Below are positions 1 to 53,987 of a stretch of DNA of 53,987 nucleotides, piece after piece; within the stretch, counting starts at the first letter, position 1, and each line of letters starts with the position of its first letter. The notes under the pieces were generated by a model that worked only from the letters and a program-made list of their open reading frames with translations, searched no databases and was not told where the DNA came from. The stretch spans positions 1 through 53,987 of the forward strand of contig KE560824.1 of the NCBI GenBank assembly GCA_000442015.1, in the 5' to 3' direction. This DNA is from Rozella allomycis CSF55. Taxonomy: Eukaryota. Position numbers and translations under genes: made by a program.

Positions 1-127
1 AGATTCAGAGACAGATTCAGATTCAGAGACAGATTTAGATTCAGAGACAGATTCAGATTCAGAGACAGAATCAGATTCAGAGACAGATTCAGATTCAGAG
101 ACAGATTCAGATTCAGAGACAGATTCG
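1..127 (+). repeat. 18-bp coding tandem repeat (GATTCAGAGACAGATTCA)n encoding DSETDS
   Basis: About 7 units are directly visible and the array runs off the window start. Confidence 0.95.
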
Positions 128-1533
128 GAATCTTTAAACCCTGGCGAAGAGCAAAGGGAATTGGATGATGAAGGTAAACATCAAGCTGCGCATGGTGGAC
201 TTGGTAATCCTAATGACAAGACGAACAAGGTCTCAAAAATATCTACAATCAAACGAAGGGTAATGACTGGCGCTGTCTTTGGATTTGCTGGCTTGTTGTC
301 CTTCTTGTACGGAAACAACCCTGTAACTCAAGACGTTAGCGTAGATGTTGTCAAAGATCATTCCGGCACTTCTCTGGTAGCATTGCCTCACGAACCATTT
401 AATGGTAATTTGGATACAAAAAATGTCAATGCTGCTGTTAAATTACCTCATGAGCCATTTGATGGTTCCCTTCAAACAAACTTCGGAGATAGTCAAAGAT
501 TAGCAAAACGTGGAGTTACTGACGCTGATGACCAAGCAAAAGATTTTGTAAATGTAATGAAGAAACAATATGATACGACACCTACTAGCAATAACAATTC
601 CCCAGTGCCTACAGATGATCAAATAAGTGAAACTAGTCTTGAAAAACATGAATTAAATCAACTCAAAGAAAGAGTCGATAGAATTATAGGTAAAAAGCCT
701 AGCGGAAATAATGCTTTTTGTTTGGCTAGCAGTACGTCAAATGTCACTATCCTTGATGATTTTGTCTGTTCTGCAAACCTACTGGATAGTTATGGACGAT
801 CAACCCCTGAACAAAAATTGAAGGCTTGGTCCTTGACTGAATCATTCACTATTCAAGGTCTATTTTCCATTGCTGAAAAGTAATTCAATTTAAAATTATT
901 CATATTAGATTGGGCGTTTATTTAATTCTTTTGTATTACTTGGCTAATGGATTCGCTACTCTAGATTATTCATCTATCATGAAAAGACAAAAAGCTTTGG
1001 AGTCTGAGACGATTAAGGAAACCGTGGAAGAAAAAGAAGATTCGAATGGTCATATTGTGAACCAAATCATTGAAAAATACAATCTTATTGAAAATGCATC
1101 TGTGATTGATAAAGAAAATGTGATTGAAAAGGGAACAAACCAAATTGATCAAAGCGTAGTTCAACATCAAAGTCAATTCAACACCGCAGCGGCAGTTAAT
1201 GAAAATCAAATTGACGACATCTCAAATATTCATCACCAGTTTGATGAGGCTACAGGTCTGCAGCAACGAGAAATTTCTCAATCTCAAGAACTACAAAATG
1301 CTCAAGACCATAAGGTTGCAAAGACTCAAGAAACAGACCTGGATGCAGCGTCAACTATAGAAGAAGATAAATCAATCGAAAAGAAAAACATTGATTCCAT
1401 TTTAGATAGCGTTGTTTCAGAAGAACGCGACGATGGCGGAAATGCGGGTATTATTTTGGGAAGTATTGCTGCTGGACTAGGATTATTAGCGGCTGGATCC
1501 TTTGCATACAAGAAACATAACAAATCCATTTAA
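1..1533 (+). CDS. Membrane-anchored low-complexity protein (5' partial) with DSETDS repeats and C-terminal TM helix
   Basis: Frame is open from position 2 through the repeat into ORF 161-883. A 29-nt GT-AG intron (880-908) joins it in frame to ORF 910-1533. Ends [26 protein letters not shown]. Confidence 0.75.
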
Positions 1534-2350
1534 CTAACTTTATAAATTCTATTTAATCCTTAATATTTTTGGAATATAATCAATATTTTAAATGTCACAG
1601 ACTACTTTGATAAGCATGGAGCTGAGATTACTCATACTGGTATTCGGAGTTATTCTGAACATTGCAAGTACGGATTACCTAAGGGGAATCTTAACTTCCC
1701 AGTTCTGACCCAGTCACATTCATTGACTCCGCTGCAAACTTGCTAACTCTTGGACGTTAATGAAATGGAAAGTCATTTCTTTACTGAACAATCACTATTG
1801 TTTGATGGTTCCATGGTACGTTTTTCGCCTGTTATCACCGAACATAGTCTTGGTGTTTCAAATTTTCCTCTACTGCTAAGTGCTAGATAAGTTGTTGATT
1901 TTATACACTGCCATCATATGACCGTTTGTACGCGAAAATACATAGGAATATGAATACTTTTTGAGACATTCAACTACGTAAAGAATGAGATATTTTGCTT
2001 GCGTTGATCAGGTATTGATCTATTCTGATAATATTCGTAATAGTGTGACAGTGTCAGAGTCCACAGAATTGATTAATTCACAACTTGAATACTTGTAACC
2101 GGCTTTCAGCCGCTCTTACCCGGTCATGTATTATGTGATTATATTACGGACTTAATTCTAAAGACTAATTTTTGTGTATGTGGCTTGGTAAGCCACTAAT
2201 ACTATACTAAGCACTAGGGACCGAATAAATACTGAGAGATAACATTTTGAGTAAAAATAGTAAAATTATATATATTTTTTTAATAAGTTAAAGAATTTAT
2301 TTATAATAACCTTTCAAAATATTTAGTTATAAGAAATTTATAGAAAGACA

Positions 2351-2650
2351 TTTAAAATCTGATTTTCAACGGTCTAATTTTGAATTTTTTATTTTTGATC
2401 AAAATATATCAAGAAATTGTGCAAGCTGTTCATTAAATGTACCATGCACCAATTTTCACAAATTTGTTGAATGTCATGTAGTCAGTGCACCATACTGGTT
2501 ACAATTTATAGGTTACATAAATAATAAAAAATTAATATTCAATTACAAGAATCTAGTTTATCGGTTTACATCATGGTCTTTGAAACATCAAATCTGGGGA
2601 AGTCTTTGAAGGAAGAAATAGACATCCTCATGGCTAATTCTTTTGCTCTT
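2351..2650 (+). repeat. Dispersed direct repeat, copy 1
   Basis: TTTAAAATCTGATTTTCAACGGTCTAATTTTG...GAAGGAAGAAATAGACATCCTCATGGCT is shared with 3704-3963, with substitutions and indels. Confidence 0.9.
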
Positions 2651-2800
2651 TGTCGCTCCATGCGCTTATAATGTCTTAATCCTTATAAATGGGATAGTAA
2701 ATCGAAAGATAAAAGAGTCAAACTTATGTCGATTGAGAATGGATTATCCTCCTTCTATTTATTGATATCTCCTTGGAGTTTTATATGGTGGATGGTCGAN

Positions 2801-3669
2801 TTTTTCAAAATTAGCGCCAAAACTTGGATCGTCTTGCCAAGCCCCATTTCATCAGCTAATATCCCGCCATTCACAATCGTCCTCATAGCACTCTCATCGC
2901 CAGTAACAATATAATTCATCGGATAAAATTTACTCTTATTCGTTATCGCTATCCAAGGATACTCTATTTCGTTATCATCTCGCTCCCGTTCCATCATCCA
3001 TCGCACAGTCCTCTTTTGATACTCGTGCATTTTAATAGTAATATTCTTTGGCTGCTCAATCCCTTCCATCTGTCTCCTCGGTATCATCGCCTCCAACACT
3101 TTCTCAATAGAATCACCCTTCACTTCTTCTTCACCCGCCTCTTTATTCTTTACATACTCGCACATAAACTTAAACGCTGGACTCCCAGGCAAACACTCAA
3201 ATTCTAATTCATCATCTATAAAATAAACAACAAAATCTCTCTTCTCTATCCCACAATAAAAACTCATACGTTCCAATTCTTCTCCCTTCTTGCCCATCTT
3301 TATATACCTCTTCGACTGTTCACACATCAACCTTGTAGCAACATTCTCCCGCAAAACAAGTAACAATTCATCACCAACCATCAACCGCATCACATCCCGA
3401 AATGCATACCCCGTGCGGATATCCTTTACACAATCATCGTTTTCTATACACTGCTCAAAATACTCTTTGTCTTCTTCGTATCGGATTATTAATACTTCTT
3501 TCAAGGGAACTCGATAGCATTCTTTGAACTTTTGGCTGCATACACACTTTTTATTGCCTAGATGCACCTGTAGGCACTCTTCATGCACAAAGCTGTGGCA
3601 GTTTTTGCAGAGTGATGTTGCCAATACCTGATATTCGGTTTGCAAGCATATTCGGCATGAACGTTGCAT
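2801..3669 (-). CDS. SNF2-family (Rad5/Rad16/SHPRH-like) helicase, N-terminal fragment with Cys/His finger, cut at assembly gap
   Basis: Q-motif MHEYQKRTVRWMMERE and Walker A region GGILADEMGLGKTIQVLALI; N-terminal CxxC...CxxC..H..C; N at 2800. Confidence 0.85.
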
Positions 3670-3703
3670 GTTCACTTCCCAGAAATTTCAGAAAAAAATG
3701 TTT

Positions 3704-3963
3704 TTTAAAATCTGATTTTCAACGGTCTAATTTTGATCAAAATATATCAAGAAATTGTGCAAGCTGTTCTTTGAATGTACCTTGTACAAATTTTCACAAA
3801 TTTTTTGAATGTCCTGTAGTCAGTGCACCATACTGGTTACAATTTATAGGTTACATAAATAAAAAATTTAATATTCCATTAAAAGAATCAAGTTTATCGG
3901 TTTACATTAGGGAAGCCTTCGAAGGAAGAAATAGACATCCTCATGGCTCATTCCTATGCTCTT
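3704..3963 (+). repeat. Dispersed direct repeat, copy 2
   Basis: Homologous to 2351-2650 with two internal deletions. Confidence 0.9.
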
Positions 3964-4130
3964 GAAGTTTTGAAGAAAAATTAAGTAAATTTTTTTAACT
4001 TAAAAAAATCATACCTGTATTTTTTATTTAAAGATTGAAAATTTTAAAAACATAAACGTAGATGAAAGCTTCGATTATAGTGGACTAGTAGTTGTTACAC
4101 AACAATCTGCTCAACTTTCACCCAAAAATG

Positions 4131-5040
4131 TTAATATTGAACAAATTTATCATAATTTTCAATGTCAAAAGATGAACGTGCAAAACAAACGAGTTCATGA
4201 ATGAACAACTCGGTATCGTCTCCCAGAAACTCTTTCAATAAATTTATGGCCGCATCCGAATGAATATTTCCTCTTTTACAAAAGATTATCAAATGTACCT
4301 TTCTATCAATGACATTACTATCATCTTTTCTGAATCAACATTTCCAGTCCCAAGCACAATTTTCAACTCACGCTCTACCCACGGCGATATCCTAATAGCA
4401 ACTTCTTGCTTGTTCGTGAATACTGCATCTTATTATTACAAAAACATTATTATTGTACCCTCTCGTCTGAATTTATTTTTGATGTTGGAACCGACGTACT
4501 TTGCTCGTCGTTTCATTTCATAGATTTTTCTATTTAAATAGTATGTGTGTATTACTTGCGCTTTTTTAACGTTGACTCGGCGTACACTGAACTCGATCCA
4601 GCCTGTTCACCAAAATTGTATCGTCTACGGGGTCTGCGAGGAGTGGAAGTGGATGGCATTGGTTTGTCATTTTCCTTATTTTTCACGACATCAAACTAGA
4701 TTAACTGGTATTAATAGCATTACAATTTCAAAATAATCATTCGAAGTGAAATTGTGAAGAATTTTGGTAAAGGCACATTTACACAGCGGGCAATTAGCAT
4801 TTACTAAACTCCATTGGTTTATACACTCGAAACAAAAGGAATCTGGAATAACTTAATGTATACCTTACGGAAACATTTGTCTAACCGAGATTTGTCGTTA
4901 AAATGATGTAAACAAATGGAGCATTTTTCATTATCTTGGTCATTCTCAGACTCGTCGTCACTTTTATCCGGAACACATTCACGTGTTTCACTAGAGTCTT
5001 CATCGTTACCATAAAAATATTCTAGATCAGGCGACTCCAT
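4131..5040 (-). CDS. RING-finger E3 ubiquitin ligase, Topors-like (multi-exon)
   Basis: Spliced RING CSICLHHFNDKSRLDKCF|HSFCFECINQW...CPLCK; C-terminal PWVEREL and FIHELVCFARSSFDIENYD motifs; four short GT-AG introns. Confidence 0.8.
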
Positions 5041-5095
5041 TTTTATAAGTCGTTCTTTTAGGTAGAACTTTGGAAAATTCTTTCTAAAAATCGGC

Positions 5096-6246
5096 ATGCG
5101 AATTCAGGCTTTTACCAATCCTCTGGCCTCACCTGCACAACTACAGAATAATCCAACAATAGAAGGAAATGTTTCTGCTGAAACAGAGTCACTTTTACGA
5201 CTCTTTGGAAGCGAACTTATTCAAACAGCAGGTGAACTTTTAAATCTACCCCAAGTATGCATGGCAACGGCCCAAGTGTTATTTCAAAGGTTTTATGTTA
5301 TTAGTTCGTTTGTTGGAATTGATCTATTGGACACCGCAATGGGCGCGTTGCTACTGGCGACAAAGATCGAAGAATGCACTCGAAGAGCCAGAGAAATAAT
5401 ACATGTATTTCACATTTTACGAAGAAGATGTCGCCCTAATATCCCATTTTATATTGACTATTATTCACAAGTAAAAATATCCATGAAATGTTACCAACGA
5501 TGTATACAGATTACAGAGAAAGGATTGTTCTTGGCGAAGTTAGGATTTTAAAAGAATTGGGATTTAATATTCACGTTAATCACCCTTATGGCTTGCTAGT
5601 GAATTATGCGAAATCTTTAGAAATAGCGTCAAATTCAAAACTTTGTCAAATAGCTTGGAATTACGTTAACGACTCTGCTAAAACAATAATTCCTGTTTGT
5701 TTTCAACCGAATGTTATCGCGTGTGCTGCTTTATATCTTGCAGCGACCGAATGCAACGTTGGCCTACCAACTTCTCCTGCTTGGTATGAAGTTTTTGATT
5801 GTAAATTGAATGGTAATCCTTATCAATTAGTTTAAATAGATATTTTGCATATTTGTGCTACTCTTATTGAACTTAAAAAGAAACATGCTGATCCATTAAA
5901 GATGCCTTGGACAACTGAAGAATTATCAGATTACGTCATAAATGGCCCCGAAAGTTTTGGAAAATCTTTTAAAATCAATGATTCTATTGATGAGATCAAA
6001 TACGAAGCACCTCCGCCTATTCAACTATACAAAACCCATCGTGAAGATCAAACCTCTCGAGAGTACAGTGACAAGAAAAGGTACGAAAAGCATGAAAAAA
6101 TGGACTCGCACAAACATGATAGAGATCGCTCAAGTAAATATGATCGCAGGGAAAGACGCGACGATTATTATTACGACCGTCATAGAGAAAGAAGAAACCG
6201 AAGTAGGTCGCCAAGAAGAGAAAATTATTCATCAAAGTATTATTAA
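5096..6246 (+). CDS. CCNL: Cyclin L with RS-rich C-terminus
   Basis: ELIQTAGELLNLPQVCMATAQVLFQRFY, EVRILKELGFNIHVNHP, AWNYVNDS, RSRSPRR tail; two introns. Confidence 0.92.
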
Positions 6247-6265
6247 ATTATAAAATTGCCATGAT

Positions 6266-6667
6266 TTATTTATTGTCAATCTGTTCCTTTTCTTCAAACA
6301 GTTTCTGTCGAGTTTGTGCACTTTCAACAGTCATTTCTGGCTCATGCTCCGTTGCGTGGGTTCTCATTGTATCCATCATCATTTTTACACCGGGTACATC
6401 CTTTTCTGACTCCTTCAACACTTGATCTAGTTTTTCATACTTTTCATCCTTAATTGGAGGTGACAGGGTATTTGGGGGGAGTCCTTTCTCTTCGACTGCG
6501 ACCTTAAATGCATATGAAAAGGTTAATCTGTCTCCGCCCTCGCCTTTCATAGTTGACTCCATTGCTTGATCCTCATCCACTGATTTGGAATAGAATATTC
6601 TATTCCGAAACGTTGGTATTCTCTTAATGCTCAAAAAACATTGATTTCGTAGTCTGTGTAGAAACAT
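6266..6667 (-). CDS. Hypothetical protein, possible mitochondrial presequence
   Basis: Arg-rich, acid-free N-terminus MFLHRLRNQCFLSIKRIPTFRNRIFYS followed by a charged body. Confidence 0.55.
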   Translation of the reverse strand: MFLHRLRNQCFLSIKRIPTFRNRIFYSKSVDEDQAMESTMKGEGGDRLTFSYAFKVAVEEKGLPPNTLSPPIKDEKYEKLDQVLKESEKDVPGVKMMMDTMRTHATEHEPEMTVESAQTRQKLFEEKEQIDNK

Positions 6668-6825
6668 TACGATCTGATTTGAATCAGATAATAAATCACC
6701 TTGAAAATTAGCTTTCAGTGCGTCCAATCAGATTACCAAAAAATAGTATTGATGGGTGTTTTAAGCTTTGCGTACTATATTTTATCGGAAAAAAATATTC
6801 GAACTCTACATCATGTAATGGCTCT

Positions 6826-9281
6826 TTATTTTAATGTGCCAATTATTTTCATTTTAACTTTATCTTCTTCAAATTCTTTGAAAAGCACATCAAAAAAGCC
6901 TTGAAATATTTCACCGGGCTCCAATTCGCTTTCGAGAGTAGGAAGTAAGGGTGGTGCCGGAGTTGCAGGTACAGATTCTACTCTAATTTCACTCAAACTT
7001 TCTGTTGCAATTATGGGTGGTTTTTCTTTGGTCTTTTCTAAGTTATTTGCTTTAATAGACTATAAAGAAATATGGAAAATCCGTTACAGGTTCATTGCCT
7101 TTAAAATCCTTTTTTAAATTCTTATTCATAGCTGTTTCAGACTTTATTGGTTTCTTTGGTGCGGGCTTTATTGTAGTTGGTGCTGCAATGTGCGCATTAT
7201 TTGGGACGTCCGATCCTACGTCTTCATTTAGTACTATCGCTGGGTTCTTAAAACTGTTTCGCCTTTTTAAATTCATGCTTTCATCAGGTAAAGAGATTGC
7301 TATATTTATCTTATTGTCATCTTTCAGGTTTAAATGACTATTAGCGACACTTCCTACAACACTTGTTTTCACTTGAACCATTAATAGAGCACATTCGATT
7401 AAAATTTGAAGTAGTTCTTCAGATATGATCTATTTAAATATTTTGAAGCGTTTTACTTCGTAATCCAAGTTGTAGCTATCGTCTCGGCTGATTGAAACGA
7501 AATCCTTAAGACACTCCAAAACTTTATTAATAGTGTACAATCCTTTTTTGAGGGGGTTTGATGGTACCACTATACCGTAATCCTTTAAAATATAACGCAC
7601 CATATTACCTTTAGCATTGTAACTATTTCCCTGACGGTCAATGTGCGGTCGTTTGTCGCCTCTGTCAAAGAAGTGTCTCTTTTTCGAGATTTGTAGTAAA
7701 ATATTTCATAAACTTGTAGTCTTATCGAATCAATAAAGCTTTTCTTAATGAAATAAGCGCGCGTAATTTTACAGTTGCCAATTCAGAAGCCTTTCTTTCT
7801 CCCTCAGATGCCCGCGACAACGAAGAAAGTATATTCTTTACAAAATAATTAAAACGCGAAGCGTAAATACTAACCTCATTTTCATCCACAAGAGCTTGAA
7901 AGATCGAATATGAAACTGAGACCAAAGCCTGAAGAAAATCAAAAAATATTAGCTCCTCCCTTGGATTATGAGGATCCTAAATGTATAGATGTGTATCAGA
8001 TTACGTTAAATCGTTGTTCGAAGTGTGTGCTTTTCCTATAAGCTTTTGATATAATCCTGTTCAAGGTTGCAAGTGAGTAATCCAAATGGCAATCTTTTAA
8101 AAGTTTCCATAATTGAAACCTGCTCATTGAATTTTGATTTTTAAGCCTCAAATTCGAATCCAAGGAGGAATATTGAAGGAATAAGGATTTTAATAATCTA
8201 AAATTCCTTTGAACGACCCTATTTAGCTGCTCTTGATCTTGGTCACTTAGCGCATTGTCCCCACAGAACTTATAATGAAATTCTATTCAATTATTTAGGC
8301 ATTGTTCCACCTTGTGAATATTCCAACTCTGTAACTCCCGCCATATTGTCATCTCTAAATTCACCTTCATACATTCGACCATTTTCGGTTATGTAATGTC
8401 CATAACCATGCTTTCGTTTAACTCTATTTAAAAGGTTACTTTCATGTTTTCCTTCCAATGACCAACATATTTAGCACCTGTAGAATAATTAAATATACCG
8501 TATCCTTCTCTTAATCCCATCTTGAATTGTCCTAAATTATCTAATCTATTAAATTACCTTTATAAATGTTATGATATGGCATATTATCGTTGGAATCTTG
8601 AAACCAGATATACTCCCCATAACCATGGGGTTTTCCATTCTAAGATTGTAGTAAAATTCTAAATACTTTCCATTCACCTATATATTGTTCTCCTCTGTCT
8701 TTCCAAGTCATGATCCCATGCCCTTGCCGAACATCGTGCACCCAGTCCCCTTCATACGTATTCCCAGAAGAATATTGCATAATTCCGTGTCCGTGCTTTT
8801 TATTGTCGTACCACTCCCCATCGAAGAAGGTCCCGTCTTCTGTATATTTTAGCAAACCTCGACCTTGCCTTTTGCCTTGAACCCATTCGCCAACGTAGCA
8901 CATCCCCACTGGATATTGGGGAGTTTCTGTTGAAACAGGCTCCATAATTTTCTTAAAAGTTCCATGCCCATGTCTCATGCCATTTAACACGTCTCCTTGA
9001 TAATGGAAACCATTTACCCTATCACTTATTCATTGACTTATATACCACCAATAACATCCCTTTCCTGTTAGGCTGTTGTTTTCAAAGGTCCCTTCGTATA
9101 TATCTCCATCATTCCATTCATATTTTCCTTGGCCATGCATGGAGCCTTTGTAGAAATACCCAGTGTATACATTCCCTGAATAGAATTGAGCAGTGCCTTT
9201 TCCGTGAAAAATGCTGTTTTCCATTTCACCCTCATAATTACTTACAATAGTCGGTAGCAGTGTCGTGTAATTGATAGTCAT
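6826..9281 (-). CDS. RSPH10B: MORN-repeat radial spoke head protein 10B-like (multi-exon)
   Basis: Many YxGxW/F..G..HGxG MORN repeats, then MSRFQLWKLLKDCHL; about 10 GT-AG introns of 26-29 nt join the pieces. Confidence 0.75.
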
Positions 9282-9350
9282 ATTAAAAGTAATTTGTGTG
9301 TAAATAAAAACAAAAGCACGTGATGGAAAAATTTATCAATTTGTCAAAAA

Positions 9351-10750
9351 TTATCCTTTTTGACATTTTTGAGAATGTCTAAACCATACTTGCATATTGA
9401 AATCATGTGCTTTTAGCCATTCATAAAGAGATTGTGTAGCGTCGGGATCGTCATAATCAAGATTATTCACTTGGTTGTTATAATTTACAAGCAATGAATT
9501 AAACGGACATTGATCAGGAAGAGATAACGAAGGATTCTGATATAGCCCAAGCCATTGGAGGCAGGAGGGACATTGACCAAACACCAAATCATTAATTCCT
9601 ACCGGATTATGCGGAGTAAAAACAAATCCATTAAACGAGATACTTGTATCAGGAATATCTTCTATCCCCGAATGGCAACATTTGAATTGCAAGGGTGGAC
9701 GGTAGAAGGAACCGGTCTTTGCCGAAACACCATGGTAAATATTCATATGATACCTAAAACACTATTAAACAATTATTACCAATATATACTTGTTCTCATT
9801 TTAAACCAAGTTTCTTCAGGACAAATAGGGCAAAGTCCTTCACGAGATGACTTTTTTCCTCTGAACTTCACCGGCGCATACAGGCCAACGTGCTTCCCTC
9901 TTGTTAAAACCTTTTTATTAGAATCTGTGATTCTATTTGGATTTACATGCTCAATTGGAACTGTCGCAAGTGAGGGTTCAAGTGATTGTTCAGAAGCCAT
10001 AGCGGTAGGCCATTCCTGACGAGAGATGTTCGCAGCAGCACTGATTTGGTGTAGTTTATTTTCTTCTTCTAGTAATATTAAACGCTCACGTTCCACGGCT
10101 AATAAAAGAGCTGACTGAAGGCGTAGCTTCTTTGACTGATCGATATCACTTTCTTCAGATATGGGGTATTCAGAATTATTTCTAGGACTCTTTCTTTTAT
10201 TAGACTGTTTTTGGCGGGAGTTATCGGTTTTGGTCATACTATGAGGGGGTGTTACTGGAAGTGGTAGATTTTGAAATGATCCACCCTGGTAAAAATCCTC
10301 AAAACTTGAGTTATCAAATGAGCTATAATTAGTAAGAACAAGGTCCTCTTCGATGGATTGTATTTTAACAGGTAATGGTGACGAGGTAATGGGTAGACTC
10401 TCGGCAAGCATGTCATTCTTAAGATACGATGTTTTTAAACAGTCTTTTAAAAAAGCCGGCCTCTTTAAAGATTGGCTATCATCATTTTCCATTCCTTCGT
10501 CAAAATCTTCAACATACAATTCCGTTCTGTGAAAAAATTCCTGATTTTCGCTAAAGGAGTTATTAACTAAACTAATATCATTTGATTTCGAATAAATTTA
10601 AATACCTGATGATATTGACGATGGTAAGCTTACAACGTAGTCTTGCCGCCTAAGCCCTTGCGCAATGTAAAATGAAATAAGTTTCTCTGATTCTAATCCG
10701 ATTTCAATACCTAAACTATTTTGTTCCATACACGGAGTTTCGTTTTCCAT
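9351..10750 (-). CDS. Rua1-C (DUF4451) domain transcription regulator
   Basis: LYAPVKFRG..REGLCPIC..WFKMRTSIYW|YHMNIYHGVSAKTGSFYRPP...WFRHSQKCQ. Confidence 0.75.
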
Positions 10751-10895
10751 TAAAAGTTCCTTAATGATTAACCCTGGTAATATGTAATAATTAAATTTAG
10801 AAATCAGTCCTTTGACTAACTAACGATTATTACAGAATATAAAGGAAAGTGATTTTGTTATTTGTAAAACGGGATTGAAAAAACATGATTTATTT

Positions 10896-11537
10896 TTAAC
10901 GATATCTTCTGAGAGAAAGAGTATTGCGACGTTTCCATGCCTTGTATCTTGAACCACCTTTGGTGTTGTTGAAGCGGTGACCTTTTCCAATACCGCGACT
11001 CTTCTTTCCAGCTCCAGTAACTCCTCTGCATTCACGATGTTTGTGGGTTGGTGCGACAATCCAGTTAATTCTTGGATCTCTGCGAATAGCCTTGTGAGAT
11101 GGATCAACAAGAATGACTTCATAGACTTTGTAGGTAGCATCTTGGCAAATCCAGTAAGAGTTCAAAACGCGAAGGTTTCCACAACGACGTCCAACACGTT
11201 CTTCTGCCAAAGCGCGATGAGAACGTTTGGCTTTGAGTTGGTTGATACCTTGGGACTTTGGCTTTCCATAAACTTGACCCTTTGGATTTGGACGTTTGCG
11301 ACCACCACGGCGAACACGGACACGGTAAATAACGTATCCTTGTTTTGCTTTATATCCGAGGCGTCTTGCCTTGTCTGGGCGAGATGGGCGAGAAGCACGG
11401 TGGATAGCTGGGAGTTGGCTACTAAAACGTACGAAATAATCTTACCGATATTCCCAGCAGCGTATTCTCATTAAGAAACGGAGAACATCCGATTGTTTCT
11501 TTTTGTAGAGTTCTTCAATGTATTTATAAGCACCCAT
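10896..11537 (-). CDS. RPL15: 60S ribosomal protein L15 (eL15)
   Basis: [10 protein letters not shown]..., [33 protein letters not shown]; one short intron. Confidence 0.98.
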
Positions 11538-11636
11538 CCTTTTGTACCGGGGTAAAAATTTTCTATTTTAGAAATTTGAAATCCGAAAATTTGAAAATGT
11601 TTATTGAGCGGTAGCAGTAAATATCTGTTGCAAAAT

Positions 11637-12069
11637 TTAAATTTTAATGTTGTCTATTTCTATGAAAACGCATGTTGAATCACTGTCTATAAAAACCAGC
11701 ACTATTCTTCATAAATGAAAAAGATATAAATCACTCTTGAGAATATGGAAACGAAACCTGACAGCTTCTACAAAGCATCTCCAATTCATTAATTTGAAAC
11801 AATTCATGAGAATCAAAAGGAATAAACAATAATCCTCTTGAATTTATGGCTACACAGTACTTTTCTTTTTGATATTCAACTATGAGGCAATCATTCAAAC
11901 TAATATTTTGATCTTTTTCAATGGTTTAGAAAAATTACAAATTGACAAGGTGTTGAGTAAATTCCAAAAAAGTCCCTGATCCACATCTTTTTTCAAATTT
12001 GATTTACAAAGAAGCCAAATTTCTTCTTCATCCTTTAGGGTATTCAAAAGGAAAGTGTCATACCGCCAT
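11637..12069 (-). CDS. SEN15: Sen15-like tRNA-splicing endonuclease subunit (not in ORF track)
   Basis: Manual splicing of GT-AG introns of 31, 26 and 28 nt gives 115 aa ending IVLVFIDSDSTCVFIEIDNIKI, resembling the Sen15 LAIVxSDSTIVYY motif. Confidence 0.6.
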
Positions 12070-12104
12070 AAAAAATTAGTTTGGAAATTTTCTTAATTGG
12101 TCAA

Positions 12105-13084
12105 ATGGAGAGATATATAAGACTTGAGAAATTGGGTGAAGGAACTTATGCTATGGTACATAAAGGCTCAAATCGAATGACAGGCGAGATAGTCGCACTC
12201 AAAGAAATAACTTTGGATCCAGAAGAAGGTATTGATAAAGGATCTTGACGATAAAGGTGCCCCATCAACAGCAATAAGAGAAATATCATTAATGAAAGAA
12301 TTAAGACACCCCAATATTGTTGTACTCCATGATGTAGTTCATACGGATACAGTCTTAATGCTTGTCTTTGAATACATGGATTTCGATTTGAAAAAATTCA
12401 TGGATATGCGACAAGGAAGGCTAGAAAAAGGGTTAATTAAATCATTCATGCTCCAATTACTAAAAGGTAAAAGATTCTAAAAGTTATTGTCAAAGGTGTG
12501 GGATATTGCCATGAAAATCACGTCCTTCATAGAGATCTTAAACCTCAGAACTTATTAATTAATCGAAAAGGTACTTTAGCGTTTATGAGATGAAAGGAGA
12601 ACTTAAACTTGCTGATTTTGGGTTAGCTAGAGCCTTTGGTATACCCGTGAATACGTTTTCGAATGAAGTGGTAACCTTATGGTATCGAGCTCCAGACGTA
12701 CTATTAGGCAGTAGAAATTATTCCACTTCAATAGACATTTGGTCTGCTGGATGTATTTTTGCTGGTAAACTTTTTTGGCGAGCGAGAATTTTAGAAATGC
12801 ATACAGGGAGACCGCTATTTCCTGGAAAAAATAATGAAGATCAGCTGCAAAGAATATTCAAAGTATTGGGCACACCGACAGAATTAACATGGCCTGGAAT
12901 ACAAGAGCTTCCCGGTTATAAGTCCCCTACCACTTTCTTCCCTCCACAACCCCTTAATTTAATTTTGCCTATTATGGATCCTTATGCTTTAGATTTGCTA
13001 AATCGAATGTTGCAATATTCACCACACTTACGAATTAGCGCCAATGAAGCATTACTTCATCCATATTTTCATGTAGATAAATAA
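12105..13084 (+). CDS. PHO85: Cyclin-dependent kinase, Pho85/CDK5 type
   Basis: [64 protein letters not shown]; four introns. Confidence 0.95.
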
Positions 13085-13158
13085 AAATTTTCTTGAATTC
13101 AATTTAAACATTTTTAATTGATGATGATCTCGGGGATTTCGGATTTGAAATACGAAAA

Positions 13159-14513
13159 ATGGATTTTGACTTTTTGACAACATGGCCGAAAGAAGACAGG
13201 ATAAGATTTATTTCTCTATGTTTCCCAGAAACTCCCGAAAATGTTTTATTAGAAATGTTGGGATCAGATTTTTCCAGCAGTAGTATTAACAATGTGTTCT
13301 CAACTTTCCTGAAAGAAAAAGAAGCGGATGATGCATCTTCTTTGTATAAAATGAAAAAACAAGATATTTTCACAATTTTTCCAGATGTCGATGAAGAATT
13401 TATTGATTTGCTCTTAAATGATCTAAAGGAACCTTCATTGGTAATTGACGAGCTTACAAAAATGATTCATCACGAGGGGACATTAAAAGATTCACAAATA
13501 TCAATTTTGGCAGAAATTTTCCCAGACTATGACGTTTCTACGCTTGAGAAATTTTTGAAGAGACATGACGGGACCCTGGAGGAGCTTATTAGTTTTCTAA
13601 GCGCCAATGGAAATAAAGCAGGCAATGTAAGAAATGATTTAGACGAGTTGCGAGATATGTTTTGCAATTTGGATCGAGATTACGTAAAGAAGGTTTACAA
13701 AAAGTTTCGAAAATCAATAAACGATGCAGCAAACTGGTTGTCAGAGTTTGGAGATAACAAGGCACTTCCTGACAAGAAATTAACAAATAAATCTCTGCTA
13801 TCATTTGGGACCACAAACCATCATGGAACCTTGTTCTACGATGAAGATGATGAGGATGAAAAGAACGAGGTTGCACGACCATCGTATGTTAATGTTCTTA
13901 AGCAAGAATCAAATGTAGATATTCATGCTCCTTTGTTTGATAACGACTCTTCAATTTGGGATGGCGAAGCATCTAATGACGAGAAAGAATATCGACTTCT
14001 TGCATTTCAAGCATATGAAGAACGTAGAACTGCGTACCAAAAGGCTGCAGAGCTGTACAAAATGGGTGGATTGAATAAGCATGCGGCAACATATTACGCA
14101 GAATTGGTAAATTATTCCCAAACAATTGAAAGGGCCGTAAAGCGCATGAAAAGATGCTAGCCAATGATAGGAAAGCCAGCCAAATCATATTTAGAAAAAA
14201 GTAAATTTAAATTGCAAGTTTTATAGTAATCCAAAATTTCCGGGGTGTGATAACATTGATTTGCATGGCTTGTATGTTAGAGAGGCATTAGAGTATGTAA
14301 AGGAAGCCATTTGTTTGCTAGGTAGTCAAAATATAATAATAATCATTAGAAAATCGCAAGTTTATAAATATTATTACTGGTGCTGGTAATAATAGCCCTC
14401 AAGGTATTTCCAAGTTGAAAAGATCCATTCTAAAGTATTTGGTTACCGTTGACTGTGAATACTCGCTTGTTGACAGCGGCGTTATAAGAATTTCAAATAA
14501 GAAACGCATTTAA
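13159..14513 (+). CDS. CUE-repeat / DUF1771 / Smr-domain endonuclease (Cue2/N4BP2-like)
   Basis: Repeated FPD CUE-like motifs, AYQKAAELY..AATYYAE; spliced C-terminus IDLHGLYVREAL...IITGAGNNS. Confidence 0.85.
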
Positions 14514-14536
14514 TAAAATATTTACGTAAATGTTAT

Positions 14537-16491
14537 TTATTTTATGAGAAAAAATATAATAATGGGACCTATCGTGAGATTTAAAGACAATTACCTGCAA
14601 ATGAAAGAAAAATTGATGGCTTGTTTATCGAGCTGGAACTTTCTATTATGGGCCTCTTTATGAAGACTGGCAAATTGACTCTTTGAGAAACTAAATCAGA
14701 GCCAAGATTTGAGACGTCGATTGAAATTATAAGACCATTTGGAGGGGGATTTGATATTTTTAACCTTAAGGCAAAAGAAACATTTTCTCCATCCATAAGA
14801 ACGTTGGCGGGTAATGAAATATTGAAATCGCTGCTAAAAGACAAAGAAATGTTTTGCCCAGATGAAAGCGGATTTATTCCACTATTAAATGGATCCATTA
14901 GTTTAATGATAACTGTTTGAAACAAAGTTTCATTTAATGATAAATTCAACGATGAAGGCGTCACTGAAAATCTGTCAATTACGCTTTGGAAAACCCGTTT
15001 GGAGCTGAAAGGTAAAGGTAATACATTTCTTTTCACAGATTGTGCTAGTCTATTTGAACTAAAAAATATGTGATTAAAGATCTTTGAGTAAACATTTAAG
15101 CCTGTAATACGAAATACATCTGCGTCGCTTTGACGGGAATAAATAAACGAGCCCCTAAAAGCATTATTGTTTTCAGCTGTAATGTATCCTTCAAGCGAAA
15201 TTGAGCTTTCTTTGGATAAATATATGCCTCCTCCAAATATTTCAGCTTTATTATACCTAAAAATTGAATTTCCTGAAATAAATAATTGACTTCCAGCATT
15301 AAATGAAACTGCACCGCCATTCTCAAATGCTGTATTATTGATAAACACGGTAGCATCAATAACCACAGTGCCTTCAGAGAATAATGCACCCCCAACAGTC
15401 GCCTTGTTTCCATTAAAACTACAATTATGGGTCTCAAACACAGCATTTTTGTGAACAAAAACTGATCCGCCGATTTCTGCCAAATTATCTTTAAATTCAG
15501 AATTGTCACAATAGGCAGTCCCGCCCAAAACGGCTATTGCACCACCTTGGGATCCTATACTATTTATAATCTTTGATTCATTTTTTATTATCAGTTTAGA
15601 ATTATTATCAATGACTATTGCCCCATTAGAGCGACATTGAACATCTTGGATGGTGCTGTTATCAATTATTGCCTTGGAATCGTAATTAACTTCCAAAAAA
15701 GAGATTTCCCTCTTTGAAGTAAGATTTTTAAAATTTGAATTTTTAATTATCAAATAACTATGGTCCAGTACAGAAATACCAGAAACTCCCAGGGTTGAAA
15801 ACATATCGGAAAATTGAACGTTATCCAACCATAAGGAACAATTATTCATGCAATAAATCAAGGAAACAATTGATGAATTTATATTATAACCAATGACATT
15901 TCTCATTTCCACGTAACTATTGTCATATGCTTGCCCTAATCCTCCAAAATTTGAAGAGAAAATATCATTCACAATACTATTTTTCCATATTAATTTTGAA
16001 TTCAATCCTACATCAAAAAGGCCGCTAGACAAAGACTTTGATCCATGAAAATCACAGCGTTCACATTCAATACGACTACCATCATAAAGAGAAATAGTCC
16101 CGCCCAACAAAACGGAAGTGGAGTTATATACTCTTAAATTATTTGCTTTAATGCTGGAATTCCGGTATGCTGCTATGGCGCCTCCATACACCGCCTTGGA
16201 ATTAAGAATTGTTACATTGTTTAGCACAGCATGGCCGCCATCATGGGCATATAGAAATCCGCCGTTGTCTTTTTGAATATTTGAACCGTAAAAATGTATA
16301 TTTGAAAGATATAAGCTTCCCCCAGTAGTGACTTCAAATCCACGACAATTCAAGAAGGTAAGATCAGAGAAATACACCGTAGAATTAATTACACTATCCA
16401 ATCTTTGATAATTACAATTGAATTCATTATCATTTGATGCTACACTGTTTGCAATTAAAAGTAAACAAAGAAGTACAAAACAACAAATCAT
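14537..16491 (-). CDS. Secreted/surface beta-helix protein with GGA(I/V)-FxxN (Pmp-like) repeats
   Basis: Signal peptide; repeats NKATVGGAL, FINNTAFENGGAV, FRYNKAEIFGGGI; last intron adds a hydrophobic tail GPIIIFFLIK. Confidence 0.8.
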
Positions 16492-16561
16492 GACATGACA
16501 ACGTCAAAAAAGAAAATATTACTTTGTGATTTTCTAGATCAGATTAACTTAAACTTTTGCA

Positions 16562-17356
16562 ATGGCATATTTTTGTTCCGGGAAAACTAACAACGAATTA
16601 ATAGGTAATTTAAAGAGTTCAATTCAATAGCGAAATTGAAAGCAACGGGGATTATTTCCAATGATAAAGTGGCAGACGCAATGAGAACTGTTGACAGGGC
16701 AAAGTATTGCACAATTCACCCGTATCATGACTCCCCACAACCTATCGGATTCAATGCAACAATATCTGCACCCCATATGGTACGATAACGTAGCTAAATT
16801 TAACAGCATGCAATTGCGCTTGAAGTCTTGTTACCAAATTTGAAGCCTGGAGCCAAAGTACTTGACGTTGGATGCGGTTCGGGATACTTGACATCATGCT
16901 TTGCTTCATTGGTATTTTTGGCATTTATTCATTTTCAGGTTTATCCAAATGGAAAGGTCATAGGCATCGATCATATACCAGAACTTGTACAACTTTGCCA
17001 ATATAATGTCAATTCAGATCATCCTGAATACATCAACGAAGGAGTTGTCCATTTTTATGGTAAAAATGCAGATCTGACGTTATGAAGAAGCTGATGGGCG
17101 GGAAGGATATGCTAATGAAGCCCCTTACGATGTGATACATGTGGGGGCATCTTCCAGGACAGCTCCAGTCGCGGTAATTTCGCTTGTAAACATTTTATAG
17201 CTGTTGGAGCAGTTGGCCGTTAATGGTTTGATGGTGATACCAATAACGCATACATTCACATTGATTCATAAGAACGAACAAGGTAAACTTGAGGAGAAAC
17301 CACTAATGAGTGTGAGATATGTAGGTCTTACATCCCGCGATGAGCAAATACAATAA
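16562..17356 (+). CDS. PCMT1: Protein-L-isoaspartate O-methyltransferase
   Basis: PQPIGFNATISAPHM|HA, KVLDVGCGSGYLT, GIDHIPELV, APYDVIHVGA; five introns. Confidence 0.95.
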
Positions 17357-17441
17357 ATTATTTTGGTATTTAGATTTTTAGACAGTACTTTTGCTACGTG
17401 GGTTTCTAATTGATTTTCAGCCATATTTCCTTATTTGGGAA

Positions 17442-18489
17442 ATGAAAAAAAGTTTCACTTTATGCATGAATAAGCTAAAAGACGTAGACGTCATTATTGG
17501 AAAACAGTGTGTGTATCAGGCTTTATTGAATCAAAGCCGTGACAGGTTCCGGCGGCTTTATTTAGCACAGACTAAAATGTACATACAATGAAACACATTT
17601 TATATGAGGAATAAAGCGACATTTGAGGATGATGATTCTCTCTACTCTCAGATTCTTGAGATGGCTAGGAAAAAGAATATAAAGATTGACTATGTGAACA
17701 CTTTTCAATTAGATGCTAAAGCGGAAAATAGACCTCATCAAGTAAATCATAAATCACTGCTGAACCAGGGAATAGTACTTACTTGTTCCTTTCTTCAACC
17801 AAAATCTGTCAAAAGGATACAATACGATGCCTCAAATCATACTTTAAATTTATCCGGAAAGAAAAAAGAAATTAAATTTGATGTACCAAAAGATAGACCA
17901 CCGTTTGTCTTAGTTTTGGAAAAAGTTACCGACGCAGCTGTAATGATTACATTAGGTTAGGAAAGGATCTTGGGACTATCATTCGAAACTCATGCTTTTT
18001 TGGATTGGACGCAGTTATACTAGGAAACGAAAGGTAAGAATATGTTTTATGTTTTACTTGTGCTTCTTTTAACTCGTACGCGTCAAGAACCAGTGGTGCC
18101 GCCATGGAGAGTTATGGAAAAATGAGAGTGTTTAAGTCCACAGAAACAATCCCAGATTTTCTTCGAGTAATTTTTATAATTAATAATTAAGTTTGGGAGC
18201 CGATTTAAATGATTGGGATGTTTTTGTTGCGTGTGAGACTGGAAAATCAGTAGAGGACCTCAAAAATTTAGGAAAACCAACAATTTTGATACTTGGTAAG
18301 CATTTTCTCTTATAGATACGAGGTGCGGATGGTAATAATCCATCCGAAGAATTACTTTCAATCAGCCATAATAAAATCAGACCGAATTACAACTCTCCGG
18401 CAGAGTATATGAACATTCCAAAAACCTTAACTATGTCAGTATCGTCAGGTGTGCTGATTCATTCACTTATTTCAAAAATTAAAAAATAA
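17442..18489 (+). CDS. MRM1: SpoU/TrmH rRNA methyltransferase, Mrm1-like
   Basis: NRPHQ|GIVL, LVLEKVTD..DLGTIIRNS..FG, SRTSGAAME, PTILILG; multi-exon. Confidence 0.75.
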
Positions 18490-18528
18490 ATTGTATCAGA
18501 TTTATTGCACATGCTTTATGTATGTATT

Positions 18529-19652
18529 TTAATCAAAGTCCATTCCCCAATTTTCTTCGGTTCCATTTACGATATAGCCAATATAAAGAGCCATTACGCA
18601 CGAGAGGTTTGTCCAGCGCCAAAATGCATAGTCTATTGAATTAGCGTTGTCGAACTCATCTATCCAAGAATGCATGTACACCATAATGACTATGCACTTC
18701 CCAAATGCATTTAGCATGTCAATCAAGGTTAAATCATCATCCGGGGAATTTTGAGATTTGTCAATCAATCTTGAAGAAGCCACAAATACCGCGACCCTGA
18801 ATATAAGGCTCAGTATCAAATCGAATGAAAAAATATGATAAATTGCTGAAACACCGGCTCCGACTGTCTTAAATGGTGTTATTAAACTATATGATTGTTG
18901 CCTGAATGTTTCAAGTATATTTATCTTTGCTAAATCTTGTGATTTACTCCATTCCTTTGAAATAAGCCAAAAATTATAAACGACATAACCAAACAACAAT
19001 GAAGCGTCTGTTATAACTCCATTTTCTGACATTAAAGTGATGACAGTAAGAACTACTGTTAAAGTTATGAATATTGAAATTAAGCTAAATTTTCGTTAGA
19101 ATAACAATGTACCTAGAGGAAGCCACATTGATAAAGGGGTTATGAAATATTCCAAATGTAACAAAAATTCCCGTAATATAGATAATTCCACACACCAAAA
19201 GAGAAACGGCAAGTATACTCCTTTCGTTCCGATAAGAAAAATATGAAACTGTTTGGCCAATGTAATGAGACACATATACAAATGATGCCCCTTCAAGAAT
19301 TATAAAAAATGGGCTGCTAGATATGATAATCCATTCATATGGCTTCAAAATCCATGTCGGCACAAATCCCGCCGTGCAGTAAATTAGTAACAGAACAATA
19401 GGAAGCTCGGTTAAGTTAAAAAATCTTTTCTAGTATTAGAAAAATATAAATAATTACTAGCAACTGTGGTTTATTTTCATTGGATTTGGGTGCAAATAAT
19501 GAAATCAAACCCATACTAAAATAGAACAAAGAGAGTACAAATGACACACTAAGAGCTTCATTTCTACCGAAAGTGTACATGGTAGTTGGCAATGAGCTGA
19601 AAAGCGCCAACAAAACTAGTATTTTAGACCCAAAAAGAAGGAATTTTAACAT
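18529..19652 (-). CDS. ICE2: ER membrane protein Ice2
   Basis: SSPFFIILEG, FRVAVFVASSRLI and WRWTNL motifs plus multi-TM layout; two introns. Confidence 0.75.
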
Positions 19653-19666
19653 TGTATATTTCGGAA

Positions 19667-20377
19667 ATGTACATTGTTGGGTTAACTGGTGGAATAAGCT
19701 CAGGAAAATCGCAAGCTTCACTAAAGTTTCAAGAATTAGGGATCAGAGTTATTGATGCTGACCTGATTTCCCACAAGTTATTGCAACCGAATTCTCCAAT
19801 TTATAATAAAATAATCAATGAGTTTGGCCGAGACATTTTATCTGACACTAACGAAATTGATAGGAAAAAACTCGGAAAGATTGTTTTCGATAGCGAAACG
19901 AAAAGAAAAATTCTCAACTCCATAATGCATCCTGCTATAAAGAAAAGAATCATTGGTGACGTTATCTTTAGCTTCATTACTCTTCAGAGAATGATTGTTC
20001 TTGATATTCCACTGCTCTTTGAAACCGGGCTTGACGCGTATGTTAACGAAACTATTGTCGTTTTTTGGTAAAGAATATGATACCACATTGTTAGTGATGA
20101 AGAAACCCAAATTGAAAGATTAATTCACAGGGATAGAATTTCAAAAGAAGATGCGATGATTAGGCTAAAGTCCCAAATGCCTTTAAATAAGAAGATATTG
20201 TTAGCCGATGTTGTCTTTGATAACTCTAAATCAATAAATGAATTGAATGATCAAGTTGTTTCGTATGTTCAAAAAAGGTATCCTTCGTTCTTGAGAACAA
20301 TAATGTGGCTAATTTCACCATCTACAATGCTTTTCCTTTTTTTCATTGAAAAATTTGTAATGGCAAAGCATAAATAA
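19667..20377 (+). CDS. CAB5: Dephospho-CoA kinase
   Basis: VGLTGGISSGKS, IDADLISH, DIPLLFE, RLKSQMPL; one intron. Confidence 0.95.
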
Positions 20378-20416
20378 ACGTTGTGCAAATATCTCTTTCA
20401 ATTAGATTTTTCGTAA

Positions 20417-21289
20417 ATGGATTATGATGATGATGACAACTTGGAAGAACTATATTTAAATCGTTTCGCCGATGATATTACAGATTCAGAAGAATCAGAG
20501 GCAGAGGAAGAAGTTGCAGAAAAAGGGCCAGAAAAAATAACAGCTGCAGACCCAAATGAAGAAATGATTCAAGCTGCAATGGAAGTGCGTCCTATGGAGG
20601 AAAATGCAAAGAAGAAGACGCCCAAAATAAGAAAATTAAAATCTAGGTTGACTGAAGATAGGTAAAACATCCCCAACGAAATGAAATCAGGCTTGCTGGA
20701 AAGGACGGATTTCCAGCTCTAGTAGATTTTATGTCGAAATTTAAAACTAATAAAGGAAATGAGGTAAGATTGATATTAACTTTTTATAGATCGATGATTT
20801 CAACAGACTCATGCAATTTTATAAGATTTGGGCGAAAAAGCTGTATTCAGACAAGCCTTTTGACGACGTTGTTTATGCAGTGGAAAAATTATGCCACAAG
20901 AAAAGAATGAGGGTTTATTTGAGCAACGTCAGAAAGTATCACGAAGAAAAATATTCCTGGGAAGAAATCAAAAGGCAATCATTTCCATCTCTTGAAGTAA
21001 GAAATGTTAATGAAATTGAAAGATGGATGAAAGAGATGACAACGATTCCCCTATGGACAGTCAAATAGTTCCGCTTCCTGTTACTTCAACTCAAGCCCCG
21101 GGTTTAACGGAAGAGATGAAGCTTCGGATGGAAAGAAATCTTAGAGAAGCCCTAGAAAGAAAAAGAATTAAAGAACAAGAACGATTAAAAATACAGGAAG
21201 ACTCTTTGAAAGAAACGACTACACAAGATATGTTTAATGAAGAAGACGCGTTGCTCAAAGAATTAGAAAATGACGAATTATTTAATTAA
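20417..21289 (+). CDS. CSM3: Replication fork protection factor Csm3/Swi3/TIPIN
   Basis: RLTEDR|LAGKDGFPAL...LMQFYKIWAKKLY..KPFDDVVYAVEKL and RMERNLREALERK; two introns. Confidence 0.8.
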
Positions 21290-21369
21290 TTCAATATTAC
21301 ATGTAGACATTACGCACAGTGTCATCACAATTAATAAAGTGTGCCGCCTTAGCCACGCACAACAATTTA

Positions 21370-23714
21370 ATGCTGTTTTACGTCTTGTTTACTTTATTTC
21401 ATGTAATAGGGTTATGTCGCAATTCGAATACTGAATCAAATGATTTCCCTAACTTAATTGCCCTTGAGTACTCCAAATACCACGAGCCGGTATTTGACCC
21501 TGATATTCAGTTTGTTAAATATTTAATGGAAGATATTGCTATTTATAGAACAAAAATACCACTGAATTTTATTCTAAATCCGTTTCTTCGCTTGAATCTA
21601 GTCCATGTACATTATCCGGAAAAGCTGGAAAGAGACAATAGAAATGCGTTAAAATTATCAAAATATAGAGTTAAAGATCTTTCAAGTCCTCCAATTAATG
21701 ATGCTAACGATCCATTTATCGTTTCCATCAAGAGTAGATTGAATATCAGCGATCCTTATTTCCATCATCAGTGGCATCTTATCAACAGGAATAATATTGG
21801 GCATGATATCAATGTTACCGGAGTGTGGCTAGAAGGTAAAACAAACAGATATATATCACAAGGCAATTTTGGGCAAGGCGTTGTTGTTGCCTTATTAGAT
21901 GATGGTATCTACTTTGATCATCCAGATATCCGACCAAATTTTGTAATACATGACCTACATAATGAAAAGTTTTCCGAGGGTTCAAATGATCTAAATGATC
22001 ACAAACGAGACCCTAGCCCGAAGCTTCCCGATGATACACATGGTACTAGATGTGCTGGCCAAATTGCAGCCGCTCCCAATGATGTATGTGGCGTAGGAGT
22101 AGCTTATAAATCTAAAGTTGCAGGTAGAATACTAAATTATTGTTTTCAAATTAGGTATCAGGATGCTCTCAAAAGAGATTACGAGCATAGATGAAGCGAC
22201 GGCGCTTAACTTTGCTATGGATAAAAATCATATCTATTCATCTAGCTGGGGGTAGATTTTTGCGCAAAATTTTAAATAAGACCAAAAGATGACGGTGAAA
22301 CTGTGGAAGGCCCGGATAGACTCAATATGAAAGCCCTAATCAATGGAATTACAAAAGGGAGAAATGGAAAAGGATCAATTTATGTTGTGGCATCTGGCAA
22401 CGGGAAGGAATACGACAACTGCAACTACGATGGATACGCAAATAGTGTTTTTAATATTGCTATTGGAGCCATAGATAGATATGATAATTCCCCTGTTTAT
22501 ATGGAAAATTGCGCATCGCAACTTTTTGTTACCTATAGTAGCGACTCTCATGGACTAACTAAAATTGTAAATATTTTCTATTTTAATAAGAATATAGACA
22601 ACTACAGACGTTGAAATATCACCTAATCCTATAAATTCCAATTATAAGCCAGGTTGCACTGACAGGCATGGCGGAACGTCAGCCGCGGCACCATTAGGAG
22701 CAGGAATACTTGCACTAGCATTATCAGCAAGGTTTTTCTTTATTATATTAATGATTTAGGCCTGAATTAACATGGAGAGATATGCAAAATATAGCAATAA
22801 ATTCAGTGGTCCATGTACAACAAACTGACAAAGGGTGGCAATTGACAGGTTCAGGGCGTAAATATCATCATAAATTTGGCTTTGGTAAAATTGATGCTTG
22901 GCGCTTAGTTCAAAACGCCAAGAAATTTCCTCTTTTAGGACCTTTAATTGTTCATAAAACTCGTATCAAAAAGGTTAATCAATTAATTCCCCAGAACGGC
23001 CTACCGCTATCATCTTCCATCACTGTCACTAGTAATATAGTGCCAAAACCATTCAATCTTGAACAAGTCACAGTTAAAGTAAATTTGGTGCATAATCGGA
23101 GAGGTGACATTGAATTCTTTTTAGAAACTCCTTTTGGAACGGTTGCACAGCTTTCTACGAAAAGAGAAAACGATTTCTCTACGGAGGGACTTAAGAATTG
23201 GACTTTTTCAACTGTGATTGCCTGGGGTGAAGAAGTGCATGGTTCATGGAGCTTGAAGGTATTTGACAAGGGCAATATGGAGCGTATGGGCAAATTGATG
23301 GATTGGCAACTTGCATTTTGGGGAGAAACAACCGTAGAGTTTAAGAATAGTTTGCACGACTACCAGGACGCAGAAAAATTCCTAGATGTTTATTTCCCTT
23401 CAAAGACCGAATTGTATTTTTCCGAAAACGAAGTGGATTTGCCCGGTCATATTTCAATATTTTTTAAAGTAATTGGCGCACTAGGGCTTATATTTATTTG
23501 TGCACTCTTTATCATTGTTTCGTACAAATTTGCAAGAAAAAGGCTTTCCGTGGGTCTCATGAATAGATTTATACCTCTAGGAACAATGGAAGAGCTTACT
23601 TCGTTGCACGAAATTCGTTCTAATGGTAACGTATTTATTTCCAATGAGCATCAATCTGTTTCTTTGCTTCCTATTTCCACTAATGCAAACAATATTATTT
23701 TTCAAGCAGATTAA
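21370..23714 (+). CDS. KEX2: Kexin/furin-type proprotein convertase
   Basis: DDG, HGTRCAGQI, ASGNG, HGGTSAAAP catalytic motifs, P-domain, TM helix; six introns. Confidence 0.95.
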
Positions 23715-23748
23715 TAAATATGTATTTATTTATATTGATTATTGCACA

Positions 23749-24123
23749 TTAATAGTTTGTTTTCCTTTTCTCATCATTAAGTATTTTTCTGTGTAATTCT
23801 TTTCTCTTCGAAACATAATCACATGAGGTTCTGGGGCATGTATCATGTAGTGTTCCCATCCCTACATTCGTTTATAGTAATGTAAATACCAAACTCTGCT
23901 GTATTCCAATACCCCTCCATTCTTCATCTGTCATTAATCTGTCTGTTAGTACATATTTCGCGAGAGGTTTTGGTAAAATTACATGCCTTGTTTAAACTAC
24001 TTCTTAATTTTACCTGTACTCAAAATAGTCATCGGTGTATTTATCTGAATATACTATGGAATCTCTGTATTCCAAAATATCATTTTGTAACTGTTTTCGT
24101 TGCGTGATTGGTACGTGAGACAT
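23749..24123 (-). CDS. CKS1: CDK regulatory subunit Cks1
   Basis: [19 protein letters not shown]...[30 protein letters not shown]. Confidence 0.95.
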
Positions 24124-24371
24124 TGTACCTGGGTCTACTTTCCCGCCAAAAATTTCAAGCACTAGAAATAGAGAAATTACGCAAAATAAAGGCATGCATG
24201 TATTAGAAATCAAAAAGAGTTTTATTTGCAAGAGTTGAAACTTTAAATTATCAACGAACTCGTACATCATTTGATTAGAGGAGAATAGGGATGTCAGATT
24301 TTCTCCTACGTGAACTTCGTACATCCGAATATTAAAGGACAAAGATCAGATAAAGTTTGATGACAGAAAGC

Positions 24372-24885
24372 ATGTTATTTAAGCTTTTCAAAATGTCTAT
24401 TGGTTTATTATCGGCACATTATACAGTGATAATAGCGTCTTATTTGTTTTTTTGGTTTGTTGAATATTTTTCAGGTGTTGTAAGCCCAGTTTTTTCAAAG
24501 AAGTTTTCAACGCTACCATTAATTGTTAAAATTAACTGGAGAACTAAGGTTGTTTCAACAGTTCATGCAATTTTTGCTTGCATTTGCGGCTATAAAGTTT
24601 TAAATCTAAAGTCCTTGGACGCAAGTAACATCTTTGGCTACGACCCCTTTGCAGGAAACGTTTACGGAGTCGTATGCGGGTAAATAATGATAGGTAACAA
24701 ATATACAAAGGTACTTTTTGTACGACGTAATTTGTTGTATCAAATATTTCAAATTGTTTGGCATTGGCTTTCTAATACACAGTGTTGCTTGTTTGATAGT
24801 GTATTTGGGATCATTTAGGCCTTTTCTTATGTATTATGGTGGATATTTTTTGCTTTATGAAAGTACAACACCATTTTTGAATATT
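24372..24885 (+). CDS. TLC-domain membrane protein, truncated duplicate ending at gap
   Basis: Near-identical to 25053-25565; ends at N 24886. Confidence 0.7.
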
Positions 24886-25052
24886 NTAAAGCAAAAAGAG
24901 TTTTATTTGCAAGAGTCGAAACTTTAAATTATCAACGAACTCGTAAGTCGTTTGATTAGAGGATAATAGGGATGCCAAATATTCTCCTACGTGAACTTAT
25001 TACATCCGAATATTAAAAGGACAAAGATCAGATAAGGTTTGATGCAGAGAGC

Positions 25053-25920
25053 ATGTTATTTAAGCTTTTCAAAATGTCTATTGGTTTATTATCAGCACAT
25101 TATACAGTGATAATAGCGTCTTATTTGTTTTTTTGGTTTGTTGAATATTTTTCAGGTGTTGTAAGCCCAGTTTTTTCAAAGAAGTTTTCAACGCTACCAT
25201 TAATTGTTAAAATTAACTGGAGAACTAAGGTTGTTTCAACAGTTCATGCAATTTTTGCTTGCATTTGCGGCTATAAAGTTTTAAATCTAAAGTCCTTGGA
25301 CGCAAGTAACATCTTTGGCTACGACCCCTTTGCAGGAAACGTTTACGGAGTCGTATGCGGGTAAATAATGATAGGTAACAAATATACAAAGGTACTTTTT
25401 GTACGACGTAATTTGTTGTATCAAATATTTCAAATTGTTTGGCATTGGCTTTCTAATACACGGTGTTGCTTGTTTGATAGTGTATTTGGGATCTTTTAGA
25501 CCTTTCCTGATGTATCATGGTGGATATTTTTTGCTTTATGAAAGTACAACACCATTTTTGAATATCCATTGGTTTCTTCATAAGTTAGGCAAATCTGGTT
25601 CAAAGGAGCAAAAAATAAATGGAGTAATACTAGCAGTCACGTTTTTGGTGGTGAGAATCATATTTGGATTGTATTGGTCGATTATTGTCATCAGTAACTG
25701 TATACAGTATAAAAGTAGCTTTTTAGGATCAATTGCCATGAACTTCGAAAATATACCCATTGAGTTTCAGTTTATTTACCTCACATCAAATGTGGTGTTG
25801 AACATGCTGAATATATATTGGTTCACTCTTATCATGAATAGCATTTTTAAAACATTTGATATGAAAGTACATTTCTCATTCAGTAATAAATAGTCACTTC
25901 CTTTTTTGTCTCAATTATAA
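25053..25920 (+). CDS. TLC-domain (TMEM56/TLCD4-like) membrane protein
   Basis: VVSTVHA, GYFLYD, LLYESTTPFLNIHWFL, FLVVRI, LNIYWF. Confidence 0.9.
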
Positions 25921-25951
25921 ATTTATAATTACATAATTACGAAAAAGTGAA

Positions 25952-27203
<1,252 letters not shown>

Positions 27204-27367
27204 ATATATTTATGATTTAAACTATGCTATGATGATTGATGCTATCCCTATTAATCGTGATGTGCATGATGCATCAAGGGACGAAGTTCACAAGATTGAA
27301 AGGACTGAAATTGTCGCCAGTGAAAATTAATACATTACATGATCTACTGTTTAGATTCACTTTATCA

Positions 27368-28259
27368 ATGGATATTACAACTATTTCCCGAAACATGGAG
27401 ATTTACAAGTTCATGACCCTGATTTCAAGTGTCATCGAATATAATTCGAGGATCCCATTAAACTTTAGTGGCGGCATCCTTAGATCAATGACGTTTTTTC
27501 TATTGTTCTGCTGCTCACATGTGATTATGGACCAAGGGGTAAAATGGGTCACGAAAAGGAAGAATTTCAAGAAGAAAGACTTGGTTTATTTAACTGGAAA
27601 GTAAAAAAATTCCATTTATCTATTATACCAGGATTGTCTCTATTTTCCATGCCTTAGTTAGCTCAATTGTAACTTGCTGGCAAATACATGTATCACAAGT
27701 TTTTGAAAGCAAGGACGCCCTTCTTCTTTATCCAAACTTCCTGGAATATGTGTTCCCTTTATATATCGGTTACACTATGTATGATATTATCCTGATGTAT
27801 GTCAATGGTAGTGAACCATTGTACATGTGGCTGCATCATATAATTGGAGCGTTGTCAATATGTGCGATATCGGTAACTTAATTAAATATAAAATAAAAGT
27901 ATATCAGAAGAGGCGCATATTTTCCAGCGATGTTTCTTCAAACAGAATTTACGGCGGCTTCTACAAATATTGTATGGTACTTTCACAAATTTGGGATATC
28001 TCGGGGTTTAAAATATAGACTTTCCCTTGTATTTCGGTTTGTTAGCTCCTTATTAATAAGATTACCAATGCCCTTCTATGTGTGGTATTATCTGTATCAT
28101 CAAATTGGCACATATTCTGAAGTTTTAGAGGCTTTTATTGAACTTCCTTTATTTGTTTCCATTATTACTATATTAAACATCTGTACTTTCGGCGCAATAA
28201 ACACCATATGGACGTACCAAATGTTAAAAGCCATCTTCAGAAAGCAAAAATCTCTATGA
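27368..28259 (+). CDS. Second TLC-domain membrane protein
   Basis: VSIFHA, GYTMYD, WLHH, FLQTEFT, LLIRL, NTIW; two introns. Confidence 0.75.
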
Positions 28260-28626
28260 AAATAAAACTTATCAATTTCTATAAATATTAATGTATTCAG
28301 AAATCTCTCTAACGAAGCTTCTTACCAATTCCATATCGACTATAATGTAAGCCCATTACTTCCACAATTGTTACCCATTGGCACCAAATGAGACATCATT
28401 GGGGTTTTCTAACCTTTTTCGCATAATAAATGATAATGTATCCTTGGCTATGACCTGATCATTAGGTAAAACAAAGATATTTGAATATCGAGTAAATTAA
28501 TAAACAAGAGACACAAGACATTATCAATTCGTATTCTTTCAATAGCGAAAGTAGCGTGAAAACTAAATATACCGTTAATGATTGTTTACAGTAACTTGAT
28601 CATGTGCGTTTTGTTTATTTTTGAAT

Positions 28627-29925
28627 ATGTTCATCCGAACTTGTCTGTTTTGGATCATATACTATTGTATCCCAGTTTTCAACAAAACTTACCGCTATTC
28701 TGAAATATCTTACGAGAATCAACATTTGTTGCAAAACCCGGAAAGGGGATTCTTTGATTTCAATAGCGTAGGATCCAATCTGACGTCCCTCTTGGCATTC
28801 CCAAATAATACTTTAATACATAGGAATTATAACATTGACACGTATCCTTTAAATGAAACCTTTCATATGAGGGTTCAATTTGACATAGATAGGATCCGAC
28901 AACAAGGGAAAACGTTACTTATTTCATTCTCCTTCACAAAGAAAATATTCAGACTGATTTCAAGATCAAAGACGATTGCATTTTCTTTATCCAAAATAAT
29001 TAACGAAAATGCAGATGTGGTTACATCCATATTGCCATTTTTTGATCACAACGGAAATGTCGCATCAAACTCATATAAGATCAGCAAAGAGCTACTTACA
29101 CATGTTACATTGAAACGTTCCATTAGTGCTACATCAGTTAAGGATAAGCAAATGCTGACTAAAACTGTTCTGGCTTTGAACGAGAAAACGGCATTCAACG
29201 AAAATCTTGAATCTGCTAGAGTGCACATTTTTAATCATAAACTTCTTTCTTCTCTAAAAATGGAAAAGCATAAATTCTTTATTTCAGATAATGGTACATA
29301 CAACTCTCTGAAGGAACGTGATTTTCATCAAAGAGATTCATTGTACGGCTTGACTGGAGGGGTTGTACGGTTTAAAAACAATTTAACTAACTGCAAAACT
29401 GTCGTGGAAGAACTTAGGAGATTTCATTACACTTATGTTTCCACGCCGTATGAAGTGAAGCAGGAATGGAAGCATCAAGGCTGTCTTTCATTAATATCAG
29501 GAAATTTAGGCTATAGGTTTGTTTTGTTAGAACTAAATAGTACCCAAACTAAGGATTCTGTAGTTATTGCGTTTCGGGGGCGAAATTCCGGCTTTGCGTC
29601 TATATATAATAAGAAACTTTTTAGACTAGTCGCCAGTTCAGCGTCAACATATTGTAGTTTAGAACTTGACATTGACGTGAGACGCTGGAAACCGGGAAAG
29701 TTCTTTTCTGAAAAAATCTCAGTATCATTTCCTACAAGAATGAAGGAGGATTTGACATTTTCAATACTAATCACTGATGAATTACAACAATCTACATCCA
29801 GTAACATTGTTTTCTCCAACTCCGAGTCACTGGACTTGAGCACTAGACTTAACTTGCTCTTCACTGAAAGTGTTGACTTGGCGCCTGCACCCAGTGCAAT
29901 GAATTTAATGGCATGCATCAGTTGA
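28627..29925 (+). CDS. Secreted DUF4874/DUF4832-like protein
   Basis: NPERGF, FHYTY..W...GC...I..NLGYRFVL, NSGFASIYN, DVRRWKPG; intronless, hydrophobic N-terminus. Confidence 0.7.
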   Translation: MFIRTCLFWIIYYCIPVFNKTYRYSEISYENQHLLQNPERGFFDFNSVGSNLTSLLAFPNNTLIHRNYNIDTYPLNETFHMRVQFDIDRIRQQGKTLLISFSFTKKIFRLISRSKTIAFSLSKIINENADVVTSILPFFDHNGNVASNSYKISKELLTHVTLKRSISATSVKDKQMLTKTVLALNEKTAFNENLESARVHIFNHKLLSSLKMEKHKFFISDNGTYNSLKERDFHQRDSLYGLTGGVVRFKNNLTNCKTVVEELRRFHYTYVSTPYEVKQEWKHQGCLSLISGNLGYRFVLLELNSTQTKDSVVIAFRGRNSGFASIYNKKLFRLVASSASTYCSLELDIDVRRWKPGKFFSEKISVSFPTRMKEDLTFSILITDELQQSTSSNIVFSNSESLDLSTRLNLLFTESVDLAPAPSAMNLMACIS

Positions 29926-30171
29926 ATAAAAAATTTCATAAAGAGCTACTGGTATCAATTGATATTACTTAACATTATCGTTACAACATGAAATCCCACG
30001 TTACATTTCCGAGTAGGCTAAATTTCTATATAATTATCTCTTCGGACAGGAGTGCCTGATTTAGATTCTGTTCTGAAAGCCAGATGATCCGTCCGCAAAT
30101 ATAACTACCCAGCAACCTCTTCTCCGTAGACGGTGGAACCTCGAAATATCTTAAAAGTCGTGACAAGGAAG

Positions 30172-30707
30172 ATGAAAAGAATAAAATCATATGCCAACTA
30201 TGACAGTAAAAACGAAAAAAAGTATACATTATAGACGTAGTAGTTGATCGCCCAAAGTATCGAAATGGCAAAATACTAACTGCCGTAAAAAGCTATACGG
30301 TTTGCGATGAATCGAGGTAAAGACATCCATTAATTGGCTAGAGGTATCTGTACATTGATAATGTACCTTCTTACAATGTATTCGACGAACTAATCAAACT
30401 CTTCAGTCTTCATGGAGACATCACTGAATACAAAAAGTTAGAAACCGCTGAAGCAAGAGACAAGTTTAGCGATGTAGCATTATTGAAATTTGAAAATATT
30501 GAAGATGCAAGGTAATTTATAAAAATACCCTGTTTTAGGAATGCTAAGATCTCACTTGATGATGAAGATTTTTACGGATGCCCGTTGAATGTTCGATATG
30601 CACCAGAATTTGAATCAATCGAAGAAATAGAAGATAAATTAAAACAAAGAAAAGATTGTCACCTCATACATCTTAGCAAAACTACGAATAAAAATTGTAA
30701 TTCTTGA
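30172..30707 (+). CDS. RBM48: RNA-binding motif protein 48 (minor spliceosome factor; not in ORF track)
   Basis: Spliced (3 introns, 27-29 nt): RPKYRNGKILTAVKSYTVCDESRYLYIDNVP...AKISLDDEDFYGCPLNVRYAPEFESIEEIEDKLKQR. Confidence 0.85.
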
Positions 30708-30714
30708 TCAAAAA

Positions 30715-30770
30715 CTCTTCGTCGGGGAATCGAACCCCGGTCTTCCGCGTGACAGGCGGAGATACTCACC
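30715..30770 (-). tRNA. tRNA-Asp(GTC), 3' 56 nt, variant copy cut at gap
   Basis: Matches the 34010-34081 copy except at 2 positions; T-tract terminator follows; 5' 16 nt missing next to N 30772. Confidence 0.85.
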
Positions 30771-31023
30771 TNACGTCTTCTCTGTTACTACCAGGGTTAA
30801 ACTGGCTTAGTCCTGTTACTAGTTACTGGTTTCTTGCGACTAGCGTTTCTAGTACCACTATGTAAAAGGTGCTAACGAAGAAAATTTTAGAATTTTCCCT
30901 TTATTCAACAGGTCCAAAACCCTCGAAAATGGCCTAAACATTAAGTTTTTAGTTTCAACTTTCAAATTAAATATAGTAAGTTATTTTTATTTATATATAG
31001 GTCTCCTAACTGTTTTATCTACC

Positions 31024-31779
31024 ATGGAAGAGCAAAACATTGAAATCATCGAGGAAGAATGCATATCTCTTTCCGATTCGGATGATGAAGCCGAAATTAA
31101 AAACGCAAGAGCCCAAATAGCGTCGTATTCAATTAAAGAGATTAAAACACTCTTGAAATCAATGCTTGTTGTTTCACCAAAAGGAATTGGTAAGAACCAA
31201 TTAAATGACTTGGCAATTGACAAATTAAAAAGCATGAAGCAATATAAGCTTTCCCAATTCATTATATCTATTGATGTAGGACTTCGAAACTACTGTTTTA
31301 GTATTTTTGAGAGAAATACTAGAACTCTAATAGATTTTGAATTAATTGATTTATTTGGCCCTGCTATTGTGAATATGAAAAATATTTTAATACCTATACG
31401 CAAAATTAAAAGCATTTTGAGAAAATTTAGAAAATATCAGCCTTATGTGATGGTTGCCGAGGAACAATATCTTGACTTCCAAAGAGGTAGAATTTATCAA
31501 CCATCAGTTATTGGAAGTTCATTATTGTCTTGTCTTTTAGCATTAAATGATAAATTAATCCAAATTAATCCTTCCGTTTTGGAATCATTTATAAAAAATA
31601 CAGTTGATTGTTACAAGAATATTTATTCAATAAACAAAAACATCAATGATACTTACAAGCGTAAAAAACAAAGTCATGTAGATCTGGTCCATCATTTGTT
31701 CACAGTTGGTGAAATTTCCATTTGTTTAATTATTTGTGTCATGTCTTGGCGTAAATGCGAACAAAGTAAACGAAGTTGA
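31024..31779 (+). CDS. SAP-like + RuvC-fold Holliday-junction resolvase-like protein (Ydc2/Cce1/poxvirus A22 type)
   Basis: IISIDVGLRNYCFS motif I, VAEEQ motif II, YKRKKQS motif; N-terminal YSIKEIKTLLK..G..KNQL. C-terminal DDxAD is not evident. Confidence 0.7.
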   Translation: MEEQNIEIIEEECISLSDSDDEAEIKNARAQIASYSIKEIKTLLKSMLVVSPKGIGKNQLNDLAIDKLKSMKQYKLSQFIISIDVGLRNYCFSIFERNTRTLIDFELIDLFGPAIVNMKNILIPIRKIKSILRKFRKYQPYVMVAEEQYLDFQRGRIYQPSVIGSSLLSCLLALNDKLIQINPSVLESFIKNTVDCYKNIYSINKNINDTYKRKKQSHVDLVHHLFTVGEISICLIICVMSWRKCEQSKRS

Positions 31780-33590
31780 TCTTGTTGAATACATGAGAAA
31801 TCGTAATTTCGTTGAGCCGAGAGCATATGGGCATTACGATGAGCATCATGTTCTGCCCATCTAATAAAATCATGCGAGCAAAAAGGCATCTTCTGGAATA
31901 AACTTCTAACGGAATCATTGCTTTGGATATAGACTTGTGCTGCAGTTTGAATAAACGATTTTCTATTTTCTCTTAATAATGTTAAAAAATTATATATAGA
32001 ATTAAAAGAATCAACTTCACCTTCATTTAACCCGTTAGGATTGTCATTGCCGTTGCCATCTCCATCAACTCTCGGCATGTTGTTCTGTCTTTCCCGTTTT
32101 AAAATTAAATCTTGCATAGCGGTTTCTACAAATGGAAAAACTTTTTGTAATAATATTTCTGGTACAGGCACCAACAGGTGAGGCGGTTCGTATATTTCGT
32201 CTGGGCGGTACCCAGCGCTTCCAATGATTTGGTTCATTGGAAGCTGATTCATATAGTGTGAGCTTGCAACATCCCCCTTCCAATGCAATCCAATACGAAT
32301 ATCGTCATATGACACGTCCAGTTCTTGGAGATCTCTGCAACAATTACTTCTTGCCAAGTGGACAGCTTTTCCAAAATCTTTGTCAACACACGTCAGTCCA
32401 CGTCGAAATCGTTGCAAATGACCACGATAGGAGAGTTCTCGTGTTTTGGTTTTGCCCCATGCTAGCTTCAGTTTGTTAACAAAGCTGTAGTCTGTCCAAT
32501 TCAAGTTTTTCAAATCTTTATCATAATCGAAATTATAATGAAAAAGCAACATCATGTAAAACATACAGCACACCTATTTTAACAATAATAAATTCATTAC
32601 CTTAGGATTTTCATGATGCAATATGCCGCTTTCCCGAACATCTCCAGAATTTGTTTTACCTTCATACATTAACGCAATCGCTCCGGGATATTGTAAACCG
32701 CGCTTATGAAATTTGTAATGTTGCATTTGTAAAACTTTCATGCAACGGAGTTCATCACCTCGTACTCCGGTTTGCGCCAAAAAGGCGAACATGAATGCAT
32801 CCCTAATGCCTATTCCTATTTGGTTGGCATTAGTTAATAGAGAAAATAAAATATTTTCTCTATCTTGCATCGTGTATCGCGAGTCAAGTGAAGAATTCTT
32901 GAGTACGTCTACTTTGTTAATAGCAGACAATCTCCACTTGGCCCATTTTTTCATGTGATTGCGTAACAAAACTTTCGTGTCCTGATTATATGGGTTCCCC
33001 TCATGGTTTAAATATTCTGAGGTTAAACATTGTATCTTCCAGATACGAACTAATCCAAAGGCATGTTGCTTTATGGTGCTAAATGTGAGGGGCCCACCGT
33101 TGGGTTTGACTTTATTTGAAAGGTAATTCAAATACTTAAAATAATTGACCTTAGTGATCACTTTCGACAAACCGTTGGATTCGCAATATTGGTAAAACTG
33201 CCGTTCGACATTGGTCTGCGTTCTGTGGGCTCCTTTCCGTCTCAGGCTACTTTCCATATTGTAAATGTTTTGTCGTTGACTCACCAGCTCTCTTGAATAT
33301 TCTTCAGAATCCATCATAGCAATAATATCATCGATATTGGCTATTTGTTGTTCAATTGCTTCATCTAGCCGCACATCCCCATTTTGCTGATGTACTGCAT
33401 TTTCCAAAGCATCTTCGGCGTCAATCACATCCCCGGCAGCTTCTAAAATATCCTCATCTTCATCAATTTCTTCGACATCTCCAACGCCATCATTCGGCCC
33501 AAAGTTGTCCTCGTTGTCAGAATAAAGAGCTTCAAGATCGATTTCGTAGCTTAAACTGTTGTTTGCTAAGTTATTTTCCATCTGTAACAT
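31692..33590 (-). CDS. Crypton/Ndc10-type tyrosine recombinase, ~623 aa, one 27-nt intron (32574-32600)
   Basis: TGVRGDE (R), GKTN (K), HHENPK|VC, KAVHLAR (HxxR), GLHW (H/W), SSHYMNQLP (Y), VPEILLQKVFPF. Confidence 0.88.
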
Positions 33591-33776
33591 AGGGGGAGAA
33601 AGTTGATTCCATAAATAATCTCACACACGCAAGTTGGTTAAAATGAAAAAAAGAGTATAACTTTATAAAAAAAGTAATTATTTTATTGAAGAATGTATTA
33701 TTTTTCGCTAAAATAATGATTTTTGGAAGTCTGCAACTGCAACTGGAGTAACAGACAAGGGTCTAGCAGTGCACAT

Positions 33777-33794
33777 AACCCCGGCCTTCCGCGT
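33777..33794 (-). other. tRNA-Asp fragment at element junction (att-like)
   Basis: 18-nt exact match AACCCCGGCCTTCCGCGT to tRNA-Asp; identity breaks at the T-loop on the element side and at N 33795 on the other. Confidence 0.8.
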
Positions 33795-34009
33795 NCTCAA
33801 GTCATGGGAAACCTTTGTTTGATCTCTCGCTTATCTCTATTCTCGACGAGCATATCGGTACAAGACGATGCTGGTGTGACCGATTTTCGGAAATATATAC
33901 CGCAAGAATAGCAAGCTGCAAGAATCAATAAGTTATTTTATTTTAAACCTATGACTGGAATATCAATCTATTTAAAAAACCATACTTTTGGCTAATAAAA
34001 AGTAAAAAA

Positions 34010-34081
34010 CTCTTCGTCGGGGAATCGAACCCCGGCCTTCCGCGTGACAGGCGGAGATACTTACCACTATACTAACGAAGA
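34010..34081 (-). tRNA. tRNA-Asp(GTC)
   Basis: TCTTCGTTAGTATAGTGGTAAGTATCTCCGCCTGTCACGCGGAAGGCCGGGGTTCGATTCCCCGACGAAGAG; cloverleaf, A/B boxes, T-tract terminator. Confidence 0.97.
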
Positions 34082-34534
34082 CTTACATTTATGACAAATT
34101 ATTATGATACAACGTTACCTGTGTAGTAACTACTTGCTTGAGCTAACAGTCAAATTTCAATACACTATATAATACATGTTCTATGCGTGTACTTGTTCTT
34201 TGGTCTTTGCAGTTTTGCCCAGTCTCGCTGTTTCTGCTATCATGAGTAAGAGTTTCTTTATTCTCAATCTCATTTCCCAATCTTCAATATTCCATAATCC
34301 ATTTGAATATGACAAAACTCACATTACCCCCTGGTCATACATGATGAATTGCAAAAAGTTCTGAGCGGACTTTGTATTCATTTCCTTCCCTTTGGAGTTT
34401 CAATTTCCCAAAGTATATCAGTTAAGAGGCGAAGAAAAGTCCATCTCCCAAAAGCAAGAAAATATTTGCATAAAATGAATCGACATGCGAATCACTATTT
34501 TTGTAGAAAGTCTCTCACTTCTCAGTTCGAAAAG

Positions 34535-37500
34535 ATGGAATTTACGGTTTATCACACAATCGACTGCCTAGAAACGCGCATTGTGATAAATATTGCAGGC
34601 ATGACAAAGGAAATCGAGCTTTTCTGCAAGGAAATCGATTTATTTTTATCCAATCTTTCCAGTTACAAGTCCATCAAGGCTAAAAGTAAATCCCGAAAAT
34701 CAGAGATTTCAGATCCGCAACTCTTTACCTTTCAAAATAGCAATCAGAAATTAGATCCGCTAAAGTTTCAGTTGATTGTATCTGAATATAATTCCATGTT
34801 GAAACGTTTCAAAGGGATGGACAGGGTATTGATCTGCGAGCGGTTACTTGAAATGGGTGATGTGATGGTGGACAGGACAGGTGATTATTACATGGCGCAT
34901 ATATTGTTTTATAGTCGTGTTGAAAGTTTTGAAGATACTGCGGTGGAGGGTAAAGTGAGCAATATGCTGAGCGACAGCCTGAGTGTTGAGAATGACAATG
35001 ACGCCAATTGGTATCGATTATTGATGGTGGCAAGGATTAAAGGATATGTTTGTGAGTGGAAATGTATGAAAGATAGTAAAAAGGACAAGACTATGGAGGA
35101 ATTGGAGCTAATGATTGAAAAGATTTTACGCGTTTTTGAAGATGCCAGTAATGTAGAGGAGATATGGAATAGTTCAAAAGAGTGTGTAATTGAATGCATC
35201 GATGTGTTGATTAAAAGAAAAAGTTTAAAGGTAAGAAATGCTGAGCTATAATATAGGTTATTGAATATTTGAGGACCTTGATTGGAAATGTACCCGAAGA
35301 AGGACTTGCCGTTAGATTATTTGAGTATTACTTAAATTTTCCTTTCAGCGTGGAAAGATTGCAAGAAATGGAAGAATACATTCATGAAATGGAAAGTAGC
35401 GGCGGGAACAATTTGAACTTGTTTAAAGTGATTAAATTGGTTTATGGATTAGAAAATAACATTAAAGAATTTAAAATAGAAGAATTTAAAAATCTGGAAA
35501 AGTTTAAGACTGTAAAATTTGTCGAAGAGGATGAAGAAATACGAAAACTTTTTGAAAGGTGTTTCGCGATACAATCATTGATGGAGAAGGAATTGAATAA
35601 TTCCAAAGATATTTTTACTGCCTGCTTGTTGTATCTAAGAAAAGAAAGGAAAACGTTCATGGAAGAAATAATGAATATCTTGGAAAACGTAAGGGAGGGG
35701 TATTCAAGTGTAAACTTTTACTTGATGCGATATAAATCTTTAAAAATGGTTGAAGGACAATCAATTGTATTGCAACCTTTTGAACTGAATGAATATGAAA
35801 AGATCAAAAAAGAAGTAAAACAAGACCGCAACGTCGTTTCAAGCACGATTATGATGATTGAAGAAAACAACTTTGAGAGAAGAGTTAAATTTTCAGATGA
35901 GAAAAGAATAGAAAATATTCAAGAATTTTATAAAGATTGTTTGAAGAAGAAGATAAAGCCAAATCTATTGGAAAAGCTATTCAATGAATGCTTTAAACAG
36001 TCAAACCAAAAGATTGAATTAATCGTTGAATTTATAGAATACGTTGAAATCTTCCACTTGAATTTTGATTATTCTCTTCTTGTTTCAGATTTGTATTTTA
36101 AATTTAACAATCTGCTAATAAAGAACAATCAATTGGATTATCTTTATAAACTTTATGGTAAAAATCGACAGCGAAAGATTCTTTTATTAATAAATCTATT
36201 TCAAGAATTCAATGATGTAGTTTATTTGAAACAGGCGTTTAAAATGATTACTAAAAGACCTGATAATTTAGAGAAAAAATGTGATAGTTTTCTCATTGAC
36301 AGAATGGATTTGAATAAAATAAAACTTAAAATAAATCAATGTCCAGTTGAAACATACTATATTATGCTTCATTGCAGTGAAAAGAGTCCATTGACTATAA
36401 AAAGCAATGACTATATGGGAACGGGAATATTTATACCATTGCACTGTGAAAATTTTATTATTTCTGGATTAGCTGTTAATAAAGATTATAATATTGGCGT
36501 ATCCTTTTATGGCGTTGATTTTGAATACATTGGAAAAGCTACATGTAAATTTCACAATTCAAGTTTGTTGAGCGATGAGTTTCTTGTTTACAAGTTGTAT
36601 GAATGTAAGGGTATTGATGATATCGAGTTGAATTTGAGTGTTAAACAATTTGGAGTGAATTACTTTTTGAATTTGCTTGGCGTTAATAATGAGGATGATT
36701 ATTTTGAAAATAACAAGATGAATGATTTGAACAAGATTGTTAATTCAATGTGTGTGAATATCTTTTTGGATTATGTTTGTAAAATGGAAAATGTTTGGAT
36801 GTTATTTGTCGCCTATAAACTTAATTCGAATTTGGGAATCATAAAGAGAATATTATTAATAATGAATGAAAGTAGAATAGCAGAAGAAGAAAAGTTTCAT
36901 ATGTACTTGTTTAAATTGCATGAAATACTTTACAGGGATAAAATTCATTTGGATTATGACTATCTTTGTTTATTTGTGAATTTATCTTATATTCTAATTA
37001 ATAGAGATTCTGGAGCAATTAAAATGAGTCAAGAAATTATAATGAATTCTTATAATGTGAAAAGACAAGGATTGATTACTGGGAGTATAAATGCTCTGTT
37101 GGAATTTAGCAATAGAAAGACATTGACTGTCGTTGAAAGGACTAGGCGAATAGAGAATGAGCAAGCTATTTTTCATGTGATTAAAAGCACAACTGAATCT
37201 GATTCATCATTTGGAAACAAAATTAATGCAGTAGAATTGTTTTACGAGTATCTTTCGATAAAACAAGTAGAATTGGAAAATGATAAAGTGAAGAATCCTG
37301 AAATTGAGATTGAATCAGCTGGAAGTGTTAAAGATTTGATTGTGTGTTTGATTAACAAGGGTCCATTGGAATCCTTTAAAGAGCTTTCAAAGATTAAAGT
37401 GCATCCAAGATTCCTAGAGTTGTCAACCAGATTAGCAGAAGAAGCTTTGAAGCAGAAAGATCATTTGGCTGTCAAGGAGATTGTAGAATCTACATTGGAA

Positions 37501-40323
37501 TGGCTAGAAATTAGAAATCATTCAACGTTGAACCCCTGGACTGTTGGAGAAGACGAAGAATTGCAGAGAAACTCATTTTATGCGCGAAAGAAGCGAAGAA
37601 TTAATAAAATAAGAAATTATAGAAAGTTGAAATCCAAAAGTGAGAATGATGTTGATGTTGAGGTTGAAGAGCATTCAATTAAGAATATTAAGAGTGTGAG
37701 CGAAGATTGTAAAGAGAATACGAGTAGAGTAAGTAGAAATAGCAGTAGGAATAGCAGCGTTGATCACCAACACAGTCATTCGCAAGTTCATGGTCATAAT
37801 AATGTGCATCGAGTTGAGCATAATCATCCTAATGTTGAACATAATCATTCTAATGATATCAAGGATAAAATTAGTTCATTGATTGATAAAGCTCATAAAA
37901 TAGAAGATTTTGAAGAAAATGAAAAAGAAAAAGAAGATTTAACAGAAAAGAAAGAGATTGCTAAAAGAACGCTTAGAAAATTGTTACCTGAACTTTGGAC
38001 TAGACGAAGATTTAGAAAACAATTAAGACAAATGATTAAAGAAGAAGAATCATTTAAATCACGACTTTTGTATTGTTATGCTACTAGTAAACTTGAACTA
38101 TTGAAAAGAGAAAATAATTGTAAATCAGACTTTAATAACATGAATTATACTTTGATTGTGAATGGAAATGATAAAATATTAAATTTTGTCACACAATGTG
38201 ATTCTGGAAATTTGCAAAATGAAGACTCCCATTTAATTTTTCATTTGCTGAATCAATCTTTAGTTTTAGCAGAGAGAAGTAATCAATTTCAATTCATTCG
38301 TAAAATTTTAATTCAATTTGTAACGATATTAAGAGATTTTAAGGATTCTATGAATAATCTATCAAAGTATGTTGAAACTTGTTGTAAATTTATTTTTACG
38401 AATAAAGTTTTTATGAATTTAATTTCAAAAGATAATTTTCCAATTGAATCTATTTTTAAAAGTTTTAATGGAATTGCAGAGGATTGCATTGAAAGGGAAT
38501 TGGTTTTGGAATTTGGGTTTTATTCTATTTGTTTGTTGAAATTGGATAATAAAATGCAAACTGCAGAGTTGGTTAAAACTTTGATGGAAAATGAATTGAA
38601 AATTTCTCTTCAAATAAACAATAAAGGAATTGAAATTCAATCTGTAAAATCATCTACTGAAAAATCTTTTTATTATTTCAATCTTGCTCAATCTACGTTT
38701 TCTTCTAATAAAAAGAAATCTTTGATCTATTTTTCAAAAGCTTTTGATTGTTGTTCTGGAATTGTGAATTCAATTCAAAAATTCATTAATCATAAAATTG
38801 AAATAAATTCTAACCAATTTAAAAATTTTAATGATCTATTTATAGCAATCTTTTCAATCTTAAAAATATCGCATGGGTATTCCAGATCTATTCAGATTTG
38901 TAACGATCTAATCTACTTGGCTATTCATTTACTTGAAATCTTGAATAAAGATCCAAGAAACAATCTTTTAAATAAATCCACAAGTTTAAATTCTTTATCG
39001 TTTACTGGCTCAGAGTACCTCTTTCATTGGAAACAAGCGTTGAATGTTCTAGTCTTGAATAACGACCATCAAAATGTTCTTTTTGTTTCAAATTATCTTT
39101 ATGGTTTATCAAAGAAATTATTAATAGACCCCAAAGAGTCTAAATTCAATTTGTTGAGAGCTCATTTGCATCTAAACCAATTAGATAAAGTGATTGATTT
39201 ATTAAATGAAAATGATTATAAATTACAAGGGTTTGAATTAAGAAATGAAATGTTCAAATTGGAAAATAATTCAATTCTAAATCTATGTGAGAAATTAGAT
39301 GAACCCGAATTGGTGGATCTATTGTATGAAATTGTTTTAAGAAATAATCCAAATAAAAAACAAGCATTAACAATCCTAAATTCTTCAGTGAATGAAAAGA
39401 TTAAAGTCAAGTGCTTAATCGTTATTGAAAATTATTCAGAAGCTCTGTCGTTGGCTTTGAATGCCCTACCCAACTCTTCACATTCTGACTATTTTTATTT
39501 TGCAAAACTCATAATGGAAATATCTTTAATTTATTCTCCTCTTCTATCACAACCCATAAATGATATCTTTGTTTTTCAAGATTTAAGTATTCTTCAAGTC
39601 TTTGATTGGAAATTTAATACCCTCGTCAATCAACCATTCGTCTATGAAAATGAACTGAATGCATTCATTCAATTCTCTCAACAACTAATAAAAAGATACA
39701 GATTTGATCCATCAAATAATTCTATTACCCATAAAGCAAATAAATTGTCAAATTCTTTAAAAGTAATAAAACAATCTCTGGTGAAGCAATTAGAATCTTC
39801 CATTAAGGACCAAAAGTCATTTGAAAATCAATTAAAAGTTTTATTGCTTCTAACTGCAACAATCAAGCAAGATACTGAAACGCTGGCAATGTCAAAATAT
39901 AAAGAAAATGCAAATATAATTTCTCAAAAATTTCTCAGTGGATCTGAATTAGTTGAATTCAATCTTTACGAAAAGTTACTGGATCCTTCATTGGTTCACA
40001 TTTCACCAACCATGCAGGCGATTATTCTATCACATTTCACGGAAATAGCAGAGAAAATTAACGATCAAATATTCCTTTACTCTTTTCCATTTGAAAATGC
40101 CCTGTTCATATGCTACAAGAATGGAAATGTCACATGTAGAATATCTATCAGAATGCAAGATCAAATACATGTTGAATGGGATGGTAACCTAATTGCTACC
40201 AAAGAAAACCCGAATCTAGACTTTGACTTGCTCAAGGACCTGCTTTCACAGCCAAATTGCTACAACGAAAGAATTCCGCAATGTCTCACAGACCTTGTTG
40301 CACAGTTACAATCAATTAAATAA
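34535..40323 (+). CDS. CFAP54: Cilia/flagella-associated protein 54-like (start uncertain)
   Basis: ERLLEMGDVMV..YYMA, NDYMGTGIFIP..ISGLAVNKDYNIGV and HPRFLEL resemble CFAP54; a 26-nt intron (35231-35256) joins the two ORFs in frame. Confidence 0.65.
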
Positions 40324-40428
40324 ACTTTTCCACAAATAAATACTTCCAATCACCCTTATTTTTTCAAAAAAACATGTAAAAAAAGTCGAGACTTTTCCGA
40401 AAGGCACCCACGTTTGTCAAGCCACAAA

Positions 40429-40902
40429 ATGTCACTATTTTTCTTCATCCTCGCCTGCCTATTCATCTCCGCGCAAGCCCAATCACAGGCCGATTCCGGC
40501 ATCAGCGAGTCTCCTTTACGAGCCCTGTCGCAGATCCAAAATTCGCCACCAGATTCCGACATCTGGTTTTACCAATCAGAAGGGCATACCGCGATCCACA
40601 ATTTTAGCGCCGACAGCGAACACACTGGACTGGAAACAAATAGCATTCGGGGTACATCCGTGCTGTATGGCTTTCAAGATGGGTCGATACACCGCCAAAC
40701 GCCAAATGGAGATACCAAGTCGAAAAGAAATAGCGATGCTACGTCACTTGGAACGGAGAATTTGCATGATACTCGGATCGTTTCGGATGTTAGTACGGAT
40801 AGGTACTCTCAGGTTACCGTACAAGAGGATGCCGAGGCTAGTCACTGTTGTGCACCGATTTTCAGATCGTTGAAAAGGAAGCTAGCTAGAAGAAGGAATT
40901 AA
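40429..40902 (+). CDS. Small secreted hypothetical protein
   Basis: Signal peptide MSLFFFILACLFISAQA; locally higher GC; basic C-terminus. Confidence 0.65.
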   Translation: MSLFFFILACLFISAQAQSQADSGISESPLRALSQIQNSPPDSDIWFYQSEGHTAIHNFSADSEHTGLETNSIRGTSVLYGFQDGSIHRQTPNGDTKSKRNSDATSLGTENLHDTRIVSDVSTDRYSQVTVQEDAEASHCCAPIFRSLKRKLARRRN

Positions 40903-41032
40903 TACCGCGATAACGTATATCATCGTATGCATCCAATAAATTAAGATTATTATGTTAAATATTTCATTTAAAAGTTGTGACTGGCAAATTGCGACGTTGG
41001 GTTTATATTTTTTTAAATAAAGAAAATAAAAA

Positions 41033-41104
41033 CTCTTCGTCGGGGAATCGAACCCCGGCCTTCCGCGTGACAGGCGGAGATACTTACCACTATACTAACG
41101 AAGA
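41033..41104 (-). tRNA. tRNA-Asp(GTC)
   Basis: Identical to 34010-34081; T-tract terminator. Confidence 0.97.
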
Positions 41105-41497
41105 CTTGTTTCATTCTAATGTTGGCAAAACATCATAGTAATTGTGGTTTGTAAAAATGACCCTTTTACTCTCTTGGAATGTTGGTGGGTCATCAATCGT
41201 CATACAAGTATAGATACGGGACCAATAAAATATTGCCATTGATGATTGAATAGTCAGATATGGTTCTAAATAGTATTGAGTACTCAGCATATCAGTGTTG
41301 GACATTGATTACTGAATAAATAAATATAAACTTTAAAACTTTTTGTATTTACACTTACGTTTGTTAAACAATTTTAGTAGAGTGGGAAATGGAAGAATAT
41401 AGCGCGGTACGTTTTACTTACAAAGGCTAATGATATCTATATCCTTTTTAAAATTAATATATTCTAATCACATATAATTAAATAAAATGCTCTTTAT

Positions 41498-44400
41498 TTA
41501 ACTAATCGTACTAAGTAGCCTTTGCTCATAAGTGTTTCTTTTCGAATATGACAAAACACCCATTCCTAAACACGCACATGCAGATAAACTAGATAAAACA
41601 ATAATCATAACATTATTAGCCGTATGATCACCTTCATCATCTCCTTCGTTACTTTTCTTTACAATTTCCAAAGGCTTGTCAGAAATGTGATCAACTTTTT
41701 CTCCTTTTCGATTCTCGATATTTATTTTTTTAGCTTTTTGATTTAGATTGGATTTACTCTTTGATTTCTTATTAGACGACCTATCGGGACTGGGGGTTTC
41801 AGAGGTTTTTTGCTTGGGATTCCGCTTTGATTTCGACATCCTGTGTGATTGCAATTTATCGGAACTAGAGTGGTTGGACTTTCGCTTTGATTTTGACTTC
41901 AAAAGTTGTTTATTAGTCTTAGATCGGTTTCGTTTTGGTATGGAAGAGGGAATTGGAGTTACATTGACAGGAATTAAACTCTTATTTGTTGGCAATGATT
42001 CGATATTCAAATTTAAAGGACTTGGAAAAATAGAGGTTTTTGAGGTAGACAAGGCCGCCTCTTCACTTATTTCTATACTATCAACTAACTTATCGACTTG
42101 GAGTTTCTTATTTTTCGTAGAAACACTTACATTCGGGTCAACCTGCATTCGGACTTCATTGTGATTAATTTCATCCTCCTCCTCACGAATTTTGTTGTTT
42201 CTAATATCATTAATGTATTCACGGTCGCATTCACTTTCACTTTCCTTTTCTGATATTTCAATATCATTTTCTTCATCATTGTCATTCACGCGGTCTCCGA
42301 TTGGTTTAGATTTAATGTCAGCATTAAGCTCATTCGAAGAATTTATAGTCTTACGCTGAGGAGTTTCAAGCCTCTGAAATTTAATGAAATTGAATAACTT
42401 GGTGGTCCAAGTTGATTTTGATTCTTCATCTTTTTTGTTATCATCTTCAGCAATTATCGGGACTACATCTTGAGGTGGTTTCAATATATTTGTATCAACA
42501 GAGGTATCAAGGACTTTATCAGCATTTTCATATTCATTCTGTTCGCTCACAATAGGATCTTTGGTTTTCTTTAAGTTATATAAATCTTCGTGTAATTGAA
42601 TACTTGGACCATGATCGGCCTTCATAAAGGATACATCATTCCCGATGGCAGCATGGGCAATTACAATGGGATTTTGAGGGGGAAAAGAATGTACCTTGTC
42701 AACAGAACTAGACTCCACTTTCACTGAAGGCACTACATTCGATGGAACAGCTTGTATAGGCGTCTTTTCATTTTCATGTCCGGCATTACAATGTGCGTCA
42801 TTTTCATTATTTGGCTGTGCTTGAAACGTTGGAGAAGTTGGAGAAACGATCCCTTTGTATTGGTTCGAATTAGCAATATCTATATTTAACATTTTTGGGG
42901 GCAGAGATCGACTTCGTTTTGCACGGCGCTGATGATTCTCGAGGTAATTGATATTTTCGCAAGCTGCAGGATTTTGAGGTGGCAATGTACTCGGGCCTTG
43001 ATTAGCATAATTTCCAGAAGAATTCTCAATATCACGATCCAAACCAGAGTCTAAAAACCTTGGCGATAAAGATATGCTACGTTTCCTGAAACTGCTTTTC
43101 GGCGTAAAATCATCATTTTTTCGCCCGCGAGAAAGTTGCGTGATTGCTAATTGATCCGTCTTTGATAAAGTTTCATCGCCAGCGCCATTATCTTGTGATT
43201 GACTATCATCAACTTCCTGAGATTGTAACACAACTTTCGCTGGATCAATAATTTCAACTCCAACATGGTNGACTCATCTTCCTTTAACTCACTTTCTTCA
43301 TGCACAGATTCCATTTCATTTACTTTAATGGATCTAATTTCACCTGCATGGGCAACATTCATAGAAATGTCGATAGTAAACTGATCAGAAATAACATTAT
43401 CATCAACAGACACATCTACAGCGTCTTCTTTCAGAGAATTGTCTGCCATTATTTCAATTTGTGCCGTTGTCTCCACGTTTTGATCAAGAGGCTGCTCAAC
43501 TACATCTTTACTTCTTTCATGCTCGTAAATTTGATTATCAGTATTTGTTTCGGCTTCATTGGATTCATTTTCAAGTATTTCTATCTTAGGATCGTCAACT
43601 TCTTCTTGCAAATCTTTCTCTACTTGCTCTTTGGTTATAATATTCTCTTTTTTAAGCATCGATACTTCCATTTGTTGTATTTTAACTTTGTCATCTGATT
43701 CCTCTGTTTGTAGCTCGTCTTCCACTTGATCTTCGGTCGCAATACATTCATCTTCAACGTTGTTACTGAAAACATCGATTTGATGTTGCCTTTCAACTTC
43801 CTGAGATTGTAAAACACTGTCCGCTTTATCAATAATTTCAACTCCAACATGGCGACTTTCATCTTCGTCAACAACCCCATCATTATGTTGATCTCTTGGC
43901 AACTCGCATTCCTTTTGTTCCATTTGATCAATAATTTCATCTTCAACATGGCGGCTTTCAACTTCCACATCCGCTTCTTTTTCCCTTCGTGACTCTTCTT
44001 CCACTTGATCTTGGGTCTCAATAATTTCACCTTCAACGTGGCCACTTGCAGCATCAACATTTAGATCTTCATCTTCTACTGACTCTTTGCGCTCAATAAT
44101 TTCCTCTTCCAAATCGTGACTGTCAAACTCCAAATCAACCTCTTCATCCCTTGGAAACTCACCTCCCACTTGATCTTCATTGTGAACAACGAATTCATCT
44201 TGCACGTTCTGGGCTACTTCATCTTTATGAATTTCAATTTCTTGCACCTCCTGTGGCTCACATTCTACTGGATCGGTGCATTGAACACTTTCATCCTTAA
44301 CAGAAATTTGAACCTGTTGACTTTCAAGGTCATCTGTGTTTATATTAACTTCAAGAAAATCTTTATGCACAATACTTTCATCATTTTTAGGAAATTCAAA

Positions 44401-47400
44401 TGGATTCTCTACAGCGGTTTCTAACGCAAATTCCACTGGCTCACGCAACTCAAAACTTTGATTTTTGACATTCTGACTAACAGCTTCAATGAACACTTCT
44501 TCATCTCTTTGCATATCACATTCCTCTCGATAATCAGTCTGTATTGTTTCCTCTTGACCATTTTGACTTGTAGCAACATTTACATCAATTGGCTCTTCAA
44601 TCTCAATAGCTTCATCATCAGAATCATGAATAACAAGATCTATCTGTTGCTTTTCATTTTCATCTTTCTGTGGCTCACTTGCATTATTGTGCTCATCTTC
44701 ATAAGCATTGATCTCGTGTTCCACAGTGTCATTGTCTATTTGTTCCATACTTTGATTTTCAAATAAAGAGACCTTAACTTCCTCTTGTGACTCACTTTCA
44801 ACTGGTAATAAAGGCGTGGATATTTCTTCGTCAATAGTTTGCTCATCATCAGTACGTGGCTCGATTTTCTCTTTCTCATCTTCCAATATCAGGGCATCTA
44901 ATTGTTGCGTAACAATTTCCTCGGTATCTTGCAATTCATATTCCAAACTGTCAATAAACTCAATACTTTCATCTTCAATACTATCACTAGAAGCTTCAAC
45001 ATGACTATTATCAACTTTTTCATCTGGCTGTAATACGATTTCCTCGCCATCATCGTGAGAGATTTCTTCTTTTTGGGATTCGATTTTATCAGGATTTTGA
45101 TCGGGATCACTTTCCTCCTGGACATCATTAACACTATTTCCAAGGATTCTCATAAATTCTTCATATTGCTCTTTTGTAATATATGGTATTGGTTCCATTT
45201 TCTCAACCTCTTGTTTTAGCTTCGTTAAGTCATCCTAAGATAATTAATAAAGAATCTCCATACTCTACTCCTGATTTTGAGATACTCGACATATGATATT
45301 TCGCATTCGTGAATGCTTGCCCGACAAGAACCAGCTTTGGCGCCATTAAAATAGAATGTATTAATACGTGGTACCAAAAGTTTTATCAATCTAAAATCCT
45401 TCAAAAAACACATTAATGCATTCGGCGGGAAAAGACTCTTAAAAACATCCAAGACGTCTTCAATCTCTTTTATCTTGTCAAGAACCTTATCTCTACATTC
45501 AACAGCCATTTTCCGTAGTTTAAAATTCTCAGTTTCCAATTTCTTGACTTGAAGATTAACGGGACTTTTCCTAACATTTTTATCGAGTTCTTGGTAGATT
45601 TCACTTTGGCAATCTAAAACTTCACAAACATTTTTACAGTTGATGCACCTGATATCATGTGGGCTTTCAATTGGCTTCCTGAATTTATCATATACGGGCA
45701 CCACTTGATCATCTTTATAGTCACCCAGTTGGGATATAGCGTTTCTTATATCCACAGCATCCATAAAAGCACTTTCAGAAAGCACAATCTCATCTCCCAT
45801 AAAGCTACTAAATACTGTGAGTATAGATTTGAGATAATTGTCTAGGATAGGGACAATTAAAGATGCGGTCTGGCAATTATTCTCTGCGGCAGCCTTAAAC
45901 TTGGCATTTTGATTTTTGACTGTTTTGATATATTTGGGAGATAATGTTGAATATATATCCAATTCTTTACATTCCAAATTGACATCAGCGATACCGTGAC
46001 TAATGACATCATCACCCAATAGTTCTTTGTAATGCGCCTTTGTAATATGTGCAATAGGTTCCATTATCTCAATTTCTTTTTTCAGCATTGCGTAATAAGG
46101 CTAAGTTGGTTAATATACATTTTGGTACCATTTGCATGTAATTATTGCACTGATAATATAAATCCTGGGTTTGTTTAATGATCTTGTGATCAGGGCCAAT
46201 GGAATCATTATTAAAATAATATGTTCCAATATCAATTATTAACGATGGGACAATTTCAGAATCTCTTGATATACTCGCGTATTCTTCCGGTGGGAAAAGA
46301 CTTTTAAAAACATTTAAAACGTCTTGAATCTCCTTTTCCTTGTCAAGTACCTTGTCCCTACATTCAACAGCCCTTTGTCGAAGTTTGAAATTTTCAGTCT
46401 CCCGTCTCTTAGTTTGCTCATAACTCTCATCCTTTTTTATAAGTGTAATAAGTTCTATCGATTCCTTTGTTGCCTTATCTTTAACAAATCGACAATTGTA
46501 TTGGCTGTAGTATATACAATCAAGGTTTTCAGTACCATAACACTCGCAAATATCACCTGATTTACAATTGCAATTAGAACCGTCGGGAATATTTTTGCAT
46601 TTAATACATCTGAAATTATTTGGGGTCTTCTTAACTGCTTCTCTGGCACCCTTATACTCATCGACAACATTAACATTGCTATATTTGCCTCTTTTGAATA
46701 TAACGTTTCTTATAGTGACAGCACTCTCAAAAGGGTTAGAAAAGGATACATTCTCCACATTAGCAAAGGCGTTAAATGTTCTCAAAAGGGATTCTAGGTA
46801 ATTGTCCATGACAGGTATGAATTCAGATGCAACCTGACAATTATTCTTTGAAGCATTATAAAAATTTTGAGATTGTTTGTTAATTGTCTTAATATATGAA
46901 GAATTTAGAATTGCTTCAATGTTAGATTCCAAATTTTCACGTATACGGTCACAGTGACAAAAGCTATTAGCACTCATTTTGGAACAAGCTACTAAAATAT
47001 AAATGAAATTTTTTACGCTTTTTAAGAGGAACTCCATTCATTTCAGGGAGATCCAATGATACAATGCTCTCGGTGGATGGAACACTTAAATTAATACTAG
47101 CACTCTTGATTTCATTGGTTATGTTTATATCACGGGCTTCTTTTCTTACCGGGTCATCAACTTTCGCCTTTGGCACGGCCTTGCTATTTTCAGCGGGTAC
47201 TGATCTAGCAATCAAGGTTGTAGATATTTGAATATTATTTGCGCTTTGATTTTTCGTTTTCGCCGCGATTTTTTTCGAAGAGGACACAGATCTATCGGTC
47301 AAGGCTGTAGATTTTTGAGTTTTGCTTGCAGATGAAGCAATATTATTTGAACGTCGATGTTTAAGCCTTGAAAGTCCACTTCCAGAAATTCCTTCTTCCT

Positions 47401-47659
47401 TCTTTATGATCTCCTCGAAGCACTTTTTCAAAAGATCACACTCATCAGGGATGTCTTCCAATTTCAAACGCTTTGTCTGATACTTGTCTGTCAAAATACT
47501 AGACTGCGTGCAAGTCGCTCGTAGATTTTCTACTTTTTTGAGCATATCTTCTGCACCAGCCCAGTTTTCTGACGTGAAAAGTTCTCTTAACTTGACAGCG
47601 GGTGTTGCAATAGTGAACGAAATAAATATTAACAATAGTAAGATGCAAAGACACTTCAT
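41498..47659 (-). CDS. Giant (~2000 aa) type I membrane/surface protein with duplicated Cys-containing domain and acidic repeats
   Basis: Signal peptide at 47659; in-frame GT-AG introns 46989-47016, 46101-46128 and 45235-45263 join four ORFs; frame shift only at N 43270; C-terminal TM + KR. Confidence 0.75.
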
Positions 47660-48475
47660 CGTGGCTTAGCCCACGTCGCGGTGCCTAAAAATCCTACAAG
47701 GGTCCAGGGTGTCGATAAGACCATGCCACTAGATGAACCGGTTTCTCGATCGTATTCAGCGATGAACATAGCAAATTTTAATAAATGATTACAGTCGCTC
47801 ACGCGTTGTAGACATTGAAATAAAAATGTTTGAACAAGGTCTAGGAACTCAATTGTTTCCGAAATCAATCTTGATTGCTAAAATCATATCATCATCTATT
47901 CTTTTTCGATCAAATTCTGGATTTGCTTGCAATTTTTTAGTGATGTGTTAGAATGTTTGCCAGGCGGCGGAAATAAGAGGTTAATATTTATTAGTCAACT
48001 TAACAACTGCCAGTGTCTTTTAGTTCTAAAATATAAACTTGTTGACTCTTGAGTGAATAAATTGCACATATTTTAAAAATAGTAAGAATCATGTAATAAC
48101 TTTAGGTCTTAGAATCATAATTTTTTCTGGTCTGTGTAGCTGATAATTCCAACAAAATCGAGAGATTTCAATTTGTAATTTTGTACTGATTCTGGGTGTG
48201 CGCGATTGGAAACAGCTTTTCACATTATTCTTTTTAATTAGTAAAAAAATTATTTCTTTTATATTCTTGAAAGATTGTTTGAAGATGATCCAGTAATCTA
48301 TGGCCGATAGAATTGTAATTTCAGAATTTTTAAACTTCCACTTTTTTGTTTCCTGTACAATGACAGAATGTACAATATATTGTCATTGTGACACCCATGA
48401 TAAATAGAATGATCAAAAGTATGGTCATGCCATTCTTTTTGTTTTATTATTGTTTTCGAATATTTACACTTTAGA

Positions 48476-51400
48476 ATGAAACAATCGCTATTATGGCAAG
48501 AGAATGTAGTTGACAGCAATTCATGCAAGGTTAAAATTCATAGTTGTGCTTTTAATAATGATGGATCACTTATTTTAGCGTCTGCCAATGCCCAAATATT
48601 GGTCTTTGATTCATTGTCAGGGAAATTAAAGGAAACTCTAAAAGAGCATAAAAAAGATGTCGTTTCAATTAGTTTCGCTAAATGCAAAGATTTATTTGCT
48701 AGTGCCAGTGCAGACAAATCCGTTGTCATTTGGGATGCACTTAGTTTTCAAACAATTGCTAGGCTGACAAGTTCAGATCAATTTAGAGTATAAAAATAAT
48801 ATTTAATTTATGAGTGTGTTGCTTGGAATCCATTTCATGATATGGTAGCGGCTTGCTCGGTATCAGAAATACAGTTTTACAGTGTCGGTACCAGAGCGGC
48901 ATATCGGATAAAAGTAAATTATATATTTCTTTGATATAATAGACATCAAACAAAATCTCTGCATGTGCATGGTCTAGTGACGGAAAATATCTCGCAGTAG
49001 GGTTCCTCAATGGACTTATTATATACTATGATACTGAAGGAAATGTCCATCTTGAAATAGAGCACTCTGACTGTGCGATATTTTCAATGGTTTGGAATAA
49101 AAATGTTCTGGTAGTTGGTGATTTCAAACAGACGTTAACGTTTTATAACGTACAAGGTGAAAAAATATCGAAGCAGCGTTATTTGGGATTTGATGTATCT
49201 TCTATAGCTATTTTGAATGATTATATGATAATTGGCGGGTCTGACAGAAAAAGCTACCTTTACAGCGAAGAAGGTGTAAAATTAGTAACTTTGGTTGAGA
49301 GAGATGATTGGATTCTTTCTCAAAGTGCTAGTCAAAGCATTCTTGCTGTGGGCAGTGCTGACGGGATACTTTCTGTTCACCAATTAAACCAGACAACTAT
49401 TCATGGATTACATGATAACATTTACGCATTTAGAGAAAATATGACAAACGTAATTATTCATGATCTCGATAATGGATTAAAAGCTAAGATAAAATGCAGA
49501 GATCTAGTAAAGAGAATAGCTGTATTTAAAGATAAACTCGCTATTTTGTTAAATGACAGGGTAGCGTTGTATGAACTTGAAGACAAAGATGACATGAGAT
49601 ATAAATTATACAAGAAAACGACTCTGAAAATGGAATGTTCATTAATGATTGTGGCTTCAGAAAATATCGTTGTATGTTTGGATACAAAGTTAATATTACT
49701 GACAAGCCAAGGAGAAGTAGCCAGGGAATGGGATTTTGATTCACCAATCAGGTACTTGAAATGCATAGGAGGTCCGAGCGGGAGAGAATGCTTGTTAACG
49801 GGATTAAAAAATGGATCCATCTTTTTTGTCTATATTGATAACAATTTCCCACGCTTGGTAATTAAGCATGATGTTGGAATACGTTGTTTGGATGTTTGCC
49901 AAATGAAACTTGCTGTAGTTGATGATAATTTCTTTTGCACGATATACGACGTGAAATCTAAATCGGTTATTGAGCAAATTAGAAACGTTGAAAGCATAGC
50001 ATTCAATTCTGATCACGAGGGTCTTTATTGTTATTCTAAAGACGATGTTGTTTATATCAAAGTTGGGCCGTTTAATCCTTTTGTCTTTAAAGCACGGGGA
50101 TTTGTTGTTGGATTCAAAGGGAGCAAAGTGTTTTGCCTGAATGAAATCCAAATGACTTCAATTGACGTTCCTTTATCTTTTGCAGTTGACAATTATTTAT
50201 CAAAGAAAATGATTAGAGAAGCATACACTATTTCATGTTTAGGAGTTACCAACGGTGATTGGAGAAAGCTTGGAGTAGAAAGTTTACATTATTTGGATTT
50301 TGAAACAGCATTAAATTGTTTTGTAAGATTAAATGATTATAGATACATTGAATTGATCCAGAAAATGAAAAATACAAAAGCTCCTTTGGAACTAATTTTG
50401 CTTGAAGAAGATTTGCTGAATGGTGAGTTCAAGTCAGCAGCAGAGAAATGTAAAAGTTTAGGGATGGAAGAACGTGCGATGGAAATTTTGTCTACAATGG
50501 GGATGTTTGAAGAAATGAATCAATTGAAATTAGAAATAAATAGCAAACAAATTTTAAAAGAAAAGGCAAAGTTTCAACAAGAAAGAAATGAAATGATAGA
50601 AGCTGCTGATACTTTAATAGAAGCGGGTGACTATTTACAGGCCATTGATATACTTGGCAGCAATGGATCTGTTGAAAAATTAATACAATTGGCTCGTAGA
50701 TTAAGTAAAATGGAATCTGAAGCACTAAGAAAATGTCTTTATTACTTTAAATTACTTAACAACTGGGATTACATGTCAGAAATTTTAATGAAGATGGGTG
50801 ACATACTCCAATTGCTTCAAGCGTACATTGATCTGCAAAAGTGGGATGAAGTTTTTAAGATTGTTGACAAGGATCCTTCATTGGCAAAGATTGCGTACAT
50901 ACCCTATATAAATCATTTAAGAGAAAAGGGTGATTATGAAAAGGCGATAAGATATTACTTGAAAATAGACCTTATAGATGAAGCGGTTAGACTCATCGGC
51001 AAACTTGTAGAAAAATACAAAGTACTCAAAAGATATGACTTGGTTTCAAGAAAGTATCTTAAAATATATTCTATAACAAAAGACGTCAAATATTTAAATT
51101 TTTCTATTCTTTATTATGCATTTTACCCTGTTTATAATTCTGTAGAGGAACCTTTTAGTACTTATTCTTCAGAGCAATTACTTAATATGGCCCGGTATTT
51201 GTACAGTAATTGGCATGTCATGGATCGAAAGGAACGAGCAGTTTTTGACATCTCGATAACTCATGTCTTATTTTGTTTATTTAAGGAATCAAAAAAGTTG
51301 GGTGCATTTGAAACTGCAAGATCTGCATTTACTCTTTTAAATGAATATCTTCATCCATGGACTATTCAATTAGATTCTTTATATCTTGGTATTCCAAGTA

Positions 51401-51864
51401 TAAAGGGCGATGAATCCCTACTACCAATTTGCTATCGTTGTTCCGCTATCAATCCCATCATTAACGACGAAGGACCCTATTGTTGCAACTGCGGAATTAA
51501 ATTCTTCTTTTCAATGTTTTCATTTGATCATCTGCCTCTCGTAGAAATTAAACTTGCTGAAAATTTGTCTGAAACGGAAATATCTAAACTAATTAGCACA
51601 GCGTCAATCCAAAAGAGTAGCACAAACATATTGGATAACTTCGATTTGAATGAAAAATCCCCTTTCATAACTCTACAGGCCAGTTCTTTAGAAATAATTG
51701 ATGCGAAATCACTCGTGCACGTACCAGAGACAAATTCTATTTATTATAACTGCGTACCAGATATCCCTGTTGTGACTTGCCCAAATTGTCATCAACTGTT
51801 TTCTGCTGATGACTGGGAGTTTGGATGCTTAGAAACAAGTAAATGCCATTTTTGTGGGGAATAA
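48476..51864 (+). CDS. IFT122: Intraflagellar transport protein 122
   Basis: WD40 start (FASASADKSVVIW), TIHGLHDNIYAFRENMT, KIKCRDLVKRIAVF, IRYLKCIGGP..E.LLTGLKNG, C-terminal CYRC zinc ribbons. Confidence 0.95.
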
Positions 51865-52122
51865 ATTGATTTCTTTCATACATTATTTCTTTTTCCGACC
51901 ATTTCACATATACTAAGTGCCAGGAAGTAAATAAAAAAAATATATTTGCCATACACACTCTTAGCCTTACCCAAACCACGTTCACATAGATAGACATTCC
52001 AACATATCAATTATCTAGAATAGACGATCGAAGAATAGAAGCTAAGCATTTCTTGGTTCAATCGGCATATAAAATTATAAATAAATATGGTCACGGGGCT
52101 TCCCCACTTAGGTTTTTACTGG

Positions 52123-52188
52123 GTGGTGCGGGGAAATGACATTTTTTTGGTGGTGCGGGGGAATGACTTTAGTGGTGCGGGGGAATGA
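52123..52188 (+). repeat. Three spaced copies of GTGGTGCGGGG(G/A)AATGA
   Basis: Copies start at 52123, 52150 and 52172 in intergenic DNA. Confidence 0.9.
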
Positions 52189-52357
52189 TGATCTCGTCCT
52201 TAATACGCGTCAACATTCACTATTATATATTAATGTTACCGAGACGGGAGATGAAGTTCAACACGTTTTTCTAATTAAGTAATGTACAGAGACAATAGAT
52301 CTATGCAGGGGCAAGTATAGGAATAGGGCGCCCAATCTGCTAAGCCATTAATTCCAG

Positions 52358-53055
52358 ATGAAAATTTTTCTACTCTTCAAATTTATCATACTTGCTGCGT
52401 GTTCGTCATCATCTAATAACTTTAAGGACTGTTTGGAAGACAAAGGCATAAAAGCTGCCGGTGAATACATTTGGGATACCGTTTCTTCTCGTGATCTGGT
52501 CAAGTACAAAGACATTAGTCGCGAGATTTTCAACATTTTGCGTGACCGCCCACTTACTACTAAACTTCTGGGAGACGGTTATTTGTCCGTTAGAGATGCC
52601 ATATATGCAATCTTATTCAGATTGAAACAGCGAATGGTAATATAATGTGTCTAGGAAAATAGATTAATCGAAAAAATGCGTTGCTAAGAAAAGCTGGTGC
52701 CAACTTTGCCCTGCCTGACAGTAATTTTGTTGTAAAATTTTTCAACTAGATAATAATCCTGCTCATGAAGGATTGAATGCTATCGACAGAGATTTGGCTG
52801 AGATAGAAAAGTCAATTGAAAACTGCGAAAAACTATTTGAAGGCTTTCAAGTCGCGGTACATGATATTGAAGACTCCTCTTCCAGTATGGAGGAATCTTT
52901 GAATACATCAGAGTGCTCATTTACAGAAGCTTTTTATCACACTCAACATGACCTAATAAAAGAATATGAAGATCTTGATAATAAGCTAGACNGAATATGA
53001 AGATCTTGATAATAAGCTAGACAAGTGGTTGCAAACGTTGGCCAACGATGACTGA
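52358..53055 (+). CDS. Secreted hypothetical coiled-coil protein (multi-exon, spans gap)
   Basis: Signal peptide MKIFLLFKFIILAAC; two short GT-AG introns link ORFs 52358 and 52773. Confidence 0.6.
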
Positions 53056-53354
53056 AAAGTAATTAAATAAACAGAACATCTCATTTTTCAGAATCAGACT
53101 CAGAAGTCACATTTATTGTATGATAATTTTCAAAATTTATTCTCAATTGGAAATCAGCTTTTCATAGCCATTTTTAAACTCTTTACAGACATTGAAAGAC
53201 ATTTGGGTTGATTTCCAGCTTTTAGAGAGATTTATTTCTTTTAACGGGAAAATGCAAGATAAATGTCTTTCGCTGCCGATATTATATCAATCATTTGCCA
53301 ATTATATCGATTCATTTACAAATCTTGCATCGTCAACACCCAAGCCACACAAAG

Positions 53355-53887
53355 ATGATGATATTTTTCTTCGCTCTACTAAATTTGGTTCTGGGGTGTA
53401 TTATTCCAAAACCAGACTACGTCTACAATGGATCAAATACCAAAAACTCAATAGTGGCAGATACAAAGGAACCAAATAGTAGTCATGTTAGTATTGGTAA
53501 GGCAAGATTTTTGATGTTAAAGGTATCGGCCAAAAAGAAGATCTTAAGGATCTTACTAATACCAATAATCAAGATTTGCCTTTAGAACAAACTGCTGCCA
53601 GCGATGTTAATGCCAAGTCATCCATGGATCAAGACGAAGAGGTCATATCTATGATAGATAGGTGTCTAGATCGTTTAAGAAAAAGCATCAATGGGGTCCA
53701 TTTTTCGCAGGAAGAAAATTTTGATGTCCGTAACAAAAATGAAGAAACAATGATGAATATGAGAAACTCACAATCTGAAGAGGGCGATGATCTCTTGAAA
53801 CGCGTAGATAGATGTTTGCACTTGATTAAAGAGATCGGAAACAGGCAGAACTCGAGAATACATGCGCGAGTGATAAGGAAAATGTAA
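53355..53887 (+). CDS. Secreted hypothetical protein with duplicated DRCL helix
   Basis: Signal MMIFFFALLNLVLG; a 26-nt intron joins it to ORF 53576; MIDRCLDRL / RVDRCLHLI repeat. Confidence 0.6.
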
Positions 53888-53987
53888 TTTCATTTGGTCT
53901 TAATAAATTTCTATCCATGTCGCACTTAAAGTTCTATAATATAAGGGTTTCGCTATGAGCATTGTAGTACATACACAATTCGTCGGC

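What the first reader, a model, noticed from the sequence alone, without database searches (positions are those of the whole stretch)
31024..31779. RuvC/Ydc2-like resolvase ORF as partner of the tyrosine recombinase
Seen: intronless ORF with SIDVGLRN, EEQ and RKK motifs and a SAP-like N-terminus, inside the tRNA-bounded interval and overlapping the YR 3' end convergently by 88 bp. It has an acidic N-terminus rather than a mitochondrial presequence, unlike housekeeping Ydc2/Cce1. Known: YR reactions pass through Holliday junctions, and RuvC-fold proteins resolve them or act as targeting nucleases. Inference: a two-gene YR + resolvase module that I do not recognise from described Crypton families. 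The C-terminal acidic catalytic motif is not visible, so this copy may be truncated, spliced further, or binding-only.
Basis: partly seen in the sequence, partly recalled or inferred. Interest (0 to 1): 0.8.

Follow-up and report, generated by a model that had tools for sequence, protein, structure and literature searches.

The report
Resolvase-like gene inside a Rozella Crypton element
A previously unannotated gene for a diverged Holliday-junction-resolvase-like protein travels together with a tyrosine recombinase in a small mobile element inserted into a tRNA-Asp gene of the fungal parasite Rozella allomycis, but this particular copy looks internally deleted and probably inactive.

Summary
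The ORF (31024-31779, +, 251 aa) is real, with the stated motifs, acidic N-terminus and 88-bp convergent overlap. The window is a Rozella allomycis CSF55 contig.

RuvC-superfamily kinship has moderate support. The top PHROG hit is "Holliday junction resolvase" (E 0.0079). Language-model neighbours are Ydc2/MRS1 and Pox_A22 clusters. Pfam, PDB and two AlphaFold runs gave nothing.

Linkage to the recombinase is supported. A diverged paralogous pair, P0007 and P0001, has consecutive accessions on one other contig.

The recombinase is CryptonF-like: it matches NDC10_II, and a paralogue has a weak GCR1_C tail. The 3,295-bp unit is flanked by a 61-nt direct repeat of the tRNA-Asp 3' part.

The window copy lacks the recombinase's roughly 190-aa C-terminal tail. 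It also has no DDxxD-type motif in any frame, whereas paralogue P0001 has KQDDVADA. I read the overlap as a deletion scar and this copy as defective.

I judge it a new variant of a known kind. None of the five Crypton, resolvase or Rozella literature searches turned up such a module.

The parts
30710..30770 (-). Partial tRNA-Asp: the 3' 56 nt of the tRNA plus its T-run. It is the left, att-like direct repeat copy. It abuts the stop of a host RRM-like gene at about 30705-30707.
   Evidence: It forms a 61-nt direct repeat with 34005-34065, 97% identical, spacing 3295. The alignment shows homology starting at about tRNA position 17 and ending after the T-run. ARAGORN and Rfam do not call it as a tRNA. 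The left flank has a weak RRM_1 hit, E 0.0014.
31024..31779 (+). Unannotated 251-aa ORF: a diverged RuvC-superfamily (Ydc2/Pox_A22-like) protein. It has an acidic N-terminus, a putative first catalytic Asp in SIDVGLRN (D84), a putative Glu in AEEQ (E145-E147) and a basic RKK segment (213-215). It has no DDxxD-type C-terminal motif.
   Evidence: ORF and motifs. PHROG 18317 'Holliday junction resolvase', E 0.0079, residues 80-212 against profile 6-132 of 187. Atlas neighbours are Ydc2/MRS1 and Pox_A22 clusters at 0.85-0.89. Paralogue fragments P0001 and P0002 match at 51% and 61% identity. There was no self-hit in the protein libraries, so the ORF appears unannotated.
31692..31779 (.). The 88-bp overlap of the two convergent ORF ends. 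This is the proposed internal deletion junction, at about 31713-31722, with each frame then running on into the antisense of the other gene.
   Evidence: Recombinase homology to P0006 ends at 31716, which is P0006 residue 575 of 764. P0006 residues 576-764 match nothing in the window at E <= 1. The same recombinase C-terminus appears in a second assembly (P0008, 594 of 595 identical). The junction itself is inferred.
31692..33590 (-). CryptonF-like tyrosine recombinase gene (annotated O9G_003398). It has a 27-nt intron at 32574-32600. Catalytic-type motifs are GVRGDELR, GKTN, HLAR, LHWKG and SSHY. It lacks the GCR1_C-like tail seen in paralogues.
   Evidence: P0005 matches the read-through at 95% identity on a contig of 53,987 nt. 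NDC10_II scores 30.8 bits against a cut-off of 26.3. The intron is confirmed by a 9-residue gap against P0006 and by the P0005 model. Motif positions.
33777..33794 (-). An 18-nt exact fragment of tRNA-Asp inside the element, 216 bp from the full tRNA. Unexplained.
   Evidence: 4 matches in the window against 0 expected by chance. A tandem-remnant test was negative.
34005..34081 (-). Complete tRNA-Asp(GTC) gene (34010-34081). Its 3' part plus T-run (34005-34065) is the right, att-like repeat copy.
   Evidence: ARAGORN. Rfam tRNA, 61.6 bits. Repeat D1. The mature sequence is identical to the second tRNA-Asp at 41033-41104.

Best explanation
The ORF is a genuine, unannotated gene of a Rozella-specific, CryptonF-like tyrosine-recombinase element. 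It encodes a strongly diverged member of the RuvC superfamily of four-way-junction nucleases (Ydc2/Cce1 and poxvirus-A22-like).

The element is a 3,295-bp unit integrated in a tRNA-Asp gene. The tRNA was rebuilt at one end, and the displaced 3' 56 nt plus T-run were left at the other. This is the arrangement produced by site-specific recombination of a circle that carries a copy of the tRNA 3' part.

This copy has lost an internal segment spanning the two convergent 3' ends. The recombinase lacks its roughly 190-aa coiled-coil and GCR1_C-like tail. The resolvase-like ORF lacks its own end, and has either lost its last acidic catalytic motif or carries it in a degenerate form. Each frame runs on into the antisense of the other gene, which produces the 88-bp 'overlap'. 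The protein made from this copy, if any, would at best bind junctions and not cut them.

In intact copies I infer that the protein works in the nucleus with the recombinase. It would either cut the Holliday intermediate the recombinase forms or resolve multimers of the excised circle.

Shown: the ORF, the motifs, the paralogues, the linkage, the repeats, and the missing tail.
Inferred: the fold, the deletion, and the function.
For: Real gene:
- 251 codons, against a maximum of 161 in 100 shuffles.
- Protein-level paralogues P0001 (E 2.6e-10) and P0002 (E 3.5e-07) were the only related hits among 1.84 billion representatives. A third hit, P0003, is an unrelated repeat protein.

RuvC superfamily:
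- The best of 38,880 PHROG families is 'Holliday junction resolvase', E 0.0079, covering residues 80-212.
- For the whole protein, the Atlas first hit is a Ydc2/MRS1 cluster at score 0.89 with 186 of 256 shared features. All ten best family-bearing hits fall in one family or clan.
- For the core 74-232 alone, the neighbours are Pox_A22/Ydc2/RuvC-bearing virus clusters at 0.85-0.89.

Linkage:
- P0007 (recombinase paralogue, 44% identity by tblastn, 52% in alignment A3) and P0001 (resolvase-like paralogue) are RKP20118.1 and RKP20119.1.
- Their locus tags are 21689 and 21690, both on a 12,376-nt contig.

Family had the last motif: P0001 ends ...KQDDVADAIVQG....

Deletion:
- P0006 and P0007 continue about 190 residues past the window recombinase's end.
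- The P0006 end matches GCR1_C at E 0.0013.
- No DDxxD-type motif exists in any frame of the window.

Integration: 61-nt repeat with a sharp start inside the tRNA, and a host gene directly outside it.
Against: - There was no hit to PF09159, PF04848, PF02075 or SAP at E <= 10, and no NCBIfam hit.
- PDB phmmer and a 3-sequence profile found no resolvase, only MED7 at E 0.23 and 0.037.
- Both AlphaFold models were all-helix and unusable, with pLDDT 41 and 37.
- Atlas scores are below 0.9, which the tool calls a lead only.
- No protein in the libraries shows all four catalytic positions together. P0001 lacks the SIDVG segment.
- P0007 has THF where the window has SHY, so the second locus is decayed too.
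- The DNA of the other loci could not be obtained. Gene orientation there, tRNA association and the deletion are therefore untested.
- Similarity of P0001's tail to the window's KKQSHVDLV... segment is not significant: 36% of shuffles score as high. I cannot say whether the last motif was deleted or mutated.
- Neither the recombinase nor the ORF has detectable relatives outside Rozella in the collections searched.
- No expression data were obtained.
Confidence: 0.55

Rival explanations
1. The copy is intact as it stands. The protein would be a deliberately non-catalytic junction- or DNA-binding accessory factor, in the way the family member Mrs1 lost nuclease activity (recalled). The short recombinase and the convergent 88-bp overlap would be the functional design of this sub-family.
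For: Both frames are open over 251 and 632 codons, with only the intron interrupting. The recombinase keeps all catalytic-type motifs. The same recombinase end is present in a second assembly. The RKKQSHVD segment may be a degenerate form of the acidic motif.
Against: Both paralogues continue about 190 residues further, with a GCR1_C-like end, the domain that defines CryptonF. The last 21 residues of the ORF are antisense of conserved recombinase coding sequence. The second assembly is of the same strain, so it is not independent evidence of function.
Confidence: 0.2
2. The ORF is RuvC-like but is only a passenger, captured from the host or from a giant virus. It would play no part in the element's movement.
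For: Tyrosine recombinases resolve their own Holliday intermediates (established; also the passage in PMC13465315). CryptonF and CryptonS elements carry unrelated extra genes such as a C48 peptidase. The core's nearest Atlas clusters are from Nucleocytoviricota.
Against: The pairing is kept in a second locus whose recombinase is only 44-52% identical. This argues for retention through long divergence. A 3.3-kb element has little room for cargo.
Confidence: 0.12
3. The ORF is not a RuvC-fold protein at all. It would be a lineage-specific, mostly helical protein, and the motif resemblance would be chance. The weak MED7-like stretch would be the only real similarity.
For: There were no Pfam or PDB resolvase hits. 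MED7 matches residues 109-159 at E 0.037 with the profile. The AlphaFold models are all-helical.
Against: Those models have pLDDT 37-41 and carry no information. MED7 is not significant, and Pfam gave no Med7 hit at E <= 10. Two different methods point to junction resolvases: the PHROG HMM (E 0.0079) and the language-model features for both the whole protein and the core. Paralogue P0001 carries a DDVAD motif at its end.
Confidence: 0.1
4. The ORF is the host's housekeeping mitochondrial Ydc2/Cce1 gene, and the recombinase element happened to land next to it.
For: The top Atlas cluster is named mitochondrial resolvase Ydc2 / MRS1.
Against: Of the first 25 residues, 11 are acidic and none is basic, so there is no presequence-like N-terminus. 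The ORF lies inside the 61-nt repeats. At least two further diverged copies exist, one beside a recombinase paralogue. The Ydc2 Pfam model does not detect it.
Confidence: 0.02

Closest known systems
CryptonF DNA transposons (Goodwin et al. 2003, cited but not read; Kojima & Jurka 2011, PMC3212892, passages read)
   Same: A eukaryotic DNA element built around a tyrosine recombinase related to Ndc10/Cbf2 domain II (NDC10_II 30.8 bits). Paralogues have a GCR1_C-like C-terminal end. It is multi-copy in a fungal-lineage genome. It has direct repeats at both ends that would serve as recombination substrates.
   Different: The flanking repeat is 61 nt of a tRNA gene, not 4-6 bp. The target is a tRNA-Asp gene. 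A 2022 passage listing target-specific DNA transposons names only microsatellite-specific CryptonV among Cryptons. The element has a second gene for a RuvC-like protein. The window copy lacks GCR1_C.
Ydc2/Cce1 mitochondrial Holliday junction resolvases and Mrs1 (Pfam PF09159)
   Same: The nearest language-model cluster. The size, 251 aa, is similar to the cluster's 269 aa. The order of a D-containing first-strand motif, an E-containing motif and a basic segment fits; this family layout is recalled, not tested.
   Different: There is no PF09159 hit at E <= 10. The N-terminus is acidic rather than a presequence. The gene is multi-copy and element-borne. The last acidic motif is absent here.
Poxvirus A22 / Nucleocytoviricota RuvC-like resolvases (Pfam PF04848)
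   Same: The core 74-232 has Pox_A22-bearing virus clusters as nearest neighbours. Paralogue P0001's KQDDVADA resembles the family's last motif (recalled). The protein is encoded by a mobile or viral genome rather than being a host housekeeping gene.
   Different: There is no PF04848 hit. The carrier is a 3.3-kb recombinase element, not a large virus. A22 resolves replication concatemers of linear genomes (passage in PMC13236599).
Prokaryotic tRNA-targeting integrases (phage and genomic-island type site-specific integration)
   Same: The element integrates into the 3' part of a tRNA gene and regenerates the tRNA. It has a direct repeat of the tRNA 3' segment at the far end, and the recombinase gene lies next to the intact tRNA.
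   Different: The host is a eukaryote. The recombinase is Crypton/Ndc10-like and carries a spliceosomal-type 27-nt intron. No excisionase-like gene was seen.
Endogenous phaeoviruses of Ectocarpus (PMC13236599, passages read)
   Same: An integrated eukaryotic element that encodes both a tyrosine recombinase and an A22-like junction resolvase.
   Different: Those are giant virus genomes with hundreds of genes, and the resolvase is discussed there for replication. Here the two genes are essentially the whole element.

Membership tests
Ydc2/Cce1 (PF09159), Pox_A22 (PF04848) and RuvC (PF02075) resolvases | Significant match to a curated family profile | tested here: not met
   Pfam scans at E <= 1 and E <= 10 returned none of these families for the ORF or for P0001. 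NCBIfam returned nothing. The only profile support is PHROG 18317 'Holliday junction resolvase', E 0.0079, 17 bits.
Ydc2/Cce1 (PF09159), Pox_A22 (PF04848) and RuvC (PF02075) resolvases | RNase H-like fold (five-stranded sheet in 32145 order with flanking helices) | tested here: inconclusive
   AlphaFold2 gave pLDDT 41.2 from the single sequence and 37.3 with the 3-row alignment. Neither model was fit for fold search. Atlas feature neighbours all belong to this clan.
Ydc2/Cce1 (PF09159), Pox_A22 (PF04848) and RuvC (PF02075) resolvases | Four acidic catalytic residues: D in strand 1, E after strand 4, and two D in the last helix (family layout recalled) | tested here: not met
   Candidate D84 (SIDVG) and E145-147 (AEEQ) are present. 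No DDxxD-type motif exists in the ORF or in any frame of the window. Paralogue P0001 has KQDDVADA. No residue-level alignment to a family member could be obtained.
Ydc2 (fission-yeast type) | N-terminal SAP domain (recalled) | tested here: inconclusive
   There was no SAP (PF02037) hit at E <= 10. Atlas clusters with SAP on 26-45% of members are among the neighbours.
Housekeeping mitochondrial resolvase | Single-copy host gene with a basic, amphipathic presequence | tested here: not met
   There are 11 acidic and 0 basic residues in the first 25. At least two further diverged copies exist. The gene lies inside the repeat-flanked unit.
CryptonF elements | Tyrosine recombinase with the catalytic R, K, H-x-x-R, H/W and Y set | tested here: met
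   Motifs GVRGDELR, GKTN, HLAR, LHWKG and SSHY were located. They are invariant among the paralogues that cover them, except Y to F in P0007. NDC10_II is above its cut-off for P0005. Residue roles were assigned by eye.
CryptonF elements | GCR1_C DNA-binding domain at the C-terminus | tested here: not met
   It is absent from the window copy. It is weakly present at the truncated end of paralogue P0006: E 0.0013, 19.4 bits against a cut-off of 23.
CryptonF elements | Short (4-6 bp) terminal direct repeats | tested here: not met
   The flanking direct repeat is 61 nt, 97% identical, and consists of the tRNA-Asp 3' part.
tRNA-targeting site-specific integrative elements | Intact tRNA at one end, a direct repeat of its 3' segment at the other, and recurrence at the same target in other copies or an empty site elsewhere | tested here: inconclusive
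   The first two features are met. Recurrence and an empty site could not be tested. No genome is held, read laying did not run, and the other loci are known only as proteins.

The most novel reading that the evidence does not exclude
Rozella would carry a minimal eukaryotic 'integrase plus resolvase' element that works like a bacterial tRNA-targeting island, but with a split reaction. The Crypton-type recombinase would exchange only one pair of strands between the circle's tRNA-like site and the chromosomal tRNA-Asp. The element's own nuclear RuvC-like nuclease would then cut the resulting Holliday junction. The resolvase gene would be of giant-virus (A22-like) ancestry, linking Cryptons to viral integration modules.
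Probability: 0.12. Interest if true: 0.8.

Novelty: new variant of a known kind. Interest (0 to 1): 0.58.

Why it matters
Cryptons are the least understood class of eukaryotic DNA transposons, and their mechanism is inferred by analogy only.

A Crypton-like family that targets a tRNA gene with a long att-like repeat and carries a junction-resolvase-like gene would give two things. The first is a defined recombination site. The second is a candidate second enzyme, so the proposed circle-and-Holliday-junction pathway could be tested directly.

It would also add a non-mitochondrial, non-viral setting for the Ydc2/A22 branch of RuvC nucleases. It flags an unannotated gene and probably mis-modelled introns in the Rozella allomycis annotation.

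The weight is limited. Every copy seen so far looks damaged, and nothing was found outside one species.

Tried and rejected
Sequence and profile searches that found no resolvase:
- Word-indexed homologue searches found no relatives of the ORF: 384 candidates with none at E <= 0.01, and 59 candidates for residues 74-232 with none at E <= 10.
- Pfam, NCBIfam and PDB sequence or profile searches found no resolvase.
- tblastn of residues 78-251 against 50,697 phage records gave 2 records at E 5, which is chance.
- The viral-contig scan with the ORF matched 5 patterns, none confirmed.
- The metagenome-contig scan with the recombinase alignment matched 271 patterns, none confirmed.

Structure: two AlphaFold2 jobs gave unusable models, so no fold search was run.

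Attempts to obtain genuine Ydc2, A22 or RuvC sequences for a profile-profile test all failed, so no hhalign test was possible:
- A back-translated recalled motif scan of viral contigs gave 1 locus, a chance match in a phage-like contig.
- The genome search with PF09159 rang in 0 of 14 control genomes.
- The genome search with PF02075 rang in 8 of 14 control genomes but returned no loci.

Other tests:
- P0001's tail does not align significantly with the ORF's C-terminal part: 36% of 2000 shuffles score as high.
- I tested whether 33795-34004 is the remnant of a second, tandem element. It has no similarity to the element's other end, so I rejected the idea.
- I rejected the MED7 resemblance as non-significant.

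- Sequencing runs: 7 rows hold the stretch or part of it and no RNA holder is listed.
- Read laying did not run, so there is no read-level check of the junction, of an empty site or of expression.
- No whole genome is held.
- Supplements were closed. Additional file 1 of PMC3212892, the list of Crypton elements, might show extra ORFs or targets that I could not see.
- Garcia et al. 2000 (PMC16798) is not held.
- The Ydc2 structure paper and the family motif layouts are recalled only.

Full report
**Observation.** The ORF at 31024-31779 (+) is present as described. It has 251 codons from ATG to stop. SIDVGLRN is at residues 82-89, EEQ at 146-148 and RKK at 213-215. Eleven of the first 25 residues are acidic and none is basic. 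The convergent ORF on the minus strand ends at 31692, which gives the 88-bp overlap. In 100 shuffles of the window the longest ATG-ORF was 161 aa, so the ORF is not a chance frame.

**Organism and gene status.** The window is AT-rich, about 35% G+C, and encodes an IFT122 homologue. The recombinase read-through matches O9G_003398 of Rozella allomycis CSF55 at 95% identity on a contig of 53,987 nt, which is the window's length. The resolvase-like ORF found no self-match in either protein library. It therefore appears to be unannotated.

**Is it RuvC/Ydc2-like?** Evidence against:
- Pfam gave no PF09159, PF04848, PF02075 or SAP hit, even at E <= 10.
- NCBIfam gave nothing.
- phmmer and a three-sequence profile against the PDB found only MED7, at E 0.23 and 0.037.
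- Two AlphaFold2 jobs gave pLDDT 41 and 37.

Evidence for:
- The best of 38,880 PHROG families is phrog_18317, 'Holliday junction resolvase', at E 0.0079. It aligns residues 80-212 to profile positions 6-132 of 187.
- The ESM Atlas places the whole protein nearest a Ydc2/MRS1 cluster (0.89, 186 of 256 features). All ten best family-bearing hits fall in one clan.
- The core 74-232 alone lands among Pox_A22/Ydc2/RuvC-bearing virus clusters at 0.85-0.89. The N-terminus is therefore not driving the result.

Two different methods pointing to the family proposed in advance make superfamily kinship likely; I estimate about 0.85. Membership of any curated family is not shown. I could not obtain genuine Ydc2 or A22 sequences for a profile-profile test.

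**Is it the recombinase's partner?**
- An exhaustive phmmer search of 1.84 billion representatives found three hits. Two are R. allomycis fragments: P0001 (115 aa, 51% identity over residues 100-162) and P0002 (62 aa, 61% over the N-terminus). The third, P0003, is an unrelated repeat protein.
- The recombinase has three relatives, all from R. allomycis: P0005 (this locus), P0006 (56%) and P0007 (44%).
- P0007 and P0001 are RKP20118.1 and RKP20119.1, with locus tags 21689 and 21690, both on a 12,376-nt contig.

The pair therefore recurs at a second, strongly diverged locus. This refutes the single-copy host-gene reading and supports a two-gene unit.

**The element.** The recombinase matches NDC10_II at 30.8 bits against a cut-off of 26.3. 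It carries R, K, H-x-x-R, H/W and Y-type motifs. It contains a 27-nt intron at 32574-32600, confirmed by the annotated model and by a 9-residue gap against P0006. A host RRM-like gene just to the left has an intron of the same length.

Paralogue P0006 ends in a weak GCR1_C match, E 0.0013. Recombinase plus GCR1_C is the CryptonF architecture.

The unit is flanked by a 61-nt direct repeat at 30710-30770 and 34005-34065, 97% identical, with spacing 3,295. The right copy is part of a complete tRNA-Asp(GTC). The left copy starts sharply at about tRNA position 17 and runs through the T-run. The stop of the host gene lies immediately outside it.

This is the signature of integration of a circle that carries the tRNA's 3' part. 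CryptonF elements are described with 6-bp repeats. A 2022 list of target-specific DNA transposons names only microsatellite-specific CryptonV among Cryptons.

**The overlap and the missing motif.**
- P0006 aligns to the window from residue 27 to 575, ending at 31716. Its last 189 residues, and the corresponding 192 of P0007, have no counterpart anywhere in the window.
- No DDxxD-type motif occurs in any frame of the window, while P0001 ends in KQDDVADAIVQG.
- The ORF's last 21 or so residues are antisense of conserved recombinase coding sequence.

The simplest account is an internal deletion across the two convergent 3' ends, near 31713-31722. Each frame then runs on to the next stop.

I could not decide whether the resolvase's last acidic motif was deleted or survives in degenerate form as KKQSHVDLV. 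The alignment of P0001's tail to that segment is no better than 36% of shuffles. The same recombinase end occurs in a second assembly of the strain (P0008, 594 of 595 identical). The junction is therefore not an assembly error of one data set.

**Mechanism.**
- Shown: a repeat-flanked, tRNA-inserted recombinase unit with a linked RuvC-like gene, this copy being truncated.
- Inferred: in intact copies the protein acts in the nucleus on four-way junctions made during excision or integration, or on multimers of the circle. I put this at about 0.35-0.4 given kinship. In this copy it is at best a binder.

**Literature.** The searches were:
- Crypton + Rozella: 1 irrelevant paper.
- Crypton, tyrosine recombinase, resolvase and Ydc2: 6 papers, none holding Ydc2.
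- Rozella allomycis + tyrosine recombinase: 1 irrelevant paper.
- RuvC-like + tyrosine recombinase + transposon + eukaryotic: 6 papers, none on Cryptons.
- A22, Cce1 and transposable element: 12 papers.

The nearest parallel is the endogenous phaeoviruses, which encode both a recombinase and an A22-like resolvase. I read only passages of all these papers, and supplements were closed.

**Verdict.** It is a new variant of a known kind. Interest is moderate, limited by the damaged copies and by the restriction to one species.

Noticed in passing
window 33777-33794: An 18-nt exact copy of an internal part of tRNA-Asp (anticodon-stem 3' side to T-stem) lies inside the element, 216 bp from the full tRNA. 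It gives 4 matches in the window against 0 expected by chance. It is not explained by a tandem-element remnant.
   Followed up: partly
window 32574-32600 and 30512-30538: Two in-frame 27-nt GT...AG introns. One is in the element's recombinase gene and one is in the neighbouring host RRM-like gene. The element gene therefore uses the host's unusually short intron type.
   Followed up: partly
window 31692-33590 (protein P0005): The public gene model removes a 20-residue stretch (LNEGEVDSFNSIYNFLTLLR) as an intron. That stretch is conserved in paralogue P0006. The model also removes a 5-residue stretch (VNYFK). Both are probably mis-modelled introns.
   Followed up: partly
window 35269-40323: A 1,684-aa open frame in the most AT-rich part of the window (26-30% G+C) with strong positive GC skew and no Pfam hit at E <= 0.001. 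It lies between the two tRNA-Asp genes.
   Followed up: no
window 28621-29925: An ORF with a clear DUF4832 domain (E 1e-25) and a weak DUF4874 match. From recall, this pairing is mostly bacterial, which raises the possibility of a horizontally acquired gene just left of the element.
   Followed up: no
window 41033-41104: A second tRNA-Asp(GTC) gene, identical in mature sequence and in the same orientation 7 kb away, with unrelated flanks. No recombinase or resolvase-like sequence lies next to it. It would be an unoccupied target of the same kind.
   Followed up: partly
window 31348-31500 (ORF residues 109-159): A weak resemblance to the C-terminal helix of Mediator subunit MED7 (E 0.23 single sequence, 0.037 with a 3-sequence profile). 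I judged it chance.
   Followed up: yes
window 2800, 24886, 30772, 33795, 43270, 52992: Six isolated single N bases. Two of them sit directly beside the tRNA-like segments at the element's left end and at the internal fragment.
   Followed up: no
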